Part shown: positions 1-64,000 of the stretch, piece by piece | Numbering within the stretch: the stretch's first letter is position 1 | Layout: every line of letters starts with the position of its first letter | Source of the DNA: Bacteroidota bacterium | GTDB lineage: Bacteria > Bacteroidota > Bacteroidia > AKYH767-A > OLB10 | Assembly (NCBI GenBank): GCA_024643795.1 | Contig: JAHEMF010000002.1 | Coordinates: 14 to 64,013 of the forward strand | Reading direction: 5' to 3' | DNA: 64,000 nucleotides | Notes under the pieces: model-generated | The model's database searches: none | What the model was told of the DNA's origin: nothing | Seen by the model: the letters and a program-made list of their open reading frames with translations, nothing else | Translations under genes and position numbers: made by a program

Positions 1-80
1 TCGCACTGTGCGCTTGACTCAGTAAGGCTTGTGCAGATTATCATCAAAAATAAAATCAGGTAAGTTCTGGATGAGTTCAT
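1..80 (-). CDS. Partial CDS: N-terminus of a probable secreted protein, running off the window edge
   Basis: Manual translation from ATG at 80 gives MNSSRTYLILFLMIICTSLTESSAQC, a signal-peptide-like sequence ending in SAQ; it starts 10 nt after the stop of 91..840. Confidence 0.6.
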   Translation of the reverse strand, partial: MNSSRTYLILFLMIICTSLTESSAQC

Positions 81-90
81 TTATTTAGTT

Positions 91-840
91 TCAATGATTG
101 ATACCAGAATTTGCTTGCGGAAACTTCCGAAACCATGATTTGATTTTCATTTCCATTACTCCGATGAACGCTTCTGAAAATATACCGGTCGACATTTTGG
201 ATTCACCATCCTGACGATCTGTGAAAACAATTGGTACTTCAACAAGTTTGAATCCCATTTTCCAGGCAGTAAATTTCATTTCAATCTGGAATGCATAACC
301 GGTGAACTTGATCTTGTCAAGTTCCATAAGCTCAAGCACTTTTCTTCTGTAACATTTGAAGCCGGCGGTTGCATCTCTGACAGGCATTCTTGTGATCATT
401 CTAACATAAACTGATGCATAGTATGACATAATAACTCTGCCAATGGGCCAATTCACAACATTAACTCCTTTGATATAACGTGAGCCAATAGCCAAGTCCG
501 CGCCATTGGCACATGCATTATATAATTTGACAAGATCCTCTGGGTTATGCGAAAAATCGGCATCCATTTCAAAAATGAATTCATAAGGTCTTTTCAAGGC
601 CCACTTGAACCCATGAATGTAAGCTGTGCCCAAGCCCAGTTTGCCGGCTCGTTTTTCAATATGAAGTTTACCCTGAAATTCAGTCTGGAGTTTTTCAACT
701 ATCTGTGCAGTTCCGTCTTTGGAATTATCATCTACTACCAATATATCCATTGGTTTAGCGAGTGAAAATACGGTACGAATAATCGCTTCGATATTTTCTT
801 TTTCGTTATAGGTGGGGATTATGACCAGACTATCAGACAC
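91..840 (-). CDS. Polyprenol monophosphomannose synthase (GT2, DPM1-like)
   Basis: IIPTYNEKEN, VVDDNSKDGT, MDADFSHNP, DATAGFKCYRR and GYAFQIEM motifs. Confidence 0.9.
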   Translation of the reverse strand: MSDSLVIIPTYNEKENIEAIIRTVFSLAKPMDILVVDDNSKDGTAQIVEKLQTEFQGKLHIEKRAGKLGLGTAYIHGFKWALKRPYEFIFEMDADFSHNPEDLVKLYNACANGADLAIGSRYIKGVNVVNWPIGRVIMSYYASVYVRMITRMPVRDATAGFKCYRRKVLELMELDKIKFTGYAFQIEMKFTAWKMGFKLVEVPIVFTDRQDGESKMSTGIFSEAFIGVMEMKIKSWFRKFPQANSGINH

Positions 841-909
841 GACTCAGTAAAATATTGTTGGGAAACAAGGTATAAAAAAACGTTCCATTAATCACGATAT
901 CATTAATAT

Positions 910-1884
910 TTACCATCCCAGTATCCATGCAAAAATGAGAGGAGCTACGATACTTGCATCTGATTCAACAATAAATTTTGGAGTATTTATATCTAGTTTT
1001 CCCCATGTGATCTTTTCGTTGGGTACAGCACCAGAATAGGAACCATAACTGGTGGTTGAATCAGAGATCTGACAAAAGTAACTCCAGAATGGTATTTCAG
1101 TCATTTCCAGATCCTGGTATAGCATTGGTACAACACAGATTGGAAAATCACCCGCAATACCACCGCCTATCTGAAAAAATCCAACACCTTTACCACCGCT
1201 GTTTTTGATATACCAGTCGGATAGTTGGGTCATATATTCAATTCCGGATTTCATGGTTGAAGGTTTCAATTCACCTTTGATGCAATAAGAAGCAAAAATG
1301 TTTCCCATGGTACTGTCTTCCCAGCCGGGTACGATGATAGGAAGATTCTTTTCGGCAGCCGCCATCATCCAAGAATCTTTTGGATCGATCTGGTAAGAAT
1401 CTTTCATTGCTCCACTGAGCAAAAGTTTATACATATATTCATGAGGTAAATATCTTTCACCTTTTGATTCGGCATCTTTCCATATTTTAAAAATATGACT
1501 TTGTATCCTTCGAAAAGCTTCCTCTTCAGGTATACAGGTATCTGTAACTCTATTAAAGCCATTTTCAAGCAGATCCCATTCTTCCTGAGGACTAAGATCG
1601 CGGTAGTTAGGGACACGCTTATAGTGATCATGAGCTACAAGGTTCATGACATCTTCTTCAAGATTGGCGCCAGTACAGGAAATTATCTGCACTTTATCCT
1701 GACGTATCATTTCCGCCAATGACAATCCAAGTTCTCCTGTGCTCATTGCTCCGGCCAGTGTTATCATCATTTTGCCACCCTCAGCCAGGTGTGTCTCATA
1801 TCCTTTCGAGGCATCAATCAGTGCTGCTGCATTAAAATGCCTGAAATGGTGCTGAATGTATTGTGAAATGGGTCCTCTGTTCAT
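910..1884 (-). CDS. Deoxyhypusine synthase family protein (probable homospermidine synthase activity)
   Basis: ITLAGAM, CTGANLEED, IGGGIAGDF and GSYSGAVPNEKITWGK (catalytic Lys region) motifs. Confidence 0.9.
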   Translation of the reverse strand: MNRGPISQYIQHHFRHFNAAALIDASKGYETHLAEGGKMMITLAGAMSTGELGLSLAEMIRQDKVQIISCTGANLEEDVMNLVAHDHYKRVPNYRDLSPQEEWDLLENGFNRVTDTCIPEEEAFRRIQSHIFKIWKDAESKGERYLPHEYMYKLLLSGAMKDSYQIDPKDSWMMAAAEKNLPIIVPGWEDSTMGNIFASYCIKGELKPSTMKSGIEYMTQLSDWYIKNSGGKGVGFFQIGGGIAGDFPICVVPMLYQDLEMTEIPFWSYFCQISDSTTSYGSYSGAVPNEKITWGKLDINTPKFIVESDASIVAPLIFAWILGW

Positions 1885-2070
1885 ATTTATAGGTTTGATG
1901 GGAAGACAAATTTATAAAATATGCGTTATCGTCGTCTAATAATCAGAGAATACTCTTCCTTGGGTAGATCTGGAATTTTCTCATGTAAAAAGTAATTGAT
2001 CGTTAGATATATCACATGTGCCTGGGGTTACAAACAGGAATTCAATTTATAAAGCTTAACCCGATTCAAC

Positions 2071-2841
2071 TTATTTCGCCGCATTAGAAAAATTTAAAAA
2101 TTGACGAAGTACGCATTCAGGGTTATCTGCATGCAACCAATGTCCTGAATTTTCACAAGTTTCAACATTAACACTGTTGAATGTGAGGTAAATATTCTTT
2201 TCATCCTCATATGTAATATAATCTGAGCGGTCACCTTTCATAAATAGTGTAGGTGTTGTGACAGGTGAATTAAAAGTTACAGCCTGGCCTACATTTTCAA
2301 TTTTATCACTGATCACATTCAAATTAAATCGCCAGTTGTATCCATGCTCTGTTCGATACAGGTTTTTTAACAGAAATTGCCTGACCACTACCTCAGGGAT
2401 ACCTGCTTTCAAAATATTATCAGCACCCTGTCTGGAATCAATATTTTTCAGATCTACATTTCTTAAGCTCTGAATGATCCGTTGATGGTGCACCGGGTAG
2501 TAACGGGGGGCAATATCAAGAACTACCATCCCTTTCAGGAGTTCCGGATGAGCTTTACCAACTTCCAGGGCCACTTTCCCGCCAAGGGAGTGGCCTATCA
2601 GAAAAATTTTATCAAGTCCGAGATTCCTGATCAGCACATTGATATCTCTGGCCATTGATTCAAGAGTGAATTCAGGGTCATGGAATGATCGCCCATGGTT
2701 TCGCAGGTCGGCAGTGATCACCTTAAAGTTGTATTCACTCAATTGACGGGCAAATCCCTGCCAGTTGTCCAGAGAGCCAAAGAGTCCATGAAGTATGATC
2801 ACCGGAAAGCCATTTCCAATGATTTTATGATTTAGTATCAT
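2071..2841 (-). CDS. Alpha/beta hydrolase, YbfF/ABHD11-like esterase
   Basis: LHGLFGSLDNW, DLRNHGRS, GHSLGG nucleophile elbow, GHWLHADNP. Start moved to ATG 2841 (MILNHK), 4 nt after a TATTTTTA -7-like element. Confidence 0.85.
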   Translation of the reverse strand: MILNHKIIGNGFPVIILHGLFGSLDNWQGFARQLSEYNFKVITADLRNHGRSFHDPEFTLESMARDINVLIRNLGLDKIFLIGHSLGGKVALEVGKAHPELLKGMVVLDIAPRYYPVHHQRIIQSLRNVDLKNIDSRQGADNILKAGIPEVVVRQFLLKNLYRTEHGYNWRFNLNVISDKIENVGQAVTFNSPVTTPTLFMKGDRSDYITYEDEKNIYLTFNSVNVETCENSGHWLHADNPECVLRQFLNFSNAAK

Positions 2842-2918
2842 GCCGTAAAAATAACATAAGCTAAGAGAATACACTTTTAGGTTTCAATAGCCTTCAATTA
2901 TTGTAATTTTGTAACCCC

Positions 2919-3392
2919 ATGAAAGATATCAGGATACGAAAAGGAACTACGGAAGATCTTACTGCAGTGCTGGAGTTGATCAGAGAACTTGCCGAGTTTG
3001 AAAAGGCCCCGGAAGAGGTTACTAATAATGTTGCAGCAATGATCGAAGACTTTACAGGAAGTTCTCCTGTATTTAAACTACTGGTTGCTACAAAGGAGGA
3101 TGAGTTGGTAGGAATGGCAATTTATTTCACTAAATATTCTACCTGGAAAGGTAAAGGTGTTTATTTGGATGATATTGTTGTTAAAGAGCAGTATAGAAGA
3201 AAAGGAATAGGCAAACAATTATTTGATGCTCTGGTGCGAGAATCAAAAGTACTTGGTGCTAAACAATTGCATTGGCAGGTGCTCGACTGGAATTCTGATG
3301 CGATCGATTTTTATAAAAAGTATGATGCAGAATTAGATTCAGAGTGGATCAATTGTAAACTTACAGAAGAGCAAATTAATAATTTTAAATGA
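2919..3392 (+). CDS. GNAT N-acetyltransferase, SSAT/diamine acetyltransferase-like
   Basis: IRELAEFEK, YSTWKGKGVYLDDIVV, RRKGIG and WQVLDWN..AIDFY motifs; TAATTTTG promoter at 2904-2911. Confidence 0.85.
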   Translation: MKDIRIRKGTTEDLTAVLELIRELAEFEKAPEEVTNNVAAMIEDFTGSSPVFKLLVATKEDELVGMAIYFTKYSTWKGKGVYLDDIVVKEQYRRKGIGKQLFDALVRESKVLGAKQLHWQVLDWNSDAIDFYKKYDAELDSEWINCKLTEEQINNFK

Positions 3393-4666
3393 AGGTATTT
3401 AAGTTTGGAGGTGCCTCCATAAAAGATGCTGAGGCAGTAAAGAATATCGCAAGTATTCTCAGACATTATGAGAATGAGAAACTGGTAGTAGTGGTCTCTG
3501 CCATGGGGAAAACCACCAATGCATTGGAAGGAGTTGTAGCTGCCTATATAAACAATACCGGTGAATCATCTAAGCTTCTCAATGAAGTAAAAAAGTATCA
3601 TTTACATATCATGAAAGACCTGTTCCCCGAAGGAAATAAGGAATTGAGTAATGCGGTAAATAATTTTTTTGTTGAAGCGGAATGGGTTCTTGAAGAGCAG
3701 CCTTCTAAAGGATATGCATTTGCCTATGACCAGATCGTATCAACAGGTGAGCTTGTATCTACTAAGATCATTAGTGAATATTTGAAAGAATGTGGACTAA
3801 AGAATAACTGGCTGGATGCAAGAGGTTGTATCAGAACCGATAACTCATACAGAGAAGGTAAAATCCAGTGGGAAGTAACACAGTCACTTATAACAGAACA
3901 GGTAGCAGAACTATTCAACCGTTCGAATATTGTGATCACTCAGGGTTTCATCGGTTGTACTTCAGAAAATTATACTACTACGCTAGGGCGGGAGGGAAGT
4001 GACTTTTCAGCTGCGATCTTTGCCTTTTGCCTTGATGCTCCTGAAGTATATATCTGGAAGGATGTACCCGGTGTGCTCAACGCCGATCCAAAGCATTTTC
4101 CGGAAGCACAGAAACTGGAAATGATCAGTTATCTGGATGCCATTGAGCTGGCATATTATGGAGCATCTGTTATACACCCCAAAACAATAAAGCCCCTTGA
4201 AAACAAAAATATTACCCTGTATGTTAAGTCATTTTTAAATCCTACCGCAACAGGAACTTTGGTGGGAACAAATGCTCAAACCAAACCACTCATTCCTTCA
4301 TTCATTATGAAGTTTAATCAGGAGCTAGTTAGTATCAGTGCAATAGATTTCTCCTTTATTGCCGAAGATAACCTGAGTGTGATATTTGGAATTTTTGCAA
4401 AACACAAGGTGAAGATCAATATGATGCAGAATTCTGCTATCAGTTTCAGTGCCTGTATTGATAATGATCCATTTAAGGTTCCTGCACTACTGGAAGAACT
4501 TAATAGGAGTTTTAAAGTTTTATATAATGATAACTTACTGTTGTATACCATCCGGCATTATTACCCTTCTACTATAGAGATGCTTACAGCAGGAAAGGAA
4601 GTGTTGGTTGAACAGCGAAGCCGGCATACGGCACAGTTTGTTGTACGAAATTCCGAATCCCAATAA
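3389..4666 (+). CDS. lysC: Aspartate kinase
   Basis: VFKFGGAS, VVVSAMGKTTN, TTLGREGSDFSA, WKDVPGVLNADP motifs and a C-terminal ACT-like region. Confidence 0.92.
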   Translation: MKVFKFGGASIKDAEAVKNIASILRHYENEKLVVVVSAMGKTTNALEGVVAAYINNTGESSKLLNEVKKYHLHIMKDLFPEGNKELSNAVNNFFVEAEWVLEEQPSKGYAFAYDQIVSTGELVSTKIISEYLKECGLKNNWLDARGCIRTDNSYREGKIQWEVTQSLITEQVAELFNRSNIVITQGFIGCTSENYTTTLGREGSDFSAAIFAFCLDAPEVYIWKDVPGVLNADPKHFPEAQKLEMISYLDAIELAYYGASVIHPKTIKPLENKNITLYVKSFLNPTATGTLVGTNAQTKPLIPSFIMKFNQELVSISAIDFSFIAEDNLSVIFGIFAKHKVKINMMQNSAISFSACIDNDPFKVPALLEELNRSFKVLYNDNLLLYTIRHYYPSTIEMLTAGKEVLVEQRSRHTAQFVVRNSESQ

Positions 4667-5740
4667 ATGATCAGTAGTGAATCACCTCGGAGCAAAGCAA
4701 ATGTTATAACCTGGTTGTTGGCAGGTTGTGCACTGATCTTTTTGATGGTGATCGTTGGCGGAATTACCCGTCTCACAGGTTCAGGTTTATCCATCACTCA
4801 GTGGAAAGTTGTTACCGGTACCATTCCACCGCTCACCGAACAACAGTGGGTCCATGAGTTTGAACAATACAGTCAAACGCCTCAATTTAACCAGATAAAC
4901 AGTCATTTTGGAGTTGAAGAATTTAAGTCGATCTACTGGTGGGAGTATATCCACAGGTTGATAGGAAGGCTGATCGGTATAGTGTTCCTTGTGCCTTTCA
5001 TTTATTTCATAATTACAAAACAGATCAGTCGTACCATGATATGGAAGAGCATGATTTTGTTTTTTATGGGTGGCTTGCAGGGTTTTGTAGGATGGTACAT
5101 GGTTAAGAGTGGACTTGTAAATGAACCAAGTGTGAGTCATTACAGACTTGCTTTACATCTTTCAACAGCATTTTTAACTTTTGGCCTCACCTTTTGGTTT
5201 GCACTGGACCTCATAGCACATAAAGAACAGCTGGCTGATTCTATTGTAAAGAAATTCAGAGCAGGATCTGTTGTTATTTTTCTGATCGTATTTTTGCAGA
5301 TAATTCTCGGTGCATTCGTTGCCGGACTGGATGCCGGATTTGTGTATAATACTTTTCCCAAGATGGGAGAAACATGGATAGCTGAAGCAGTTCCATATGT
5401 ATGGAATAAGGATGGGTTCAGAGGGCTAATAGACTCATTAGCCGGAGTTCAGTTTCTGCACCGTTATATGGCTTATTTGGTACTGGCAGTAATTGTTTTG
5501 GGTATTCTAAAATCCAGAAAACTTAAAAATGAAGAAAGCGGCAGCCGAGAACTTAAGACCTGCTACAATATTTTAGGATTCGTAGTCTTGATTCAATTTT
5601 TGCTGGGCGTGTTTACACTGATCTACAAAGTGCCGGTTACATTAGGTGTGATACATCAGGCTACAGCATTTCTGTTATTTGCAGCTTCCATATACTTAAT
5701 GCACTTTATCAGATATACCTCTTCTCAGATCCCACATTGA
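4667..5740 (+). CDS. ctaA: Heme A synthase (COX15/CtaA)
   Basis: GGITRLTGSGLSIT, WWEYIHRLIGR, GWYMVKSGL, VSHYRLALHL, QFLHR and HQ motifs; multiple TM helices. Confidence 0.92.
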   Translation: MISSESPRSKANVITWLLAGCALIFLMVIVGGITRLTGSGLSITQWKVVTGTIPPLTEQQWVHEFEQYSQTPQFNQINSHFGVEEFKSIYWWEYIHRLIGRLIGIVFLVPFIYFIITKQISRTMIWKSMILFFMGGLQGFVGWYMVKSGLVNEPSVSHYRLALHLSTAFLTFGLTFWFALDLIAHKEQLADSIVKKFRAGSVVIFLIVFLQIILGAFVAGLDAGFVYNTFPKMGETWIAEAVPYVWNKDGFRGLIDSLAGVQFLHRYMAYLVLAVIVLGILKSRKLKNEESGSRELKTCYNILGFVVLIQFLLGVFTLIYKVPVTLGVIHQATAFLLFAASIYLMHFIRYTSSQIPH

Positions 5741-5747
5741 TCTTTTA

Positions 5748-8135
5748 TCATTCAATAATGAGTTTTTTACTTTTCTTTCCTGCAGAATCTTCAAGTAATT
5801 CTACGACGTAAATTCCGGCAGATATACCGGTAAGGTCAACTTGAATGGACCTGACCCCGGGCAGAACCTTCATTTGCCTAATGATACGGCCACTTATATC
5901 GTAGATCAATAGTCTGCTTTCTGATAAAGTTGATCGGGAGAAATTAACTACCAGATCATTTTTTGCGGGGTTAGGAGCCAGATAGAAATTGAATTCTCCG
6001 AATTCTGCTAATCCGGTTGAACCGGGTAGTACAACCTGCACACTGAGATCATCAAAATAATATCCATCATAGTTGAGAAAGAAATCGCTTTGAATAATAA
6101 ACCTTATGATCACATTGGATGAACCTGCAAAGGCACTCAAATCCATTTCTTCTTCCACCCAGGAAGTCTGAAATCCGTCATACAATGGTTCGCCCGGTAT
6201 TTGTGATGAGCTGCCCGGTTTGGTATATTTTCCACACAAGGTTGTCCAGTTAAGACCATTGTTGTCAGAAGCCTGAACCAGCACATAATCATATCCTGGT
6301 TCAATTTCCCAACGTGCCATAAATCGGAGTTTTGCATCAATTGCATTTGAAAGGTCAAGTGTTGTGTTAAGTGTGCATGTGTTTGTATTGTTATCCTGAT
6401 AATTACCTGAGGGAGAATCTGTGATCGAGGAAGGAGCACTGAAAAACACACTGGTGCTTAATCCCCATCCACCCGGGTTCCATCCGCCAAGTGTGCCGCC
6501 ATTATTACTATAAATCGCAACAGGTGTTCCGAATGTTCTGTAAATGGTATCGGAACGAACTGTTGTACCATTATCAATTTTCAATACATATACGACCGGA
6601 TCTCCAAAAGTCATAGGAGAAGAGACATGTATCTCAATTGAATCATTTACTTGTTGCATAAGACCAAGACCTGAAAACACTTTGGGCTGTCCTATGAAAG
6701 TTATATTGGAGGTGACTGCAGAAACCGAAACAGTATAGGAGCCGGTTGTATCAAGTCCAAGTTGTGAAATAGTGAATCTTGCCATGTCAGCATAAGTGTT
6801 AAACAAAACAGGTGAGGTTTCCGCCACTGTTGCATATTTTCCGGTAAGCAAAGCTGCATTTATGTTCTGAAACATATTATCGTTACAGATCCCGATGATC
6901 TGTGATGAAGGTGGCCAGAAACCAAAATTACCATCCCCTGCTTCGGGGGTCATGGCAAGGATCTTGGGCTTGGCAATTTGTTCGCCATACATCCAGTCGT
7001 CAGATGATCCGTTAACTATATATCCAACGGTTTGGTTTGCGGTTCCATAAGTATAACCGTTGTATGTTGTGAGTAAACTACCATAATTCACCAATAATGC
7101 GGAATCTGGTGTATAAATATCGTAATCATAACCCCATGGATATATGAGCAGGTTACCATAAGTGTGATAGTTCAAAGCAATGAGGAATTCCCGTGTATTC
7201 ACAAAGTCGCGTACCAGTTGTGTCTCCGGCTCAGAGAAGGGGCCGGTGCCTCTGTATGTGGCATCAATACCAACAGGTGATGAGCCATCATCATCAAACC
7301 CCCAATTATACCCGTAGTTCCTGTTAAGGTCTACGCCAACACTGCCATCTAGGTTCGGACGTTTATTCTTTCTCCACATTCCACCACCACCGGGATTGTT
7401 GACCTCATTTTCCAGGTATCCGTCAGGGTTGACACATGGGATGAAGAACAATTCTACATCATTCACTATTTGTGTGATCTCAGGATCTGAATTATAATTT
7501 TCCAGGATGTACCACATGTAAAATATCAGTTGTGACATGCCGCCAGGTTCACGTGCATGATGCACTGCAGTATACAGCATTTCAGGTTCCGGTTCATCAA
7601 TATTTACATTATCCGAGATCTTCACATAATAAATGGGTCTTCCTTCAATGGTTGTTCCCAGCCCAACAGGTTGTTTGATAGAAATAAGCGTAGGATATTT
7701 GGATGCCATAGAATCAAGGTTATCCAGCATTTGCTGGTAAGTAAAATAACCCCCCATTGATCCAAGGGAAAAATTTACAGGTGTCTGATATACTGGTGCA
7801 TTTATCCCGCTGCAACCTGCAGCAGTAGATTTACTAACAACAGGAGTGGATATGATATTTTGCTGGGTATAAAATTTCTGAACATCAGCTATCATCACTT
7901 CATATCTAAAACCTGCATTACTGATTTTGGTTATTTCAAAATCGCTAAGGTCTGTTATAAACCAAACGCCTGGTCTTAACTGTCCATGATCAGTTTCGAT
8001 GCCAAGGGCTGCCAGATCGCGTATACTGTTTTCGGGAGTGTACACCTTTACTCTGTGATACTGCATTTGGGCAAAGGTTGTTTGCACATAAAATAAAGCC
8101 AGAATGCAAATCATTAGTTTTTTCATGGTAAACAA
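5748..8135 (-). CDS. M14 zinc carboxypeptidase (carboxypeptidase T-like) with a type A T9SS C-terminal sorting domain
   Basis: HHAREP, WRKNKR, GVDLNRNY and NYHTY motifs; signal peptide; C-terminal APNPAKN...IYDISGRII...GIYVVEL...KKLIIE. Confidence 0.9.
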   Translation of the reverse strand: MFTMKKLMICILALFYVQTTFAQMQYHRVKVYTPENSIRDLAALGIETDHGQLRPGVWFITDLSDFEITKISNAGFRYEVMIADVQKFYTQQNIISTPVVSKSTAAGCSGINAPVYQTPVNFSLGSMGGYFTYQQMLDNLDSMASKYPTLISIKQPVGLGTTIEGRPIYYVKISDNVNIDEPEPEMLYTAVHHAREPGGMSQLIFYMWYILENYNSDPEITQIVNDVELFFIPCVNPDGYLENEVNNPGGGGMWRKNKRPNLDGSVGVDLNRNYGYNWGFDDDGSSPVGIDATYRGTGPFSEPETQLVRDFVNTREFLIALNYHTYGNLLIYPWGYDYDIYTPDSALLVNYGSLLTTYNGYTYGTANQTVGYIVNGSSDDWMYGEQIAKPKILAMTPEAGDGNFGFWPPSSQIIGICNDNMFQNINAALLTGKYATVAETSPVLFNTYADMARFTISQLGLDTTGSYTVSVSAVTSNITFIGQPKVFSGLGLMQQVNDSIEIHVSSPMTFGDPVVYVLKIDNGTTVRSDTIYRTFGTPVAIYSNNGGTLGGWNPGGWGLSTSVFFSAPSSITDSPSGNYQDNNTNTCTLNTTLDLSNAIDAKLRFMARWEIEPGYDYVLVQASDNNGLNWTTLCGKYTKPGSSSQIPGEPLYDGFQTSWVEEEMDLSAFAGSSNVIIRFIIQSDFFLNYDGYYFDDLSVQVVLPGSTGLAEFGEFNFYLAPNPAKNDLVVNFSRSTLSESRLLIYDISGRIIRQMKVLPGVRSIQVDLTGISAGIYVVELLEDSAGKKSKKLIIE

Positions 8136-8183
8136 GTTTGATCACTCAAATATACGTAACCTCAGTTAAGCATATTTGTAAGC

Positions 8184-8211
8184 AAAAAGCCCACATTTCT
8201 GCGGGCTTTTT
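8184..8211. terminator. Intrinsic terminator (A/T tracts on both sides)
   Basis: AAAAAGCCC-N10-GGGCTTTTT, just past the stop of 8228..9241. Confidence 0.75.
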
Positions 8212-8227
8212 AATCAGTAGTCAAATT

Positions 8228-9241
8228 TCAGGGCGTGGGCAATGGGTAATAAACCTGTGTAAGCCACTTGGATGTGTCAGGTTCAGCACCGGGATCGGTA
8301 ACATATGATTCCCAAGGAGAACCTTCGAGCCTAATATGTTCTTCGGCTGCGTATTCAGCAATGAAATCATGCACATCACCCAGGTTATTGTAGTTCCCCA
8401 AATAATCAACCTTGAGTGCCCGAACGGATGGTAGTGACTTAGCAATTACATCATCATTACTCTTTCCGGCTTTCTGTACAGGAATGCAAGGTTCCATCTT
8501 AACTTCTTCATCGCTGTATGAATGATAAATTGCCATTGGAGCTCCTGTCATCGTCAGTTTTTGTTTCATCACCTCCGCCATTAATTTGCCATACGACTCT
8601 CCCAGAGCTTTTGAAATATCAGCAGCGGTACAGGTGACCTCCATAGACATTACCTGTACCTGAGGAGTTAATACTTCTTCAATAGGGTACCGCTGTTCCT
8701 TTTCAATGATCACTGATTGGCAATAGGCTTTCAGGTTGTTCAATGTTTTTTCAAAATCGGGCCCCATCCATCCATCTAACATAAGCCCAGGGAATACCCT
8801 ACCCAAAAATCCGACATCTATGTTGATATAACCTACCACTTCGCTTGATGCAGCTGTATTGTTTTTAATGAGCCACCCGGCATCATTAGGTGGCATTTCT
8901 CCAAATGCAATTGAAGTTATAACCTTTGACGGAGGCTCACTTTGTGTGATGGTCATGCTGCCATCACCAACCTGAGGGTGTTCACTCTTCCATTTATGCA
9001 CTGCACCCACACCTTCATCCGGCCCTTCAAATTCAGAAGTCATGTCGGGATCCAGATTGTCCCAATACGACCAGTATTGCCATTTTTTTAAATTGTTGAT
9101 CTGATCAAAAACCAACTCAGGATTAGAGTTTATCAATACAGACCTTTCAATATGTACGGTGGAAGGAAGAAATAAAGAGATAAATACCCACAACAGAATA
9201 ATGAGTACCAAGCCTGTTCCCAGGAGTTTTAAAACTTTCAT
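8228..9241 (-). CDS. Membrane-anchored SRPBCC (START-like) plus GyrI-like small-molecule-binding domain protein
   Basis: N-terminal TM helix; VHIERSVLI..W..WS.W...DP (SRPBCC); C-terminal GAPMAIYH, YLGNYNNL and PWESYVTDP..TQVYYP (GyrI-like). Confidence 0.8.
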   Translation of the reverse strand: MKVLKLLGTGLVLIILLWVFISLFLPSTVHIERSVLINSNPELVFDQINNLKKWQYWSYWDNLDPDMTSEFEGPDEGVGAVHKWKSEHPQVGDGSMTITQSEPPSKVITSIAFGEMPPNDAGWLIKNNTAASSEVVGYINIDVGFLGRVFPGLMLDGWMGPDFEKTLNNLKAYCQSVIIEKEQRYPIEEVLTPQVQVMSMEVTCTAADISKALGESYGKLMAEVMKQKLTMTGAPMAIYHSYSDEEVKMEPCIPVQKAGKSNDDVIAKSLPSVRALKVDYLGNYNNLGDVHDFIAEYAAEEHIRLEGSPWESYVTDPGAEPDTSKWLTQVYYPLPTP

Positions 9242-9369
9242 AATATGATTAATTAGTTAGGTTATTGTTTGGCTACGTCAATACAATAATAAAAATTTTA
9301 TAATTAAACAGGAACCAATCCTGTAAGTTGTTTGTAGTGGGGATCAGGCAACAGTTCTGTAAAAAGGAT

Positions 9370-9377
9370 TACTTTTG
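9370..9377 (+). promoter_or_regulatory. Bacteroidota -7 promoter element for tRNA-Arg
   Basis: TACTTTTG matches TAnnTTTG and lies 25 nt upstream of the tRNA. Confidence 0.65.
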
Positions 9378-9402
9378 CGGCGGCTTTTTATTAAGTTCTT
9401 AA

Positions 9403-9476
9403 GGACCCGTAGTTCAACTGGATAGAATGACAGATTCCGGTTCTGTTGGTTGGGGGTTCGAATCCCTTCGGGTCCG
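9403..9476 (+). tRNA. tRNA-Arg(CCG)
   Basis: Acceptor stem GGACCCG/CGGGTCC; anticodon arm ACAGA-TT-CCG-GT-TCTGT; T arm GGGGG-TTCGAAT-CCCTT; CCA not encoded. Confidence 0.95.
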
Positions 9477-9483
9477 CCGGTGT

Positions 9484-9518
9484 AAAGATCAGCTTGTCGA
9501 AAGATGGGCTGATCTTTT
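9484..9518. terminator. Bidirectional terminator between tRNA-Arg and the convergent gene
   Basis: AAAGATCAGCTTGTC-GAAA-GATGGGCTGATCTTTT hairpin. Confidence 0.8.
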
Positions 9519-9528
9519 AATATACAAC

Positions 9529-10068
9529 CTAATCAGTTAACTCGATCATCTCTACATCAACAGGTAGCTTGTATTTAAGTAAAAGTTGTGTGAGATAATG
9601 TTTAAATTCTGAACTGATGCCTCCCTTTGTACAGCAATAGCCACCTTTTCCTTTGCACATACACTCGCCCTGCCGTTGAACTTTTAATGGAAAACTAGCA
9701 TACAGGTTGTTGGTATACATACATATTTCAACCAGGGCTTTGATGGATCCTTTCTTGTAAAAAATGATCTGAACATCGTATACAGGAGTAACGGCTTGTG
9801 CAGAGCCGTATGACGACCTTTCGTAGATCCGGTCTAAAAGCAACTTTGCATCTTCGGTAGTCAACTTACTATGTCCGGTAACTTCAATTCCGCCTTGTTT
9901 TGTTTCGTATCCGGGAGGAAGGATCGGGTCAAATTTATGGTCAGTTATTGTTGAAACAATAACACTGTCAGCACCATTTAACCTGACCGCACATTTAGCT
10001 GAAGTGGAAAATAATGTTGTGATCAGAAAAACGATCAACAAAGTTGAACGAATCCGGGAGTTTTTCAT
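9529..10068 (-). CDS. Hypothetical exported protein with a Cys-rich motif
   Basis: 179-aa ORF with a signal peptide; overlaps the GT9 stop (ATGA); contains CMCKGKGGYCC. Confidence 0.65.
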   Translation of the reverse strand: MKNSRIRSTLLIVFLITTLFSTSAKCAVRLNGADSVIVSTITDHKFDPILPPGYETKQGGIEVTGHSKLTTEDAKLLLDRIYERSSYGSAQAVTPVYDVQIIFYKKGSIKALVEICMYTNNLYASFPLKVQRQGECMCKGKGGYCCTKGGISSEFKHYLTQLLLKYKLPVDVEMIELTD

Positions 10069-11060
10069 TGTACAGATCGTAGTATATTGTTGGCGGTATT
10101 GCTTATCTTAATGATGTCCTGCTCATTCATACACTTAAAATGGCCTTTGGGACATTTTTCATAACCTATCTTGCTGCAAGGCCGGCATTTCAAACCTTTA
10201 ACTTCAAAAATGACAGAATTATTTTCTTGACCCGGCATATATGGATACATACCAAATTCAGGAACTGTATTACCCCAGATGCTGAGCACCGGTTTTTTGA
10301 ATGCCGCTGCGATATGCATAAGGCCGGTATCCGGAGTGATGACAACTACTGAGTGTTTAACCACCTGTGCAGATTGAGCAAGGGTTAGCTGGCCGCATAA
10401 ATTTATCGAGTTCGCATTATTTTCACAGATCTCATCCCCGTAAGGGATATCATCGGGCCCACCCAATACAATTACCCGGTGATGGATATCTTTAATAACG
10501 GTATTCATAAGTGATGAAGGCATTTTTTTCGTAGAATGATTGGCGCCTGCTACCACAACACCAAATTTTTCAGAACCAATTTTGGTCAAGACAGATTCAG
10601 TTAATGTTCCATTATCACCAATAAAATAATCAAGTCCCTCTTTGTCGTTTGATACTCCCAGACCTCTTACGGTTTCAAAATATCTTTCAACAATGTGAAC
10701 AGCAGGGAGTTTGTTGATCTTGAGATTAACCAGCAGCCACTTCTCAAAATTTAATTTGTTGAATGAAGTTGCCTGAGTCTTCAGTGCTTTTTTGATTAGC
10801 GAACTCCTCAGGTTGTGATGAAGGTCAACTATGTGATCGTAGTTTTCTTTTGCCAACTGCTCCTTTACATCAGACAGGTTGTTGTCAAATTCGATCACCT
10901 TATCTATGTAAGGGCTGGAGGCCACAATAGGGGCAAACTGTTTTTTGGTCAGGAAATGCACTTCTGCATCATGTAATTGTTTTTTAATGCAACGTGTTAC
11001 CGGACTTGTAAGAACAATATCACCAATAGAGCTAAAACGTATGACCAGAATCTTTGGCAT
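10065..11060 (-). CDS. Glycosyltransferase family 9 (LPS heptosyltransferase-like)
   Basis: KILVIRFSSIGDIVL, DTGLMHIAAA and CRPCSKIG..CPKGHFKCM motifs. Confidence 0.9.
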   Translation of the reverse strand: MPKILVIRFSSIGDIVLTSPVTRCIKKQLHDAEVHFLTKKQFAPIVASSPYIDKVIEFDNNLSDVKEQLAKENYDHIVDLHHNLRSSLIKKALKTQATSFNKLNFEKWLLVNLKINKLPAVHIVERYFETVRGLGVSNDKEGLDYFIGDNGTLTESVLTKIGSEKFGVVVAGANHSTKKMPSSLMNTVIKDIHHRVIVLGGPDDIPYGDEICENNANSINLCGQLTLAQSAQVVKHSVVVITPDTGLMHIAAAFKKPVLSIWGNTVPEFGMYPYMPGQENNSVIFEVKGLKCRPCSKIGYEKCPKGHFKCMNEQDIIKISNTANNILRSVQ

Positions 11061-11128
11061 TGGTACAAATGTAAAGCAAATTCTCCCTCTGCATTATCAG
11101 GTGTGATTCTATTTCTAACTTTGATGCG

Positions 11129-11917
11129 GTGATCATAGATACTCACATACATTTATACTCTGATCAATTCGATACTGACAGAGATGAGTTGGTCAGGGCA
11201 GCCATTGATGAACAAGTTGGCATATTCCTGATGCCGAATATTGATATTGCTTCAATAGGCCCTATGATGGCATTGAATGAGAAGTTTCCTCAAAGGTGCC
11301 TTCCAATGTTTGGGTTACATCCTTGTGATGTAAAGACTGATTACTTATCGAAACTTGACGAGATCAAGGATTTCATGCTTAGGAATCTGGAAGTAACAGT
11401 GGCCATTGGTGAAACAGGACTTGACCACTATTGGGATATGACCTATTCCAATGAACAGGAGGAAGCATTAAATATCCAACTCAACTGGTGCATGGAGTAC
11501 GATTTGCCGGTTGTTATACATTCACGTGACTCGCTCGATGCAATTCTTTCAATTCTTGAATCCCGTAAAAGCGATGGTTTAAAAGGTGTTCTTCATTGTT
11601 TTTCGGGTACAAGAGAACAAGTGGAAAGAGTAAATAAACTGGATTTTTATTTTGGACTTGGGGGTGTGTTGACATTTAAAAATGGTGGTCTTGATAAGGT
11701 GATTCATGATATTCCTACAAACAGGATAATACTTGAGACCGATGCCCCGTATCTGGCCCCCGTTCCTTATAGAGGAAAAAGAAATGAACCTGTGTATATC
11801 AGAAAAGTTGCTGAGAAGTTAGCCGAAATGACCAGAAAATCGGTTGATGAGATTGAACGGATCACCACACAAAATGCTGTCAGATTATTTGGAATCAAAC
11901 AACTACCCAATGGCTAA
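11129..11917 (+). CDS. tatD: TatD family hydrolase/DNase
   Basis: DTHIH, GLHP, AIGETGLD, IHSR, HCFSG and LETDAPYLAP motifs; TAACTTTG at 11116-11123. Confidence 0.9.
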   Translation: MIIDTHIHLYSDQFDTDRDELVRAAIDEQVGIFLMPNIDIASIGPMMALNEKFPQRCLPMFGLHPCDVKTDYLSKLDEIKDFMLRNLEVTVAIGETGLDHYWDMTYSNEQEEALNIQLNWCMEYDLPVVIHSRDSLDAILSILESRKSDGLKGVLHCFSGTREQVERVNKLDFYFGLGGVLTFKNGGLDKVIHDIPTNRIILETDAPYLAPVPYRGKRNEPVYIRKVAEKLAEMTRKSVDEIERITTQNAVRLFGIKQLPNG

Positions 11918-12965
11918 AAAAGTTACCCGCAGGCGCAAAGGAAGTCAGACCAGAATACTCATTATATATACCGGAGGCACTATTGGTATGATCCAGGATC
12001 CGGTGACCATGGCGCTCAAGCCCTTTAACTTTAATAAGATTCTTTCGGAAATACCTGAGATTCAAAAATTTAACTTTGAAATAGATGCTATTTCGTTCAG
12101 GCCGCTGCTCGACTCTTCAAATATGGAACCTTCAACCTGGATACGTTTGGCTGAGTCTATAGAAGAGCATTATAATAATTATGATGGTTTTGTGATACTG
12201 CATGGAACAGATACTCTCGCTTATACTTCATCAGCACTCAGTTATATGTTAGAGGGACTTACCAAGCCGGTGATATTAACAGGTGCCCAGCTTCCCGTGA
12301 AGGAAGTGCGTACCGATGCTCCTGAGAACCTGATCACAGCACTGGAAATAGCATCCACGCAAGTGAAAGGCAAGCCTGTGATACCTGAAGTTGCGGTTTA
12401 TTTTGACTATTCGTTATTTAGGGGTAATAGGGCCAGTAAATACAGCTCTTCCAAGTTTGAGGCGTTTCATTCACCAAATTATCCGGCTCTGGCCGAGGCA
12501 GGGGTGAACATTAAATTCAACAACCTATTGATTATCAATAAGAAAGAGAAAAAATTCAGTGTAAAAAAGGGGATGGATAGCAATGTAGGTTTGATTACAC
12601 TGTTTCCTGGAATCAGCAGGGCATGGTTGAAGAGTTGTTTGAGTACACCGGGGTTGAAAGCTGTGATCCTGCAAACTTATGGATCAGGTAATGCACCTAC
12701 GGCATCATGGTTCCTGGAAGAGATCCGGCAAGCCATATCGTCGGGAATTTATGTGGTAAATATAAGTCAATGCCCGGCCGGGCATGTAAAACAGGGAAAA
12801 TATGCTACAAGCAAGGCTTTGAGCGACATTGGGGTTATTGGGGGGGGTGATATGACCCTGGAAGCGGCCACAACAAAAGTGATGTACCTGTTGGGACAAA
12901 AAGTAACCAGAAATCAGTTTATCAGAATGGTGTCAAAAAATATATGTGGTGAGTTAAGTGATTGA
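11910..12965 (+). CDS. ansA: L-asparaginase type I
   Basis: IYTGGTIGM, DSSNM, HGTDTLAYTSS, TGAQLP and YGSGNAP motifs; start taken at ATG 11910, overlapping the tatD end. Confidence 0.9.
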   Translation: MAKKVTRRRKGSQTRILIIYTGGTIGMIQDPVTMALKPFNFNKILSEIPEIQKFNFEIDAISFRPLLDSSNMEPSTWIRLAESIEEHYNNYDGFVILHGTDTLAYTSSALSYMLEGLTKPVILTGAQLPVKEVRTDAPENLITALEIASTQVKGKPVIPEVAVYFDYSLFRGNRASKYSSSKFEAFHSPNYPALAEAGVNIKFNNLLIINKKEKKFSVKKGMDSNVGLITLFPGISRAWLKSCLSTPGLKAVILQTYGSGNAPTASWFLEEIRQAISSGIYVVNISQCPAGHVKQGKYATSKALSDIGVIGGGDMTLEAATTKVMYLLGQKVTRNQFIRMVSKNICGELSD

Positions 12966-13050
12966 TTTATTTACGTTCTCTTAACAATTAACTGTATTAT
13001 GACATCTGGAATTTTTCTATCTTGCACGCCTTAAAATCAGGGGTAAACAC

Positions 13051-13138
13051 GGAGAGATGTCCGAGTGGTCGATGGAGCACGCCTGGAAAGTGTGTATACC
13101 CCAAAAGGGTATCGTGGGTTCGAATCCCACTCTCTCCG
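13051..13138 (+). tRNA. tRNA-Ser(GGA)
   Basis: Acceptor stem GGAGAGA/TCTCTCC; anticodon arm CACGC-CT-GGA-AA-GTGTG; long variable arm; T arm GTGGG-TTCGAAT-CCCAC. Confidence 0.95.
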
Positions 13139-13230
13139 CAAAGGGATATATTTGTGAAATATTGGCAAAATGCCTATAAAATAGAGTCATCATAAAAACT
13201 AAAAACAACAACAACATTAATAACCATCTT

Positions 13231-13971
13231 ATGAAAAAATTTCTTTCATTCCTGCTTGTAACAGCCGTAATGACCGTTGGCTTTACTTCTTTTGTTTTTG
13301 CTCAGGAGGGGGGCGCAGATGCTCCGGCCGCGGGTGAATCTTCATTTCACCAGATCATAAAAGAAAAATTTATTGAAGGTGATCCGATCTTTATGACACC
13401 ACTTTTGCTTTGCTTCATTTTGGGCATGGCCATCATCATTGAAAGGATCATTTACCTGAACATGTCTACAACCAACACCGATAAATTGTTGAATGACATT
13501 GAAGGTGCATTGGCTTCAGGTGGTGTAGATTCTGCAAAAGAAATTTGCCGTAACACTAAAGGGCCTGTGGCTTCTATATTTTATCAGGGTCTTGATCGTG
13601 AACACGAAGGAATTGAGATCGTTGAAAAATCCGTTATATCATATGGAGGTGTTATGATGGGTAATATGGAACGTGGAATGATATGGATATCACTCTTTAT
13701 TTCTATTGCTCCTATGCTTGGTTTCTTCGGTACCGTAGTTGGTATGGTATCAGCCTTCGATGCAATTGAGGCAGCCGGTGACATTTCTCCTTCTCTTGTA
13801 GCAGGTGGTATCAAGGTTGCACTTCTTACTACTCTTGCAGGACTTATTGTAGCGATGATTCTTCAGGTATTTTACAACTATCTGGTTTCAAAGATCGATA
13901 GCCTTGTTAACCAGATGGAAGATGCTTCTATAAGTCTAATCGACCTGCTGGTAAAGCACAAATTGAAATAA
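13231..13971 (+). CDS. exbB: MotA/TolQ/ExbB proton channel family protein
   Basis: IAPMLGFFGTVVGM and VAGGIKVALLTTLAGL motifs. Confidence 0.9.
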   Translation: MKKFLSFLLVTAVMTVGFTSFVFAQEGGADAPAAGESSFHQIIKEKFIEGDPIFMTPLLLCFILGMAIIIERIIYLNMSTTNTDKLLNDIEGALASGGVDSAKEICRNTKGPVASIFYQGLDREHEGIEIVEKSVISYGGVMMGNMERGMIWISLFISIAPMLGFFGTVVGMVSAFDAIEAAGDISPSLVAGGIKVALLTTLAGLIVAMILQVFYNYLVSKIDSLVNQMEDASISLIDLLVKHKLK

Positions 13972-14001
13972 TTAAACCAACAATTTAACCGTTATACTAT
14001 T

Positions 14002-14325
14002 ATGATAGATTTTGGATTATGGATCGGTTATCTGCTGGCTATGGCCGGTGCAGCCGGGATGTTGGTGTTTTCGATCCGCAATATTATTGGCAATCCAAAA
14101 AATGCCAAATACACACTTATGGGAGTTGGAGCCATTGTAGTACTCTTTCTCCTTAGTTGGGTAGTATCTTCAAGTGAGCTTACACCTCGCATGGTAAATC
14201 TTCAAGCATCTGAATCAATGTCAAAAATGATAGGTGCAGGTTTTATTATGTTGTACCTGATGGGTGTTATCACTGTTGCAGCGATATTTTATGTAGAGAT
14301 CAAAAAATTATTTTCCAGGAAATAA
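14002..14325 (+). CDS. Small membrane protein of the Bacteroidota exbB-exbD operon
   Basis: Three hydrophobic helices; position between exbB and two exbD genes is typical of Bacteroidota. Confidence 0.75.
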   Translation: MIDFGLWIGYLLAMAGAAGMLVFSIRNIIGNPKNAKYTLMGVGAIVVLFLLSWVVSSSELTPRMVNLQASESMSKMIGAGFIMLYLMGVITVAAIFYVEIKKLFSRK

Positions 14326-14328
14326 AAT

Positions 14329-14880
14329 ATGTCCAAGAAGAAACATAGATCACTTCCAGAAATTAATGCCGGCTCAATGGCCGACATTGCTTTCCTTTTG
14401 TTGATCTTTTTCATTGTGGCTACTACTATGGATACCGATAGCGGTATCCTTACAAAACTTCCTCCCATGCCGGAAGAAGATCAGGAGCCACCACCAGATA
14501 TCAACCAACGTAACGTTCTCGAAGTGCTTGTAAATGCCAGCGACCAATTGCTTGTAGAAGGCGAATGGACTGATGTGAGTAACCTTCGGACTCTTACAAA
14601 GGAATTCATAGTCAATCCGGCAAAGAGAGAAGATCTTCCCGAAAGCCCTACCAAAGCTGTGGTATCACTTCAGAACGACAGAGGCACTAGTTACGACATG
14701 TACATTCAGGTACAAAACGAACTCAAGGCCGCGTACAATGAAGTACGGAATGAAGAGTCACAGAACAAGTATGGTAAGTTGTTTGAAGAACTTACATCAG
14801 ATCAACGAAAGGAAGTGCAAAACACGTATCCTATCAAGATCTCTGAAGCTGAACCAAAGGATATAGGAGGGAACAACTGA
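14329..14880 (+). CDS. exbD: Biopolymer transporter ExbD/TolR
   Basis: EINAGSMADIAFLLLIFF TM motif with the conserved Asp. Confidence 0.9.
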   Translation: MSKKKHRSLPEINAGSMADIAFLLLIFFIVATTMDTDSGILTKLPPMPEEDQEPPPDINQRNVLEVLVNASDQLLVEGEWTDVSNLRTLTKEFIVNPAKREDLPESPTKAVVSLQNDRGTSYDMYIQVQNELKAAYNEVRNEESQNKYGKLFEELTSDQRKEVQNTYPIKISEAEPKDIGGNN

Positions 14881-15359
14881 TGTCGAAATTTAAAAAGAAA
14901 AAAGCAGGAGGCACTCCGGGCATCAATACAGCATCTCTTCCTGATATTGTATTTATGTTGTTATTCTTCTTCATGGTAACAACCACTATACGTGATGCAA
15001 GTTTAAAAGTGAAGATCGTAACACCAAATGCCACTGAGATACAGAAGCTGGAGAAGAAATCACTTGTTTCCTACATCTATGTTGGGCCGCCATCAACGCC
15101 TGCACTACGCTCGGTATTTGGTACGGAACCACGTATCCAGCTGAATGATACATACGCTACTGTAGATGAGATAGCAGAATTCATTGAAAAGGAAAGACAG
15201 TCGAGAGATGAAGCAGAGATACCATATCTCACCACTTCATTGAAGATCGATAAGGATACCAGAATGGGTATAGTTACAGATATAAAACAGGAGCTGAGAA
15301 AGTTGAATGCATTAAAGATTAACTACTCAACTAAAAAAGGTGGAACAGCTTCCAAATAA
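14880..15359 (+). CDS. exbD: Biopolymer transporter ExbD/TolR (second paralogue)
   Basis: INTASLPDIVFMLLFFFMV and MGIVTDIKQELR motifs. Confidence 0.9.
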   Translation: MSKFKKKKAGGTPGINTASLPDIVFMLLFFFMVTTTIRDASLKVKIVTPNATEIQKLEKKSLVSYIYVGPPSTPALRSVFGTEPRIQLNDTYATVDEIAEFIEKERQSRDEAEIPYLTTSLKIDKDTRMGIVTDIKQELRKLNALKINYSTKKGGTASK

Positions 15360-15383
15360 CAAATAAGAGATTGTGAAAATTTG

Positions 15384-15412
15384 ACGGCACCAATTTGGTG
15401 CCGTTTTTTTTT
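15384..15412 (+). terminator. Intrinsic terminator of the exbBD operon
   Basis: ACGGCACCA-ATT-TGGTGCCGT followed by a T tract. Confidence 0.85.
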
Positions 15413-17264
15413 AGCTGAATGATTGAAGATCCTGCAGGTTCTTATAGAGGCCGTTCATCGTGATCAGATCTTCGTGTGTGCCTCTTTCTTCAATTTTACC
15501 GTTGCTTAATACAATGATCTCGTCGGCATGCATGATTGTAGATAAACGGTGAGCTATAACAAGGGTGGTGCGGTTCTTCATAAGTTTATCCAATGCATCC
15601 TGCACCAACCTCTCAGATTCTGTATCGAGAGCAGATGTGGCTTCATCTAGAATAAGGATAGGAGGGTTTTTTAATACTGCACGGGCAATACTCATCCTTT
15701 GACGTTGTCCGCCTGAAAGCTTGCCTCCCCGGTCGCCAATGTTGGTCTGGTATCCTTCAGGTAATTTAACAATGAACTCATGGGCATTGGCGATCATGGC
15801 TGCTTTTTCAACATCCTCCTGGGTGGCGTTGCTTTTCCCAAACGCTATGTTATTGAATACCGTATCATTGAACAGGATAGACTCCTGCGATACAATGCCC
15901 ATTAACCCACGAAGCGACTGAATTTTGATATCAGCCAATGATGCTCCATCCAGTAAGATCTCTCCTTTTGAAGGATCATAGAATCGTGGTAGCATATCGG
16001 CCATGGTGGTTTTTCCTGAACCTGATTGTCCTACCAGTGCAATTGTTTTTCCTTTTGGTATCACAAGGTTGATATCTTCCAATACGTAACCACTATCTCC
16101 CCGTGAATATGAAAAATATACATTTTTATATTCTATCTTTTCTTTAAAGCTGTTGATGGTTTTAGCATTTGGCGTGTCGGTGATTTTATTTTCAGCATCT
16201 AATATTGAATAGATCCTGTCAGCAGATGCAATCCCTTTTTGAATATTATAAAAAGCATTGGTAAATGATTTCGACGGAGGTATCAGTTGCGAAAAAATAG
16301 CTACATAAGTAATGAACATGGCAGCTGATAGGCTTGCTGATTCTGAGAGTACGAGTCTTCCTCCAAAGTACATTACAACCACCAGCACACATGCTCCCAG
16401 AAACTCACTCATGGGCGATGACAGATCGGTTTTTCTGTACATACGGTTCATGATAGTGGTGTACCTGCGATTGAGCATCATGAACTTATTGTGATTGGGA
16501 TCTTCGGCATTGAAAGCTTTTATGATCCTCAGCCCCGACAATGTTTCTTCCATTACGCTCATAAGCTCTCCCAGCTTGCTTTTGCTGCGTGCGGAGGTAC
16601 GTTTAAGGCTCTTACCGATGCGTGTGATAACAAATGCAGTGATGGGTAACATTATAAATACAAAGAGTGTAAGTGCCGGACTAATGACGATCATTGTAAT
16701 CATAAATATTACAATGGAAACCGGATCTCTGAATGTTGCCTCCAGTGAACTCATCACCGACCATTCTATCTCCTGAACATCGGTGGTCATCCGTGCTATG
16801 ATGTCACCTTTTCTTTCATCTGAATAAAATGATAAAGGTAGTCGGGCTATCTTATCATGCATCATATTTCTAATATCTTTTACAACACCGTTTCTGACAG
16901 GTGCCAGAAAGAACATTGCAAAATATCTGAAAAAGTTTTTCAGAAAGAACATTACAACAACCAGGACACATATAAGTGAAAGAGCATACATCTTTCCTTT
17001 TTCAGGATCCATAATTATGGATGTGAAGTAATAGTAGAAATTGTCGATCAGTGATTCCATTGACATTTTCAATTCCGGTTGCCCACCTTCAAGACGCGAT
17101 ATATAATCTGCCTCATCTTTCAGGAACAGGAGATCAAGGAATGGTGCCACCATGGTTAGTGAGAACAGAGAAAAGAAAACCGAAAAAATATTAAATGAAG
17201 CATTTAATAATGCATAGCCCATATAGGGTCTTATGAGCTTGATTATACGGAAGTATGTTTTCAC
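15411..17264 (-). CDS. ABC transporter permease/ATP-binding fusion, MsbA-like
   Basis: TM domain, Walker A GQSGSGKT, LSGGQRQR, ILDEATSALD and IAHRLST; GTG start 4 nt after TATATTTG. Confidence 0.9.
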   Translation of the reverse strand: MKTYFRIIKLIRPYMGYALLNASFNIFSVFFSLFSLTMVAPFLDLLFLKDEADYISRLEGGQPELKMSMESLIDNFYYYFTSIIMDPEKGKMYALSLICVLVVVMFFLKNFFRYFAMFFLAPVRNGVVKDIRNMMHDKIARLPLSFYSDERKGDIIARMTTDVQEIEWSVMSSLEATFRDPVSIVIFMITMIVISPALTLFVFIMLPITAFVITRIGKSLKRTSARSKSKLGELMSVMEETLSGLRIIKAFNAEDPNHNKFMMLNRRYTTIMNRMYRKTDLSSPMSEFLGACVLVVVMYFGGRLVLSESASLSAAMFITYVAIFSQLIPPSKSFTNAFYNIQKGIASADRIYSILDAENKITDTPNAKTINSFKEKIEYKNVYFSYSRGDSGYVLEDINLVIPKGKTIALVGQSGSGKTTMADMLPRFYDPSKGEILLDGASLADIKIQSLRGLMGIVSQESILFNDTVFNNIAFGKSNATQEDVEKAAMIANAHEFIVKLPEGYQTNIGDRGGKLSGGQRQRMSIARAVLKNPPILILDEATSALDTESERLVQDALDKLMKNRTTLVIAHRLSTIMHADEIIVLSNGKIEERGTHEDLITMNGLYKNLQDLQSFS

Positions 17265-17345
17265 AGGGCAAATATAATGATATGGAAATAAAGCGTTTAC
17301 GAAAGGGGCTCAAGCTCCGTGCAGATAAAATCTTAACTTTGAACC

Positions 17346-17720
17346 ATGGATTCAAAGCGCCAGCAGCGATTTGCAAGGCTCATTCAAAAGGAGATTGGAG
17401 ATATTTTCCAAAAAGATGGCAGGAACTACTTCGGAAGCTCCTTTTTAACTATCACAGGTGCACGGGTAACTCCTGATCTGTCAATAGCACGCATCTATAT
17501 AAGCACCTTCCATGAGAAAGGGGAGGATGTGCTGCTTAAGCTGAATGCTCACAAAAGTGAGATCAGACACCAATTGGGAAATAAGATAAAAAATCAGGCT
17601 CGGGTCATCCCTGACCTCGAATTTTTTATTGATGATTCACTTGATTATGCCGAGAAGATGGATAAGATCTTTAACGATTTAAATATTCCCCCTGATCAAG
17701 AACCGCAGTCCGATCAATAA
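17346..17720 (+). CDS. rbfA: 30S ribosome-binding factor A
   Basis: RQQRFARLIQKEI, VTPDLSIARIYIS and IPDLEFFIDDSLDYA motifs. Confidence 0.93.
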   Translation: MDSKRQQRFARLIQKEIGDIFQKDGRNYFGSSFLTITGARVTPDLSIARIYISTFHEKGEDVLLKLNAHKSEIRHQLGNKIKNQARVIPDLEFFIDDSLDYAEKMDKIFNDLNIPPDQEPQSDQ

Positions 17721-17759
17721 TATGATATTTTTAACCTCTCAACAGCTGTTTTCATATTT

Positions 17760-18572
17760 ATGCAATACGACCCAATAAAGCGAAGTCTGGGTACTGTTTT
17801 TAATAAAACACCTTTTCTCAGAAAGCTCTTTTACAATTTACTGGACCTGTTATTACTAAGAGCATGGCATGTTCACAAGGAGCTGAGGGTTTGGTTAAAA
17901 AGTGCCCCCAAGGACGCTTCTGTAATTGATGCCGGAGCAGGATTCGGGCAATATACTTCATGGTTAAATTCCAAACGACCGGCATATTCAATTACTGCAG
18001 TGGATGTAAAAGATGAACAGGTTGCAGATTGTAATCAGTATTTTTCAAAGATCGGTGCATCCAATGTAAAGTTCATGGTTGCTGACCTTACACAGTTTTA
18101 CAAAGACAATTCATTCGACCTTGCTTTATCAGTCGATGTGATGGAACATATAGAAGATGACAGAGGCGTTTTCAGGAATATCCACAGATCACTTAAAGAT
18201 GGAGGCATGCTGCTTATATCTACCCCTTCAGACCAAGGTGGCTCAGATGTTCATGGTGAAGGAGAATCATCGTTCATAGAAGAACATGTAAGAGATGGAT
18301 ACAATATTGACGAGATCATTGAAAAATTAAAAACTGCCGGCTTCAATAAGGTGGAGGCGCGATATTCCTACGGAGCACCCGGAAAAATTTCGTGGCGACT
18401 ATCAATGAAGTATCCAATAACTTTTTTAGGAGCCGTTCCTAAGTTTCTGGGATTTTTGATCTTGCCATTTTACTATCTTGTAACTTACCCGTTTGCATTT
18501 GTTCTCAATTGCCTTGATGTTAATATGAAACATAAAACCGGTACAGGACTGATAGTAAAAGCCTGGAAATGA
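17760..18572 (+). CDS. Class I SAM-dependent methyltransferase
   Basis: IDAGAGFGQ motif I; FDLALSVDVMEHI; LKDGGMLLISTP. Confidence 0.85.
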   Translation: MQYDPIKRSLGTVFNKTPFLRKLFYNLLDLLLLRAWHVHKELRVWLKSAPKDASVIDAGAGFGQYTSWLNSKRPAYSITAVDVKDEQVADCNQYFSKIGASNVKFMVADLTQFYKDNSFDLALSVDVMEHIEDDRGVFRNIHRSLKDGGMLLISTPSDQGGSDVHGEGESSFIEEHVRDGYNIDEIIEKLKTAGFNKVEARYSYGAPGKISWRLSMKYPITFLGAVPKFLGFLILPFYYLVTYPFAFVLNCLDVNMKHKTGTGLIVKAWK

Positions 18573-19798
18573 AAACCTATTTCTTTATAGCCCGTAGGTA
18601 CTTCTTATCCAAGAAGTCACACAATGTTGTAAATATACTTTCCTGGATCTCCCTTTCAGGAGTTTTTGTAGCTACAATGGGGCTGGTTGTCGTATTATCT
18701 GTTTTTAATGGATTCAGTGACCTTGTTGTTTCACTTTATGATTCTTTTGACCCCGATATCAAGGTTACTCCTGTAGCCGGTAAAACATTTGAACCCCGAC
18801 CAGCTGTTTTTGAGAATGTACTCAAAGTAGAAGGTATTAGTGCGATATCAGCTTCTCTGGAGGAGAACGCTCTGGTTAAATATGGCGACAGGCAGTTCAT
18901 AGCCGTTATAAAAGGAGTTGACAGTAATTTTAGTAATGTAAATTCCATTGAGCCATATATAGTTGAAGGTGCGTTCACGGTTTCTGATAGCGGTCTTGAA
19001 ATGGCTGTGCTGGGTAGCATCATCGCATATTCGCTCGGAGTTAATGTTAATGATCCTTTGGGTAGTCTTAATATTTACGTTCCTAAAAAAGGGCAGAATG
19101 TAAACACACTCGATCCCACTTCAGCGTTCAACAATGGACTATTAAAACCTGCCGGAATATTTGCGATCCAACAGGATTTCGACTCTCGGTATATTCTTGT
19201 CCCGATCAAATTTGCCAGGCGGCTGTTAGATCAGGATACAAGGATCAGTGCTTTAGAGATCAGTCTTGAGCCTGGTATTGATGAAGAGCAGGCAATGGCG
19301 CAGATCAGCACATTACTCGGCGATCAGTACAAAGTTAAAACACGTTTGATGCAGCACGATTTTCTTTATAAGATCTTAAAATCTGAAAAGTGGGCTGTGT
19401 TCCTGATACTTTCTCTCATACTGGTGATTGCAATCTTTAACATCATAGGATCACTTACCATGCTCATTATTGAAAAAAAGAAAGATGTGGCAGTATTAAA
19501 AGCAATGGGAGCTACGCGTTCGTTCGTAAGAATGATCTTCCTTACAGAGGGTATGATAATTGTTATGACAGGCGCCCTTGCGGGGATGATGGCCGGATTT
19601 GTGATCTGCTACCTTCAGCAGCAATTCGGATTTATCAAACTGGAAAATGCAGAATCATTCATTATCGACTCTTATCCAGTAGCAATGCAGCTGATGGATT
19701 TTGCCGGTGTATTTGCAGCAGTAATACTTATCGGTTTTTCAGCTGCATACTATACTTCAAGAAATCTGGTTGATAAGGAATATGTAAGGTTGGCATGA
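18569..19798 (+). CDS. LolC/E (FtsX-like) ABC permease
   Basis: FIARRY, VLSVFNGF and EKKKDVAVLKAMGA motifs; 4-TM LolC/E topology. Confidence 0.88.
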   Translation: MKTYFFIARRYFLSKKSHNVVNILSWISLSGVFVATMGLVVVLSVFNGFSDLVVSLYDSFDPDIKVTPVAGKTFEPRPAVFENVLKVEGISAISASLEENALVKYGDRQFIAVIKGVDSNFSNVNSIEPYIVEGAFTVSDSGLEMAVLGSIIAYSLGVNVNDPLGSLNIYVPKKGQNVNTLDPTSAFNNGLLKPAGIFAIQQDFDSRYILVPIKFARRLLDQDTRISALEISLEPGIDEEQAMAQISTLLGDQYKVKTRLMQHDFLYKILKSEKWAVFLILSLILVIAIFNIIGSLTMLIIEKKKDVAVLKAMGATRSFVRMIFLTEGMIIVMTGALAGMMAGFVICYLQQQFGFIKLENAESFIIDSYPVAMQLMDFAGVFAAVILIGFSAAYYTSRNLVDKEYVRLA

Positions 19799-19803
19799 CC
19801 ACA

Positions 19804-20793
19804 TCATGCGGCGATGTCGCGGTAGCGAATTTTTATCTCATCCAAAAGTGAATTGATCTCATTCAGATCATAACTGGTGACCAGCTTCATCCGGTAATCT
19901 TTGAAATGGCTGAGGCCTTTGAAATAGTTGGCATAATGTCTTCTCATTTCGTGAATTCCTGTAATATCACCTTTCCATTCAAGTGATTTTACCAGATGTT
20001 GTCTGCAGGTCTCTACACGTTCTTCAATAGTAGGAGGCAATGTGTAGGTGCCTGTTTTTATGAAATGTTTGATCTCTCTGAATATCCACGGGTATCCAAT
20101 ACTCCCTCTGCCAATCATTACACCATCAACTCCATAGCGATTCTTCATTTCCAACGCTCTTTGTGGGCTGTCTATATCACCATTCCCGAATATGGGTATG
20201 TGTATCCTAGGATTATTTTTCACCTCACCAATCAGTGTCCAATCGGCTGGACCTTTGTACATCTGCGACCGGGTTCTGCCATGAATGCTTAATGCAGAAA
20301 TACCAATATCCTGTAAGCGTTCTGCTACCTCAACAATATTTTTTGTGCTATCATCCCAACCTAATCTAGTTTTTACAGTAACAGGCCGATCCGACATTTT
20401 GATAACCTCTGCAGTCATCTGAACCATTTTGGGGATATCCTGAAGCAAAGCAGCACCGGCTCCTTTGCATGCCACTGCCTTAACAGGGCAGCCGTAATTT
20501 ATATCTATCAGATCAGGATTGGCCTGATTAGCGATCGCAGCGGCGTCCTTCATGCTGGTGATCTCGCTACCGAATAACTGTATGCCTATCGGTCTCTCAT
20601 ATTCGAAAATGTCAAGCTTTTGTACACTTTTAGCAGCATCCCTGATAAGGCCTTCACTACTTATGAACTCAGTGTACATAAGATCGGCACCGTTCATCTT
20701 GCAAACAGCCCTGAACGGTGGATCACTCACATCCTCCATAGGTGCAAGCAATAATGGAAACTCACCCAATTCTATATTACCGATCTTAATCAA
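19804..20793 (-). CDS. dusB: tRNA-dihydrouridine synthase B
   Basis: LAPMEDV, DINYGCP, TVKTRLGWD, IHGRTR, GNGDI and GVMIGR motifs. Confidence 0.92.
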   Translation of the reverse strand: MIKIGNIELGEFPLLLAPMEDVSDPPFRAVCKMNGADLMYTEFISSEGLIRDAAKSVQKLDIFEYERPIGIQLFGSEITSMKDAAAIANQANPDLIDINYGCPVKAVACKGAGAALLQDIPKMVQMTAEVIKMSDRPVTVKTRLGWDDSTKNIVEVAERLQDIGISALSIHGRTRSQMYKGPADWTLIGEVKNNPRIHIPIFGNGDIDSPQRALEMKNRYGVDGVMIGRGSIGYPWIFREIKHFIKTGTYTLPPTIEERVETCRQHLVKSLEWKGDITGIHEMRRHYANYFKGLSHFKDYRMKLVTSYDLNEINSLLDEIKIRYRDIAA

Positions 20794-20855
20794 CGTTGTT
20801 TCAACTCAGATTTTCTATGATATTGTAATAACTTCGTGCAAAATTAGGTAAAATC

Positions 20856-21800
20856 ATGTTTTCAGGACTTTTTAAGGACAAACCCATTCTCAACAAGTTC
20901 TTTATTGTAATTGGTGTGGTGCTCCTTGTTACCGGGGTATTGACTATAGGCACCGCTTTTTTGTGTAAAATCTTGTACGGTGTAGATATGATGTCTTCAC
21001 CGGATATATTATCCCAAACTGATGATCCTGCGGTCCTGAGTTCATTGAAATTGATTCAAACTATTGGAACCGGAATAGGCATGTTCGTGATCCCGGGATT
21101 TATCTTAGGGTATCTTTTTAGTAATGATACTTTCGGATACCTGAATTTGCGGAAAGGTGTAAGTGGATTTCAGGTAGTTCTTATACTAACATTATTGATT
21201 GTTGCAGTTCCATTGGTCAACTTTCTTATTGCATTCAATGAGAATATGCAATTGCCACAATTCCTTTCATCACTGGAAGAATGGATGAGGCAAAGTGAGG
21301 CAGCTGCACAAGATCTTACTGTTGCATTTTTGGATATGCATTCAGTTACCGATCTTCTTTTCAACCTGTTTATGATGGCAGTATTGCCGGCATTAGGTGA
21401 AGAATTGATTTTTAGAGGAATTATTCAGCGGCTATTCAAAGAACTTACCGGTAACATTCATATTGCAATTATTTTGGCAGCAATTATTTTTAGTGCATTC
21501 CATATGCAGTTTTATGGATTCATTCCACGAATGCTGCTGGGAGTTTTGTTTGGCTATCTGCTATACTGGACAGGCAGTTTATGGTTGCCTATAATTGCTC
21601 ACTTTGTTAATAATGCGCTGGCAGTTACACTGGCATGGCTTAATCGCGACATGGCACTACCTTTTGATCAGGATACTATTGGTACCGGAGAGGGTGAATG
21701 GAAGCTGGTAGTTGTTTCTCTGATACTTACTTCCATGATAATAGTGATGATTAGACGAAGTACGTTACTGAACAGTATGCAGAGTGATGAGAATGTCTGA
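20856..21800 (+). CDS. CPBP (CAAX/Abi) family intramembrane metalloprotease
   Basis: EELIFRG, FSAFH and AHFVNN motifs; multiple TM helices. Confidence 0.9.
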   Translation: MFSGLFKDKPILNKFFIVIGVVLLVTGVLTIGTAFLCKILYGVDMMSSPDILSQTDDPAVLSSLKLIQTIGTGIGMFVIPGFILGYLFSNDTFGYLNLRKGVSGFQVVLILTLLIVAVPLVNFLIAFNENMQLPQFLSSLEEWMRQSEAAAQDLTVAFLDMHSVTDLLFNLFMMAVLPALGEELIFRGIIQRLFKELTGNIHIAIILAAIIFSAFHMQFYGFIPRMLLGVLFGYLLYWTGSLWLPIIAHFVNNALAVTLAWLNRDMALPFDQDTIGTGEGEWKLVVVSLILTSMIIVMIRRSTLLNSMQSDENV

Positions 21801-21811
21801 AATGCAACTAT

Positions 21812-23020
21812 TTACTTTTTTTGAGATACACGGTATACAATGCCAGTAGGGCTCTTAGGGCCAAATAATTTTTGGGTTAGCAGGTATATCTCACCGTTTT
21901 GATCCTGACCCATGGCGTTGATCTTACCACTGATATCATTGGAGCCGGAATCATCTACATCAGGTATTATAAATTTCCATGTACCTCCGGGTTGTGGAGC
22001 CAGGATGAATAGTTTGCCAGACCAGTCGCCAAAAATATAATGACCTTGGAGCAATGGATTATTATTGCCCCTATAAACATACCCGCCACAAACACTAATA
22101 CCCTTTCCATGATCGTACTCTGCTATGGGTTTGATCAGGTTATTTGTAGGGCAATTTTCTTTTGGATCAAAGCAATGTAGTCCTTCCATTATACGCCAAC
22201 CGTAGTTCCCACCTTTTTCAATGATATTGACTTCTTCATATGTATTTTGACCAACATCACCGCAGAACAGTTTTCCACTGGGAGCATCGAATGAGAACCG
22301 CCAAGGGTTTCTAAGTCCATAAGCCCAGATCTCTGCCCTTGTATTTTCCTGTCCTACAAATGGGTTGTCATAGGGTATAGCATAGGGCTTTCTCCCGTTA
22401 ACATCAATTCGTAAGATCTTACCCAACAATGTATTCAGGTTTTGTCCGTTCCCAATGGTGCCATGCTGATCACCACCACCGCCTCCATCACCGGTGCCAA
22501 TATATAAATACATGTCCGAACCAAATGCCAGCATGCCTCCGTTATGATTTGATTCCGGCTGATATATCTCCATTATGACGATCTCTTCTGGAGCTGCCTT
22601 GTTCATGTCAGTTTTTGAAACATGGTACTCGGCTATGATACTTTTATGGTCGAGTGAAGGATGTTTGTACGGTGCTGAATAATAAACGAATAACCTGCCA
22701 TTATTTTTATAGTCGGGATGAAAAGCCAGTCCTAATAATCCCTTCTCACTGTAAGCGATATTCAAGCCGTCCAGTTTTGATGAAATGTTTAAGAAAGGTT
22801 CTTCCAGCAATTTTCCATCCTTTATGATTTTGATCTTACCGCCTTGTTCATGCACAAACATTCTGTTGGTGCCATCATCCGGACAAGCCATCCCAACCGG
22901 TGATACAATTCCTCTTGTTACTTCGGTTAGGGTGAGGGAAATTGGTTGAGAGGTAGCTGTAGTCCATATCCCCGTAAGGGTGATATATACTAGTAAGCGT
23001 TCCAATAAACGATATTTCAT
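21812..23020 (-). CDS. PQQ-dependent sugar dehydrogenase (GSDH family beta-propeller)
   Basis: EKGLLGLAFHP, NHNGG, GKILRIDV, YGLRNPWR and GGNYGW motifs; signal peptide. Confidence 0.88.
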   Translation of the reverse strand: MKYRLLERLLVYITLTGIWTTATSQPISLTLTEVTRGIVSPVGMACPDDGTNRMFVHEQGGKIKIIKDGKLLEEPFLNISSKLDGLNIAYSEKGLLGLAFHPDYKNNGRLFVYYSAPYKHPSLDHKSIIAEYHVSKTDMNKAAPEEIVIMEIYQPESNHNGGMLAFGSDMYLYIGTGDGGGGGDQHGTIGNGQNLNTLLGKILRIDVNGRKPYAIPYDNPFVGQENTRAEIWAYGLRNPWRFSFDAPSGKLFCGDVGQNTYEEVNIIEKGGNYGWRIMEGLHCFDPKENCPTNNLIKPIAEYDHGKGISVCGGYVYRGNNNPLLQGHYIFGDWSGKLFILAPQPGGTWKFIIPDVDDSGSNDISGKINAMGQDQNGEIYLLTQKLFGPKSPTGIVYRVSQKK

Positions 23021-23117
23021 AGCGTGCGAACTAAATTAAAAGTATAAGGTATTGGTTTTTCATGCAATTATACATTTATATGTGATTTTTATCCGGAACG
23101 TAACTTAGTAACTTCAC

Positions 23118-23186
23118 ATTGAACCTGAGTGCGCTTCATTCGGTTTATCGCGAACCCGTGACTAAATATCACGGGTATCGCATTTT
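23118..23186 (+). ncRNA. Candidate small RNA (two hairpins, own promoter-like element and terminator)
   Basis: TAACTTCAC at 23109-23117; hairpins at 23122-23145 and 23150-23181; ends in ATTTT. Confidence 0.35.
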
Positions 23187-23280
23187 ATAGGAGTTGGTGA
23201 CAAAAATTACAGGCAAAATTCATTGAATTGACGTTACTTTGCAACTTGATTTCTCAGTTAATAATCATTAAATTATCAAA

Positions 23281-24144
23281 GTGCAAAATTCAAATCCGGC
23301 CACGAACATCACTATTGAAAGAGACCTGAAACTTACAGGGAAACATGGTAGGCCATTCCTTACGGATATTGCATACAGTGCAACCGGTTCAAAATCTCCG
23401 ATAATAATATTTTCACACGGGTTTAAAGGTTTCAAGGACTGGGGCCCATTCAATATGATGGCTTTGGAATTTGCTCAAGCCGGATTTCATTTTGTGAAAT
23501 TCAACTTCGCATTCAATGGCACCACTCTTGAATCACCTTGTGATTTTATTGATCTGGATGCATTTGGCCAAAATAATTTCACTCATGAGTTAAATGATCT
23601 GGATGTAGTGATCAGCTGGATCAAGAATAGCAGGGAAATTGATTCTGACCAACCGATCTTTTTATTGGGCCATAGCAGAGGTGGTGGCATAAGTATTTTA
23701 AAAGCACATACCGATTCAAGAATTTTGGCTGTAGCCGGATGGGGATCGGTCACCAGCTTTTCAAAACATATAAGTATCAGTGATATCCGCAAATGGAAAA
23801 ATGATGGTGTACTTTATGTTGAGAACGCCAGAACCGGTCAGCTTATGCCATTATATGTTCAATTATATTATGATTTCTTAAAGAACAGGGATCTGTTCAA
23901 TATCAGAAATGCAGTTAGTGCTATGGCCAAACCGGTATTGCTGGTACATGGTACTGATGATGAAACTATCCCTGTTTCACGAGCCAGAGAAATGGTTCAA
24001 TTGAATACTGCACTACAACTAATTGAAGTCCCTGGGTCAGACCATGCATTCGGTGCTTCGCACCCAATGGAATCTGGTACATTACCGCCAGACCTTAAAC
24101 TTACCATTGATACAACCGCCGGGTTCTTCCTTAAACATTTGTAG
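23281..24144 (+). CDS. Alpha/beta hydrolase (dienelactone hydrolase/peptidase S9-like)
   Basis: HGFKGFKDWG, GHSRGGG, VHGTDDE and DHAFG catalytic-triad motifs. Confidence 0.85.
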   Translation: MQNSNPATNITIERDLKLTGKHGRPFLTDIAYSATGSKSPIIIFSHGFKGFKDWGPFNMMALEFAQAGFHFVKFNFAFNGTTLESPCDFIDLDAFGQNNFTHELNDLDVVISWIKNSREIDSDQPIFLLGHSRGGGISILKAHTDSRILAVAGWGSVTSFSKHISISDIRKWKNDGVLYVENARTGQLMPLYVQLYYDFLKNRDLFNIRNAVSAMAKPVLLVHGTDDETIPVSRAREMVQLNTALQLIEVPGSDHAFGASHPMESGTLPPDLKLTIDTTAGFFLKHL

Positions 24145-24187
24145 TCTTTTATTTCCCCGCTTGCATTGCTTATTTTCGCCATTGGAT

Positions 24188-25327
24188 ATGAAGATCGCAA
24201 TTGCTGGTACCCGTGGTATCCCTAATGATTATGGTGGTTTTGAACAGTGTGCTCAATACCTTTCAGTTATATTGGCTGAAAAAGGACATGAGGTCACAGT
24301 CTTTAATTCACATGATCATCAATTCAAAGAATCCACTTATAAAGGTGTAGCTATAAAGCATATTTATAATCCTGAAAATAACATTGGAGCTGCAGGAAAT
24401 TTTATCTATGATTATCTATGCATGCGATATGCAATAGTCAATAAATTTGATGTGATTCTGATGTTGGGTTATACTACAGCAAGTATGTTTTATCCATTAA
24501 TGGATTTTGGAAAAACAGCATTGGTTACTAATATGGATGGTCTGGAATGGAAACGCGATAAGTGGAATAGTGCGGTTAAAAAACTTGCGCTGTGGTTTGA
24601 AAAGCTTGCAGCAAAATATTCACACTTTCATATTGCTGATAACGAAAGGATCAGAGATTATCTTGTATCAAAATACAATATTGATCCGGTGTGTATTCCT
24701 TATGGCAGCGATATGATCAGCTCATTTGATAAAAGTGTGATAGAGCAATATGAAGTTGAACCGGGCAGGTATAGTTTACTCATTGCAAGGCTTGAACCTG
24801 AGAACAATATCAGAATGGTTTTACAAGGGTATTCGGCTTCGGCACTTCAGGAACCTTTATTGGTGATCGGCAAAGTGAACACCAAATATGGTTTAGATCT
24901 GCAAAGAGAGTATTCAGGCGATAAAAGGATTTGGTTTTTAGGAGGTATATACAACATCGGACACCTTAATAACCTGAGGCATTTTAGCAAGATATACTTC
25001 CACGGACATTCAGTTGGAGGCACCAACCCATCACTGCTTGAAGCTATGGCTTCAGGATGTCTGATAATGGCTCACGGTAACGATTTCAATAAATGGGTGA
25101 CAGGCGATGACGCGTTGTATTTCAGTTCTGTAGATGAAATTACCGGTGTTTTGGATGCCCCGGGTACTCTCGAAGCCCTGAGGAACAGGATGACAGAAAA
25201 TAATTTAACCAAAATTGAAGGGCCATTCAGTTGGGAAGTCGTTGCAGCTTCATACGAAAAGAAACTTGAAAACTCTGTGAATAGATTTCAGAGCTGGTTG
25301 CAACCGGAATTGCAGGATAATACTTAA
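24188..25327 (+). CDS. GT4 glycosyltransferase with a DUF1972-type N-terminus (rhamnosyltransferase-like)
   Basis: GTRGIPNDYGGFE, NMDGLEWKR.KW, ARLEPENN and HGHSVGGTNPSLLEAM motifs; start at ATG 24188. Confidence 0.88.
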   Translation: MKIAIAGTRGIPNDYGGFEQCAQYLSVILAEKGHEVTVFNSHDHQFKESTYKGVAIKHIYNPENNIGAAGNFIYDYLCMRYAIVNKFDVILMLGYTTASMFYPLMDFGKTALVTNMDGLEWKRDKWNSAVKKLALWFEKLAAKYSHFHIADNERIRDYLVSKYNIDPVCIPYGSDMISSFDKSVIEQYEVEPGRYSLLIARLEPENNIRMVLQGYSASALQEPLLVIGKVNTKYGLDLQREYSGDKRIWFLGGIYNIGHLNNLRHFSKIYFHGHSVGGTNPSLLEAMASGCLIMAHGNDFNKWVTGDDALYFSSVDEITGVLDAPGTLEALRNRMTENNLTKIEGPFSWEVVAASYEKKLENSVNRFQSWLQPELQDNT

Positions 25328-25336
25328 ACTTGTTAT

Positions 25337-26959
25337 ATGATAAAACCAATCTCCCATAAGGGCTTTTATCTCGTAACGGTGATATGGATACTTTTATTCC
25401 CGGCCTTTTCGCAAGCTCAACATTATTATACACCCCTTCAAAAGGATATATTGCGATCATATGATGAGCATGTATATGGCTTTCATCCGGATTTTCACAG
25501 TTCTATTAAACCTTATATCAGCGAGGAGGTAGCTGAATATACCAACCCTGACAGTGTAACATATTTTGACAGACAAAAGGAAATATGGAGTGATAAGTGG
25601 ATAGGCAGAAAAATTTGGCGTGAACATTTGCTCGATCATCGTGAGGAAGATTATCACATTTATTTAAGTCCATATTTTGATTTTACCGGAGGCAGGTCAT
25701 CTGATGACTATGGTGATGAGAATATCCTTATTAATTCCAGGGGATTGATAGCCGGAGGAGAGTTTGGAGAACGCTTTTCATTCCGAACATCATTTCTTGA
25801 ATCTCTATCTGATTTTCCTACATATGTTGATTCAGCTATACAACAAACTTATGTAATACCTGGAGGGTCTAGAACCAAGACCCTTAATGGAAAATATGAT
25901 TATGGAGTTGTATCCGGAACCATTTCATATCGTTTAAAAAAATATTTCAGTTTCCAGTTTGGGCATGATAAGAATTTTATTGGAGATGGTTACAGGTCTA
26001 TGCTTTTATCAGATAACAGTTACAACTACCCGTTCTTTAAGATCAATGCTAAATTCTGGAAGATAAAATATATGGTGCTATATGCATTTTTTCAGGATGG
26101 GCCATACCAAACGATCAATGATGAAGTGTTCGACAGAAAATATGGAACATTCCATTATCTTGATATTAATATAGGTAAACGTTTATCCTTGGGAGTTATG
26201 GAAGCTATCATCTGGGATGACAGCTCTCGAGGGTACGATATTAATTACCTGAACCCTATCATCTTTTTACGTCCTGTAGAGTTTTCGATAGGTTCTCCTG
26301 ATAATGCTTTACTCGGGTTAAACTTAAAGTTCATGACCACGGAACACAGTTATCTTTACGGCCAGCTTATGCTTGATGAATTCAAGATTGAGGAGGTGAG
26401 GGCTGGTGATGGGTGGTGGGGAAACAAGCAGGGTTTCCAGCTGGGTGGGCGTGTAATGCATTTATTTGGTGTAAAGCATCTGGATGTGTTTGCTGAGTAT
26501 AACTATGCACGGCCATACCTATATCAGCACCGCAGTTCCCGAACCGCTTATGCTCACTATAATCAGCCTCTCGCACATCCGCTGGGAGGTAATTTCAAAG
26601 AGGCAGTTACCGGTGTGTCCTGGTCATATAAAGGATTTAATATGGATGTGATGGTGAACATGGCAGAAGTAGGGTATGATTATGACAGCACGGGAACTAA
26701 GACTAACTATGGTAATAACGTGTTGCTTAGCTATGAAACCAGAGATAATGAATATGGTAATAAGACCGGGCAAGGGTTGAATACAGATATTCTTAACGTA
26801 TCTCTACGGACCTGGTATGTAATTAACCCTGCTTATAACCTTGCTATTCAAGCCGGTGTCAGATTCAGGAACTCATCTAATATTAACGGAGATTTCAACA
26901 CTACATTTTTCTCAATTGGATTAAGTACTAGGTTAACAAATGCCTATTTTGATTTCTAA
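25337..26959 (+). CDS. Outer-membrane beta-barrel protein, RemB/Wzi-like
   Basis: Signal peptide; GHDKNFIGDGYRSMLLSD, YLNPIIFLRPVE and HYNQPLAHPLG motifs; C-terminal YFDF. Confidence 0.65.
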   Translation: MIKPISHKGFYLVTVIWILLFPAFSQAQHYYTPLQKDILRSYDEHVYGFHPDFHSSIKPYISEEVAEYTNPDSVTYFDRQKEIWSDKWIGRKIWREHLLDHREEDYHIYLSPYFDFTGGRSSDDYGDENILINSRGLIAGGEFGERFSFRTSFLESLSDFPTYVDSAIQQTYVIPGGSRTKTLNGKYDYGVVSGTISYRLKKYFSFQFGHDKNFIGDGYRSMLLSDNSYNYPFFKINAKFWKIKYMVLYAFFQDGPYQTINDEVFDRKYGTFHYLDINIGKRLSLGVMEAIIWDDSSRGYDINYLNPIIFLRPVEFSIGSPDNALLGLNLKFMTTEHSYLYGQLMLDEFKIEEVRAGDGWWGNKQGFQLGGRVMHLFGVKHLDVFAEYNYARPYLYQHRSSRTAYAHYNQPLAHPLGGNFKEAVTGVSWSYKGFNMDVMVNMAEVGYDYDSTGTKTNYGNNVLLSYETRDNEYGNKTGQGLNTDILNVSLRTWYVINPAYNLAIQAGVRFRNSSNINGDFNTTFFSIGLSTRLTNAYFDF

Positions 26960-27107
26960 CTCTTTGTTTGTCAGTTTTTTTGGATGTTTACGTCGTATTT
27001 ACTAAATTGACACTTCAGCCTTTATTACTTAGGTTAATTAATTAATGAAAGTTTAACCTTATTACGAGTATTGCGCCGTAATTTTGAACTCTAGCTAAGT
27101 ACCAAAT

Positions 27108-28175
27108 ATGATCAACATTGCATTCGGTTGTATCACTGCATTTCTCATCACCTTTCTGGCAATTCCATCTATCATCAAGGTTGCTATAATTAAGAACCTG
27201 ATCGATGAACCTGGTGAAAGGAAATCACATAAATCAAGTATTCCAACCCTTGGAGGGCTTGCCATATTTGCTGGAGTTGTTTTTAGTTTCACATTCTGGT
27301 CTGCCGGTTTCGATAACCTGATGACTCAGTATATAATCGCAGCTATCATTGTACTTTTCTTTGTAGGGATCAAAGATGATATTGTAGAATTAACAGCACG
27401 AAAGAAATTTGCCGGGCAACTGATAAGTGCTATCATTATTGTATTGTTTGCAAATATCAGACTAACCTCCATGTATGGGATCTTTGGCGTATACGAAGTG
27501 CCTTATTGGTTCAGTATTCTTTTCTCAATTTTCACCATTCTGGTAATAATAAACTCATATAATCTGATTGATGGTATCGATGGGCTTGCCGGAGGTATTG
27601 GCACCATCGCTGCTTTTACTTTTGGCTTGTGGTTTTACAATTATAATGAGATCACTTTGTGTATTCTAGCATTTACTTTGTTTGCCTCTTTACTCGCGTT
27701 TCTGGTATATAATTTTTCACCGGCCACAATATTTATGGGAGATACCGGCTCATTGATAGTGGGGTTGATCCTTGCGGCCCTCACTGTAAGTTTCATTGAA
27801 TTGAGTTTCTCTTCGCCACCTTACGCATTCCCATTCCGTTCAAGTCCTGCTATGGCCGTTGCTATATTAATAATTCCACTGGTGGATACTTTCAGGGTAT
27901 TTGTTGTGAGGCTGCTCAATGGTAAAAGTCCTTTTAAAGCTGACCGAAACCATCTTCATCATCAATTGCTTGACCTTGGCATGTCACATAGGTTGGCATG
28001 TGTTATACTATTTGGCATAAACCTTTTCTTTATTTTCATTGCTTTGGTGCTGAGAGACATAAGTAGTCTCACTTTGCTTATGATTCTGGTGATCATGGCA
28101 ATCGCACTCAGTATTTCACCCTTTTTGATCAGGTTTGTCATTCCCAAAAGCAAAACTTACAATATCAAGACCTAG
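27108..28175 (+). CDS. WecA/MraY-like undecaprenyl-phosphate GlcNAc-1-phosphate transferase
   Basis: PTLGGLAI, GIKDD, NLIDGIDGLA, FMGDTGS and DRNHLHH motifs. Confidence 0.9.
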   Translation: MINIAFGCITAFLITFLAIPSIIKVAIIKNLIDEPGERKSHKSSIPTLGGLAIFAGVVFSFTFWSAGFDNLMTQYIIAAIIVLFFVGIKDDIVELTARKKFAGQLISAIIIVLFANIRLTSMYGIFGVYEVPYWFSILFSIFTILVIINSYNLIDGIDGLAGGIGTIAAFTFGLWFYNYNEITLCILAFTLFASLLAFLVYNFSPATIFMGDTGSLIVGLILAALTVSFIELSFSSPPYAFPFRSSPAMAVAILIIPLVDTFRVFVVRLLNGKSPFKADRNHLHHQLLDLGMSHRLACVILFGINLFFIFIALVLRDISSLTLLMILVIMAIALSISPFLIRFVIPKSKTYNIKT

Positions 28176-28237
28176 CTATGTTATTTTAGGGCAATTCACG
28201 ATCCACTTGTTATCTTTGCGAATCAGATTGATCACTT

Positions 28238-29662
28238 GTGAATCCTAAAGCAACATTCAGACAGATCCAGACACAGCTGGATAGTGGCAAAGAATCCTGC
28301 ACTTCCATAGTTGGTGCATACCTTTCTCGCATCAGAGAGAATTCACACCTCAATGCCTTTCTTGAGGTTTTTGAAGAAGAAGCTTTGAATAAAGCAAAAG
28401 AAATAGATATACGGATCAGATCAGGAAAGGCGGGAAGGCTTGCCGGAATGGTACTCGGTTTAAAAGACAACATCTGTTATAAACAACATAAAGTATCAGC
28501 ATCTTCTAAGATCCTTGAAGGTTTTGAGTCGTTGTATTCTGCCACTGTAGTTGAAAAACTTTTAAAAGAGGATGTCATCATTATTGGCAGATTAAATTGT
28601 GATGAGTTTGCAATGGGTTCTTCAAACGAGAATTCAGCATTTGGAAATGTAAAGAACCCGATTGATAATGAGAGAGTCCCCGGAGGTTCATCAGGGGGAT
28701 CGGTGGCAGCTGTGGCTGCAGGGTTGTGTACAGCAGCTCTAGGATCAGATACAGGGGGTTCTATCAGACAACCTGCATCTTTTTGTGGGCTGGTAGGATT
28801 AAAACCGGGTTATGGAAGAGTTTCACGTCATGGACTATTAGCTTATGCCTCTTCATTTGATCAGATAGGACCAGTTGCAAATGACATATACGACGCTGCT
28901 CTGCTTTTGGAAATAATGGCTGGTCACGATGATTATGACTCAACAGCTTCTCAGGTAGCTCCAGAATTGTACACTACTTTTCTTGAATCGGATAGTTCAC
29001 AAAAGAAAAAAGTAGCAGTAATAAAAGAATGCATTGAAGACCCAGGTCTTGATCAGGAGATAAAAAATCATTTGCTTGATAAAATAGAATCTTTAAAGTC
29101 AAAAGGATATATAGTTTCGGAGGTCAGCTTCCCTTTTCTCAACCTTATGGTACCTACTTATTATGTGCTTACTACTGCTGAAGCATCATCTAACCTTTCA
29201 AGGTATGGAGGAATACTATATGGGTACAGAAGTAATAAAACAACTGATATTGATTCAGCATTTCGTTTGTCAAGAAGTGAGGGTTTTGGAAAAGAAGTAA
29301 AGCGAAGGATAATGCTGGGAACTTTTGTTCTTAGTGCGGGTTATTATGATGCTTATTATAACAAGGCTCAAAAAGTTAGAAGGATATTAAAAGAGAAAAC
29401 CGAAGCCATATTTAATGATCATGATTTTATTCTTCTCCCAGCTACACCTGATACAGCATTTAAATCTGGTGCAATAAAAGATCCGGTAACAATGTATTTG
29501 CAGGATATCTATACTGTGCAGGCGAACCTCACTGGCATCCCGGCCATAAGCATCCCAACCGGAAGCCATTCTAACGGGCTGCCTTTTGGGTTACAGGTAA
29601 TGGCGTCTAAATTCAATGAAGGCCCAATGATGGCTTTTGCTGAAGTTGTTCAAAACCTATAA
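28238..29662 (+). CDS. gatA: Asp/Glu-tRNA amidotransferase subunit A
   Basis: KDN, DEFAMGSS, PGGSSGGS, GSDTGGSIRQPA and EVKRRIMLGTFVLSAGYYDAYY motifs. Confidence 0.95.
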   Translation: MNPKATFRQIQTQLDSGKESCTSIVGAYLSRIRENSHLNAFLEVFEEEALNKAKEIDIRIRSGKAGRLAGMVLGLKDNICYKQHKVSASSKILEGFESLYSATVVEKLLKEDVIIIGRLNCDEFAMGSSNENSAFGNVKNPIDNERVPGGSSGGSVAAVAAGLCTAALGSDTGGSIRQPASFCGLVGLKPGYGRVSRHGLLAYASSFDQIGPVANDIYDAALLLEIMAGHDDYDSTASQVAPELYTTFLESDSSQKKKVAVIKECIEDPGLDQEIKNHLLDKIESLKSKGYIVSEVSFPFLNLMVPTYYVLTTAEASSNLSRYGGILYGYRSNKTTDIDSAFRLSRSEGFGKEVKRRIMLGTFVLSAGYYDAYYNKAQKVRRILKEKTEAIFNDHDFILLPATPDTAFKSGAIKDPVTMYLQDIYTVQANLTGIPAISIPTGSHSNGLPFGLQVMASKFNEGPMMAFAEVVQNL

Positions 29663-29759
29663 GCCTGTTTGTCAGCATGTTATAATTAGCAGGTATTTTG
29701 ACAACAGAATTGATAATTTTGGCGTTAATTTAGTATTCCCCCTGTCAAATAATCATATC

Positions 29760-31298
29760 ATGTTTAGATCCTTTAGTTTAATGCTGTTTGGTTTGTGGAT
29801 GGTTTCATCTGCAACATCAATGGCACAAAATAAAGTGTCAGATGAATCTGCTTCTGATCTGGTTGTTGATATGCTTGATAGTCTGGTAAACCTGAATAAT
29901 GTTATACGTTATCAGGAACTAAATTCAACATCGGGTGATAGTGGATTAACCGACAGGCCGAACACTTATCCGCAATATAGCGATCAAGTTTACACGCAAA
30001 GGATATCAAAAATTCACAGCCCGATCAAATTGACATACAATGAACAGGTTGCAGCTTATATTGATCTTTACGCTTACAAACGTCGTAATTTAACAAGCAG
30101 GGTAATGGGGTTGTCGCAACTTTATTTTCCTTTGTTTGAGGAAACTCTTGATAGGGAGTCGTTGCCTCTTGAATTAAAATATCTTGCTATTGTTGAATCA
30201 GCGCTTAACCCTACTGCGGTCTCCAGAGTTGGTGCCACAGGGCTTTGGCAGTTCATGTATAATACCGGTAAGTTATATGGCTTAAAAGTCAACTCATATT
30301 ATGATGAGCGCCGTGACCCAATCAGTGCAACTAATGCTGCTTGCCAGTATTTTAAAAATATGTATGATATCTACCACGATTGGTTGCTGGTGATAGCTGC
30401 ATATAATTGCGGACCAGGTAATGTAAACAAGGCCATCAGGCGAGCTGGAGGTAAAACGGATTTCTGGGAGATCAGCCCCTACCTTCCTAAAGAAACCAGA
30501 GGCTATGTACCTGCTTTTATTGCAGTTTGTTATGTTATGAATTATAGTGCCGAACATTATATCTTCCCGGTGCTGCCGGCATATAATTACTTTGAAGTTG
30601 ATACTGTGTCGGTAAGTGCCGGAATTTCGCTTTACAAAATATCACAAGCTATTGACATACCAATTGATGTGCTCACCTACCTCAACCCGGTATACAAAAG
30701 AGGAGTGATACCTGCCAGCAATGGAGAAGAGTATTTGAGACTACCTGTCAATAAAATATCAGATTACCTTGATGCTGAGGAAACCCTTTTCAAGCCACTC
30801 CTTGCCGAAACGAGTAATCAGGAATCAATTGTTTCAGATAATACTGAAGATCGGCCATTTACCTACGAATATAAAAAGGTTCGGAAAACATATGTAGTTC
30901 GTAGTGGTGATAATTTATCAGCTATTGCATCAAGAAGTTCATGTTCTGTAAATGATCTGAAATCATGGAACAAACTCAGATCTGATATGATCACCCCGGG
31001 TCAAAGGTTGGCTGTATATCGTACTGAAAAGGTAAAGGTGTATTCACAATCTGTTGATCTGGAAGCTGCAAAACCTGAAAGTGCTACAGAAGATAAGTCT
31101 GCTATCAAACCAAAAGTTCAGGAAAATGATATTCAGATAAAAGTTGTTTATCACATGGTTGAAAAAGGTGATACTTTGTGGAACATTGCCAAAAGATATG
31201 ATGGTGCTACTGTTGAGCAGATCATGGAATTAAACAGCATTAAAGATTCAAAGTCCCTCAAACCGGGTACACGCATAAAGGTTAAGGTAAATGGCTAA
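29760..31298 (+). CDS. mltD: MltD-like lytic transglycosylase with two LysM domains
   Basis: AIVESALNP, GATGLWQFM, AAYNCG and ETRGYVP motifs; two LysM repeats; start at ATG 29760 gives a signal peptide. Confidence 0.88.
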   Translation: MFRSFSLMLFGLWMVSSATSMAQNKVSDESASDLVVDMLDSLVNLNNVIRYQELNSTSGDSGLTDRPNTYPQYSDQVYTQRISKIHSPIKLTYNEQVAAYIDLYAYKRRNLTSRVMGLSQLYFPLFEETLDRESLPLELKYLAIVESALNPTAVSRVGATGLWQFMYNTGKLYGLKVNSYYDERRDPISATNAACQYFKNMYDIYHDWLLVIAAYNCGPGNVNKAIRRAGGKTDFWEISPYLPKETRGYVPAFIAVCYVMNYSAEHYIFPVLPAYNYFEVDTVSVSAGISLYKISQAIDIPIDVLTYLNPVYKRGVIPASNGEEYLRLPVNKISDYLDAEETLFKPLLAETSNQESIVSDNTEDRPFTYEYKKVRKTYVVRSGDNLSAIASRSSCSVNDLKSWNKLRSDMITPGQRLAVYRTEKVKVYSQSVDLEAAKPESATEDKSAIKPKVQENDIQIKVVYHMVEKGDTLWNIAKRYDGATVEQIMELNSIKDSKSLKPGTRIKVKVNG

Positions 31299-32292
31299 AA
31301 TACAGTCATTACCGGGCAAGGTCAGGCTCTTATTCATCATTGTTTTATCTTCTATCATTCATGGATGTGATGAATCTATTCTCTCTGATGCAACAGGTAA
31401 GAATGGTGAACTAATAGTAGTGGTTGATACTTCTTTATGGAATGGAGAAGTGGGTAAGTTGATCCGCGATTCCATTTCCCCGGACTTCCCCGGCTTACCT
31501 CAGAATGAGCCATTATTCAGGCTTATACAGGTTGAAAGTTCGGAGTTCAAAAGCATTTTACGTTCCCACAGAAACGTGCTTATTATTTCTGAATCTGATT
31601 CTGTTGGAGAATTAAACTATAACATTAGTGAAACCCGGAACAAATGGTCAAAGGGTCAGTTGGTTATTAATTTATTTGGCACTGATGAATCCTGGCTGCA
31701 GGCTGCTGTATTGAATTTTGCAACTTCAATAAGAGAAAAGTTTTATCTTGAAGACAGGCAAAGAATGATAAATGGGTATTCAAGTCTTTCCGATCCCTTG
31801 CTCAACAATGAACTTGAATCTGAGCTTAGTGTACGCATGCCACTTACGCATGATTTTTTTATTGCAACAAAAAAGGAAAATTACTGCTGGATAAGAAGAG
31901 AGACGGAATATGTAAGCATAGGGGTGCAAATATATCGGTTACCATACGATTCAGATTCCTTATTTAATGAGTCAAAAATCATTCATATCCGCGACTCAGT
32001 CTCTAAGTTGAATATTCCAGGCCCATCTGCAGGAAGTTATATGATCACCGAATCAAGATTTCAGCCTGTTGTTGATTATGACCGTGTTGCAGATTGTTAT
32101 ACAAAAGTTTTGCGAGGGCTGTGGAAAACTGAAAATGATTTCATGGGAGGACCCTTTGCTTTGTATAGTGTCCTGGATGAAAAAAAGCAGGAGGTTATTT
32201 TTATAGACGTATTCCTATACTCTCCTAAGTTTGACAAAAAGGATTACATGAGACAGATGGATGCGGTGGTTTACGGACTTAGTTTAAAATAA
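31291..32292 (+). CDS. DUF4837 family lipoprotein
   Basis: Lipobox-like IHGC; PGLPQNEPLF, RGLW...DFMGGPF and YSPKFDKKDYMRQ motifs; follows mltD as in other Bacteroidota. Confidence 0.75.
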   Translation: MAKIQSLPGKVRLLFIIVLSSIIHGCDESILSDATGKNGELIVVVDTSLWNGEVGKLIRDSISPDFPGLPQNEPLFRLIQVESSEFKSILRSHRNVLIISESDSVGELNYNISETRNKWSKGQLVINLFGTDESWLQAAVLNFATSIREKFYLEDRQRMINGYSSLSDPLLNNELESELSVRMPLTHDFFIATKKENYCWIRRETEYVSIGVQIYRLPYDSDSLFNESKIIHIRDSVSKLNIPGPSAGSYMITESRFQPVVDYDRVADCYTKVLRGLWKTENDFMGGPFALYSVLDEKKQEVIFIDVFLYSPKFDKKDYMRQMDAVVYGLSLK

Positions 32293-32323
32293 AAAAGCAC
32301 CTGTGAAATAACAGGTGCTTTTT
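32291..32323. terminator. Bidirectional terminator
   Basis: AAAAAAGCACCTGT-GAAATA-ACAGGTGCTTTTT between convergent genes. Confidence 0.88.
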
Positions 32324-32344
32324 ACTGACGATTTTTAAATTTTC

Positions 32345-32770
32345 TTAAGCAGCAGCTTGTCCCCTGCCCAGCCACCAACCGATAACTCCGCCAACAACGG
32401 CTCCGAATACGGCATTGAGCAAAACATCAACAGCTATAATAGTATAATTTGTAAACATTTCTGATTGAGCTTGCAACATCAAATTCATGCCCAGAAACAT
32501 CAGAATGCAAATCATAGCACCGCATTTAGCACCCTCTTTAAAATCACGAATATTCATTTGATCAAATAAGTAAGCAAGCATCAAAGACCAAAAGATTTGG
32601 GCAACAAAGATCATCCAGAGAATAGGCTCTGGTCTGGAAATCTCATTTACAAACAGCTCGTTCATATTACTTTCATAGTAGTCCATGGTCAACATTCCCC
32701 ATAAGACCCAACCCGCTAAGAAAGCAACAACTGCACCAATAAGAGTGGCAACAAGTACTTGTGTTTTCAT
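32345..32770 (-). CDS. Four-TM membrane protein, DUF1761-like
   Basis: Four hydrophobic helices; GAVVAFLAGWVLWG motif. Confidence 0.6.
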   Translation of the reverse strand: MKTQVLVATLIGAVVAFLAGWVLWGMLTMDYYESNMNELFVNEISRPEPILWMIFVAQIFWSLMLAYLFDQMNIRDFKEGAKCGAMICILMFLGMNLMLQAQSEMFTNYTIIAVDVLLNAVFGAVVGGVIGWWLGRGQAAA

Positions 32771-32901
32771 GATATTTTGGTTTTGGTTTAATTGAAAGTA
32801 AAAAGGAATACGCCAAATTAATTACCATAGGTAAATGACTTATACACATTTGGATAAACAAACTTGGTTAACCAATCACAAGTAATTGAAAATCAGCTTA
32901 T

Positions 32902-33402
32902 TTAAATCCAACTACAAATAATACCCCCCATTATGATCATACTCAATGTCCAATAACCGGTATTGATCCAGATATATTTCCATCCCTTTCTTTCAAATAG
33001 TGCATTAATGCTGATAACAGGTAAAACCAATAAAACCGATGAGATAAACCCATGTAAAGCACCATGCTTGAATGTTCTGAAGTTGCTCCCATATTTTAAC
33101 ATAAATTCATCTACATAATTCTGAATTGCTGAACCGCTTTCACCAAACCCTGGCTCATTCAACAGAATTGAGTAAAAGTGAGATTGATGTATTACCAGAA
33201 GGCTGGTTCCAAGCGAAAATAGTAGGCTCATTATAAAGGTCAATCCAAAGATCAGAGGCATGTTTGCCCCTTTTGCCTTTTCTTCGGTCATGCCAGAGGC
33301 ATTCATCCATGCAGTGCCACATACTTTTGGGTTGTACCAGATCATACCGGTAAGCAGTGGGATCAGGGCAGCCACCAGGATCGCCAGATAATTCATTTCC
33401 AT
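32902..33402 (-). CDS. DUF1761 family membrane protein
   Basis: NYLAILVAAL, GMIWYNPK..GTAWM, FRTFKHGALHG and LFERKGWKYIWIN.GYW motifs. Confidence 0.8.
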   Translation of the reverse strand: MEMNYLAILVAALIPLLTGMIWYNPKVCGTAWMNASGMTEEKAKGANMPLIFGLTFIMSLLFSLGTSLLVIHQSHFYSILLNEPGFGESGSAIQNYVDEFMLKYGSNFRTFKHGALHGFISSVLLVLPVISINALFERKGWKYIWINTGYWTLSMIIMGGIICSWI

Positions 33403-33501
33403 GATTTTGTGTTTTTGGTTTGCTCTAAATTAGACTTTTTGATCAAAAGCCAAAAAATAACACAGCGATTAAAAGTTTGCCAGAATGCAGAATCAGAAAA
33501 A

Positions 33502-34455
33502 TTAAAATACCTTTTCAGCTATTCGTTTCACAATCTCGGCATTACCCATAGTATAGTAATGCAAACAAGGGACCCCTTTTTTCATGAGTTCTTTTGACTG
33601 AGAAATACACCATTCAATTCCCAGTTCTTTTACTTCTGTATCCGACGTACAGTTTTCCAGATCTTTCATTAGGTCGATCGGCAAGTCAATATGAAAAGTT
33701 TTAGGTAGCAGATTTATTTGTTTGAGTGTGGTTATTGGTTTTAATCCCGGGATGATCGGAACATTAATACCTGCTTCACGACATTTATCTACAAAGCTGA
33801 AGAATTTCGCATTGTCGAAAAACATTTGAGTTACTACATATTGTGCACCAGCATCTATCTTCTGCTTCAAATATTTTACGTCCATTGCAATGTTTGGTGC
33901 TTCAAAATGCTTTTCAGGATATCCGGCTACACCAATACAAAAATCTGATGGTTCTGAATCTTTCAGATCTTCATCTAAAAATTTTCCATGATTCATACTC
34001 ACAACCTGTTTAACCAGGTCTATGGCATAGTTATTTCCACCTTGCTCCGGTGCAAAATGAGGTTCTGTTTTTATAGGGTCACCCCGCAACAATAAAACGT
34101 TATTGATACCTAAATAATTTAGTTCTATTAATGCATTCTCTGTTTCCTCCCTGGTAAACCCGCCACATATGATATGCGGAACCGCGTCTGTTTTATAGCG
34201 GTTCATTATAGCTGCGCAAATACCTACAGTTCCAGGCCTTTTACGTATCGAGATTTTTTCAAGATATCCGCCTTCTCTCTTTTTATAAACATATTCTTCG
34301 CGGTGATATGTTACGTCAATAAAAGGAGGGTTGAATTCCATTAACGGATCTATCATTTTATACACAGATTCTATACTACGTCCCTTGAGAGGTGGTAATA
34401 TCTCTATTGAAAATAAAGTTTTATCTGTGCCTGATAGGTGATCTGTAATTTTCAT
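33502..34455 (-). CDS. metF: 5,10-methylenetetrahydrofolate reductase
   Basis: FSIEILPP, LRGDP, VAGYPEKH, TQMFFD and LHYYTMG motifs; start moved to ATG 34455. Confidence 0.93.
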   Translation of the reverse strand: MKITDHLSGTDKTLFSIEILPPLKGRSIESVYKMIDPLMEFNPPFIDVTYHREEYVYKKREGGYLEKISIRKRPGTVGICAAIMNRYKTDAVPHIICGGFTREETENALIELNYLGINNVLLLRGDPIKTEPHFAPEQGGNNYAIDLVKQVVSMNHGKFLDEDLKDSEPSDFCIGVAGYPEKHFEAPNIAMDVKYLKQKIDAGAQYVVTQMFFDNAKFFSFVDKCREAGINVPIIPGLKPITTLKQINLLPKTFHIDLPIDLMKDLENCTSDTEVKELGIEWCISQSKELMKKGVPCLHYYTMGNAEIVKRIAEKVF

Positions 34456-34487
34456 GGCTGCAATGATAATAAATATGATGGAGTGAT

Positions 34488-34551
34488 AATAAAAAAGGCG
34501 TCCCAAAGGACGCCTTTCTGAGTAAAATAAATTTCAGTTTACCGAGCTCAG
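34488..34551. repeat. 64-bp direct repeat, copy 1 (contains the terminator of 34548..37712)
   Basis: 55/64 identical to 37912..37975 by manual ungapped alignment. Confidence 0.85.
34491..34517 (-). terminator. Intrinsic terminator of the 1054-aa T9SS cargo gene
   Basis: AAAAAA-GGCGTCC-CAAA-GGACGCC-TTT; U tract on the minus strand. Confidence 0.85.
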
Positions 34552-37500
34552 TTGACTTCTCTGAGCAATTTCACGGTACCCTGGTATGATTTTCCGCTCT
34601 GCAGATTCAGGGAGTAGAAGTAAGTTCCGTCAGGCAGATCATCACCGTCCCAGTTATTCTGGTAGTTTCCTGACTCATACACGATGTTACCCCATCGGTT
34701 GAATATTTTGAGTGCGCTGTTAGGATTAGCCTCTAGATTTTTGATGAAGAACACATCATTCTTGTTGTCACCATTACCTGGGGTAAATATGTTAGGGATC
34801 ACCACATCACAAGGTGAGATGGTAACATCATCCTGTCCTCGGCATCCGTTAGGATCGGTAACTTCTACGGTATATACTCCTGAAGCAGCAGGGGTGATGG
34901 TTTGTCCGGTTTCACTGATGATGCTGCCGTTGAGTGACCACACGTAGGAGCTACCTGCATTACCGGCATCCAGTGAAGGAGGCGTAGATCCGTCACCGCA
35001 AATGAGCTGGTTCTCACCCAGCTCAACCACCGGATTGGGGTTCACGGTAAGTGAGAGACTTGAAGAGCCATCGCAACCGTCGTTATTGGTCACGGTTACA
35101 TCATAGGTGCCTGTAGAACTAACAGTGATGGTAGCGGTAGTTTCACCGGTACTCCATTGGTAGGAGTTAAATCCGGCACCGGCATCGAACACAGAGTTCT
35201 CACCGTCACAGATATCGGTATCACCGGTCACCACCGGAGCAGGAGCCGTAAGGTTCACCGCATTAGCAGTGCCTGTACCGTCGCAGGTAGCACCAGATAT
35301 GGTAACAGTAACGGTATAGGTACCTGCTGAGGTTGGTGTAATGGTTTGAGTGGTTTCACCGGTACTCCACAGATAATTTGATCCGGGGTTTCCGGCATCC
35401 AGAGGAGCAAAGGCATCACCCGGACAAGCGAACACATCGGTAATGGAAACCGAAGGAGAAGCGATCACACTGATCTGCATGCTATCGGTACCCTGGCAAC
35501 CAGATAGGGTGGTCACCTGTACTGTATAGACTCCCGGAGCGTTCAGTCCCGGCTGATAGGTCTGGCTGTTGGCTCCTGAAATAGGCTGGCCGTTGAGCAA
35601 CCACACATACGATGAGTTGGGAACGTTGGCCACCAATGCTGTAGGTGAATCATTATCACAAATGGTCTGGTCCGGGCCGATGGTTACCACCAGCTGAGCA
35701 GCAATGCTGATAGCTACCGAGTCGGTACCCACACAGTTGGTACCTGAAGTAGATACTACCACGGAATAGTTACCAGCCTGAGTAGGCTGATAGAACTGAC
35801 CAGTAGCGTTAGGTATAGCTACACCGCTATTGAACCACTGGAAGTTGGCACCGGAGTTACCAGCGTTAAGCGGCGGGATAGGGTCGGTGTTACATAAGCT
35901 CAGGTCAGGCCCCAGGTTAACAACAGGAGACTGTTCAATGAGTACTTCAACAGTATCCGTACCGAAACAGGCAGGTGATGCTGTAACGGTAACCACATAG
36001 GTACCGGATTGAGAAGCAGTGATGGTTTGATTGGTTTCGTTAGGCAGGATGTTGCCGTTTAACGCCCATATATAAGTGAAGTTAGAAAGTCCGGCATCAA
36101 GAACAGGAGTAGGGTCGGTATCGCACACAGCAATATCAGGACCGGCACTCACGATAAGGTTGTTGATGATATTAAGCACCGCCAGAGTATCACCGGCGTT
36201 GATATAGGTTCCGCAATCGTTCGTAAATGTGTTGTTGTCGGTACCATTTTGAACAATGAGGTACACCGGAGTAGCTGGAGAAATGTTGCTACCCACACTG
36301 AAGGTGATGGAGTTTGAAACGCCGTTACCACCGGGGCAGTTCGTCACTGCAGTTACCGGATACTGGGTTCCGTTGGCATCCACCAAGAAGAATTCGGATC
36401 CGCCACCCGATAAGGTATTGCATTGCACATTGTACTGGAAGGTTACAGTAATATCGTTGAAGGTACATCCTACATTGAGCACCTCAGTATCAAAGATACC
36501 TGGATCGATAACCTCGTAACCTAGTGAATCAAATTCAGGCATCTCAACACCACATTCACTCAGGAATGTGTTGCCGTCGAACCCGGTCTTGGTAAAGGCA
36601 TAAGTTATACCTGCAGTGAGCGGATAAAATACGGTTACCAGAATGCTGTCGGTTTGTCCGTTGGTACAATTGATAGGCACAGCATTAAGAACAGGATTAG
36701 GTGTTCCCTGAGGTGTTACCACACGTATATCGGTAGGCACAATGGAAGCACACTGAACAGGATCCTGAAGTACCAGAATGAAAGTAGTGTCGGCGCATGA
36801 AGCCGTATAGAACTGGGTAGGATTACCCTGTGGATCGGTAGGAGGGGTCCATGCCGGAGCAGAACCGATACATCCACCCACTATGTTGATTTGAATATCT
36901 CTCTTTACATGACCGATTTTAAATCCATTGCGAAACTCTTCGCACAGTACGGCTATAACGCCCACCTCTATTTGAGAAGGTATGAAGTTGATGGTACCTG
37001 TTTGTGGGTCAATAGAAACCGGACCGTTAGTTGCTACAGGCTGTAAACCGCTGTAGCCTGGCTGATATTGCAATGAAGTAGCACCGGGATTACCCTGAGC
37101 ATCCACCAGTGAATATACCAGTGAGTCTCCGTCAATATCGGTAGCACCCTGGTTGTAGAAGAACTGATTACCTACACAGAATTGAGTTACCGGAATGTTT
37201 GAGAATACCGGTGAGCTGTTTGTAGGTGCATTTAAATTATCCAGGAAACTGGTCACATACATATCATCTCCACCCGGACCAACAATAGTTGTGATCTGAG
37301 CATTACGGCAACATAATGAAAATACAAACTGCCAGTCAGAACAGGCAACCGGTAAATTAACGGTTCCCTGATAGATCCATTCTTGCACTCCGTACCCTGA
37401 TCCTCCATTACAAGTAGTTGTTACCGGAGGTAGACATGGCGATGGCGGGATCGGCTGCCCGGTTCCAGGAATGGCTTGCAGGGTAATATTTCCTCCTGCC

Positions 37501-37712
37501 GCACAGCTGGAGCTATAATTCACTGTAGTGCTGGTTGGAGCTGTAATACCGTCACAGTCTCTGTAAAACCTTAAGGTTACTAGGTATTGGTTAGGACCTA
37601 TGTATTCATATGTAACGTCGGCACCTACGCCATGAGAGGCAAATGCCTCGTCAGCAGGTAGTGCAAATACTGCAACCAGGGCTGTCACAAGGATCGATAA
37701 TAGCTTTTTCAT
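34548..37712 (-). CDS. Large secreted T9SS cargo/adhesin with six Cys-containing Ig-like repeats and a type B (gliding motility-associated) C-terminal domain
   Basis: Signal peptide (AFA-SH); N-terminal SHGVGAD..Y..LRFYRDC domain; six ~75-80 aa repeats (LGPD..C..LDAG..Y.W..GTY.V.VT..C.GTD); CTD IPNIFTPGNGDNKNDVF..IFNRWG..WDG..GTYFY..GTVKLLR. Confidence 0.88.
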   Translation of the reverse strand: MKKLLSILVTALVAVFALPADEAFASHGVGADVTYEYIGPNQYLVTLRFYRDCDGITAPTSTTVNYSSSCAAGGNITLQAIPGTGQPIPPSPCLPPVTTTCNGGSGYGVQEWIYQGTVNLPVACSDWQFVFSLCCRNAQITTIVGPGGDDMYVTSFLDNLNAPTNSSPVFSNIPVTQFCVGNQFFYNQGATDIDGDSLVYSLVDAQGNPGATSLQYQPGYSGLQPVATNGPVSIDPQTGTINFIPSQIEVGVIAVLCEEFRNGFKIGHVKRDIQINIVGGCIGSAPAWTPPTDPQGNPTQFYTASCADTTFILVLQDPVQCASIVPTDIRVVTPQGTPNPVLNAVPINCTNGQTDSILVTVFYPLTAGITYAFTKTGFDGNTFLSECGVEMPEFDSLGYEVIDPGIFDTEVLNVGCTFNDITVTFQYNVQCNTLSGGGSEFFLVDANGTQYPVTAVTNCPGGNGVSNSITFSVGSNISPATPVYLIVQNGTDNNTFTNDCGTYINAGDTLAVLNIINNLIVSAGPDIAVCDTDPTPVLDAGLSNFTYIWALNGNILPNETNQTITASQSGTYVVTVTASPACFGTDTVEVLIEQSPVVNLGPDLSLCNTDPIPPLNAGNSGANFQWFNSGVAIPNATGQFYQPTQAGNYSVVVSTSGTNCVGTDSVAISIAAQLVVTIGPDQTICDNDSPTALVANVPNSSYVWLLNGQPISGANSQTYQPGLNAPGVYTVQVTTLSGCQGTDSMQISVIASPSVSITDVFACPGDAFAPLDAGNPGSNYLWSTGETTQTITPTSAGTYTVTVTISGATCDGTGTANAVNLTAPAPVVTGDTDICDGENSVFDAGAGFNSYQWSTGETTATITVSSTGTYDVTVTNNDGCDGSSSLSLTVNPNPVVELGENQLICGDGSTPPSLDAGNAGSSYVWSLNGSIISETGQTITPAASGVYTVEVTDPNGCRGQDDVTISPCDVVIPNIFTPGNGDNKNDVFFIKNLEANPNSALKIFNRWGNIVYESGNYQNNWDGDDLPDGTYFYSLNLQSGKSYQGTVKLLREVN

Positions 37713-37768
37713 TTTTTCGTTTTGGTTTTTAAGATCTTGGGATAGTTATAATGTATTTCCTTTTGTTA

Positions 37769-37798
37769 AAAGACGATTTGAAGCGCATTCTAGTTGCA
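37769..37798 (-). promoter_or_regulatory. ECF sigma-type promoter of the T9SS cargo gene
   Basis: Minus strand TGCAAC (37798-37793), 17-nt spacer, CGTCTTT; same motif and spacing as upstream of the ECF gene. Confidence 0.75.
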
Positions 37799-37911
37799 GC
37801 TGCAGAAGATAAAAAGGAAATATTATATAAGTATAAAGTGTTTATATTCAGTTAGTTAAATAGATTTAGCCTGAAAAAGGTGTTTTAAAGTCCTCAAATT
37901 CAGGCCATAAA

Positions 37912-37975
37912 AATAAAAAAGACGTCCCAAAGGACGTCTTTTTAAGCAAAATAAATTTCAGATTACAGGGGTCAG
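37912..37975. repeat. 64-bp direct repeat, copy 2
   Basis: 55/64 identical to 34488..34551. Confidence 0.85.
37915..37943 (-). terminator. Intrinsic terminator of the sigma/anti-sigma operon
   Basis: AAAAAA-GACGTCC-CAAA-GGACGTC-TTTTT. Confidence 0.85.
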
Positions 37976-38022
37976 CGGATCTGATGGTCCCTCATAAATG
38001 ATCCCCGGCTGATATCTTAGTT

Positions 38023-39219
38023 TCAACGCATGAGTTTCAGAGTTCCTTTATGATTGTGAACCTTACCGTCATTTCCTGTAGCATATATCACATAAAAGTA
38101 AGTTTCCTTAGGAGCTGCTTCGCCATTACCAAGGTTGCCATTCCATCCAAGTTCAGGATCAGTGAAACGTGCTACCTGCTTACCTCTACGGTCATAAATT
38201 GCCACATCAACTGAGGCTAGTTGCTCAGACCTGATGGTGAAAATATCATTGATACCATCTCCATTTGGCGTAAATACGTTAGGAATGAAATTTTTTAGAA
38301 AATCATCTTCTTCAACTGTAACCAACACGGGTTCTTTATGTGTATTTCCATCCCCATCTTTGAAACTTGCCCATGCAGTATATGTGCCGGGTATCTCATA
38401 TTCATGACTTATTGCTGAACCACCAAATCCTGATGCTCCATCTCCGAACTCCCAAACAACTTCTCCATGGAAGGCAGGAACTTTAAGGTCAACACCCAAA
38501 GGTGCCACACCCTTAACAGGATCTGCAACCAACTCAAATTGCTTCAGCTGAGTTGCTGATTTATCAGGAATATTTTCACGTGTTACTTGACCTGGAGTTT
38601 GCTTTTGTTGTGTGGGACTATTTTCAACTACAGTTTTTTCAGCATGAGCTAATAATACAGGATCACTCTGATCAGTAGCCCTTTGGTTTCCTGACTGAGT
38701 TACACTTACCGGTGCTGAAGGATTAAGCTTCTGAACAGGAGTGTTATTTTTTGCGCGTTTCTGAACAGCTGAATTATTTTCAACAGCTGAACTATTACTT
38801 GAATGGGATGTATTCTCCTCAGATCGGTTTTCCTGCAAATCAGATTCTTCACCCATCGACATGGCAGTTGTATTGGATGGTTCCATCTGCTGCGAGGGAT
38901 CTTCATAAATATTACCGGCTTGCTCAGTGCTTTGACTGTTCTGAACATTTGCAGATTCTTCCTCTTTTGGAGATGCGAAGTACAGTACGGAAGCAGTAAC
39001 AGCCACGATAGCTGCACCTCCCCATACACCCAGCCCAAGCCCTCCTTTGGCACCACTGGCTGCTGATGTTACACCACCTGAATTCCCTGAAGGGGATGAC
39101 GGTGCTGAAGGTGTTGGGATTTGACTCTTGATCGAATCCCAAAGTTCAGGCCTGACCGGCTCTTCATAACCGTTGAAGGTGTCCCTGAATAAATTTTCTA
39201 TGTTTTCTTTCGGTTCCAC
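38023..39219 (-). CDS. Putative membrane anti-sigma factor with a PKD domain and a type B T9SS C-terminal domain
   Basis: No signal peptide; N-terminal IENLFRDTFNGYEEPVRPELWDSI motif; TM helix aa ~61-83; S/N/Q/E/T-rich linker aa ~84-225; PKD (WEFGDG..SHEY..PGTY); CTD IPNVFTPNGDGINDIF..IYDRRG..WNG..TYFY..KGTLKLMR; GTG start abuts the sigma TAA. Confidence 0.8.
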   Translation of the reverse strand: MEPKENIENLFRDTFNGYEEPVRPELWDSIKSQIPTPSAPSSPSGNSGGVTSAASGAKGGLGLGVWGGAAIVAVTASVLYFASPKEEESANVQNSQSTEQAGNIYEDPSQQMEPSNTTAMSMGEESDLQENRSEENTSHSSNSSAVENNSAVQKRAKNNTPVQKLNPSAPVSVTQSGNQRATDQSDPVLLAHAEKTVVENSPTQQKQTPGQVTRENIPDKSATQLKQFELVADPVKGVAPLGVDLKVPAFHGEVVWEFGDGASGFGGSAISHEYEIPGTYTAWASFKDGDGNTHKEPVLVTVEEDDFLKNFIPNVFTPNGDGINDIFTIRSEQLASVDVAIYDRRGKQVARFTDPELGWNGNLGNGEAAPKETYFYVIYATGNDGKVHNHKGTLKLMR

Positions 39220-39759
39220 TTAAACCAATTTTTCTGTTGTTTCTACCAATTTCTGCAAATAAACCCTTGCCCGTGAATATTGTGATTTTGAGGTACTCTC
39301 AGAGATTCCTAGCATTGAAGCTATCTCTTTGTGGGCAAAACCCTCTACTGCATATAAATTAAATACTGTTCTGAATCCTGGTGGCATGGTTCTCATCAAT
39401 TTGAGAAGATCTTTGGCATTCATAGACTCAATTGTATGATCTTCTGCAAATGCCTCTGCACTGGCCACTTCAAGATCTATCATCTTGCCGAACGATTTAT
39501 TCTTCCTTATCTGATCCAATGCGGTATTTACCATAACTCTTCGTATCCATCCTTCCAATGACCCTTCTCCTTTGAAACTGCTGATCCTGAAAAAGACCTT
39601 TATAAAGCCCTCCTGCAGGATATCTTCAGCCTCATCAGATGAACTTGCGTATCGGGCGCATACACCAAGCATCCGGCCGCTGAAGCGGTCGAATAATTGT
39701 TTTTGTGCCTTAGGATCGCCTTCACGGCAACCCTTTGCGAGTTCTTCATCAGGTATCAT
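39220..39759 (-). CDS. ECF RNA polymerase sigma factor (probably ECF21-like)
   Basis: Region 2 AEDILQEGFIKVF and GSLEGWIRRVMVNTALD; region 4 RTVFNLYAVEGFAHKEIASMLGISESTSKSQYSRAR. Confidence 0.93.
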   Translation of the reverse strand: MIPDEELAKGCREGDPKAQKQLFDRFSGRMLGVCARYASSSDEAEDILQEGFIKVFFRISSFKGEGSLEGWIRRVMVNTALDQIRKNKSFGKMIDLEVASAEAFAEDHTIESMNAKDLLKLMRTMPPGFRTVFNLYAVEGFAHKEIASMLGISESTSKSQYSRARVYLQKLVETTEKLV

Positions 39760-39777
39760 TGGCTTGATGCTCAGGTT

Positions 39778-39807
39778 AAAGACCCATAAAAAGGCGATAG
39801 GGTTGCA
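39778..39807 (-). promoter_or_regulatory. Putative autoregulatory ECF promoter of the sigma gene
   Basis: Minus strand TGCAAC (39807-39802), 17-nt spacer, GGTCTTT. Confidence 0.75.
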
Positions 39808-39832
39808 CAGGGGTCATTTATTTTTTCTCTTA

Positions 39833-39840
39833 CAAATCTA
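39833..39840 (-). promoter_or_regulatory. Housekeeping -7 element upstream of the ECF gene (basal expression)
   Basis: TAGATTTG on the minus strand matches TAnnTTTG. Confidence 0.5.
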
Positions 39841-39910
39841 AGAATTAGGGCGTTAGGAAACAACCAGACCGCCCTTGGCATTGGTTAAAAAGCTATTTTT
39901 GCAGCCCCAT

Positions 39911-41698
39911 ATGGAAAACATCCGCAATTTCTGCATCATTGCCCACATCGATCACGGCAAAAGTACACTGGCCGACAGGCTGTTAGAGTTTACAAACACC
40001 GTAACGGCCCGTGACCTGCAGGCTCAGGTGCTCGATGATATGGACCTTGAAAGAGAGCGTGGTATCACCATAAAGAGCCATGCCATACAAATGGACTTCG
40101 AAAAACAGGGCATAAAATATGTCCTCAATCTCATTGATACTCCGGGTCACGTTGACTTTTCATATGAAGTTTCCCGCTCCATAGCAGCCTGTGAAGGAGC
40201 ACTGCTGGTAGTTGATGCCGCTCAGGGGATCCAGGCACAAACCATTTCAAACCTTTACCTGGCCCTTGAAAACGACCTGCACATTATTCCTGTGCTCAAT
40301 AAAATAGATCTTCCCAGCGCCGAGCCTGAGGTGGTGAAAGATCAGATAGTAGATCTTATTGGATGCGATAGAGATGAGATCATCCACGCAAGTGCCAAAA
40401 CAGGAATTGGTATAGAAGATATTCTCGATGCTATCATTAATCGGGTCCCTGCACCAACTGGTGACCCCAAAGCTCCTCTTAAAGCACTTATTTTTGATTC
40501 AGTATTTAATTCATTCCGAGGGATCATCGCTTATTTCAAAGTGATGGATGGTGAGATCCACAAAAATGACCTTGTGAAATTCGTGGCCACAGGAATGCAA
40601 TATGAGGCTGATGAAATAGGAATCCTTAAACTTGAAAAAACTCCAAAGCAGAAAATCGGAGCCGGCGATGTAGGGTATATCATTTCAGGGATCAAAGAAG
40701 CACGTGAAGTAAAAGTAGGAGATACCATTACTCACGTTAAGCGCCCATGCGAAAAAGCTGTCGAAGGATTTGAAGATGTAAAGCCCATGGTGTTTGCAGG
40801 AATTTATCCGGTTGACACCGATGAATATGAAGATCTGAGAACATCTATAGAGAAGCTTCAGCTTAACGATGCTTCCCTGGTGTTTGAACCTGAAGCCTCT
40901 GCAGCCCTTGGATTCGGATTTCGTTGTGGATTTTTAGGAATGCTCCACATGGAGATCATCCAGGAACGCCTCGAACGTGAGTTTGACATGACCGTCATTA
41001 CCACAGTGCCTAACGTATCATATCATGCATACCTTACAAGTGGTGATTTCATGGAAGTCAACAACCCTTCAGACTTTCCAGATCCCAGTAAACTGGACCG
41101 TATAGAAGAACCTTATATCAAAGCTACTATCATCACAAAGTCTGATTTCATCGGCTCTATCATGACACTTTGTATTGGTAAAAGAGGTATGCTTATCAAT
41201 CAAAGTTATCTTACAACCGACAGGGTGGAACTCATCTTTGAAATGCCATTGGCAGAGATCGTTTTCGATTTTTACGACAAATTAAAATCCATCTCCAAGG
41301 GTTATGCTTCGTTCGACTATCATCCTATCGGTTACAAACAAAGTCATCTGGTGCGACTTGATATCAGACTTAATGGTGATCCCGTTGATGCGCTTTCTGC
41401 ACTTATTCATCGCGACCACGCATATTCATTCGGTAAAAAGATGTGCGAAAAACTTAAAGAGCTTATCACACGTCAGCAGTTTGAGATCGCAATTCAGGCA
41501 TCTATCGGTTCCAAGATCATTGCACGAGAAACCGTTAAGGCCTTACGCAAAGATGTAACAGCAAAATGTTACGGCGGTGATATTTCACGTAAACGTAAGC
41601 TGCTCGAAAAACAAAAAGAAGGTAAAAAGCGTATGCGTCAGGTGGGTAGCATCGAAATACCTCAGCAGGCTTTTCTTGCGGTCCTTAAACTCGACTAA
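39911..41698 (+). CDS. lepA: Translation elongation factor 4
   Basis: [36 protein letters not shown] and [18 protein letters not shown] motifs; start ATG 39911 after TATTTTTG (39894-39901). Confidence 0.97.
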
Positions 41699-41709
41699 AT
41701 TATTTTTTT

Positions 41710-41823
41710 GGGCGTTCACTACGTAAACTGCCGTTACCGGCATTTACTTAGTGCCGGGTGCTCGCTATTACACGCCGCAACGCTTTGCGTGGTGGCGGGG
41801 TAATGCCACTCGCCCCCTAACGC
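41710..41823 (+). ncRNA. Flavo-1-like structured RNA or dispersed repeat element
   Basis: GGGCGTT...CCGGG..CGCTA...TGCCACT..CCCTAACGC framework with two long internal stems; resemblance to Flavo-1 is from memory, not a covariance-model search. Confidence 0.6.
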
Positions 41824-42265
41824 AGGTCTATTAACGTGAAGATGTTTTGTAGCAATTGTCAGGTTTTAAACGAAGCAAGTTGAATAGACCAGGTCTTATC
41901 TACTCAGGGTCCGCAGGCTTTTTTCACTCATAGGGTGATTCACCCAACCATCTGTTATGTTCACCAAACCCGCAAACTTCAATTACCATTTTATTTCATT
42001 CATTCACCGTGCTTCAACAAGTGTTTGCCAAATCTAGTGTCTGAATTGTTAACGTCAAGTCAGAATTTTATTGCTCAATAGAATCACCTACTACTTGTAT
42101 GCAGTCACCTACACACTCGGGTCATTAACCAAAAAAAAGTGAATTGATTAGGAAGTGGTTTATGCTGTTTCTAATTTGGTATTGCGGTTAATGATAAATC
42201 AACATACATACGTAACCGTTATCGTTCTTTTACATACTTGTTTCATAACCTTAAATCCTCCAGTT

Positions 42266-42517
42266 ATGAGAAGTAAACATGTACTCTTGTTTACGTTCGG
42301 ATTTATTCTGATCGTGCATTTTATTTATTTCAAGAACCTGGTTGAGTACTACGATAATTCTGTGGTGCAAGACAGGAACTATTATGACCTCATGCATGAT
42401 GCTGACAAAAAGGTAGATTTTATCACAGTTTCCGTTGACTCTACCCATCATGCAGCAAAAGATAGCGTTGAATCGGCAACATTTGCACCCACACGTGCTT
42501 CTGCTTCCTTCAACTGA
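42266..42517 (+). CDS. Small hypothetical membrane-anchored protein (83 aa)
   Basis: ATG 42266 gives MRSKHVLLFTFGFILIVHFIYF (TM) followed by a polar tail; hairpin terminator downstream. Confidence 0.5.
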   Translation: MRSKHVLLFTFGFILIVHFIYFKNLVEYYDNSVVQDRNYYDLMHDADKKVDFITVSVDSTHHAAKDSVESATFAPTRASASFN

Positions 42518-42588
42518 ATGATAGTATAGGGGTTTGTATTTTTTTTTGGGCGCATGCATTATGGTTTTTGCATGCCTTTTCAAAAATC

Positions 42589-42615
42589 AGGGGCCGGCAT
42601 CGCCGGCCCTTGTTT
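42589..42615. terminator. GC-rich hairpin terminator between convergent genes
   Basis: GGGCCGGC-ATC-GCCGGCCC. Confidence 0.7.
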
Positions 42616-43078
42616 ATTCAGGCGAGTTAACGAGCAGTTTGTGAAATCTCATAATAGTAATATCATCACTCAGTAAATTAAGTGTTGAGTCGTTACTCAT
42701 CTTCCACTTAGTTACCCGGCCAATGGTGGAGGTGAACAGATCTTCACCTTCAGCTCCGTCAACACACATTTTTCTCGTCATGGCCATATGGTCAGGTATG
42801 GATAATGTATACCCAGAAGCAACAAATGAACCTGTGTAATTATTACATCCGGCAAATCCGCTTATTCTTTGCTCGTTCTCATCAAATTTGATGGTAGGTG
42901 ATCCATTAGGATAGATTTGTTTCCATGGTAGATTATTATCAGTGATATATATCAGCTGCCAGCTACCTTCTAATTTAACTTCATTGCCTGATACAGCAGA
43001 ATTTAATTCTCCTGTTTTACACCCTGATACACATAAAAGAGTGCAAATTAAAGAAAGAGAGATCGTAAAGGTTTTCAT
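42614..43078 (-). CDS. META domain (HslJ-like) lipoprotein
   Basis: Lipobox VSGC; LEGSWQL, SGFAGCNNYTG and MTRKMC motifs. Confidence 0.85.
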   Translation of the reverse strand: MKTFTISLSLICTLLCVSGCKTGELNSAVSGNEVKLEGSWQLIYITDNNLPWKQIYPNGSPTIKFDENEQRISGFAGCNNYTGSFVASGYTLSIPDHMAMTRKMCVDGAEGEDLFTSTIGRVTKWKMSNDSTLNLLSDDITIMRFHKLLVNSPE

Positions 43079-43087
43079 AAAGGTCTT

Positions 43088-43537
43088 TTATATTAATTTT
43101 TCAAAACAAAAGCTAGTTTTCACATCCGCATATTGTCCGTAATTGGGAATGATAACATAATTTTTCTTTTTATACAAACCTATTGCTTCATGCTGATTGA
43201 TGCCGGTTTCCAATATACACTTGTTGTATCCAAGTTCTCCGGCCCAGATCTCAAGTTCATGCAGTATGCCTGACGCCAGACCTTTTCCTCTGAACTCCGG
43301 TTGTACATACATTCGTTTTATTTCCATAATAACTTCATCAAATTGTTTAATGGCACCGCAGCCAACCACATTATTGTTGATTGATGCCAGCACAACATGA
43401 TTTATTGTATCAACTTTATTATACTGAGCATAAAATGCATGGTCTTCTCCATCACGGATCTTCAGGTCAGCATCCAGTTCTTTTACAAGCTTATGAAAAT
43501 CTTTATGTTCTGAATCTGTTCTGAAGATATGGTTCAT
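43088..43537 (-). CDS. GNAT N-acetyltransferase
   Basis: EIKRMYV..RGKGLA, LETG..Q.EAIGLY and IPNYGQY motifs. Confidence 0.88.
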   Translation of the reverse strand: MNHIFRTDSEHKDFHKLVKELDADLKIRDGEDHAFYAQYNKVDTINHVVLASINNNVVGCGAIKQFDEVIMEIKRMYVQPEFRGKGLASGILHELEIWAGELGYNKCILETGINQHEAIGLYKKKNYVIIPNYGQYADVKTSFCFEKLI

Positions 43538-43558
43538 TGCTCATGCTGTTGAATTGAA

Positions 43559-46321
43559 TTAATGTGCTTCCAGCCAGTTCCTGCCTGTTCCTATCCCAAC
43601 TTCAATAGGTACCTCTAACTTGATCGCATTTTTCATCAGGTCTTCAACCAGTTTTTTCACCTCATCAACTTCATTCAGTGGAGTATCAAATACCAGTTCA
43701 TCATGCACCTGTAGTATCATCCTGGTTTGTAGCTTTCTCTGTTGCAGTTCTTTGTAAATATTGATCATTGCCACTTTGATCATATCAGCGGCTGATCCTT
43801 GGATGGGTGCATTGATGGCATTTCGCTCCGCAAAACCTCTTACAACTGCGTTCGCCGAATTGATGTCGCGCAAATGTCGTCTACGTCCGAGTATTGTTTC
43901 AACATACCCATGTTTTCTTGCAAACTCAATACTTCCATCCATGTATTTTTTGATGGTAGGGAACTGTATGAAATAATTTTCAATGATGGACGCAGCCTCC
44001 TTACGGGGTATGTTCAGCCGTTGTGATAAGCCGAAAGCACTGATGCCATATATGATTCCGAAATTCACCATTTTAGCACTGCGCCGCATCTCATCTGTTA
44101 CATCTTTTAGTTCTACTTCAAAAACCTTAGAGGCTGTAGAGGTATGAATATCTATCCCTTTTTTAAACGCATCAATCATGCTAGGGTCTTTACTCAATGC
44201 TGCTATGATCCTCAATTCTATCTGCGAATAATCGGCTGACAATAGAATGTATTTATCGTTTCTTGAAACAAATGCTTTTCGCACCTCTCTGCCCTTTTCT
44301 GTGCGTATTGGAATATTTTGCAGATTCGGATTATTTGAACTTAGTCGTCCGGTAGCTGCAACAGCTTGCTGGTATGAAGTGTGAATGCGCCCGGTTCGGG
44401 GGTTTACCATCTCGGGTAACGTATCTACATAGGTGTTCTTGAGTTTAACCAGTTGCCTGAACTCAAGCACCATCTCAACTATCTTATGCCTGTCTGAGAT
44501 CTTTGAAAGCACATCTTCACCGGTAGCATATTGTCCGGTTTTGGTTTTCTTGGCCTTGGGGTCTATCTTAAGCTTATCAAATAAGATCTCACCTAATTGT
44601 TTCGGACTTGCAATGTTGAATTCCTCGCCGGCTTCTTGATATATTTTCTTTTCAATTTTTATAATATCCTTCTCTAGTTCTGAAGAAAATTCTTTTAGGG
44701 CAACTGGGTCAATTGCAACTCCTTCGGTTTCCATAGATGCCAGAACAGGTATCAATGGCATTTCAACTTCGCTGAAAAGTTTAGTAAGTTTATTTTTTTT
44801 CAGGTCGGGTTCAAACACTTCTTTGAGTTGTAAAGTTATATCAGCATCCTCGGCTGCGTATTCAACCACCTGTTCAACAGGAACCTCGCGCATGCTCAAC
44901 TGGCCTTTTCTTTTTTCGCCTATCAGTGTTTCAATTGAAACCGGTTTGTAATTCAAATAAACTTCTGATAAAAGATTCATATTGTGCCTCATGTCGGGCT
45001 CTATGAGATAATGGGCCATCATGGTGTCAAACAAAGGTCCTTTCACCTCAATATCATACCAGCGCAACATCATCATATCGTATTTGATATTTTGTCCGCA
45101 TTTTTCAATGGACAAGTCTTCAAATATATGTTTGAACTGCGATACTAGTTTGTGCGCATCATCATAGTTGTCGGGAACCGGTACATACCATGCCTCATAA
45201 GGTTTCAGCGCAAATGACATACCTACAAGTTCAGCCTGGTTGGCATCTATATCAGTGGTCTCCGTGTCAAAACAAATCAGTTTGCTTTTCTCAAGTTTCT
45301 TAATGAGAGCAGTGATTTCTTTTTCAGTGTTTGTCAAATGATACTTGTGCTCTACCGTTAAGATGGTCAAAGGTTCATTTGCGGGAGCTTCTTCAGTTGT
45401 TTCATCATCAAATAATGCAGATTGTTGCCCGTTGCTGATAGATACATCTTCATCAAGTACTCTTTTGGAAAGTTGCCTGAACTCAAGTTCGGCAAATACT
45501 TCACGTATTTTATCTTTATCAACTTCTTCTAACCTGAGATCTTTTTCATCAAACTTGACCGGTACATCGGTAATGATGGTTGCCAGTTCTTTTGATAACA
45601 ATGCCTTGTCACTGTTATCTCTTACCTTTTCTGCCAGCTTTCCTTTTAATTTGTCAGCATTAGCTATTACATTTTCTACATTATCATATTCGGCCAATAA
45701 CTGGCGGGCGGTTTTTTCACCTACACCCGGTATTCCAGGAATATTATCTGCTGAGTCGCCCCATAATCCCAGCATATCAATCACCTGATCTACACGTTTC
45801 ACCCCAAATTTTTCAAGTACTTCGGCCACACCCAGCACCTCCGCTTTGTTTCCAAACGAAGCCGGTTTATAGATCTTGATATGCTCACTCACAAGCTGTC
45901 CGAAATCTTTGTCAGGTGTCATCATGAAAACCTCAAAGCCATTTTTCTCAGCTTCCTTTGCTAGTGTACCTATTACATCGTCAGCTTCATAACCATCACA
46001 CATGATCACAGGTATGCGAAAGCCTTCCAGTATCTTTTGCACATACGGAATAGATGTTTCAAGGTCTTCAGGCATAGCTTCACGATGTGCCTTGTAATCT
46101 GCATATCCTTCATGGCGAGCTGTAGGAGCCATGGTGTCAAACGCTACGGCAATGTGGGTGGGTTTTTCATTCTTGAGTACATCAAGCAATGTATTGGTGA
46201 ATCCGAACATGGCCGATGTGTTCAATCCTTTGCTATTAATTCTGGGATTTTTACTGAAAGCAAAATATGCACGATAAATAAGTGCCATTGCATCCAGCAG
46301 AAATAATTTCTTTTCTTTCAT
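43559..46321 (-). CDS. polA: DNA polymerase I
   Basis: 5'-3' exonuclease (YEADDVIGT, DNIPG), 3'-5' exonuclease (FDTET), polymerase motifs DYSQIELR, AKMVNFGIIYG and QVHDEL. Confidence 0.97.
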   Translation of the reverse strand: MKEKKLFLLDAMALIYRAYFAFSKNPRINSKGLNTSAMFGFTNTLLDVLKNEKPTHIAVAFDTMAPTARHEGYADYKAHREAMPEDLETSIPYVQKILEGFRIPVIMCDGYEADDVIGTLAKEAEKNGFEVFMMTPDKDFGQLVSEHIKIYKPASFGNKAEVLGVAEVLEKFGVKRVDQVIDMLGLWGDSADNIPGIPGVGEKTARQLLAEYDNVENVIANADKLKGKLAEKVRDNSDKALLSKELATIITDVPVKFDEKDLRLEEVDKDKIREVFAELEFRQLSKRVLDEDVSISNGQQSALFDDETTEEAPANEPLTILTVEHKYHLTNTEKEITALIKKLEKSKLICFDTETTDIDANQAELVGMSFALKPYEAWYVPVPDNYDDAHKLVSQFKHIFEDLSIEKCGQNIKYDMMMLRWYDIEVKGPLFDTMMAHYLIEPDMRHNMNLLSEVYLNYKPVSIETLIGEKRKGQLSMREVPVEQVVEYAAEDADITLQLKEVFEPDLKKNKLTKLFSEVEMPLIPVLASMETEGVAIDPVALKEFSSELEKDIIKIEKKIYQEAGEEFNIASPKQLGEILFDKLKIDPKAKKTKTGQYATGEDVLSKISDRHKIVEMVLEFRQLVKLKNTYVDTLPEMVNPRTGRIHTSYQQAVAATGRLSSNNPNLQNIPIRTEKGREVRKAFVSRNDKYILLSADYSQIELRIIAALSKDPSMIDAFKKGIDIHTSTASKVFEVELKDVTDEMRRSAKMVNFGIIYGISAFGLSQRLNIPRKEAASIIENYFIQFPTIKKYMDGSIEFARKHGYVETILGRRRHLRDINSANAVVRGFAERNAINAPIQGSAADMIKVAMINIYKELQQRKLQTRMILQVHDELVFDTPLNEVDEVKKLVEDLMKNAIKLEVPIEVGIGTGRNWLEAH

Positions 46322-46353
46322 CAGTTATAATTAATATTCAACAAAGCTAATGA

Positions 46354-47526
46354 TTACACTTTCTTGGTTCTTAAACTTTCGATGGCTTGTTTCAGTTTTG
46401 TGACAGCAATTTCTATTTCAGTATCTGTGGTGGATCTGCCTAAGCTTATCCTGATAGAATTTTTACATTCTGCATCAGATAGTCCCATAGCCTTTAAAAC
46501 ATGTGACGGCTGCGGTAGTTCTGAAGTGCAGGCAGAGCCTGATGAGATACACAGTTCCGGTATCGCAGTCATCAGTTGCTCATTATGAACACCGGCGATC
46601 TTTAAACTTGTTGTATTGGGTAAACGGTCTCGTACATCCCCGTTGATGTGGATGCCGCCACACGACTCAAGCATTTGTTCAAGCGTTGTGCGTTGTTTTG
46701 ACATTCGGGCTGAATCATCCCACTGTTCTGATAAACAAAGTTCCATTGCATGTGCCATACCTACAATTCCGGGTACATTCTGGGTTCCCGGACGAATACC
46801 TTTCTCATGACCTCCGCCAAACATGATCGGTTTTAATGCCACCCGCGGATCTTTCCTCCGTAAATAAAGTGCTCCAACACCTTTTGGTCCGTAAAATTTG
46901 TGTGCGGAGATACATGCTGCATCAATGTTCAATTCGTTCACATCAAATCTTATTTTTCCGATCGCCTGTGTTGCATCACAAAACAAAATGCTGTTGGCTC
47001 TATGAACAATATCGGCAACTTCTTTGACCGGATTGATGTATCCTGTTTCATTGTTGGCGGCCATCAGCGCCACAAAGATCGTGTCGCCGGATATTATTGA
47101 TTTTAGTTTTTCAAGATCGGGTGCTCCGTTTCTGCTCACCGGAAGAATTGATATTCTAAAGCCTTCCGATTCAAGATGAGTCAATGTTTCAATTACTGCC
47201 TTGTGTTCTGTAGCCCAGGTTATGATATGGTTACCTTTAGAGCGGTAGGCTTCAGCCATCCCCGTAAGGGCCATGTTGACAGACTCCGTGGCTCCTGAAG
47301 TAAATATTATCTCGCCGGGTTCCGCTCCAACGCCCATGGCCAACTTTTCTCTTGATCGTGCAATCGCATGAGCTGCCTCCCGACCTGCCATATGGGTTTT
47401 GGAGGCCGCATTACCAAAATTGACCGTAAACCAGGGTAACATGCTTTCCAGCACCCTTTGATCAACAGGTGTGGTGGCATTGTGGTCAAAGTAAATAAGT
47501 CCGGAATTTGAGGGCTTTTCAGACAT
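46354..47526 (-). CDS. iscS: Cysteine desulfurase (IscS/NifS class)
   Basis: YFDHNATTP, FTSGATES, SAHKFYGPKG (PLP Lys) and SSGSACTS (catalytic Cys); start moved to ATG 47526. Confidence 0.88.
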   Translation of the reverse strand: MSEKPSNSGLIYFDHNATTPVDQRVLESMLPWFTVNFGNAASKTHMAGREAAHAIARSREKLAMGVGAEPGEIIFTSGATESVNMALTGMAEAYRSKGNHIITWATEHKAVIETLTHLESEGFRISILPVSRNGAPDLEKLKSIISGDTIFVALMAANNETGYINPVKEVADIVHRANSILFCDATQAIGKIRFDVNELNIDAACISAHKFYGPKGVGALYLRRKDPRVALKPIMFGGGHEKGIRPGTQNVPGIVGMAHAMELCLSEQWDDSARMSKQRTTLEQMLESCGGIHINGDVRDRLPNTTSLKIAGVHNEQLMTAIPELCISSGSACTSELPQPSHVLKAMGLSDAECKNSIRISLGRSTTDTEIEIAVTKLKQAIESLRTKKV

Positions 47527-47613
47527 TGAATACAAAGGTAATCAAGCCTTTGAGCATGAGGTAACATCATCTTATTTCAGTACCTTTACCTGCTGCTCTT
47601 GGCAGTTTGGTCG

Positions 47614-50058
47614 ATGTTTCGATTTATAGCTCGTATCATATTGAGAAACAGGAGGTTACTCCTCCTGATATTTGCGTTGGTAACCGTCTTATTCGGTTAT
47701 TTTGCCACGCGGATCACTTTGTCGTACGAGTTTGCTAAAGTACTCCCTGCCGATGATCCTTATTTTAAGGAATATGAGCAGTTTAAATCAACTTTTGGGG
47801 AAGATGGCAGTGTGATGGTCATTGGTGTAAGAGACCAGGACTTTTATACTGTTAATACTTTCAACGAATGGTACCAGCTTGGAGAGAAAGTCAAAGCTAT
47901 CGATGGTATTGAAACGGTTGTTTCAGTTTCACATCTCTATACTGTAAAAGCCAACCATGAAGAGCGAAAGTTTGATCTAGAACCTATTGTTAAAGGAACA
48001 GTTCAAAATCAAACTCAGCTCGATAGTCTGAAAGAGGCATTGATGAACATGCCATTTTATCAGGGCATGATAATCAGTGAAGATGGTGAAGCAACTTTAA
48101 TGGCTCTCACTTTTGATAAGAAAAAACTGAATAGCAGATCACGGATAGATATTGTTGACCAGGTAAAAGCATACACACGTGAATTCAAAGAGAATACAGG
48201 ACTTGATATTCACATATCAGGACTGCCATATATCCGCACCGCTATAGCTTCTAAAGTGTCGAATGAGTTAAAGCTGTTTTTACTACTTGCAATTTTCGTT
48301 TGTTCTGCCATTCTATATTTCTTTTTCCGATCGCACCGGGTAGTATTCTTCAGCGTAATGGTTGTAATGGTAGCAGTAGTATGGTCGGTTGGGATTATTG
48401 TTTTACTGGGATATAAGATCACCATCCTTACTGGTCTCATACCGCCATTGATCATTGTAATTGGAATACCCAACAGTATATTACTGCTCAACAAATATCA
48501 CAGTGAATTCAGGATCCATGGTAATAAGATTAAGGCGCTTGCGCGGATGATCCAGCGGATCGGATTTACAACTTTCCTAGCTAACTTCACCACAGCTATT
48601 GGTTTTGGTGTGTTTTACTTTACACACAGCACTATTTTAATGGAATTCGGGTTGGTTGCTGCATTGAATGTAATGCTCACCTATTTGATCTCGCTGGTCC
48701 TAATACCTATTGCTTTCAGTTTTCTTCCACCACCTGACCTGAAGCATATCAGTCATCTGAAAGCTCCTAGACTTAATAAGTTACTTGAAAAGATCGACAT
48801 CCTTGTTAATCATAAGACCGCACTTGTATTTATTACAGTTGGAACCGTGATAGTGATCTCTGTATTTGGCATGTTAAAATTAAGGTCAGTTGGTTATGTT
48901 GTTGATGATCTGCCTAAAGATGATCCGGTTTACCTAGACATGAAGTTTTTTGAGTCAAACTTCAACGGTGTGTTGCCATTAGAGATCTCAATTGACACCC
49001 ATGAGCCCGGTATGGCTTTGGATCAGTTGAACCTTCAAAAGATCAGTCGGCTTGAAAAGGTGCTTGATAAATATGATGAACTGTCAAAGCCTGTCGCAAT
49101 AGTTGATGCAATTAAATTCTCTTACCAATCGTACCGTGGAGGGGAGTCACGCTTTTATGTTCTTCCCGGCAGCCTGGACCTGGCAGAAATGGCATCTTAT
49201 ATTGAAGCCGACAGCAAGCAAAAGACCCAAATGTTCAAGTCGTTCATCGATTCAACCAGAAGATATACAAGAGTTAGTGTTCAGATGGCGGATATAGGCT
49301 CTGTAAAGATGGAAGGTTTGCTGAATGAGATCAGGCCTCGTATCGATTCAATCTTTGATCCTTCTGAATATAAGGTTGCAGTAACAGGTAATAGTTTGAT
49401 CTTTTTGAAAGGTAATGAGTATCTGTTCTCCAATTTGATGGAAAGTATCATACTTGCCATCGTACTTATTTCAATCATCATGTTTATGTTATTTATGAGT
49501 TTTCGCATGATCACGGTGAGCATCCTGCCAAGTCTGATACCATTGTTGATAACGGCCGGGATTATGGGCTATTTTAATATCCCGTTAAAGCCATCCACAA
49601 TCCTCATCTTTAGTATTGCATTTGGAATATCTTCTGATGGCACTATTTATTTCCTTACAAAATACCGTCAAGAACTTCTGAACTTCCCGTTAAGCATTTC
49701 CAAAGCAGTATCAGTTACAATCAGGGAGACCGGAGTTAGTATGATATATACCGCAGTAATCCTGTTTTTTGGTTTCTTTATTTTTTCTGCCTCAGGCTTT
49801 GGAGGTACACGTTCCTTAGGAATTTTGATATCCATCACGTTATTGGTAGCAATGTTATCTAACCTGGTATTGTTACCTGCGTTACTTATATCGCTGGAAC
49901 GCAGACTCACTACACGCGCATTTTTGTCAGAGCCTTTACTTCAGATCTTTAATGAAGAAGAAGATATTGAATTGGATGACCTTGAGATCAGAAAGGTTGA
50001 TCTTGGTGGTAATGGTGAATCCCCGGAAAAGTCAAAAGAGAAAATAGAAGAAAGTTAA
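47614..50058 (+). CDS. MMPL/RND family transporter
   Basis: Two repeats of one TM helix, a periplasmic domain and five TM helices; [15 protein letters not shown] motif. Confidence 0.88.
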
Positions 50059-50066
50059 TTGTATAT

Positions 50067-50924
50067 ATGAAAGGAATTATTCTGGCAGGAGGTTCTGGCA
50101 CAAGATTGCATCCGTTAACGGTTGCAATGAGTAAGCAGCTTATGCCCGTTTACGACAAGCCAATGATATATTATCCATTGTCTGTTTTAATGATGGCAGG
50201 TATCAGAGAGGTGCTGATCATTTCAACACCACATGATTTACCATTATTTGAAAAACTACTTGGAGATGGTTCAGCATTAGGGTGCAAGTTCATGTACGAA
50301 GTTCAGGAAGTTCCAAACGGACTTGCTCAGGCATTTGTGATTGGCGAAAAATTTATAGGCAACGATAATGTTGCACTGATATTGGGTGATAATATCTTTT
50401 ATGGATCAGGATTGCAAAAAACATTGGAACAAAATATTAATCCTGATGGCGGGGTAGTATTTGCTTACCATGTTTCAGATCCTGAAAGATATGGTGTCGT
50501 AGAGTTCAACAGCGACCACCAAGCTGTTTCCATTGAAGAAAAACCTAAATCCCCTAAATCTAATTTTGCCGTACCCGGATTGTATTTTTACGACAATGAA
50601 GTTGTTGCTATCGCAAAGGGTCTTGAGCCAAGTGCCCGCGGTGAATATGAGATAACTGATATCAATAAGGAATACCTGCGCAGGGGAAAGCTGAAAGTAG
50701 GGATGCTGAGTCGTGGTACTGCATGGCTTGATACCGGCACTTTTAATTCTTTATTGCAAGCTGCATTGTTTGTTCAGGTAATTGAAGAACGACAAGGACT
50801 AAAGATAGGTTGTATTGAAGAGATAGCATATAGAAAAGGATTTATAGATCACAAAAAACTTAACGAACTCGCTAAGCCGTTATTAAAAAGCGGATATGGT
50901 GAGTATTTGTTAAAATTAAACTGA
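50067..50924 (+). CDS. rfbA: Glucose-1-phosphate thymidylyltransferase
   Basis: [38 protein letters not shown] and WLDTGT motifs. Confidence 0.95.
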
Positions 50925-50929
50925 AGCAA

Positions 50930-51871
50930 ATGAAAAGACGTATACTAGTTACAGGAGGCGCTGGTTTTATTGGTAGTGCATTAGCTCAAAAACTAGCCAA
51001 GGATCCCGACAATCATGTTGTTATTGTTGATAACCTGACCACAGGAACTTTATCAAAGATCCCTGTCACCAAACATGATAATCTGAAATTTATCAAGGCA
51101 GATGTGAATGACTTTGAAGATATCTCAAGCATTTTTAATTCATACAGATTTCAATACGTATTTCATCTGGCCGCAGTAGTTGGTGTTAAGCGAACACTTT
51201 CTAATCCCGTAAAGGTGCTTAATGATATCACCGGTATCAAGAACATTTTAAACCTTTCAAAAAACACAGGTGTAAAGAGGATCTTTTTCTCCTCCTCGTC
51301 AGAAGTTTATGGTGAGCCGGTTGAGTTTCCACAAAATGAACACACTACACCTTTGAATTCACGCTTAGCATATGCTATCGTTAAAAATATTGGCGAAGCT
51401 TATCTCAGAGCATACAAGCTTGAGTTTGATCTTGACTTTACAATATTCAGATTCTTCAATACCTACGGTCCAAAGCAGAGTAAGGATTTTGTAATGTCAA
51501 AATTCCTTAATGCTGCAATCCACAACAGAGACATCACGGTTTATGGCGATGGCAGCCAAACAAGAACATTTTGTTACATAGATGATAATGTTGATGCCTG
51601 CCTGAGTGCTTTTTATAACGATAAAATGGTCAATGATGTAGTAAATATCGGAACAGATAATGAGATATCTATTCTTGAGTTAGCAAATATCATTATAAGG
51701 ATCACAGGGTCAAAATCCAAGGTTGTTCACTTGCCGGCTTTGAAAGAGGGTGATATGACACGCAGGTGTCCTGATAATTCTAAAATGATAGAACTGCTGA
51801 ATCGGCCTCTGACAACACTGGAGGATGGTATCCAGCATCTGATGTCTTCAAAACACCTGATAGAATCGTAA
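50930..51871 (+). CDS. NAD-dependent nucleotide-sugar epimerase/dehydratase
   Basis: TGGAGFIG, SSSEVYG, YAIVK (YxxxK), RFFNTYGP and GDGSQTRTF motifs. Confidence 0.88.
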   Translation: MKRRILVTGGAGFIGSALAQKLAKDPDNHVVIVDNLTTGTLSKIPVTKHDNLKFIKADVNDFEDISSIFNSYRFQYVFHLAAVVGVKRTLSNPVKVLNDITGIKNILNLSKNTGVKRIFFSSSSEVYGEPVEFPQNEHTTPLNSRLAYAIVKNIGEAYLRAYKLEFDLDFTIFRFFNTYGPKQSKDFVMSKFLNAAIHNRDITVYGDGSQTRTFCYIDDNVDACLSAFYNDKMVNDVVNIGTDNEISILELANIIIRITGSKSKVVHLPALKEGDMTRRCPDNSKMIELLNRPLTTLEDGIQHLMSSKHLIES

Positions 51872-51877
51872 GTATCA

Positions 51878-52852
51878 ATGCACACGTCAGCTGAACTGAG
51901 GAAAGTTATAGATACAGCTCTTGCAGATCTGAAAATAAAGGATCATCCAAAAGATCTGTATGATCCGATCAAATACATGCTATCGCTCGAGGCCAAGCGG
52001 ATGCGACCTGTACTCCTTATGATAGGTTGCGACATGTTTAAGGGCGATATCAGTGAAGCCTTACCGTGTGCGCTGGCCATAGAGGTGTTCCACAACTTCA
52101 CATTGTTGCATGATGATATTATGGACAATGCACCGCTCCGCCGTTCACAACAAACTGTTCACGAACGCTGGAATAACAACGTGGCTATACTCTCGGGTGA
52201 TACCATGTTTGTTATGGCATGTCAGCTCATGATGAAAGCCCCGGATGCTTGTTTGCGTGATGTTATGGACCTCTTCCTGCTTACATCTGCTGAGGTATGT
52301 GAAGGCCAGCAACTGGATATGGATTTCGAAAAAATGGATATAGTTGGAATTGATGATTATATTAGAATGATCAGCTTTAAAACGGCAGTATTGTTGGCTG
52401 CCAGTTTAAAGATCGGGGCGAAGATCGCCGGTGCGCCGGAGAGGGAGGCAGATCATCTTTATGAATTTGGAAGAAATATTGGAATAGCATTTCAGTTGAA
52501 AGATGATATTTTGGATGTGTTTGGCGACTCTCAACTTTTTGGCAAGCAGCAAGGCGGAGATATTTTATCGGATAAAAAAACTTTTTTACTTCTGAAGGCA
52601 ATGGAATTATCGGGAGCTGAAGAACAAAAGGTGATGAAGAGCTGGATTAACAATGCCGATAATGACCCAGTAGGAAAGGTCAGAGCCATTACCGAAATAT
52701 ATGAGAGTTTAGGTATCAAAGACCTTGCAGAAAAGGAGATGGAGAAGTATTATAACATTGCCATGAGCCATTTGAATGAAGTAAATGTTGAAAGCATAAA
52801 TAAGCAATCACTTCAGGAATTTGCTGGGAAACTCATGGTGAGGCAATCTTAA
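51878..52852 (+). CDS. Polyprenyl diphosphate synthase (GGPP/FPP synthase type)
   Basis: KRMRP, LLHDDIMD (FARM), EGQQLD, FKTA and FQLKDDILD (SARM) motifs. Confidence 0.92.
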   Translation: MHTSAELRKVIDTALADLKIKDHPKDLYDPIKYMLSLEAKRMRPVLLMIGCDMFKGDISEALPCALAIEVFHNFTLLHDDIMDNAPLRRSQQTVHERWNNNVAILSGDTMFVMACQLMMKAPDACLRDVMDLFLLTSAEVCEGQQLDMDFEKMDIVGIDDYIRMISFKTAVLLAASLKIGAKIAGAPEREADHLYEFGRNIGIAFQLKDDILDVFGDSQLFGKQQGGDILSDKKTFLLLKAMELSGAEEQKVMKSWINNADNDPVGKVRAITEIYESLGIKDLAEKEMEKYYNIAMSHLNEVNVESINKQSLQEFAGKLMVRQS

Positions 52853-52870
52853 CTGCCGTACAAGGCAGAT

Positions 52871-54184
52871 TCATTTTTCAGCTAGCGTTTTTTTATATGT
52901 GCTAAGGCATCGTTCACGAGCAAATTTGTGCTCAACAATAGCATCAGGATATTCTGGTTCCTGGAATTCGGGAACCCACTTTTTTATATAAGAAAATTCA
53001 GGATCGAATTTTCTTGTTTGTTCATACGGATTAAATATCCTGAAATAGGGTGCAGCATCGCATCCTGAACCTGCTGCCCATTGCCACCCTCCATTGTTGG
53101 AGGAAAGTTCAAAGTCAAGCAATTTTTCTGCAAAATATGCTTCACCCCAACGCCAATCGATAAGCAAATGCTTGGTAAGAAAACTGGCAGTTATCATACG
53201 TAAACGGTTGTGCATGAATCCTGTTGTATTCAGTTGTCGCATACCGGCATCAACTATAGGGTATCCAGTTTTCCCCTGGCACCACCTATCAAATTCTGCT
53301 TCATTGTTTCTCCAGGTTAAACGATCATAATCTTTCTTGAATGCGCTATCTACAACATATGGGAAATGCCACATGATCATCATATAAAATTCCCGCCAGA
53401 TGAGTTCATTTAACCAGGTTTGCGAACCAACTTCCAATGCCTTTGAAACAAGTTGTCTGATGCTTACCGTTCCAAATCGTAAATGAACACTCACATGACT
53501 GGTCGCATCCATTGCAGGGTAGTCTCGATTTTCATGATACGCTTTGAGTAATGAATCTCCCAGATTTGGAGAAGGTACTTTGAGGTCTGAGGCTTTAAAT
53601 CCAAATGATTCCAGTTTAGGATACTCAGCACTTTCCATGGGGGAAAAACAATTGTTATTTATGGGGAAGTTTGAACCAGCATGAAAATTAGGGTCCAGCT
53701 TATCAAGCCACCTGTTCTTATAGGGTGTAAAAACCACATAAGGAGTCCCATTATCTTTTAAAATATCTGACCTTTCAAATATCACCTGGTCTTTGAAGGT
53801 ATGAAACTCTATTCCTTGTGAGTTAAGTAGTTCTTTAACTTTATAGTCTCTTTTGGTAGCATAAGGTTCATAATCATGATTTGTGTATACGGCATGCACC
53901 GGAAATTCTGACAAGATTTTTTTCCATTCTTCTGTCGGTTCCCCATACCTTATCATCAAACCTGACCCATAATCTTGTAATGTATTGTGGATAGATAGTA
54001 ACTGATTATAAATGAATGTGACCCTTGCATCATGTTTGTTTGTGAGCTTGTCCAGGATGTTTTTGTCAAATATGAATAAACACTGAACCTTGAAACCAGA
54101 TCGCAATGCTTGCTGCAATGCAGTGTTATCATCTAAACGAAGGTCGCGCCTGAACCAGAAGAAAACCGGTTTTGGGTTTCCCAT
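52871..54184 (-). CDS. phrB: Deoxyribodipyrimidine photolyase (class I CPD type)
   Basis: WFRRDLRLDDN, ELIWREFY, GKTGYPIVDAGMR, MHNRLRM and NNGGWQW..YFRIFNP motifs. Confidence 0.92.
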   Translation of the reverse strand: MGNPKPVFFWFRRDLRLDDNTALQQALRSGFKVQCLFIFDKNILDKLTNKHDARVTFIYNQLLSIHNTLQDYGSGLMIRYGEPTEEWKKILSEFPVHAVYTNHDYEPYATKRDYKVKELLNSQGIEFHTFKDQVIFERSDILKDNGTPYVVFTPYKNRWLDKLDPNFHAGSNFPINNNCFSPMESAEYPKLESFGFKASDLKVPSPNLGDSLLKAYHENRDYPAMDATSHVSVHLRFGTVSIRQLVSKALEVGSQTWLNELIWREFYMMIMWHFPYVVDSAFKKDYDRLTWRNNEAEFDRWCQGKTGYPIVDAGMRQLNTTGFMHNRLRMITASFLTKHLLIDWRWGEAYFAEKLLDFELSSNNGGWQWAAGSGCDAAPYFRIFNPYEQTRKFDPEFSYIKKWVPEFQEPEYPDAIVEHKFARERCLSTYKKTLAEK

Positions 54185-54185
54185 A

Positions 54186-55097
54186 TCAGTTAATAAGGTT
54201 TTTTATGGCTTTATCAGCTCTGTCGAACTTAAACTTAAATCCGGCTTTTATTATCTTCTCGGAAGATGCCCGGCTTCCTTCGGTTAGGAGAATTGCCATG
54301 CCACCCAGAAATAATTTTAGAATAGGCGCAGGTACCCGAACGGTCAAATAAAGGCCGCCAAGGACCTGTTTGAAAAGGGTCACCAAATTCCGCATGCTTA
54401 GTGGGCCAGGCGACACAGCATTGTAAGTGCCACGGAATTGATTCTGGCTAATACAGGCTGATATCAGGCAACACAGATCTTCAATATGTATCCAGCTTAA
54501 ATATTGTTCTCCAGTTCCATAAACCGGAGCTATTCTGAACTTAAAAGGGATAAGTGTAGTGGGGAAAAATCCACCCTCCTTTGCAAGCACATTTCCAATT
54601 CTTAAGATAACATTTCTGACTTCAGGTGAAGCTTTTTCTGATTCAGCTTCCCAACGAGTGCATACATTTCCAAGAAAATTTGTAACGGCAGGACTGTCTT
54701 CATGCACTATTGACATACCTGTATCACCATAGATACCGGTTGCTGAAGAGTGAATCATTACCTTAACCTCTGATCCGGCACTTTTTACTTTATTAACTAA
54801 AAGCCGGGTCGATATTACTCTGCTGTTCATGATCTCCCGCTTTCGCCATGGTGTCCATAAGCTGTCAGCAATTCCGGCACCACTCAAATTTACCACAGCT
54901 TCTACACCATTCAATGCCTCATCATCAAACTCGTTTTTCATGGGGTCCCAATGGAATACGTTTTCTGAGGGTCTCGAAGGGCCTCTTGTCAGGATCTTGA
55001 TCTTGTATCCGGAGGCGGCCAAAAGCAATGAAAGGTGTTGACCTACAAGGCCGGATCCGCCGGCTATTAGAACAGATTTATTGCGATTCAACTGCAC
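54186..55097 (-). CDS. TIGR01777 (YfcH-like) NAD-dependent oxidoreductase
   Basis: GGSGLVG, VNLSGAGIAD..W, SRVIST, WIHIEDL and GFKFKF motifs. Confidence 0.85.
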   Translation of the reverse strand: MQLNRNKSVLIAGGSGLVGQHLSLLLAASGYKIKILTRGPSRPSENVFHWDPMKNEFDDEALNGVEAVVNLSGAGIADSLWTPWRKREIMNSRVISTRLLVNKVKSAGSEVKVMIHSSATGIYGDTGMSIVHEDSPAVTNFLGNVCTRWEAESEKASPEVRNVILRIGNVLAKEGGFFPTTLIPFKFRIAPVYGTGEQYLSWIHIEDLCCLISACISQNQFRGTYNAVSPGPLSMRNLVTLFKQVLGGLYLTVRVPAPILKLFLGGMAILLTEGSRASSEKIIKAGFKFKFDRADKAIKNLIN

Positions 55098-55261
55098 AAA
55101 TATTTAACAAAATCCCACAAGTATAAGTTTTGATCAGGCCCTTAGGCCCTCAGGTGCCTCAAAATTAACGTATTTTGTTGAGTCAATTTGTTGAAAACTT
55201 TAACAACTCTCATTGGTTTAACTATTATCAAACACTAATGTTAAGCCTAAATTTGTTGAAT

Positions 55262-55597
55262 ATGAAGTATAAGAAGCATGTTTTTATTTGTACCAACCAG
55301 CGTCCTGATGGAAGTAGAGTATGTTGTGGTGAACAGCATGGGCTTGAATTAGTGCGTGAATTTAAGAAGCAAATAAAAGACAGGGGGTTGAATACCGAGA
55401 TCCGTGCTCAAAAGGCTGGATGTATGGATACTTGTGAACTGGGTCCTAGTGTAGTGGTGTACCCTGAAGGAGTATTTTATGGTGGTGTAAATACCACAGA
55501 TGTTAATGAAATTGTAGAAAGTCACCTAAAAAATGATAGGGTAGTTGAAAGGCTGGTTATGAATTTTGATGCTGATGACACAAAATCAGGAAATTGA
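55262..55597 (+). CDS. Thioredoxin-like [2Fe-2S] ferredoxin
   Basis: HVFICTNQR..CC, GCMDTCELGPSVVVYPEG and EIVESHL motifs; start at ATG 55262. Confidence 0.88.
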   Translation: MKYKKHVFICTNQRPDGSRVCCGEQHGLELVREFKKQIKDRGLNTEIRAQKAGCMDTCELGPSVVVYPEGVFYGGVNTTDVNEIVESHLKNDRVVERLVMNFDADDTKSGN

Positions 55598-55931
55598 GAA
55601 GTACCGGAATGACCTGGAGGTTATCAGAAACACGGCAGAGCAGGTTATCAAAGATTTTGACCTCTATGGTCATAATATAACCTTCTCAGGTGATGAGTCC
55701 ATGGCATACCGGGAACTTGAACAGCAATTGGTTCCATTGCTCGAAACTGTTTACAAGAGATCTGGAAGTGAATTCAGGAATCTGATGTATAGAATAGATG
55801 TAAGTGAAACTGATGCAAACAAGGCACTCGAATACCCTGATGAACGGGGAAGATTTTTGCAATTAGCAGGTCTGGTGCTTGAGCGCGAATTTATGAAATG
55901 TGTGACCAGAAAGTTATTTAGTAGTAAGTAG
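55569..55931 (+). CDS. Conserved hypothetical protein
   Basis: QVIKDF, NLMYRIDVSE and REFMK motifs typical of a small Bacteroidota family; exact start uncertain. Confidence 0.7.
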   Translation: MLMTQNQEIEKYRNDLEVIRNTAEQVIKDFDLYGHNITFSGDESMAYRELEQQLVPLLETVYKRSGSEFRNLMYRIDVSETDANKALEYPDERGRFLQLAGLVLEREFMKCVTRKLFSSK

Positions 55932-55970
55932 AAAAAACAATAGTCCTTTCAGCAATGTTAAGGTGTTAAT

Positions 55971-56852
55971 ATGAATAATTTCACCATAAAAGATATAGAG
56001 AATTTGACTGGTATCAAGTCTCATACTCTCAGGATCTGGGAGCAAAGGTATGGTATACCTAATCCAAAACGAACTTCTACAAATATCCGGTTTTACGATA
56101 ACGACGACCTGAAGCTGTTGCTGAATGTATCACTTTTGAACCGCAAGGGACATAAAATATCTCACATTACTGCTTTGTCGAAAGAGGAAATGGAAAAAAT
56201 GATCCTTTCCTATTCATCCGAAACCACGGATACGAATGTTCAACTCGATTGTCTGATGTCTGCTATGTTCAACTTAGATGAAGCAGCTTTTGAAAGGATG
56301 CTTTCCACTCATTTGATGAAACAGGGTCTTGAGAAAACATTACTTGAACTGTTTTTCCCATTTCTTAATAAGATCGGGTTTTTGTGGCAAGCCGGACAGG
56401 TTCATCCTGCATTCGAACATTTTTTGAGTAACCTGATCAGACAAAAGGTGATAGTTGCCATAGATGCACAGTCAGCAGCAAGAAAAAAAGATGCTAAAAC
56501 TTTTGTCTTGTACCTGCCTTCAAGTGAGATGCATGAACTGGGATTGTTATTTGCAAATTATCTCATACGCTCACGCGGACATCACTCGATCTATCTGGGT
56601 CAGAACTTACCATGTCCTGAATTAAAGCTGATATTGGATAAGTGTAATAGCGACTACATACTTACAGTTCTAACCAATGCGCAGGATGATATTCAAAAGT
56701 TCATCAACGATCTCTCATCCCAATACTCTGACAAACAGATAATCATTTCAGGCAGGCAGGTATGTATGGCACAATCACTGAAGGCTCCTAAAAATGTGAC
56801 ATTGGTTTATGATATGAAAGAATTGGTTGGTTTGATTGATTCTGTAAAATAG
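55971..56852 (+). CDS. MerR-family transcriptional regulator with a B12-binding domain (CarH/LitR-like)
   Basis: MerR HTH IKDIENLTGIKSHTLRIWEQRY; W-x9-EH motif (WQAGQVHPAFEH); ExHxxG (EMHELG); YLGQNLP. Confidence 0.88.
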   Translation: MNNFTIKDIENLTGIKSHTLRIWEQRYGIPNPKRTSTNIRFYDNDDLKLLLNVSLLNRKGHKISHITALSKEEMEKMILSYSSETTDTNVQLDCLMSAMFNLDEAAFERMLSTHLMKQGLEKTLLELFFPFLNKIGFLWQAGQVHPAFEHFLSNLIRQKVIVAIDAQSAARKKDAKTFVLYLPSSEMHELGLLFANYLIRSRGHHSIYLGQNLPCPELKLILDKCNSDYILTVLTNAQDDIQKFINDLSSQYSDKQIIISGRQVCMAQSLKAPKNVTLVYDMKELVGLIDSVK

Positions 56853-56854
56853 AA

Positions 56855-58132
56855 TTAACCGGCGATCACGAGATAGTAATTCTTTTTTCCTTTTTGCACT
56901 AATATATACTTATCATTCAAAAGGTTCTTGACATCAACGACAAATGATATGTCAGAAACCTTTTCCTTGTTAAGGCTCACACCACCTCCTGTTATCATTT
57001 TTCTGGCTTCGCCTCTTGAAGGAAAAACTTCGGTTTTATCGGAAAGGAATTCAACCACACCTATCCCTGTTTCCAGTTCAGACCTGTTTAAGTTGACTTG
57101 AGGAACCCCTTCCATTACTGATAACAATAATTTTTCCGGAATTGATTGTAACTGATCTGCGGTTGACCGTCCAAATAGGATCTCTGATGCTTCAACAGAA
57201 TTGTTATAATCTGTTTCTGAGTGGACTCTGATAGTCAGATCCTTTGCCAGTGCTTTTTGAAGGAGACGGGCAGCCGGATTTTCTGCATGATCTTTTTCTA
57301 AAGCACTGATCTCTTCCTGAGACAGCAATGAAAATATTCTTAAAAACTTGCCGGCATCTTCATCACTGCTATTGAGCCAGAATTGATAAAACATATATGG
57401 CGAAGTACGTTCAGGGTCCAGCCATACATTTCCTTTTTCTGTTTTCCCGAACTTGCCACCATCAGCTTTAGTTATAAGGGGGTTTGTAAGGGCAAATGCT
57501 TCACCTCCTGCCATCCTGCGTATCAACTCTGAACCGGTAACAATGTTACCCCATTGATCGGATCCTCCCATCTGAACCTTGCAATTCTTGTTCTTGTGTA
57601 ACCAGTAAAAGTCATATCCCTGAACAAGCTGATATGAGAATTCAGTAAACGAGATACCTGATTCAAGTCTGTTTTGAACTGAATCTTTTGACATCATATA
57701 GCTTACCGTAATATGTTTGCCCACCTCCCTTATAAAATCAAGAAAGTTCATGTTTTTGAACCAGTCATAATTGTTCACTATTTCTGCGCTGTTTTCTGAA
57801 GTGCCAAAATCGAGGAATTTCTCCAGCTGTTTTTTGATACACTCTTCATTATGACGAAGTGTTGCTTCATCGAGTAGGTTCCGCTCTTCTGATTTACCTG
57901 ATGGATCACCTACCATTCCTGTGGCTCCTCCAACCAATGCAATTGGTTTATGGCCGTACCGCTGAAAATGTACCAGCAACATTATTGGTACCAGATTTCC
58001 AATATGAAGTGAATCGGAAGTTGGATCAAATCCCGCATATCCGGTAATGCTTCCTGAATCAAGAAGCTCTTTGGTGCCGGGCATAATATCGTGGATCATT
58101 CCACGCCATTGTAACTCTTCTATAAATCCCAT
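56855..58132 (-). CDS. tyrS: Tyrosine--tRNA ligase
   Basis: [24 protein letters not shown] and KFGKT motifs; C-terminal S4 domain. Confidence 0.96.
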
Positions 58133-58204
58133 CAACTAAAAATTTGCCCAAAGATACATGTTACATAACAATTGGTAAGCACTCCTAATGATTACATTTG
58201 CAGC

Positions 58205-59203
58205 ATGATATTAGTGACAGGTGGCACAGGTTTATTAGGATCCCGACTATTATTTGATCTTGTTCAAAGTGGTCATTTTGTGCGGGCTGTAAAAAGGCCT
58301 CAGTCAAGAATGAATTGTGTAAACCGGTATTTCAATAACCATCCTGAACTACTCAGCAAAATAGAGTGGGTGGAGGCAGACATTACAGACTATTATTCCA
58401 TTGAGGACGCTTTGCGCGATGTGCAAATGGTTTACCATTGTGCTGCCCGTGTTTCTTTTTACTCAGGTGACAGAGATAAAATACTCAATGAAAATATAAG
58501 CGGAACAGCCAATGTGGTTAATGCATGTTTAGAAAATGGTGCAATAAGACTGCTGTATGTTAGCTCTGTAGCTGCCCTGGGAAGATCTGAGCAAGGAGAG
58601 AATATTGATGAGAGTTCATCGTGGAAAACCTCTCCATATAATTCAATTTATGCAATAAGTAAATATGCAGCTGAACGTGAAGTTTGGAGGGGCATGGCCG
58701 AAGGACTCAATGCTGTGATCATTAACCCTTCTATTATACTTGGTCCGGGGAATTGGAAAACCGACAGTAGCATGCTTTTTACAAGAATATGGAATGGGCT
58801 TAAATTTTATTCGGATGGAATAAATGGTTTTGTTGGACTTGAAGATACAGTGCAATGTATGATCAGGCTTATGGAAAGTGGAGTAAGGTCTGAGAGGTTT
58901 ATTGTTTCAGCTGAGAATATGGGATTTCGCGAACTTTTTAATTTGATAGCTGATGGCTTACACAAGCCCCGGCCTTCAATTCATGCAGGTCCTTTGTTAT
59001 CAGGCATTGCCTGGAGGCTGGATGCGTTGCGCTCTGCTGTTACCGGAAAGAAACCAGCTATCACAAGAGAAAATGTTGTTTCCGCATCCAAGCGGTCATA
59101 CTACAATAACCAAAAGATAAAACGCAGTATAGGTATAGAATTTAAGCCTGTAAATTATGTTGTAAATGAAACAGCAGATATTTTTTTGGCTGACAAGAAA
59201 TAA
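58205..59203 (+). CDS. NAD-dependent epimerase/dehydratase (dihydroflavonol reductase-like SDR)
   Basis: ILVTGGTGLLG, VYHCAA, VSSVAALG and YAISK motifs; start ATG 58205 after TACATTTG. Confidence 0.87.
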   Translation: MILVTGGTGLLGSRLLFDLVQSGHFVRAVKRPQSRMNCVNRYFNNHPELLSKIEWVEADITDYYSIEDALRDVQMVYHCAARVSFYSGDRDKILNENISGTANVVNACLENGAIRLLYVSSVAALGRSEQGENIDESSSWKTSPYNSIYAISKYAAEREVWRGMAEGLNAVIINPSIILGPGNWKTDSSMLFTRIWNGLKFYSDGINGFVGLEDTVQCMIRLMESGVRSERFIVSAENMGFRELFNLIADGLHKPRPSIHAGPLLSGIAWRLDALRSAVTGKKPAITRENVVSASKRSYYNNQKIKRSIGIEFKPVNYVVNETADIFLADKK

Positions 59204-59204
59204 A

Positions 59205-60236
59205 TCAGGCTGTTGAGCTCTGATTCCATCGGCTTTTTCTGAAAACAGCGTGAGCATTTTTTTTCACCTTTCCTTTGCGCAATTTCTTTTGTTCATCAAT
59301 TGGAAGGTGGATAAATTCTACACATTTATCGCCACAGCATCCTTCATGTTTTTTCCTGCAATCATCGCATTGAATAAAAAGCATATGGCATTCATCATTA
59401 GCGCAATTCACATGATTGTCGCATTTGTTGCCACATTGGTGGCATTCAGAAATTACCTCATCGCTGATCCTCTCACCGAGTCTTTCATCGAAAACAAAAT
59501 TTTTACCTATGAAAGTGGAATCGAGATTTTGTAATTTAACCTGTCGTGCATAATCAATTATCCCTCCGTGCAACTGATTGACATCTGAGAAACCTTTGTG
59601 TTTAAAATAAGCACTTGCCTTTTCGCATCTAATACCACCGGTACAATAAAGTAAAATCTTACTGTCCTTATTGTCTTTAACTGACTCAACCGCTGCAGGT
59701 AGTGTGTCTCTGAAAGTATCAGTATCAGGAAGGATCGCGCCCTTGAAAAAACCGACTTCACTTTCATAATGATTGCGCATGTCTATCACAATAGTAGACG
59801 GATCTTTCAAAGCTTCATTGAATTCCAAAGCAGAAAGGTGCTTACCTACATTGGTCACATCAAATTCATTATCATTGAGTCCGTCAGCAACTATCTTGTT
59901 ACGTACTTTAACAATAAGCTTGTAAAATGATTTGCCATTATCTTCAACAGCGATCTTGAACGGCATATCAGATAGTCCCGCTGTATGATCAAGCAGATCC
60001 TTGAACGGCCCCATATTAAATTCTGGGATGCTTATCTGAGCATTTATACCTTCGTGGGCAACATAGATACGTCCTAATATATTTAACTCATCGAAATCTT
60101 TATAGAGTTCATTTCGAAAATTATCGGGTTCTTCGATGTTAACATACCTGTAAAAAGAAAGCGTGACCCTGCTGAATTCTTCATCAGCAAGTCTTTTCTT
60201 CAGCTCTTCTTTCGAATATATATTGTAAAGAGGCAT
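59205..60236 (-). CDS. trhO: tRNA uridine(34) hydroxylase TrhO (YceA, rhodanese domain)
   Basis: [32 protein letters not shown] and GKNFVFDER motifs; C-terminal Cys cluster. Confidence 0.9.
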
Positions 60237-60256
60237 GGATGCAGGTCAATAAATTT

Positions 60257-60490
60257 TCAGGATGCAGAAGATCGGCGGTTCTTATACCAGATCCCAAAAG
60301 CGATTCCACCCATAAGATAAGGGATCGCCATCAGGTATAGGATACCTGAATTTAAACCAACACCTACTTTCCTGTCTTCTTCATTCAGGCTCGACTGAGC
60401 TACAGCACGGCACATAGAACACTGAGCTAAAACTGACTCAGAAGAAACAGCCAATAAAATGATAATCAGTATGATGCGTAATGCTTTCAT
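60257..60490 (-). CDS. Small conserved membrane protein
   Basis: AQCSMCRA..GLNSGILYLMAIPY motif, typically found next to DUF420/cox genes in Bacteroidota. Confidence 0.75.
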   Translation of the reverse strand: MKALRIILIIILLAVSSESVLAQCSMCRAVAQSSLNEEDRKVGVGLNSGILYLMAIPYLMGGIAFGIWYKNRRSSAS

Positions 60491-60527
60491 TGTTCGATGC
60501 AAAGCACAAATATACAAATAATGCAGG

Positions 60528-61070
60528 TCAGAAGCTATAGTACGGGCTAATCATCAGGTATACTGCTACCCCGGAGGCAGTAACATATAACCAAATGGGA
60601 TATGACCAACGGGTGAGTTTACGATGTGAAGCGATCTTTCCGGTCAACCCATAGTAAAAAGACACCAATACCATCGGTAGCACCACTGCTGCTAATATAA
60701 TATGGGTGACGAGGATGGTTAGATAAACAGGCCGGATAGGATTTTCGGTTGGGAATTTGGTCTCAATACCGTATGAATGAAAAAGGACGTATGAAAGCAA
60801 AAAAATGGTCGATAAAAAGAAGGCGGTCAGGTTGAGTTTTTTGTGGATGCTTATTTTCTTCTTTTTAATAAAATACAATGATGCTATAAGCAATATGCAA
60901 CATGTTCCGTTCAGGAATGCATTTAATGTTGGTAAGTAGGAAACAAAATCAGGTATGTGTTCCGCCTTGGGTAGAGATCCAAGAATGAGTACTAGTAAAA
61001 AAACTATAGCAGAAACTATATAAACTATGCGAAGTGTAACTTTTTCTGATAGATCCTTAAGTATCTCCAT
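60528..61070 (-). CDS. DUF420 membrane protein
   Basis: LPTLNAFLNG, FLLSYV, LVTHIILA and HRKL.RW.YPIWLYV..SGV.VYLM motifs. Confidence 0.88.
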   Translation of the reverse strand: MEILKDLSEKVTLRIVYIVSAIVFLLVLILGSLPKAEHIPDFVSYLPTLNAFLNGTCCILLIASLYFIKKKKISIHKKLNLTAFFLSTIFLLSYVLFHSYGIETKFPTENPIRPVYLTILVTHIILAAVVLPMVLVSFYYGLTGKIASHRKLTRWSYPIWLYVTASGVAVYLMISPYYSF

Positions 61071-61146
61071 TATTAATTGCTAAAGTAGTTTTTCAGATAG
61101 AACAGTATAGGTCTCGAAATAGTATAATACACATTACAATATAGGG

Positions 61147-61821
61147 TCAGTTTGAAGAATTGTGCGTTTGTTCCCATTGTAATACCAGAACTTCATCCAG
61201 CAAACGTTTTACATCTTCCGGATCAGTGCCGTCATAATATCCACGTATCCTTCTTTCTCTATCCAGTAAAATGAATTTTTCTGAGTGGATGAAATCATCC
61301 GGTCCACCGTCACCTTCCATGGCAGTAAGGTAAAACCCATATCTGGCCAGATCATAAATTTGCTTCTTGTCTCCGGTAATAAAATGCCAGATAGTGTTAT
61401 CGGCCTCATATAATTGTGCGTATGCATTCAGTGCTGCTACTGTGTCATGAACGGGGTCTACAGTAAACGATAATATTTTTACAGGATAATTGTCGGGCAG
61501 ATCTTCCTGTACACGTTTCATCTGTTTCGACATGTTGGGGCAAATGGTTTTACATGTAGCAAAAAAGAAATTGGCTATATAAATATCGGCATTTAACTTC
61601 TCAAATGATACAGGCATGGAGTCCTGGTCTATCAATGAAAAGTCCATGACAGTGTGAAAAGTAGTATCAGTTGTACCCGATGGAGGTAATTCGCGTGGAC
61701 CAAAGATCTCAAGGTGTTGAAATTGATTATCGCCCCTTGATAATAAAAAGTATGAAATAGCAGGAATGAATAATATTCCTAATATGATAAGTGCTTTTCC
61801 TGAAAGTCTTGGATTACTCAT
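61147..61821 (-). CDS. SCO family copper chaperone
   Basis: FFATCKTICP (CxxxC) and conserved His in FIHSE; N-terminal TM anchor. Confidence 0.92.
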   Translation of the reverse strand: MSNPRLSGKALIILGILFIPAISYFLLSRGDNQFQHLEIFGPRELPPSGTTDTTFHTVMDFSLIDQDSMPVSFEKLNADIYIANFFFATCKTICPNMSKQMKRVQEDLPDNYPVKILSFTVDPVHDTVAALNAYAQLYEADNTIWHFITGDKKQIYDLARYGFYLTAMEGDGGPDDFIHSEKFILLDRERRIRGYYDGTDPEDVKRLLDEVLVLQWEQTHNSSN

Positions 61822-61842
61822 CCGTATAATAGGATGGTAATT

Positions 61843-62217
61843 TTACCCTAAGAGATTAAGGTAGTTACCCTCTGCCAATGCCATTACTATGAGGTACAGG
61901 ATCAGTAAGAAGGGGAGTACTATTGAATATTTCAAAGGTGAATTCTCATGTTTGAGGTGCATGAAAAAGGCAACAATATAATAGGCCTTTACAATTGTAA
62001 GAACAATGAATACAACAATGAGGATGCTATGTGGAATGGATGTAAATGCAATGCCTACCTCAAAAATGGTCACAAGTAACAAGATCCAAAAAGTCTTCCA
62101 GATGATCTTTACATTATTTTCAGTGTGATGTTCTTCAATGAATTGATTGTGAATATCACCGGTATAGTAACCGTGAACCTGCTTATTTTCGTTGTCTTTA
62201 TGAGAATGTTCTGACAT
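61843..62217 (-). CDS. Cytochrome c oxidase subunit IV family protein
   Basis: FWILLLVTIFEV and KAYYIVAFFMHLKHE motifs. Confidence 0.88.
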   Translation of the reverse strand: MSEHSHKDNENKQVHGYYTGDIHNQFIEEHHTENNVKIIWKTFWILLLVTIFEVGIAFTSIPHSILIVVFIVLTIVKAYYIVAFFMHLKHENSPLKYSIVLPFLLILYLIVMALAEGNYLNLLG

Positions 62218-62238
62218 AATTGATTGTTGATCGGTTTT

Positions 62239-63060
62239 CTATACTAAGTAGAAGAATGTAAATACGAATACCCAAACAAGGTCTACAAAGTGCCAGTACA
62301 AGCCAGCCTTTTCAACCTGTTCATAGTGTCCTCTGCGTACATAAACTCCGTTAAGTACGTTTATGAGGATTATAATATTGATCATCACGCCCGAGAATAC
62401 GTGAAATCCGTGAAATCCAGTGATGAAGAAAAAGAAATCTGCAAACAAGGGGTTGCCGTATTCATTCCGCACCAAATTAGCACCGTGAAACTTAGGTGAT
62501 TCCTCCATCAGCTTTTGAGCTGCAGCACCTGTTATTGTTTGTCCGTCTGATAATACCAGTGTATTTTCAACTACATGATGGTGTTCATCAAATGGATGTC
62601 TTGCCAATGTACCATCGGTCATCACATATGCTCCATGCTCAGTTCCATGAATGAAATGATACCACTCCCATGCCTGAGAACCCAGGAACATAAATCCACC
62701 TATCACAGTAAGTATCATCCAGGTGATCACAGATTTATTATTCCGCTTATGTCCTGCATCAACTGCGAGTACCATAGTAACCGAACTCATGATCAAAATA
62801 AATGTCATGAGTCCAACATATGCCAATGGTACATGTCCTTCAACAAACGGGAAGTGAGTAAAAACATCATTCGCTTTAGGCCATGTCTCTGCAAATCTGT
62901 GTCGTAAAACACCATATGCGATGATAAGTGAAGAGAATGTAAATGCGTCAGATACAAGGAAGAACCACATGTACATCTTCCCCCAACTCACGTTAAAGGG
63001 AGAACGGCCACCTCCCCAAAGATTTTTCTTATTTTTTTCCAGTGTTGCTTGTTCAGACAT
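62239..63060 (-). CDS. Cytochrome c oxidase subunit III (second part)
   Basis: MWFFLVSDAFTF, FFFITGFHGFHV and GLYWHFVDLVWVFVF motifs. Confidence 0.92.
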   Translation of the reverse strand: MSEQATLEKNKKNLWGGGRSPFNVSWGKMYMWFFLVSDAFTFSSLIIAYGVLRHRFAETWPKANDVFTHFPFVEGHVPLAYVGLMTFILIMSSVTMVLAVDAGHKRNNKSVITWMILTVIGGFMFLGSQAWEWYHFIHGTEHGAYVMTDGTLARHPFDEHHHVVENTLVLSDGQTITGAAAQKLMEESPKFHGANLVRNEYGNPLFADFFFFITGFHGFHVFSGVMINIIILINVLNGVYVRRGHYEQVEKAGLYWHFVDLVWVFVFTFFYLV

Positions 63061-63160
63061 AGTAGGATTTTAATCGGGAAATGGGCCTCCGGCCCTAATT
63101 CCGGTGCAAAATAAATAGTTTTTTTCTCTCAGGCTACAAAAATTTATCAGTAGTGGAAAT

Positions 63161-63742
63161 TTACCTGATGAAATACAGGAAAATGAACAGATACAGCCAA
63201 AGGCCATCAAGAAAATGCCAAAATATACCACACAGTTCAACGGCCAGGTAGTTTGAAGCACTATATCGTTGCTGGATAGACCTGAAAGAGACATAGATAA
63301 GGTAAATTATACCACCTATAAGGTGGGCGATATGCATCCCTGTTAGTATATAAAGAAATGATCCTGAGGGATTTCCAACTAAAAATATCTTTTCAGCAAC
63401 CAATTCAGACCATCCCAGAAATTGTGAAAAAACAAAGCCCAATCCCAACCCTAGGGTGATGAGCAGTCCAAGGATCAGGTGTTGAGGATTATTTTTCTTT
63501 ACTGCTTTGAATGCCCATTGCATGCTTATGCTGCTTGAGACTATCAATATTGTGGATATGTAAAATGCCACAGGGAGATCGAATTGGGTCCATGCCCCTT
63601 CAGCCTGCCTCACCACATAAGCACTGGTCATGCCGGCAAAAAGCATCACCATACTTACCATTGAAAGCCATAGTAAGATCTTTTGAGTTGGAATCTGGGT
63701 GTAGGTTTGTTGATCAGGCAAGGTGGGGTTCATAGTTTGCAT
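63161..63742 (-). CDS. Heme-copper oxidase subunit III (first part)
   Basis: MLFAGMTSAY, LTGMHIAHL and FWHFLDGLWLYLF motifs. Confidence 0.9.
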   Translation of the reverse strand: MQTMNPTLPDQQTYTQIPTQKILLWLSMVSMVMLFAGMTSAYVVRQAEGAWTQFDLPVAFYISTILIVSSSISMQWAFKAVKKNNPQHLILGLLITLGLGLGFVFSQFLGWSELVAEKIFLVGNPSGSFLYILTGMHIAHLIGGIIYLIYVSFRSIQQRYSASNYLAVELCGIFWHFLDGLWLYLFIFLYFIR

Positions 63743-63754
63743 CCTTTTGGGTTT

Positions 63755-64000
63755 TTAGGATTTATCAATGAGCAGTGCTATTAAAACTACCGGTAAGTAT
63801 ATGAATGACCCGAACATAACACGACGGGCCGAAGGAATGTCTAATTTCATGTATAGCTTGAAAGCCAGAAAGGTTATTACCATCCCCGCAAGGGCAATTA
63901 GTGCAACACCTGTTGTTCCGGTCATACCGAAAACGTAAGGCAATAATCCCGCAGGAATAAGGCTAAAAGAGTAAATAAGTACCTGAAAGGCAGAAGCTTT
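63755..64000 (-). CDS. cyoE: Heme O synthase (protoheme IX farnesyltransferase), C-terminal part
   Basis: Frame open to the window edge; ARRVMFGSFIYLP..ALLIDK end; position upstream of the subunit III genes. Confidence 0.8.
   Translation of the reverse strand, partial: KASAFQVLIYSFSLIPAGLLPYVFGMTGTTGVALIALAGMVITFLAFKLYMKLDIPSARRVMFGSFIYLPVVLIALLIDKS

Follow-up and report, generated by a model that had tools for sequence, protein, structure and literature searches.

We propose that one locus in the window, by which we mean the whole 64,000-nt stretch of DNA analysed, is on balance best read as an autoregulated switch, in which an ECF sigma factor and its anti-sigma factor control a neighbouring gene for an Ig-repeat surface protein (the cargo). 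[quoted passage not shown] Directly readable from the sequences and their comparison are the order of the domains, the homology of the N-terminus to that of barrel-type partners, the conserved gene order and a conserved promoter motif that precedes the sigma gene and, in this genome, the cargo gene as well. A first-pass annotation had named six features of this locus, and all of them are present in the sequence where it had placed them, including the co-orientation of the sigma, anti-sigma ('sensor') and cargo genes, all on the minus strand, and their position between metF (33502..34455, minus strand; TIGR00676, 317 bits) and lepA (39875..41698, plus strand, divergent from the sigma gene; TIGR01393, 1002 bits), which flank the module without belonging to it. 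The observations below support the view that the three genes form one regulatory module.

The first gene (39220..39759, minus strand) encodes a Das1-like sigma factor of 179 aa. It has the make-up of an ECF sigma factor, namely sigma-70 regions 2 and 4 only in about 180 aa (Pfam Sigma70_r2, 6.4e-15, and r4_2, 4.9e-14; TIGR02937, 93.3 bits against a cut-off of 42.9), and on the nearest curated NCBIfam model, sigma_PG0214, it scored 80 bits, below the cut-off of 130, which does not establish membership of ECF21. The sigma gene adjoins the anti-sigma gene in all 52 related loci, with reading frames abutting or overlapping; the partner carries a CTD in 49 of these 52, and 48 of the 49 CTD-type partners are immediately followed by a large gene that itself encodes a CTD. 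Lack of such linkage in relatives had been offered as grounds for abandoning the module, and the linkage held. In a tree of sigma relatives, the window's protein falls in the CTD-type part; 77 of 77 CTD-type pairs lie in a single group of 81 rows (SH-aLRT 94), and the CTD-type label needs 5 changes on this tree compared to a mean of 42 after shuffling. Judging from these sequences, the CTD-type sigma pairs may share a single origin.

The 398-aa product of the second gene (38023..39219, minus strand; matches to CHU_C, TIGR04131 and PKD_4), whose GTG start directly abuts the sigma stop codon, begins with a putative sigma-binding motif at residues 3-37 (39109..39213, minus strand; HMM match 2e-19), modelled by AF2 as two short helices (residues 7-15 and 24-33). 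The profile of this N-motif finds a single copy in this genome, and copies in 70/82 genomes of the window's family and 79/146 of its order. Across a wider search it matched 1164 representative clusters at E ≤1e-3, and among the best 150 of them 114 carry CHU_C and 116 have at least 300 aa. The N-motif also aligned with the N-termini of barrel-type partners (hhalign 98.2%, E 3e-14), represented by 18 proteins encoded beside related sigma genes in Cytophagales, Chitinophagales and Bacteroidales, 11 of which carry a Pfam OMP beta-barrel. Structure prediction of the sigma factor with the N-motif gave a complex with an ipSAE of 0.62 (best of three controls, 0.00), in which the runs agreed in at least 89% of contacts, the partner had a pLDDT of at least 70, and the predicted contacts reached sigma region 2 as well as region 4. 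Of 80 solved complexes 58 attain the mark applied here, as do 2 of 110 mismatched pairs, counts that are only rough because our own alignments were used; the value is moreover a model confidence, and sigma/anti-sigma pairs resemble solved complexes.

Could the 398-aa protein instead be a small T9SS surface protein that happens to lie beside a sigma gene, with no anti-sigma role and with the cargo regulated independently? It matches no curated anti-sigma family, public records call its relatives only 'gliding motility-associated C-terminal domain-containing protein', and the second promoter-like motif (P2, see below) is weak by position weight matrix (PWM). Nevertheless, we regard this as very improbable given the invariant adjacency of the sigma gene and the abutting or overlapping frames (52/52), the N-terminal homology to Dma-type partners and a complex prediction that passes with controls at 0.00; in addition, the N-terminal 45 residues precede the hydrophobic segment and do not form it.

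Behind this N-terminus lies a single hydrophobic membrane segment (residues ~60-83; 38971..39042, minus strand; Kyte-Doolittle window scan), for which AF2 gave no confident model. It is preceded by ~59 residues that include the conserved motif, an arrangement that does not correspond to a cleavable Sec signal peptide. A long low-complexity linker, predicted to be disordered from AF2 pLDDT and composition, follows (residues ~84-228; 38536..38970, minus strand): pLDDT is <50 over most of residues 45-222, and 67% of the stretch between membrane segment and CTD is P/S/T/E/Q/N/K/D/G. The median length of that stretch is 152 aa in CTD-type and 117 aa in barrel-type proteins. Next comes a PKD/Ig-like domain at residues 231-303 (38311..38529, minus strand), matched by Pfam PKD_4 over residues 254-296 (1.5e-06) and modelled by AF2 as a beta-sandwich with pLDDT ~95. 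The chain ends in the type B CTD (residues 312-398; 38026..38286, minus strand), a compact beta-sandwich in the AF2 model, which scored 67.4 bits on CHU_C (cut-off 27; residues 312-394) and 57.9 bits on TIGR04131 (cut-off 35), and ranks fifth best among the 23 type B CTDs of the genome. Its hallmark residues P318, N319, W359 and Y374 are invariant in 60 homologues. As to an outer-membrane barrel, the anti-sigma factor matches no Pfam barrel family, its AF2 model consists of the PKD and CTD sandwiches, and none of the 13 OMP_b-brl_2 matches in the genome belongs to the N-motif protein.

This architecture bears on a further reading, in which the PKD and CTD end is never exported but acts as a periplasmic sensor, binding a T9SS component, a PorP/SprF protein or a stalled substrate and so reporting the secretion state from inside. 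Such a role would suit a protein that has a signal anchor and no cleavable signal peptide, the more so since, according to the account in PMC12618676, known T9SS substrates all pass through the periplasm as soluble intermediates; the compact CTD sandwich, as modelled, could serve as a binding module, and PorA of Porphyromonas gingivalis, as portrayed in PMC7712824, is a CTD protein that feeds a signal into an ECF sigma pathway. We nonetheless consider it unlikely. The disordered linker of ~145 residues, which is conserved in its length class and similar in barrel-type Dma proteins, exceeds what a periplasmic sensor would need, the hallmark residues of the secretion signal are strictly kept, and the homologous position in relatives is occupied by a domain that reaches the outer membrane, as described for Dma1 in PMC10927553.

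Promoter-like and terminator-like elements connect the switch to the cargo gene. An ECF-type motif, TGCAAC-N18-GTCT(TT), lies ~20 nt upstream of the sigma start codon (P1, 39778..39807, minus strand), and a second copy lies ~57 nt upstream of the cargo start codon (P2, 37769..37798, minus strand). These are the only two matches to TGCAAC-N16-19-GTCTTT in the whole window, both on the minus strand, compared to a chance expectation of 0.05, and none of 100 shuffles gave two; the earlier claim of a promoter motif common to sigma and cargo is thus borne out. The P1-type motif precedes the sigma gene in 41 of the 52 related loci, with a fixed span of 28 nt in 39 of those 41, and P1 itself had the second best PWM score in the genome (21.6 bits). 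In the spacer between anti-sigma and cargo genes, the strict motif is also present in 4/52 relatives (L018, L022, L056 and L057) and a TGCATC variant in six further ones, so that other lineages, too, have a sigma-type promoter motif ahead of the cargo gene. With a PWM trained on the relatives' sigma promoters P2 scored <11 bits, and the case for its putative activity is therefore the regular-expression match. A candidate -7 box for the primary sigma factor, TAGATTTG (39833..39840, minus strand), occurs upstream of the sigma gene and matches TAnnTTTG, the Bacteroidota consensus (PMC9723704); it is weak evidence, with 4 matches in 4194 nt compared to 3.7 expected. Within the same 4194 nt, the spacer between anti-sigma and cargo genes contains no match.

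Intrinsic-terminator hairpins lie 3' of the anti-sigma gene (T1, 37916..37943, minus strand, within a homologous flank at 37905-37965) and 3' of the cargo gene (T2, 34492..34519, minus strand). That the two are homologous, as had been annotated, is confirmed by their common core CGTCCTTTGGGACG, found only at 37923-37936 and 34499-34512, by ~55 nt around each that align almost base for base, and by a stem difference consisting of one compensatory A-U/G-C change. Folding energies of the hairpins are -16.9 and -19.2 kcal/mol (z -5.0 and -5.7). Taken with its whole flank, the pair has no further match in the 2.88-Mb genome and is absent from every relative's locus examined.

The cargo gene (34548..37712, minus strand) encodes an all-Ig-like surface protein of 1054 aa, assigned from CHU_C, TIGR04131 and a structure model. 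Its N-terminus looks signal-peptide-like by eye, its first 440 aa are modelled as a chain of Ig-like sandwiches (pLDDT 85) that gave only generic multi-Ig matches in the PDB (TM 0.14-0.22), and RNA contigs from two libraries map inside the gene, to 34914-36281. It ends in a type B CTD at residues ~971-1051 (34560-34802, minus strand), with 80.7 bits on CHU_C and 52.8 bits on TIGR04131; the first-pass annotation was right that sensor and cargo both carry such domains above the curated cut-offs.

From this shared signal it had been suggested that the tethered CTD is a decoy, competing with the cargo CTD for a PorP/SprF shuttle or the translocon, so that sigma activity would track free secretion or anchoring capacity. 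The genome indeed has one SprA translocon gene (2657 bits), which both proteins must therefore use if both are exported, along with the common promoter motif and 8-9 PorP/SprF paralogues (8 above the cut-off, one of them truncated at a contig end, and a 28-residue fragment below it). No porP/sprF gene lies near the module, and both CTD proteins are orphans in that none adjoins them. There is precedent in Flavobacterium johnsoniae, where, as PMC12618676 relates, three orphan type B substrates use one orphan shuttle and shuttles are scarce and limiting for secretion. However, the two CTDs here are 34% identical, compared to >44% for those F. johnsoniae CTDs that have a common shuttle in the same account; the cargo ranks 20th of 23 in the genome by similarity to the anti-sigma CTD, and the anti-sigma CTD 22nd of 23 for the cargo. 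In the CTD tree the anti-sigma CTDs cluster together (one-clade constraint not rejected, p-AU 0.30) and cargo CTDs form a separate starred clade of 51 rows, the two being different old lineages. Moreover, in 17 of 26 wider loci, and also in L059, a relative that has lost the cargo and keeps the pair, no CTD cargo adjoins the sigma/anti-sigma(CTD) pair, and decoy logic cannot explain why homologous anti-sigma factors have a barrel in place of the CTD. These results speak against a decoy for the cargo's own shuttle, and we judge the decoy idea as a whole to be rather improbable.

Under the favoured reading, an autoregulated switch with an envelope-spanning anti-sigma factor, the two-helix motif of ~35 residues would hold the sigma factor in the cytoplasm, and the single membrane helix would be followed by ~145 disordered residues able to cross the periplasm. 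The T9SS would take up the sorting domain and therefore bring the inhibitor's distal end to the outer membrane or through it, where a PorP/SprF-type partner might hold it in the barrel's place. The inhibitor would then span the envelope, and its integrity, and therefore sigma release, would depend both on T9SS function and on cell-surface events. Release would presumably be by proteolysis, as proposed for Dma1, and free sigma could use P1 to transcribe its own operon and P2 to transcribe the cargo gene. The coupling may have either sign, with secretion turning sigma on or off. Counting against this explanation are the lack of a barrel and of an adjacent porP/sprF gene, the P2 score of <11 bits and the sigma_PG0214 score below cut-off. 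A further objection is that the hydrophilic linker would need to keep spanning the outer membrane once it has left the SprA translocon. To our knowledge, T9SS export of an inner-membrane-tethered protein has never been shown, which also weighs against an envelope-spanning chain, and known T9SS substrates have, in the description given by PMC12618676, a cleavable signal peptide.

In a bolder, doubtful variant, the proton-motive-force-driven T9SS would grip the tethered CTD and pull or thread the linker, exposing the anti-sigma factor to cleavage and freeing sigma. If true, a costly type B surface protein would be made only while the export machine runs, through a mechanical, Notch-like activation of a bacterial sigma factor, and this would be the first T9SS found to act on an inner-membrane-anchored substrate.

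Several known systems resemble the present locus in part. In FecA-FecR-FecI, an ECF sigma factor is likewise under an inner-membrane anti-sigma factor that receives an outer-membrane signal, and the link to the outer membrane in FecR systems is a separate TonB-dependent transducer. Here, in contrast, the anti-sigma chain would itself reach the outer membrane, and a Pfam search of it found no FecR domain. Type B substrates with PorP/SprF shuttles (SprB/SprF, Fjoh_3952/Fjoh_3951 and the orphans with Fjoh_1677, as set out in PMC12618676) share with the anti-sigma factor and cargo the TIGR04131/CHU_C match above cut-off; both proteins are orphans, SprA and PorP/SprF shuttles are encoded elsewhere in this genome, and the cargo is Ig-repeat and adhesin-like, as is usual for such substrates. 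Unlike every described T9SS substrate, the anti-sigma factor starts with a cytoplasmic domain and a membrane anchor and has no cleavable signal peptide. In P. gingivalis, signalling runs from PorA to PorXY to SigP, in the outline of PMC7712824; as there, a CTD-bearing protein would feed T9SS or cell-surface information into an ECF sigma pathway, but PorA is free, secreted and acts via a two-component system, whereas the CTD here is part of the anti-sigma polypeptide.

The closest likeness is to the Dma family. As characterised in the Dma paper (Pardue et al. 2024, PMC10927553), its members are encoded in an operon with an ECF21-type sigma factor and span both membranes, with a sigma-binding N-terminus of ~40 residues, a single inner-membrane helix, a long disordered region and an eight-stranded barrel (OMP_b-brl_2); the first 40 residues of Dma1 suffice for Das1 binding, and its barrel is located in the outer membrane. 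The available text of that paper contains no occurrence of 'T9SS' or 'type IX', and our literature search found no published description of an anti-sigma factor ending in a T9SS tag. The protein described here is likewise encoded directly after an ECF sigma gene, appears to have a sigma-binding N-terminus of ~40 residues (by homology, 98.2%, to barrel-type partners, not to the Dma1 sequence itself), has a single membrane helix ahead of a long disordered linker, and ends in a module predicted to be destined for the outer membrane, in a group likewise restricted to Bacteroidota. It differs in that the PKD domain and the T9SS type B sorting domain stand in place of the family-defining eight-stranded barrel, which would make the far end reliant on the T9SS and not on barrel assembly. 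The regulon differs too, being apparently a T9SS surface protein here and NigD-type lipoproteins or vesiculation for Dma.

The three-gene module noticed in the first-pass annotation was recovered as three co-oriented minus-strand genes between 34548 and 39840. The first encodes an extracytoplasmic function (ECF) sigma factor (39220–39759, minus strand; 179 aa) with Sigma70_r2 and r4_2 domains and a TIGR02937 score of 93.3 bits (cut-off, 42.9 bits). Its stop codon directly abuts the GTG start of a gene for a 398-aa protein, here called the anti-sigma (38023–39219, minus strand), which scored 67.4 bits to CHU_C and 57.9 bits to TIGR04131, and the third gene encodes a 1054-aa cargo (34548–37712, minus strand) with scores of 80.7 and 52.8 bits to the same two models. 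With curated cut-offs of 27 bits for CHU_C and 35 bits for TIGR04131, both C-termini are type IX secretion system (T9SS) type B sorting domains (CTDs) by a wide margin, so that the two proteins do carry the same class of sorting signal, and family profile matches likewise placed the block between metF and lepA. The genome (2.88 Mb, 110 contigs) encodes 23 type B CTD proteins and one SprA translocon, together with eight PorP/SprF matches above cut-off (one truncated at a contig end) and one short fragment below it, none of which lies near the module.

To see how the anti-sigma is built, we modelled it with AlphaFold2 from 60 homologues. The model comprises two short helices (residues 7–15 and 24–33), no confident structure over most of residues 45–222, including a hydrophobic segment at 60–83, a PKD/Ig sandwich (231–303, pLDDT about 95) and a CTD sandwich (313–396, pLDDT at least 90). 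The first 45 residues follow the consensus E..FKD.F..FE..V.P.VW..I, which we call the N-motif and which a profile search found once in the genome. When the sigma factor was predicted in complex with these 45 residues, the ipSAE was 0.62, as compared with 0.00 for the best control, with at least 89% contact agreement among runs, a partner pLDDT of at least 70 and contacts on sigma regions 2 and 4; 58 of 80 solved complexes attained this mark, as did 2 of 110 mismatched pairs, although with our own alignments as input these counts hold only approximately. These predictions support binding of the sigma factor by the N-motif.

Across 1.84 billion proteins, the N-motif profile matched 1164 representative clusters at E ≤1e-3, of which 155 reached E ≤1e-10. 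Among the best 150 of the 1164 clusters, 116 were at least 300 aa long, 114 matched CHU_C and 54 matched PKD_4, and thus nearly every complete member carries a CTD. The one named member that we looked up bears only the public name 'gliding motility-associated C-terminal domain-containing protein'. Many relatives have the N-motif in tandem, with two or three copies before the membrane segment (examples among homologous proteins P0002–P0150 and at related loci L073, L089, L092, L112, L117, L125 and L131).

Within the family of the window, the profile matched 70 of 82 genomes, as compared with 6 of 54 and 2 of 2 in two sister families and 0 of 7 in the remaining three families. For the order overall the count is 79 of 146 genomes, nearly always with one match each (a tally that takes in one unpublished genome, G505), and in an even sample of the phylum the profile was present in 5 of 401. 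We then annotated 52 loci from 51 N-motif genomes with profiles built in this analysis. The sigma gene lies immediately upstream of the N-motif partner at all 52 loci, the partner carries a CTD at 49, and 48 of these 49 CTD-type partners are followed within 450 nt by a large gene with the cargo N-terminal domain and/or a CTD (44 share the N-terminal domain of the window's cargo and 4 encode a different CTD protein). Gaps are mostly below 50 nt, so that in relatives the three genes usually resemble a single operon; contig ends truncate four of the relatives' cargo genes, and three occur as two separate reading frames. Linkage of the cargo gene to the sigma pair, the loss of which in relatives would have counted against the first-pass proposal, is therefore real, and the module itself is real and old.

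Several loci depart from this layout. At L059 (G475:C41), the sigma gene and a CTD-bearing anti-sigma gene are followed directly by metF, with no cargo gene between them. Some relatives encode a second cargo paralogue that has the same N-terminal domain and ends in a type B CTD; it follows the first in tandem (L023, 5251–11397) or lies just upstream of the sigma gene (L031, L033, L034 and L068). Cargo or anti-sigma genes are split into two frames or merged with a neighbour at L031, L036/L070, L047, L079 and L111, for which, in these metagenome-assembled relatives, sequencing frameshifts and real pseudogenes are both candidate causes. In Crocinitomicaceae (L072, L076, L077, L080 and L088), the CTD-type pair sits in a different conserved neighbourhood, which lacks lepA, metF and an adjacent CTD cargo and has an upstream divergent gene with a product of ~415–440 aa; TGCAAC-N18-GTCT still precedes the sigma gene in five of six loci examined.

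The proposal that the sigma and cargo genes have a promoter motif in common also held. TGCAAC-N16-19-GTCTTT occurs twice in the 64-kb window, once ~20 nt before the sigma gene (P1, 39778–39807, minus strand) and once ~57 nt before the cargo gene (P2, 37769–37798, minus strand), where 0.05 matches would be expected and none of 100 shuffles gave two; the whole genome contains five. In its strict form, TGCAAC-N17-19-[AG]TCT, the motif precedes the sigma gene at 41 of the 52 related loci, with the 28-nt span fixed in 39 of these 41. It recurs in the spacer between partner and cargo genes at 4 of 52 loci, and six more, the nearest relatives, have a TGCATC variant in the same place. A position weight matrix (PWM) scan of the genome gave four matches over the shuffle maximum (about 16.6 bits per Mb), of which one is the sigma gene's own promoter; the scan did not confirm P2, which scored below 11 bits. 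As for the primary-sigma −7 box (TAnnTTTG), the spacer between the anti-sigma and cargo genes contains none, and one lies upstream of P1, but at chance level.

Elsewhere in the genome, the PWM matches at C98:4230 and C22:2961 are intragenic and antisense and were taken as chance rather than as regulon. A third good sigma-type promoter match, at C51:3879–3922 (minus strand; L150), fits the strict pattern, scores 19.7 bits and overlaps the stop codon of a leucine-rich repeat (LRR) protein gene; ~190 nt downstream of it begins the gene for a 555-aa protein whose sorting domain is of T9SS type A (Por_Secre_tail, 2e-09). The site is possibly a further regulon member, although chance alone would yield ~2 strict matches in this genome. 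Prediction of a regulon from a cultured relative (the L077 genome) was abandoned as too noisy, with 33 strict matches against 12 in the reversed control, and the sigma gene of that genome has no strict motif upstream.

The anti-sigma and cargo genes of the window are separated by a 310-nt spacer containing a strong hairpin with a U-run (T1, 37916–37943, minus strand; −16.9 kcal/mol, z −5.0), and a near-identical hairpin lies 3' of the cargo gene (T2, 34492–34519, minus strand; −19.2 kcal/mol, z −5.7). The cargo gene is here a transcription unit in its own right, preceded by a second copy of the sigma-type promoter motif. Homology of the two terminators, also suggested earlier, is borne out by the ~55 nt around each, which match at nearly every base and include one compensatory stem change. 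The likeness extends beyond the hairpin to the upstream stretch CUGAAAUUUAUUUU, and we found no other copy of hairpin plus flank (37905–37965 and 34481–34541) in the genome or in the fetched loci of relatives. A recent duplication of the CTD-encoding 3' end was considered as its source and rejected, because the coding parts align poorly and the CTDs are 34% identical and fall in separate clades. Since the coding 3' ends are thus unalike, the terminator was copied on its own, in the lineage of the window.

In the model of its residues 1–440, the cargo is a string of Ig-like sandwiches (pLDDT 85), and the remainder matches Ig/PKD-type families. A fold search with the N-terminus returned only generic multi-Ig PDB matches (TM 0.14–0.22), from which no specific cargo function follows. 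Contigs from two metatranscriptome libraries cover parts of 34914–36281 at ≥99% identity; they indicate presence in the libraries only, on the cargo gene alone, and the sample may be the window's own source. The G+C content of the cargo gene (window 34500–37500) is 46–52%, being 46–47% at both ends and 52% in the middle, as compared with 35–42% in its neighbours and 39.8% in the genome; amino-acid make-up (Gly/Thr/Pro-rich Ig repeats) and foreign origin are candidate sources of this excess.

How, then, might the two CTDs be related? The first-pass annotation had proposed that the tethered CTD of the anti-sigma acts as a decoy, competing with the cargo for the same PorP/SprF shuttle or translocon. 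The linkage that this presupposes is real, both proteins would have to go through the one SprA translocon, and shuttles are scarce and limiting according to the available text of PMC12618676; the shared shuttle, however, goes against the evidence. Among the genome's 23 type B CTDs, the cargo CTD ranks 20th in likeness to that of the anti-sigma, and the anti-sigma CTD ranks 22nd for the cargo. A tree of 122 CTDs places those of the cargo proteins in a starred 51-row clade without any anti-sigma CTD, and the 49 anti-sigma CTDs cluster apart, compatible with one clade (p-AU 0.30). In the portions of PMC12618676 available to us, three orphan CTDs with a common shuttle in F. johnsoniae are >44% identical, most CTD pairs are 20–30% identical, and shuttle crosstalk, which the authors tie to high sequence identity, is demonstrated for a pair with 68% identity. 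Moreover, of the 26 CTD-type pairs in a wider sample that are followed by 3 kb or more of sequence, 17 lack a downstream CTD gene, and barrel-type homologues have no CTD at all.

These barrel-type homologues emerged from a sigma-alignment scan of 185,579 species genomes, which yielded 80 loci across Bacteroidota. At 27 of them the next gene encodes an N-motif plus CTD (Crocinitomicaceae and other Flavobacteriales, including Crocinitomix catalasitica ATCC 23190); at the rest it encodes a membrane protein whose N-terminal motif is visibly alike and which ends in an outer-membrane beta-barrel or a short tail, and Pfam OMP_b-brl or OMP_b-brl_2 matched in 15 tested partner proteins. Profile–profile comparison of 13 CTD-type N-termini with 18 others (11 from Pfam-confirmed barrel proteins) gave 98.2% probability (E 3e-14). 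On a quick, unrooted tree of 133 sigma sequences, with barrel labels from a local profile built on Pfam-confirmed barrels, all 77 CTD-type pairs fall inside one 81-row group (SH-aLRT 94) surrounded by barrel-type and short-type pairs, and the CTD-type label changes 5 times as compared with a shuffled mean of 42. Judging from these sequences, a single origin of the CTD-type pairs would be compatible with the data. In both forms a long, polar stretch separates the membrane segment from the C-terminal domain, with a median length of 152 aa (68 CTD-type proteins) or 117 aa (18 barrel-type proteins).

The barrel-type arrangement is that of the Dma-type anti-sigma factors, first described in 2024. 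As reported in the accessible parts of that work (PMC10927553), the N-terminal 40 residues of Dma1 pull down the ECF21 sigma factor Das1, and a single membrane helix and a long disordered region lead to an eight-stranded barrel located in the outer membrane and vesicles. The paper makes no mention of 'T9SS' or 'type IX'. A literature search, with subscription journals mostly outside it, turned up no description of a T9SS sorting domain on an anti-sigma factor, and for dual membrane-spanning proteins together with type IX secretion it found only the TamL paper.

Taken together, the module is best read as an autoregulated Das1-like sigma factor and a Dma-type anti-sigma whose outer end is a T9SS type B CTD, controlling the adjacent Ig-repeat surface protein. 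T9SS would act on the tethered sorting domain and thereby move sigma activity, in either direction. CTD-type proteins are a widespread sister form of Dma with the barrel swapped for a T9SS sorting domain, a swap which argues that the far end of the inhibitor mainly needs delivery to the outer membrane, by any route at hand. In the order of the window, the target next door is a conserved Ig-repeat surface protein with a sigma-type promoter, so that a single locus displays input, switch and output alike. Such a design would link the T9SS directly to an ECF regulon; known T9SS regulation (PorXY–SigP, PorA) is indirect.

Neither narrow nor broad N-motif profiles revealed a barrel-type Dma elsewhere in the genome. 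The one sigma gene close to a barrel protein belongs to C37:31196–34277 (plus strand), which consists of an ECF sigma gene, a gene for a 379-aa protein that by eye is a conventional anti-sigma and one for a 472-aa protein with a signal peptide-like N-terminus (by eye) and an OMP_b-brl_2 barrel at its end; with a different anti-sigma and a separate barrel protein, this three-gene layout is distinct from Dma and was set aside. The anti-sigma of the window, for its part, agrees with Dma in every testable respect except the defining barrel, and we therefore class it as a variant of Dma rather than as a member.

Follow-up and report, generated by a model that had tools for sequence, protein, structure and literature searches.

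We suggest that an ECF sigma factor encoded in a 64,000-nt stretch of Bacteroidota DNA (positions 14 to 64,013 of contig JAHEMF010000002.1; hereafter the window) governs both its own operon and a neighbouring gene for a T9SS type-B cargo protein. We think it likely that two matching promoter sites in the window are both read by this adjacent sigma factor, that the second gene of its operon (gene 2) encodes an anti-sigma factor, that an older operon has been split in this genome, and that the regulon extends to further type-B cargo genes. The analysis shows that the motifs are identical and conserved, that gene order and domain make-up are shared among relatives, and that the N-terminal segment of gene 2 has homologues; where transcription starts, whether it depends on sigma, how gene 2 is oriented in the membrane, and what the signal is and in which direction it acts are inferred. 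The features concerned are as follows.

39833..39840, minus strand: possible housekeeping (TAnnTTTG) box, TAGATTTG, upstream of the sigma-side ECF promoter; the pattern occurs at chance frequency
39775..39807, minus strand: predicted autoregulatory ECF promoter (motif match, conservation and top PWM score)
39220..39759, minus strand: ECF sigma factor, 179 aa, ECF21/Das-like (Pfam, TIGR02937, homologues)
38023..39219, minus strand: gene 2, 398 aa, anti-sigma-like (CHU_C, PKD_4, TIGR04131, hhalign, complex model)
37916..37943, minus strand: intrinsic terminator downstream of gene 2 (stem of 12 bp, loop of 4 nt, T tract reaching about 37906)
37765..37798, minus strand: predicted second ECF promoter copy (motif match, core PWM 14.5 bits)
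34548..37712, minus strand: gene 3, 1054-aa T9SS type-B cargo, adhesin-like (CHU_C plus PKD/Ig families)

The site before the sigma gene consists of a TGCAAC(C) -35 element at 39807-39802, a 17-nt spacer and a GGTCTTT(AAC) -10 element at 39784-39775 (GGTCTTTAAC), and it ends some 16-22 nt upstream of the sigma ATG at 39759. The site before the cargo gene consists of TGCAAC at 37798-37793, a 17-nt spacer and CGTCTTT(TAAC) at 37775-37765 (CGTCTTTTAAC), about 50-57 nt upstream of the ATG of the 1054-aa gene at 37712. Judged by their motifs, both are ECF-type promoters, with AAC in the -35 element and (C)GTC in the -10 element, at the 16-17 nt spacing expected of that class. The initial annotation of this DNA had proposed that the same ECF promoter precedes the two genes, and both hexamers and the spacing are indeed identical; it had also called the two 17-nt spacers unrelated in sequence, and by our own count they agree at just 6 of 17 positions, so the two sites are not one duplicated segment. 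The window contains two matches to TGCAAC-N16-18-GTCTTT where shuffled sequence averages 0.02 (0 of 100 shuffles reached two), and the whole 2.88-Mb genome contains five, compared with one for a reversed control pattern, but both enrichment figures are post hoc because the pattern was derived from these same two sites. A housekeeping box had been described before the sigma gene only. Its placement holds, with no minus-strand TANNTTTG anywhere from 37713 to 38022, the 310-nt gap before the cargo gene, but that pattern is found 60 times in the window where 65.7 are expected, and since it is no commoner there than chance the TAGATTTG box has no statistical weight.

Gene 2 has a GTG start that overlaps the sigma stop codon. 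The protein begins with a segment of about 37 aa that is predicted to bind sigma, followed by one hydrophobic helix (about residues 60-85), a low-complexity linker of about 160 aa, a PKD domain and finally a T9SS type-B sorting domain (CHU_C). By profile match, both gene 2 and gene 3 carry a type-B sorting domain above the curated cut-offs (TIGR04131 / PF13585): gene 2 scores 67.4 bits for CHU_C (cut-off 27), which Pfam reports together with PKD_4, and 57.9 bits for TIGR04131 (cut-off 35), while the 1054-aa cargo scores 80.7 and 52.8 bits, respectively, against the same cut-offs. We considered whether the sorting domain of gene 2 is a copy of that of gene 3, and rejected the idea at 34.8% identity, rank 18 of 22; the best match by bit-score rank has 38.6% identity. 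Among 28 relatives, 23 share the CHU_C architecture of gene 2 and the other five have OMP_b-brl_2. As far as can be predicted, gene 2 has the single inner-membrane helix and the long disordered tether of a Dma-like protein, since all 24 aligned gene 2 sequences are hydrophobic around columns 62-90 and continue with 130-200 low-complexity, poorly conserved residues. Read by eye, the charged N-terminus with a helix about 60 residues in resembles a membrane anchor, and at that distance from the N-terminus the helix is probably no cleavable signal peptide.

The N-terminal segment is the best-conserved part of gene 2 outside the sorting domain. A homologue search with residues 1-60 returned only the gene 2 protein itself; in an hhalign comparison with the OMP_b-brl_2 partners, the first 40 columns align with 95.8% probability and E = 8e-9. 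A predicted complex of sigma with gene 2 residues 1-58 scored 0.61 against 0.19 for the best control, the mark applied being one that is reached by 58 of 80 solved complexes and by 2 of 110 mismatched pairs. The runs had at least 89% of contacts in common, with a partner pLDDT of at least 65 and contacts on sigma regions 2 and 4. This pass may partly mirror likeness to solved sigma/anti-sigma complexes, since such structures exist. As a prediction, then, gene 2 binds its cognate sigma through an N-terminal segment of about 40 residues. The OMP_b-brl domain (a C-terminal eight-stranded barrel, OMP_b-brl_2) gave no match in gene 2, which has CHU_C instead, and because CHU_C replaces the barrel we regard gene 2 as a variant and not as a strict Dma member. 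On this homology and modelling, gene 2 is predicted to be a Dma-like anti-sigma factor that ends in a T9SS type-B sorting domain where Dma has its outer-membrane barrel. The literature covered does not describe an anti-sigma factor of this kind, with a T9SS sorting domain, although the supplements of PMC7826278 and PMC10927553 may list domain architectures.

The alternative that fares best is that gene 2 is no more than a small surface protein or cargo whose expression accompanies that of sigma, with sigma itself controlled in some other way. Gene 2 does bear a bona fide secretion tag, its cytoplasmic segment is just about 37 residues long, and no anti-sigma domain was detected in it with Pfam and NCBIfam. 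We nevertheless consider this unlikely, given the overlap of its start with the sigma stop codon, the conservation of an N-terminal segment homologous to Dma-like N-termini, a complex model that passes its controls, and a helix probably too far along the chain to be part of a cleavable signal peptide.

The sigma protein itself matches Sigma70_r2 (55.1 bits) and Sigma70_r4_2 (52.2 bits) in Pfam and TIGR02937 at 93.3 bits (cut-off 42.9), and with only regions sigma-2 and sigma-4 in about 180 aa it is, by these matches, an ECF (group 4) sigma-70 factor. Sigma genes adjoining OMP_b-brl_2 (Dma-type) partners encode proteins 45-52% identical to it, and those partners share the N-terminal motif of gene 2. 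The titles of the best 80 named loci with a sigma homologue are all Bacteroidota or doubtfully labelled MAGs, and six of 41 genomes lack the sigma. ECF21 or Das-type sigma factors are described in PMC13088901 as confined to Bacteroidota and encoded beside a Dma-family anti-sigma factor. Judged by its neighbours and homologues, our sigma factor may belong to ECF21/Das.

Conservation upstream of orthologues had been proposed as a check on the initial annotation, and it comes out in favour of the predicted autoregulation. The sigma-side motif, as [TA]GCAAC-N17-19-[AG]TC, is fixed in place 43-55 nt before the sigma start codon in 25 of 30 related loci from several families, with a spacing of N18 in 24 of them and N19 in one. 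It is also linked to the type of gene 2: among 80 named genomes it is found at 18 of 26 loci with a CHU_C gene 2 versus 7 of 54 others. When a core PWM was trained on the other 24 genomes, the sigma-side site ranked first genome-wide, at 21.9 bits.

The cargo gene is tied to the same cassette. Its product combines Ig/PKD-like repeats with the CHU_C domain and has a signal-peptide-like N-terminus (MKKLLSILVTALVAVFALPADEAFA, read by eye); a PDB sequence search with its first 540 residues gave nothing meaningful (best E = 0.035). The gene that follows is MTHFR. Six assembled RNA contigs from two libraries fall inside the cargo gene (34914-36281), revealing neither start nor strand, and the uncovered sigma gene, gene 2 and promoters are uninformative. 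Of 22 relatives examined at the third position, 19 have CHU_C there; these are all of the 19 with a CHU_C gene 2, and in each of them the third gene encodes a large CHU_C protein. The gap between genes 2 and 3 measures 5-66 nt and is motif-free in 13 of 20 loci, which fits co-transcription of the two genes. Gaps of at least 80 nt are seen at eight loci (the seven longer gaps of the 20 loci, and L101), and six of these eight contain the motif, with TGCAAC in the window, G005 and G024 and TGCATC in G020, G021 and L101. In each of these six genomes the -10 variant of the internal copy, GTCT or CATCT, equals that of the genome's own sigma promoter.

To gauge the -35 variants, TGCAAC and its 18 single-base changes (19 in all) were tried on 35 target-side regions totalling 8557 nt. 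Followed by N18-19-GTC, TGCAAC occurs five times, TGCATC five times and GGCAAC twice, the other 16 being absent, and all 19 combined occur once on the opposite strand. ECF -35 elements usually contain AAC, and the TGCATC copies, which lack it, may be weak or inactive.

In the window, the gap before the cargo gene also holds the terminator, whose 12-bp stem and T run fold at -16.9 kcal/mol (z = -6.6; 0 of 200 shuffles were equally stable). The earlier view that a terminator separates two units therefore stands, and so does its prediction that sigma drives the adjacent type-B cargo gene, which gains from the 19 of 19 linkage and from internal motif copies in five other genomes. What the two-unit reading overlooked is the putative ancestral three-gene sigma operon, along with the predicted anti-sigma nature of gene 2. 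Gene order indicates that the cargo gene originally stood third in that operon and that its separate promoter is derived.

The regulon appears to be wider than the window. With the core PWM, built from other genomes only, sites on contigs C68 and C100 rank third and fifth; the former precedes a CHU_C gene of about 2440-2441 aa that is paralogous to the cargo gene, and the latter a CHU_C gene of about 1960-1961 aa. The window's cargo site (14.5 bits) ranks 41st overall and seventh among intergenic, correctly oriented sites. Three of the top seven non-sigma intergenic sites precede CHU_C genes, of which the genome has 23. In five other genera, six of the ten C68 homologues with at least 43% identity have a C68-type site in front of them, and the strict pattern is present before one of eight C100 cargo orthologues, or three of eight once GGCAAC is allowed. 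From these sites, the same sigma appears to drive the C68 type-B cargo gene too, and probably the C100 gene as well. The excess of sites is modest, at 134 genome-wide hits above 12 bits versus 64-84 in four shuffles, and with a flank-inclusive PWM the cargo site falls outside the top 45 and hit counts are like those of shuffles. Two other candidates were set aside: the C31 site (rank 11) is probably a chance match because it lies inside a small lipoprotein-like ORF on the opposite strand, and the C98 site, considered as a small RNA, had no Rfam match, a fold z of -1.78 and no DNA match in 25 relatives.

The initial annotation had held that the pair of sites defines the regulon, with the neighbouring gene as its dedicated output. 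The results do not support this, as the C68 and C100 sites outrank the cargo site. The genome-wide motif scan that it put forward did bring up sites upstream of CHU_C cargo genes. Of the genome's nine PorP_SprF matches, five directly follow other CHU_C genes, and not one adjoins the motif-linked cargo genes of C25, C68 and C100. A promoter motif for ECF21 was not found in the literature covered, and the supplements of PMC7826278 and PMC10927553 may hold logos.

A second alternative is that the sites are real ECF-type promoters but that a different ECF sigma of this genome, or a set of them whose specificities overlap, uses them, and not specifically the adjacent one. Promoters of the TGCAAC...CGTCT type serve unrelated ECF sigmas: PMC6767563 has such sequences in its target list for Streptomyces coelicolor sigE, and also describes sigM, sigW and sigX as overlapping. 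A query of the genome with our sigma returned 11 first-look candidates, itself included, and cross-recognition could follow if there are further ECF-like genes. We think this very unlikely, because the motif accompanies this sigma gene in most of the related loci and is enriched beside CHU_C-type partners, the internal -10 variant follows the sigma promoter in every genome that has one, and a single gene in the genome matches the sigma at E <= 1e-20. Least probable, in our opinion, is that the sigma-side site alone is a promoter and the cargo-side match is chance or decaying, with the cargo gene served by a housekeeping promoter or read-through: the low PWM ranks of the cargo site and the 13 motif-free gaps are in its favour, but hexamers, spacing and the extended GTCTTT(T)AAC all match between the two sites, the strong terminator speaks against read-through, the 310-nt gap is free of TANNTTTG boxes, five further genomes have internal copies, and the motif is conserved before the paralogous cargo gene.

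We therefore return to control of both units by the adjacent sigma factor. Since both sites resemble promoters of this sigma, they point to autoregulation and to control of the neighbouring cargo. The upstream site would serve the sigma gene and the overlapping gene 2, closing an autoregulatory loop, and the downstream site would serve the 1054-aa type-B cargo gene. In most relatives the cargo would be transcribed as the third gene of one operon with sigma; in this genome the terminator would split that operon and the second promoter copy would restore sigma control, so that the cargo level could be set apart from the level of sigma and anti-sigma. The first 37 or so residues of gene 2 would hold sigma in the cytoplasm, the one helix would be an inner-membrane anchor, and the long disordered linker would carry the PKD and type-B sorting domains into the periplasm. 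By analogy with Dma1, the outer end of gene 2 may act as a reporter of the envelope, in this case of the machinery for type IX secretion or anchoring. Cleavage of the tether would then release sigma, so that production of type-B cargo would coincide with the ability to export it. For a tie between the signal and the T9SS, the sorting domain of gene 2 is the one specific pointer.

A more ambitious version, which we put forward tentatively and would not ourselves expect to prevail, is that gene 2 is a tethered T9SS type-B substrate whose cleavage or survival depends on how much capacity there is for secretion or anchoring, which would make it a checkpoint that licenses giant type-B adhesins. The translocon or a PorP-like anchor would engage the sorting domain while the N-terminus still holds sigma, and gene 2 would span the whole envelope, as Dma1 does. 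If true, it would be to the T9SS what FlgM/sigma-28 is to the flagellum and would combine the roles of PorA-PorXY-SigP in one protein, and the split operon would let adhesin output rise without more anti-sigma.

To our knowledge, little is known of the regulation of T9SS cargo genes outside Porphyromonas, and we know of no signal sensed by the newly described Dma/ECF21 family. The cassette would link the two subjects, through an ECF21-like sigma factor, a conserved promoter and a type-B adhesin-like regulon, and an inhibitor with a type-B export tag offers a testable hypothesis of secretion-coupled gene control. The motif (T)GCA(A/T)C(C)-N17-C(G/A)TC(T) can be used for regulon prediction in Crocinitomicaceae-like Flavobacteriales, and the cassette is present in the cultured strains Crocinitomix catalasitica ATCC 23190 (L108) and Fluviicola chungangensis (L118).

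Among known systems, RpoE/RseA and Bacillus subtilis sigM, sigW and sigX are canonical autoregulated ECF pairs. The cassette resembles such pairs in its two-block promoter (AAC at -35, (C)GTC at -10), its promoter copy before the sigma operon and its predicted small envelope-protein regulon, but differs in its sensor module, its target class and the recurrent TGCATC -35 at targets. Streptomyces coelicolor sigE, in the accessible text of PMC6767563, likewise combines AAC-N16-17-CGTC promoters with an autoregulated ECF/membrane anti-sigma pair. The PorA - PorY/PorX - SigP pathway of Porphyromonas gingivalis is similar in another respect, in that a T9SS sorting domain signals to an ECF sigma, the C-terminal domain of PorA having been proposed as both secretion signal and regulator (PMC7712824, PMC12152298, in the text accessible). 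In that description, the sorting domain is of type A, belongs to a soluble cargo protein in its own right and signals by way of a two-component system, whereas here a type-B domain is fused to the predicted anti-sigma factor; the output of the PorA pathway is the T9SS machinery genes, and that of the cassette would be cargo genes. FlgM, which with sigma-28 forms a checkpoint in flagellar assembly, is soluble and is exported whole through a type III apparatus. It resembles gene 2 as an anti-sigma factor that bears the export signal of a machine whose late substrates the sigma controls, but gene 2 is predicted to be membrane-anchored and would need cleavage, and the two are not relatives.

The closest likeness is to Dma/Das, a Bacteroidota pair in which the genes for an ECF sigma and for an anti-sigma factor of similar N-terminal build share a transcript, and in which residues 1-40 of Dma1 pull down Das1 (PMC10927553). 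The accessible portions of the Dma/ECF21 literature mention neither a promoter motif nor a T9SS variant. As described there, Dma has the layout that is predicted for gene 2, with a sigma-binding segment of about 40 residues, a single helix in the inner membrane and, beyond it, a long disordered tether in the periplasm, but Dma ends in an eight-stranded outer-membrane barrel and gene 2 in PKD and T9SS type-B sorting domains. The outputs differ correspondingly: the Dma regulon consists of vesiculation genes, and the predicted regulon of the cassette of genes for type-B secreted adhesin-like proteins.

The sigma gene and the neighbouring cargo gene are preceded by sites of the same design, as the initial annotation had proposed: TGCAAC, a 17-nt spacer and GTCTTT at both.

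Features in the window
39840-39833, minus: TAGATTTG box (putative housekeeping), upstream of the sigma-side site
39807-39802, minus: TGCAAC of the sigma-side site, then 17 nt, then GGTCTTTAAC; sigma ATG at 39759
39220-39759, minus: predicted ECF sigma gene
38023-39219, minus: gene 2, 398 aa
37916-37943, minus: terminator between the sigma/gene 2 unit and the cargo unit; 12-bp stem, -16.9 kcal/mol, z = -6.6
37798-37793, minus: TGCAAC of the cargo-side site, then 17 nt, then CGTCTTTTAAC; ATG of the 1054-aa ORF at 37712
34548-37712, minus: gene 3, the 1054-aa cargo gene

The window holds two matches to the pattern TGCAAC-N16-18-GTCTTT where 0.02 would be expected, and the pattern matches five times across the 2.88-Mb genome against once for the reversed control pattern; both counts are post hoc, because the pattern was taken from the two sites themselves. 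The spacers were rightly called unrelated, sharing 6 of 17 positions, and the pair is therefore not a segmental duplication. The terminator said to separate the units was likewise recovered. The housekeeping box before the sigma gene is present as TAGATTTG, but TANNTTTG occurs in the window at chance frequency. Judged by its sequence, the promoter is of a type classical for ECF sigmas, as outlined in PMC6767563.

The 179-aa ORF matches Sigma70_r2, Sigma70_r4_2 and TIGR02937 and is an ECF sigma factor; lepA is divergent from it. Gene 2 begins at a GTG overlapping the sigma stop codon. Its product has a charged N-terminus and, about 60 residues in, a single hydrophobic helix, followed by about 160 low-complexity residues; the C-terminal end is formed by a PKD domain and then a T9SS sorting domain of type B (CHU_C / TIGR04131). 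The 1054-aa ORF combines an apparent signal peptide and Ig/PKD-like repeats with a CHU_C domain, and its downstream neighbour is MTHFR rather than porP/sprF. On the same strand, 3' of MTHFR (32345-33402), lie two DUF1761 paralogues in tandem, of 141 and 166 aa. Four clustered base differences in a DNA contig of the best holder run, at 36948-36981 in the cargo gene's repeat region, suggest strain microdiversity in the adhesin-like repeats. Six contigs at ≥99% identity from two metatranscriptome libraries, all within the cargo gene (34914-36281), are compatible with its expression; both libraries come from a sample also containing the DNA, carry-over is possible, and the contigs give neither start nor strand.

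Sigma homologues at E <= 1e-20 are present in 35 of 41 genomes, the source genome counted. Within 90 nt of the start, [TA]GCAAC-N17-19-[AG]TC was seen in 25 of 30 best-hit loci, always 43-55 nt upstream of the start codon and with a spacing of N18 in 24 and N19 in one; the -10 is GTCT in close relatives and CATCT in more distant ones. The five loci without it are L060 and four having a different partner-gene type. For the 80 best loci of named genomes, the motif accompanies 18 of 26 with a CHU_C gene 2 versus 7 of 54 others, and several motif-negative loci read by eye as GGCAAC or GACAAC with CATCA. The conserved site looks like an autoregulated ECF promoter, and its conservation supports the autoregulation predicted for this sigma.

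As outlined in PMC10927553 (with ECF21 defined in PMC13088901), ECF21 sigmas pair with anti-sigma factors of the Dma family, whose first 40 residues bind the sigma and are joined through one helix and a disordered tether to an outer-membrane barrel. Gene 2 resembles these in N-terminus, helix and tether, and differs in having a type-B sorting domain where Dma has the barrel. Its first ~37 residues are conserved (..IE.LFKD.F..FE..V.P..W..I), and the N-termini of Dma-type (OMP_b-brl_2) partners align to them with 95.8% probability; such partners occur in five outlier relatives and also accompany homologues of the sigma in genomes of Bacteroides-like bacteria, Chitinophagales and Cytophagales. 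A complex model of sigma and gene 2, with a best control at 0.19, scored 0.61; 58 of 80 solved complexes attained that mark, as did 2 of 110 mismatched pairs. Contacts agree between runs to at least 89%, partner pLDDT is at least 65, and gene 2 residues 7-37 contact sigma regions 2 and 4. The model, which may draw on solved sigma/anti-sigma complexes, supports the predicted sigma binding by the gene 2 N-terminus. Together, the alignment, the model and the Dma-type partners identify gene 2 as a predicted Dma-like anti-sigma factor with a type-B sorting domain in place of the barrel, and, because the barrel is missing, as a variant rather than a member of the Dma family. The sorting domain is no close copy of that of the neighbouring cargo. 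In a Flavobacteriales MAG (L110), gene 2 has the same N-terminal motif (E = 1.9e-18 to a local HMM) in a protein of at least 992 aa with NIDO and PKD domains, from which we infer a modular ectodomain for this anti-sigma family.

Among 28 relatives, 23 have a gene 2 with CHU_C at its end and the remaining five one with OMP_b-brl_2; a PKD domain is detected in 11 of the 28. Gene 3 was examined at 22 loci. At 19 of them, which are all the loci with a CHU_C gene 2, it encodes a CHU_C protein of 900-1270 aa; the other three are of OMP type. The gene after gene 3 is MTHFR in four of five loci checked. Since the gap between genes 2 and 3 is short (5-66 nt) and motif-free in 13 of 20 loci, sigma, gene 2 and gene 3 probably formed one operon ancestrally. 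Gaps of at least 80 nt occur at eight loci (the seven longer gaps of that set, plus L101), six of which have the motif within the gap, and in 6 of 6 genomes the internal -10 variant is that of the same genome's sigma promoter.

Motif copies in gene 2-gene 3 gaps
Window: 310 nt, terminator and perfect motif copy
Relatives G005 and G024: TGCAACC-N17-CATCT immediately 3' of the stop codon
Relatives G020 and G021, and locus L101: TGCATC-N18-GTCT

The TGCATCC...GTCTTT site in the G020 gap (L041) contains TCCTTTGGGAC, the loop and stem string of the window's terminator hairpin, and in G021 TGCATC lies within a small hairpin (CCTGCATCTTGCAGG); these likenesses raise the possibility that terminator and internal promoter evolved from one another. 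In Arcicella gelida (L166), TGCAAC-N18-CATCT occurs at +1353 from the sigma start, in a 158-nt gap after a 262-aa partner with the N-terminal motif and no C-terminal domain detected; the same pattern finds no motif upstream of its sigma gene.

A core PWM trained on the sigma promoters of 24 other genomes was scanned across the source genome.

Sites ranked by the PWM (C51, C68, C98 and C100 are contigs)
Rank 1: sigma promoter, 21.9 bits; sigma operon downstream
Rank 2: C98 site; terminator-like hairpin ~135 nt further on
Rank 3: C68 site, 91 nt upstream of a 2441-aa CHU_C gene, then a 687-aa CHU_C gene
Rank 5: C100 site, TGCATCC-N17-CGTCTTTAAC; 1961-aa choice-of-anchor-L / CHU_C gene
Rank 15: C51 site, G000:C51:3885-3915 (L006), minus, TGCAAC-N18-GTCTTT; type-A cargo gene downstream
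Rank 41: window cargo site; 1054-aa cargo gene

The claim that the window pair defines the regulon is thus not supported, the sites before the C68 and C100 genes ranking well ahead of that before the window cargo. Of the seven best intergenic sites other than the sigma's own, three lie before CHU_C genes, of which the genome has 23. None of the nine PorP/SprF matches in the genome adjoins a motif-linked cargo gene. The C68 protein and the operon cargo have a common repeat architecture (~33-36% identity), with N-terminal similarity of 27-35% to relatives' operon cargos, and the motif precedes 6 of 10 C68-protein homologues (≥43% identity, five other genera). Conservation is weaker for C100-type homologues (3 of 8, two of these reading GGGCAACC-N17-CGTCA at about -260). 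When TGCAAC and its 18 single-base changes were sought in 35 target-side regions, only TGCAAC (5), TGCATC (5) and GGCAAC (2) occurred, and the opposite strand gave one match in total for all 19 variants; this recurrence marks TGCATC as a genuine predicted -35 variant.

The C51 site lies 199 nt upstream of a 555-aa type-A (Por_Secre_tail) cargo gene, itself followed by a second, and this gene is a possible further regulon member; type-A sorting domains have 134 matches in the genome at E <= 0.001. The C98 site (G000:C98:22009-22214; L008 ~3015-3205, minus; ATGCAAC-N18-GTCTTG, 21.6 bits) lies just past a type-A cargo gene's terminator, upstream of gcpE/ispG. It is a candidate promoter for an ECF-dependent small RNA of ~150 nt. 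The candidate RNA has a fold z-score of -1.78 and no Rfam match, and 25 relatives gave no match at the DNA level.

The sigma/anti-sigma scaffold is of the recently described ECF21/Dma kind. What is new is the type-B sorting domain on an anti-sigma factor, the regulon of type-B cargo, a defined promoter motif including its TGCATC variant, and an operon split by a terminator and then re-promoted; we found no description of these four elements in the papers searched. The best supported mechanism is that the sigma would transcribe its own operon and type-B cargo genes, with gene 2 retaining it at the inner membrane. The sorting domain of gene 2 might then couple sigma release to the T9SS or a PorP-like anchor, with either sign. 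Such sensing through a sorting domain would parallel that proposed for Dma1 through its barrel, and the coupling to sigma release would parallel PorA of P. gingivalis, whose sorting domain acts on PorY (PMC7712824, PMC12152298).

What the first reader, a model, noticed from the sequence alone, without database searches (positions are those of the whole stretch)
38023..39759. ECF sigma paired with an anti-sigma-like membrane protein that carries a type IX secretion (type B CTD) signal
Seen in sequence: the ECF stop codon directly abuts the GTG start of a 398-aa gene (TAAGTG), implying translational coupling. The protein has no Sec signal peptide. It has a cytoplasmic N-terminus (ENLFRDTFNGYEEPVRPELWDSI), one Gly/Ala-rich TM helix (aa ~61-83), ~140 aa of low-complexity S/N/Q/E/T/P linker, a PKD domain (aa ~226-303) and an intact type B T9SS CTD (aa ~311-398). 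Established knowledge: the B. thetaiotaomicron dual-membrane-spanning anti-sigma Dma1 (ECF21 partner Das1) has a sigma-binding N-terminus, a TM helix, a disordered periplasmic tether and an outer-membrane beta-barrel. Type B CTDs (TIGR04131/CHU_C) normally sit on signal-peptide-bearing cargo and engage PorP/SprF barrels. Inference: the barrel is replaced here by a T9SS sorting signal, so an inner-membrane-anchored anti-sigma could be gripped or threaded by the T9SS. Pulling, stalling or failed docking could then trigger intramembrane proteolysis and release the sigma. That would make it a secretion-state sensor for the T9SS, conceptually like FlgM/FliA. I do not know of a characterised example.
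Basis: partly seen in the sequence, partly recalled or inferred. Interest (0 to 1): 0.92.

Follow-up and report, generated by a model that had tools for sequence, protein, structure and literature searches.

The report
Anti-sigma factor with T9SS secretion tag
A membrane-anchored inhibitor of a bacterial gene-switch protein ends in the address tag of the Bacteroidota type IX secretion system and usually sits beside genes for large secreted surface proteins, which suggests an undescribed way of tying gene expression to that secretion machine.

Summary
On the minus strand, an ECF sigma gene (39220-39759) abuts (TAAGTG) a 398-aa gene (38023-39219). That gene encodes a conserved N-terminal motif, one hydrophobic segment, a ~144-aa disordered linker, a PKD domain and a complete type B T9SS C-terminal domain (CTD), with no signal peptide.

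The architecture recurs: 15 distinct genomic examples and 32 metagenomic protein clusters. The N-terminal motif and the sigma are shared with ECF-linked anti-sigmas that end in an outer-membrane beta-barrel (Dma-like). In 75 of 75 assessable loci the homologous sigma lies immediately upstream. A folded complex supports binding (0.61 versus 0.01 for controls).

New here:
- 10 of 14 assessable CTD-type anti-sigmas are followed directly by a large signal-peptide-bearing type B cargo gene, against 0 of 37 barrel or short-type controls.
- The sigma's own promoter motif recurs upstream of the neighbouring cargo gene and of other T9SS cargo genes in this genome (5 of the top 10; p about 7e-4).

Best reading: a Dma-type anti-sigma whose barrel is replaced by a T9SS signal, coupling a cargo-gene regulon to the T9SS. 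The signalling mechanism (pulling, proteolysis, direction) is untested. I found no description in the literature searched. It is a new variant of a known kind.

The parts
39778..39808 (-). ECF-type promoter-like site upstream of the sigma gene (-35 block containing GCAAC, 13-nt gap between the scored blocks, -10 block containing GGTCT). It ends 19 nt before the sigma ORF.
   Evidence: PWM score 19.1, the best among the upstream regions of 1485 genes. The same motif scores at least 9 upstream of the sigma in 42 of 68 training loci, and at least 15 in 6 of 7 held-out loci.
39220..39759 (-). ECF (group 4) sigma-70 factor, 179 aa
   Evidence: Pfam Sigma70_r2 and Sigma70_r4_2; TIGR02937 at 93.3 bits. 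It is the only member of its subgroup in the genome: the next best ECF scores 50.6 bits against 385 for self.
38023..39219 (-). Anti-sigma gene, 398 aa. Its GTG start abuts the TAA stop of the sigma gene.
39109..39219 (-). Residues 1-37: conserved cytoplasmic sigma-binding motif (two short helices, residues 5-15 and 24-33)
   Evidence: The motif is conserved from residue 1 in 32 of the 120 listed homologues and in 68 genomic loci. The predicted interface uses residues 7-37.
38971..39039 (-). Residues 61-83: Gly/Ala-rich hydrophobic segment, read as an inner-membrane anchor (signal-anchor, N-terminus inside)
   Evidence: Hydropathy maximum of 1.89 at residue 61. A hydrophobic segment lies at residues 38-94 in all 68 family members. 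AlphaFold2 did not model it as a helix.
38539..38970 (-). Residues 84-227: low-complexity, disordered linker
   Evidence: pLDDT below 50. Composition S20 Q17 E15 N15 T12 of 144 residues. Not alignable among homologues.
38311..38538 (-). Residues 228-303: PKD domain
   Evidence: Pfam PKD_4. pLDDT about 90. Foldseek matches the ColG PKD domain, target-normalised TM-score 0.72-0.76.
38026..38289 (-). Residues 311-398: type B T9SS C-terminal sorting domain
   Evidence: CHU_C 67.4 bits; TIGR04131 57.9 bits. Conserved columns.
37916..37943 (-). Intrinsic-terminator-like hairpin (12-bp stem plus T run) after the anti-sigma gene
37769..37799 (-). Second copy of the ECF-type promoter motif (-35 block containing TGCAAC, -10 block containing CGTCTT), 56 nt upstream of the cargo ATG
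   Evidence: The strict pattern has 90 matches in 5.77 Mb of both strands, so about 0.005 are expected in these 310 nt. PWM score is 13.4, with 0.019 expected in 310 nt. The syntenic relative L122 has a site scoring 18.2 at the same place.
34548..37712 (-). 1054-aa type B T9SS cargo with an N-terminal signal-peptide-like segment; the likely regulon member
   Evidence: CHU_C 80.7 bits; TIGR04131 52.8 bits. Homologous cargo stands next to the anti-sigma in L074 and L122.

Best explanation
This is a cognate ECF sigma / anti-sigma pair of the Dma (dual-membrane-spanning) design. The usual C-terminal outer-membrane beta-barrel is replaced by a PKD domain plus a type B T9SS sorting domain.

How it is built:
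- Residues 1-37 hold the sigma at the inner membrane (predicted).
- Residues 61-83 anchor the protein in the inner membrane (inferred).
- The ~144-residue disordered linker crosses the periplasm (inferred).
- The PKD-CTD end is recognised by the T9SS and its PorP/SprF-type shuttles (inferred from the domain family).

How it works: sigma activity thereby depends on how the T9SS handles this tail. The released sigma transcribes its own operon and T9SS cargo genes, first of all the large type B cargo gene next door (supported by gene order and promoter motifs).

Whether release follows successful export or pulling (a FlgM-like checkpoint) or failed docking is open.
For: 1. The architecture is confirmed.

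2. It recurs.
- 32 of the 120 listed database homologues carry the N-terminal motif plus CHU_C.
- There are 7 CTD-type pairs in 6 of 401 sampled Bacteroidota genomes, and 8 more in named MAG records. All 15 proteins are at most 51% identical to one another.

3. Link to the sigma.
- Of the 73 places hit by the N-terminal profile, 68 give an ORF that starts with the motif. All 68 have a homologue of the window's sigma immediately upstream on the same strand, with a gap of -44 to +55 nt.
- The same holds for 7 of 7 assessable loci in the second sample.

4. Kinship with barrel types.
- The 68 proteins end in a beta-barrel (40), a type B CTD (7), nothing recognisable in 218-275 aa forms (17), or something else (4). 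Pfam was run on 29 of them, with 7 over the curated barrel cut-off; a local HMM covered the rest.
- In the sigma tree, 5 CTD-linked sigmas including the window's form a group (SH-aLRT 89). That group sits beside barrel-linked sigmas.
- None of the 6 genomes with a CTD type also gave a barrel-type hit.

5. Binding.
- The predicted complex scores 0.61 against a best control of 0.01 (3 controls). That mark was reached by 58 of 80 solved complexes and 2 of 110 mismatched pairs. The runs agree in at least 96% of contacts, and the partner's pLDDT is at least 68.
- My own alignments were used, so these calibration counts hold only roughly.
- Anti-sigma residues 7-37 touch sigma residues 13-57 and 110-172.
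- Published: the first 40 residues of Dma1 pull down Das1 (passages of PMC10927553).

6. Cargo neighbour.
- 10 of 14 assessable CTD-type anti-sigmas are followed on the same strand by a 1054-1397 aa type B cargo gene. Two of the ten are split into two ORFs in MAG assemblies. At least three unrelated cargo kinds are involved.
- Controls: 0 of 23 barrel-type and 0 of 14 short-type loci have a CTD gene as the next gene. One short-type locus has one as the second gene.

7. Promoter.
- The motif GCAAC-N17/18-(C/G)(A/G)TCT precedes the sigma in 42 of 68 training loci and 6 of 7 held-out loci.
- Among 1485 genes with at least 60 nt of upstream region in this genome, the sigma ranks 1.
- The top 10 below it hold 5 T9SS cargo genes out of 127 cargo genes in 1484 (p = 7.5e-4). 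Three are type B, including the neighbour (18 in 1484; p = 1.7e-4).
- Restricting to genes with at least 150 nt upstream, 5 of the top 10 are cargo, out of 75 cargo genes in 706 (p = 0.002).
- The syntenic relative L122 has a site scoring 18.2 before its cargo gene.

8. A T9SS is present: SprA, 8 PorP/SprF paralogues over cut-off, 23 type B and 127 type A CTD matches over cut-off.
Against: - No experiment, and no computation here, shows that an inner-membrane-anchored protein can be engaged by the T9SS. Published substrates carry cleavable signal peptides (abstract of PMC12618676).
- No PorP/SprF gene lies on the window's contig.
- The anti-sigma's CTD is not especially like the neighbouring cargo's CTD: 34.8% identity, 18th of 26 other CTD ORFs.
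- 4 of 14 assessable CTD-type pairs have no type B cargo as neighbour.
- No promoter site was found before the cargo in L074, L145, L149 or L151.
- The PWM is weakly specific, with 349 hits of at least 13.4 in the genome. The rank cut-offs were chosen after seeing the list; at a score of at least 14 only 1 of 7 genes is type B (p = 0.08). ECF promoters of different groups look alike, so another of the roughly 9 ECF sigmas might read these sites.
- For the window's own protein the positive-inside signal is weak: one Lys directly before the hydrophobic segment, and a net acidic N-terminus. AlphaFold2 gave no helix there.
- The 281-aa forms have linkers of only about 40 residues, estimated. That may be too short to cross the periplasm and the outer membrane.
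- Sigma/anti-sigma complexes have been solved, so the complex score may partly reflect likeness to known structures.
Confidence: 0.5

Rival explanations
1. Dma-like envelope tether. The T9SS is only the route by which the C-terminus is installed at the outer membrane or cell surface, in place of BAM-dependent barrel insertion. The signal sensed is something else, such as envelope stress, membrane spacing or growth phase, as is still open for Dma1. The cargo neighbours are regulon members but the T9SS state is not what is sensed.
For: - CTD types sit where barrel types sit, in an otherwise identical design. None of the 6 genomes with a CTD type gave a barrel-type hit.
- Dma1 is processed in a growth-phase-dependent way (passages of PMC10927553).
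Against: - It does not explain why type B cargo genes follow 10 of 14 CTD-type anti-sigmas but 0 of 37 barrel or short types.
- It does not explain why the promoter motif is enriched before T9SS cargo genes.
- That said, a cargo regulon is compatible with a non-T9SS signal.
Confidence: 0.25
2. Periplasmic decoy or load sensor. The PKD-CTD stays in the periplasm and competes with, or binds like, unsecreted cargo for a shuttle or translocon component. Sigma activity then reports cargo backlog rather than the anti-sigma's own export.
For: - The inner-membrane anchor argues against full export.
- The CTD is complete and of ordinary score for this genome's type B set: 67.1 bits, 17th of 24 matches.
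- PorA shows that a CTD protein can feed into T9SS regulation (abstract of PMC7712824).
Against: - The CTD is not closest to the neighbouring cargo's CTD.
- The long disordered linkers, like those of Dma proteins, suggest reaching the outer membrane.
- Nothing was tested directly.
Confidence: 0.12
3. Ordinary secreted cargo. The hydrophobic segment is a cleaved signal sequence with an unusually long leader, and the link to the sigma is incidental gene order.
For: - The PKD plus type B CTD part is like many small cargo proteins.
- A V-T-A triplet inside the hydrophobic segment (read from the translation) could in principle be a signal-peptidase site; that it fits such a site is my reading from memory, not a tool result.
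Against: - The leader is conserved from residue 1 and is the most conserved part outside PKD-CTD.
- 75 of 75 assessable loci have the homologous sigma directly upstream, often with overlapping stop and start codons.
- The same leader heads barrel proteins.
- The complex prediction passes its controls.
- There is no alternative start codon before the hydrophobic segment.
Confidence: 0.03

Closest known systems
[quoted passage not shown]
   Same: - ECF sigma gene directly upstream.
- A short cytoplasmic N-terminal sigma-binding region of about 40 aa, one transmembrane segment and a long disordered periplasmic linker.
- A C-terminal module destined for the outer membrane.
- The N-terminal motif and the sigma of the window are shared with barrel-ended proteins of this design from other Bacteroidota.
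   Different: - The defining 8-stranded OMP_b-brl_2 barrel is absent. PKD plus a type B T9SS CTD stands in its place.
- Neighbours and predicted targets are T9SS cargo genes, whereas Dma1 controls vesiculation.
- The ECF21 assignment was not tested.
Type B CTD cargo of the T9SS with PorP/SprF-like shuttles (PMC12618676, abstract and section 10 read; PMC9143113, title and start of abstract only)
   Same: A complete C-terminal type B sorting domain at the very end of the protein, preceded by an Ig-like domain. The genome holds SprA and 8 PorP/SprF paralogues.
   Different: - No cleavable N-terminal signal peptide. Instead there is a 60-residue cytoplasmic sigma-binding head and a membrane anchor.
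- No adjacent shuttle gene.
- All other type B proteins of this genome begin with a hydrophobic signal-like segment or are cut by contig ends.
PorA - PorXY - SigP signalling in Porphyromonas gingivalis (PMC7712824, abstract read)
   Same: A CTD-bearing protein relays information about the cell surface or T9SS to an ECF sigma that controls T9SS-related genes.
   Different: - PorA is a separate surface protein with a type A-like CTD and acts through a two-component system.
- Here the CTD and the sigma-binding domain are on one polypeptide, so no kinase is needed.
FlgM/FliA secretion checkpoint of flagella (recalled; no paper read here)
   Same: As a concept: an anti-sigma that is itself a substrate of the machine whose late substrates the sigma controls.
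   Different: - FlgM is a small soluble protein exported whole.
- This protein is membrane-anchored, so it would need cleavage or pulling.
- Export is not shown here.

Membership tests
ECF (group 4) sigma-70 factors | Only regions sigma2 and sigma4 are present; matches the family models | tested here: met
   Sigma70_r2 55.1 bits, Sigma70_r4_2 52.2 bits, TIGR02937 93.3 bits (cut-off 42.9)
ECF group ECF21 (the group of Das1) | Assignment by the ECF classification models | not testable with these tools
   No ECF-group classifier was on hand. No equivalog-level NCBIfam model reached its cut-off.
[quoted passage not shown] | Encoded directly downstream of its ECF sigma | tested here: met
   TAAGTG junction. 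68 of 68 and 7 of 7 assessable loci have the homologous sigma upstream.
[quoted passage not shown] | N-terminal ~40 residues bind the sigma in the cytoplasm | tested here: inconclusive
   Prediction only: score 0.61 against a best control of 0.01, interface residues 7-37. The motif is shared with barrel-ended proteins.
[quoted passage not shown] | One alpha-helical transmembrane segment followed by a long intrinsically disordered linker | tested here: met
   Hydropathy peak at residues 61-83. pLDDT below 50 for residues 42-224. Caveat: the segment was not modelled as a helix.
[quoted passage not shown] | C-terminal eight-stranded outer-membrane beta-barrel (OMP_b-brl_2) | tested here: not met
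   No barrel family matched. PKD_4 and CHU_C/TIGR04131 are found instead. The protein is therefore a variant of the design, not a member as the family is defined.
[quoted passage not shown] | One polypeptide physically spans both membranes | not testable with these tools
   Needs fractionation of a doubly tagged protein.
T9SS type B CTD substrates | Complete type B sorting domain at the extreme C-terminus | tested here: met
   CHU_C profile positions 3-84 of 86, 67.4 bits. TIGR04131 positions 3-85 of 85, 57.9 bits.
T9SS type B CTD substrates | Cleavable N-terminal Sec signal peptide | tested here: not met
   Hydrophilic, conserved first 60 residues. The hydrophobic segment starts at residue 61. 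There is no alternative start codon before it. No SignalP-type tool was available.
T9SS type B CTD substrates | Cognate PorP/SprF-like shuttle, often encoded next to the cargo | tested here: not met
   There are 8 paralogues over cut-off in the genome and none on contig C25. Orphan type B substrates that share a distant shuttle are known (abstract of PMC12618676).
T9SS type B CTD substrates | Export across the outer membrane depends on the T9SS | not testable with these tools
   Needs an experiment.
Secretion-checkpoint anti-sigma (FlgM-like logic) | The sigma controls substrates of the same secretion machine | tested here: inconclusive
   Cargo gene next door in 10 of 14 pairs against 0 of 37 controls. 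Promoter motif enriched before cargo genes. No expression data.

The most novel reading that the evidence does not exclude
The anti-sigma is a true T9SS substrate that is threaded through the SprA translocon while still anchored in the inner membrane. The pull of export, or a cleavage it provokes, frees the sigma. Large adhesin-like cargo genes are then switched on only when the secretion machine is running. That would be a FlgM-like checkpoint for the T9SS and the first inner-membrane-tethered T9SS substrate.
Probability: 0.3. Interest if true: 0.9.

Novelty: new variant of a known kind. Interest (0 to 1): 0.78.

Why it matters
- How Dma-type anti-sigmas sense anything is unknown. How Bacteroidota match the expression of their very many T9SS cargo genes (about 150 in this 2.9-Mb genome) to secretion capacity is known only for PorXY-SigP in one species.
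- A single polypeptide that joins a sigma-binding head to a T9SS sorting signal, and sits next to cargo genes carrying the sigma's promoter motif, gives a directly testable link between the two.
- It would also break the rule that T9SS substrates are soluble periplasmic intermediates with cleaved signal peptides.
- The swap of a barrel for a CTD within one family suggests that reaching the outer membrane is the conserved requirement of this design. That in turn bears on how Dma1 works.

Tried and rejected
- A strict promoter pattern matched only 6 of 68 sigma upstream regions. My longest-ORF starts overshoot the true starts. I replaced it with a k-mer look and a two-block PWM.
- The idea that the anti-sigma shares its CTD type, and hence its shuttle, with the neighbouring cargo was tested and not supported: 34.8% identity, 18th of 26 other CTD ORFs.
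- A broad N-terminal profile against the 5.8-billion-protein set scored only 8000 candidates. It returned 54 proteins, mostly barrel types. It cannot be used to count CTD types.
- Foldseek against the PDB gave PKD and generic Ig-like matches only, nothing informative for the CTD.
- Sequencing runs:
  - Two DNA runs hold most of the stretch and may be its source, so they are not independent.
  - Contigs from RNA libraries, at least 99% identical, lie on 38618-38843 (anti-sigma; two runs of one study), 34714-34909 and 35182-35372 (cargo), and 37557-37779 (cargo 5' end; another study).
  - These are contigs. DNA carry-over cannot be excluded, and the uncovered parts say nothing. I do not count this as evidence of transcription or of operon structure.
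- Five of the 73 places (L047, L059, L066, L068, L072; E-values 5e-4 to 0.0095, one with an internal TGA, one a 52-aa frame) gave no ORF beginning with the motif. They were dropped before all counts. L112 and L113 were cut at the locus edge and dropped from the control. L133 lies at a contig end and was not assessable for neighbours.
- The ECF21 assignment and a direct comparison with B. thetaiotaomicron Dma1/Das1 could not be made. Supplementary figures of PMC10927553 (the Reo/Dma1 alignment and the distribution figure) were not available and may bear on that.
- Claim of no prior description: searches.
  - 16 papers hold both 'anti-sigma' and 'T9SS'. None of the 15 listed describes such a protein by title or abstract start.
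  - The two Dma papers hold 0 occurrences of 'T9SS' or 'type IX'.
  - Subscription-only papers are not covered.
Full report
**What is there**

Both genes lie on the minus strand. The sigma ORF (39220-39759, 179 aa) ends in a TAA that directly abuts the GTG start of a 398-aa ORF (38023-39219).

- The first protein is an ECF sigma: Sigma70_r2, Sigma70_r4_2, and TIGR02937 at 93.3 bits.
- The second carries CHU_C (residues 312-394, 67.4 bits), TIGR04131 (312-398, 57.9 bits against a cut-off of 35) and a PKD domain.
- Its first 60 residues are hydrophilic. The strongest hydrophobic window starts at residue 61.
- Residues 84-227 are S/Q/E/N/T-rich.
- AlphaFold2 gives two short N-terminal helices (5-15, 24-33), pLDDT below 50 from residue 42 to 224, and confident PKD (231-303) and CTD (311-398) domains. 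It did not model the Gly/Ala-rich hydrophobic segment as a helix.
- Foldseek matches the PKD domain of collagenase G, with a target-normalised TM-score of 0.72-0.76.
- Within the first 110 codons the only in-frame start codons are codon 1 and codon 72, and codon 72 lies inside the hydrophobic segment. A shorter product with an ordinary signal peptide is therefore excluded.

**It is a family, and the head belongs to the sigma**

- Of the 120 listed homologues (455 with E at most 0.001), 32 begin with the same motif from residue 1. The motif is roughly IExLF, then F, E, V.P..W..I. They have a hydrophobic segment at about residues 45-70 and end in CHU_C. About half are ~280-aa forms with a different Ig-like domain.
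- In the window's own genome only this ORF has the motif. Its sigma has no close paralogue: the next ECF scores 50.6 bits against 385 for self.
- A profile of the first 40 residues found 73 places in 68 of 401 sampled Bacteroidota genomes. 68 places give an ORF that starts with the motif.
- All 68 have a homologue of the window's sigma immediately upstream on the same strand, with gaps of -44 to +55 nt. The other 5 places, all weak hits, were dropped.

**What the tails are**

- Pfam on 29 of these proteins found CHU_C in 5. It found outer-membrane beta-barrel families in 16 (7 over the curated cut-off) and nothing in 8.
- With local profiles built from those results, the 68 proteins divide into four groups:
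  - 40 barrel-ended;
  - 17 short (218-275 aa);
  - 7 CTD-ended, namely the window, G363, G087, G099, G107 and two in G103;
  - 4 others.
- Barrel-ended, ECF-linked proteins with a short head, one transmembrane segment and a long disordered linker are what Pardue et al. define as the Dma family. They showed that the first 40 residues of Dma1 bind Das1 (PMC10927553, passages and section 11).
- In a quick maximum-likelihood tree of the 68 sigmas, five CTD-linked sigmas including the window's form a group (SH-aLRT 89). That group sits next to barrel-linked ones. Two other CTD-linked sigmas lie elsewhere on unresolved or long branches.
- The tree needs at least 3 changes, but a single origin is not excluded.
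- None of the six genomes with a CTD type also gave a barrel-type hit. The CTD form looks like a replacement within one system.

**Binding**

- The sigma was folded with residues 1-45 of the anti-sigma, using 68-row alignments. The score is 0.61 and the best of 3 controls is 0.01.
- That mark was reached by 58 of 80 solved complexes and 2 of 110 mismatched pairs. The runs agree in at least 96% of contacts, and the partner's pLDDT is at least 68. My own alignments were used, so the calibration holds only roughly.
- Residues 7-37 lie between sigma residues 13-57 and 110-172.
- Solved sigma/anti-sigma complexes exist, so part of this may be likeness to known structures. It supports binding but does not show it.

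**A conserved cargo neighbour (new)**

- In the window the anti-sigma gene is followed by a terminator-like hairpin (37916-37943). Then comes a 1054-aa protein with a signal-peptide-like start and a type B CTD (34548-37712).
- The same arrangement, a 1054-1215 aa type B cargo gene 22-310 nt downstream on the same strand, holds for 6 of the 7 CTD-type pairs of the first sample.
- A scan of named genome records found 8 more CTD-type anti-sigmas: MAGs labelled Bacteroidetes, Crocinitomicaceae, Vicingaceae and Brumimicrobium. 7 of 7 assessable have the sigma upstream.
- Of the 7 assessable for downstream genes, 4 have type B cargo next. Two of these cargo genes are intact and two are split into two ORFs. 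L122 is syntenic with the window down to metF.
- Together this is 10 of 14.
- Controls: 0 of 23 barrel-type and 0 of 14 short-type loci have a CTD gene as the next gene within about 6 kb. One short-type locus has one as the second gene.
- The cargo proteins fall into at least three unrelated kinds, and the 15 anti-sigmas are at most 51% identical. The association is therefore not one inherited block.

**Promoters and a predicted regulon (new, exploratory)**

- Upstream of the sigma genes there is a shared ECF-type motif, GCAAC, 17-18 nt, then (C/G)(A/G)TCT. A two-block PWM finds it (score at least 9) in 42 of 68 loci, including all 7 CTD types. The barrel-type loci of family f3 mostly lack it.
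- In the 7 loci of the second sample, which were not used for training, it scores 15.2-25.7 in 6.
- The window has the site at 39778-39808. A second site lies at 37769-37799, 56 nt before the cargo ATG. The chance expectation in that 310-nt gap is 0.005 for the strict pattern and 0.019 for the PWM score.
- L122 has a site scoring 18.2 in the same position. L074, L145, L149 and L151 have none. In several loci the gap is so short that co-transcription is likelier.
- I ranked the 1485 genes of this genome that have at least 60 nt of upstream region by their best site.
  - The sigma comes first.
  - The next ten hold 5 T9SS cargo genes, 3 type B including the neighbour and 2 type A.
  - The background is 127 cargo genes in 1484 (p = 7.5e-4; type B alone p = 1.7e-4).
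  - Restricting to genes with at least 150 nt upstream, 5 of the top 10 are cargo, out of 75 cargo genes in 706 (p = 0.002).
- Cautions:
  - The PWM is weak, with 349 hits of at least 13.4 genome-wide.
  - The cut-offs were chosen after seeing the ranks.
  - At a score of at least 14 the type B enrichment is not significant.
  - Another ECF sigma could read similar sites.
- In Flavobacterium psychrophilum, an ECF-type motif with a CGT -10 box precedes T9SS genes and one sigma/anti-sigma pair (passages of PMC9723704). I could not tell whether that pair belongs to this family.

**The T9SS side**

- The genome is 99.8% complete. It has SprA, 8 PorP/SprF paralogues over cut-off (none on the window's contig), 23 type B matches and 127 type A matches over cut-off.
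- All other type B proteins start with a hydrophobic signal-like segment or are cut by contig ends. The anti-sigma is the only exception.
- Its CTD is of ordinary strength, but it is not closest to the neighbouring cargo's CTD.
- Published work holds that T9SS substrates have Sec signal peptides and that type B CTDs need specific PorP/SprF shuttles, some shared by orphan substrates (PMC12618676, abstract and section 10).

**How it most likely works**

Shown or strongly supported:
- It is a cognate sigma/anti-sigma pair.
- It follows the Dma design with the barrel exchanged for PKD plus a type B CTD.
- It is linked to type B cargo genes.

Inferred:
- The head holds the sigma at the inner membrane.
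- The linker spans the periplasm.
- The CTD is taken by the T9SS and its shuttles, so that sigma release depends on that handling.
- The sigma then drives its own operon and cargo genes.

Open:
- Whether release follows export or pulling, or failure to dock.
- Whether proteolysis is involved.
- Whether the tail really crosses the outer membrane.

The main rival is a pure tether that senses something unrelated to the T9SS. A periplasmic decoy and an ordinary cargo reading are less likely. The ordinary cargo reading is close to excluded by the conserved head and the 75 of 75 synteny.

**Novelty**

The searches found no description of an anti-sigma bearing a T9SS sorting domain. The two Dma papers do not mention the T9SS. 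The closest concept is PorA, a CTD protein feeding the PorXY-SigP pathway (abstract of PMC7712824).

I rate the finding as a new variant of a known kind. Interest is high because it is recurrent, coherent and directly testable.

Supplements were not available.

Noticed in passing
own genome, contigs C30, C68, C97, C45, C36, C42; window 34548-37712; L122:5052-6509: At least 9 type B cargo proteins of this genome share an N-terminal domain right after the signal peptide. It starts (S/T)H..G(G/A)(D/E).(T/Y)Y and includes a later YRDC. No Pfam family matched it: the 485-aa ORF of L122 that consists of this part gave 0 families.
   Followed up: partly
L102-L117 (short-type loci of families f12, f4, f10, f3): All 14 short (218-275 aa) anti-sigmas of this family are followed within -1 to 99 nt by a signal-peptide-bearing ORF of 264-406 aa. 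Two of these ORFs weakly hit my barrel profile. The outer-membrane part may be encoded separately in these lineages.
   Followed up: partly
L156:8184-9583: In one MAG the CTD-type pair is followed directly by a second sigma-like gene (Sigma70_r4_2) and a 245-aa ORF that begins with a similar anti-sigma-like head.
   Followed up: no
own genome C37:31226-34280: A different ECF system: a sigma of 161 aa, a 373-aa membrane protein with a Cys/His-rich head, then a 462-aa OMP_b-brl_2 protein. Both the sigma and the barrel gene are preceded by TGTAAC ... CGTCTTA sites. Here the barrel is a separate gene.
   Followed up: no
own genome, whole: About 150 predicted T9SS cargo genes (127 type A and 23 type B matches over cut-off) in a 2.88-Mb genome, roughly 6% of the genes in my crude gene list of 2311.
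   Followed up: partly
L122:5052-8677 and L151:5923-9007: In two MAGs the cargo gene next to the anti-sigma is split into two ORFs (485+696 aa and 293+676 aa). This could be a frameshift, a real disruption or an assembly error.
   Followed up: no
L124:9634-11979 and L179:8163-10484: The two Crocinitomicaceae-type loci that lack type B cargo have a CotH plus lamin-tail-domain protein of about 775 aa near the anti-sigma instead.
   Followed up: no
window 39875-41698 (+): lepA (EF-4) lies divergently upstream of the sigma in the window and also in G107 and G103 (L077, L078). The gene identity is my reading of the translations; no family search was run.
   Followed up: no
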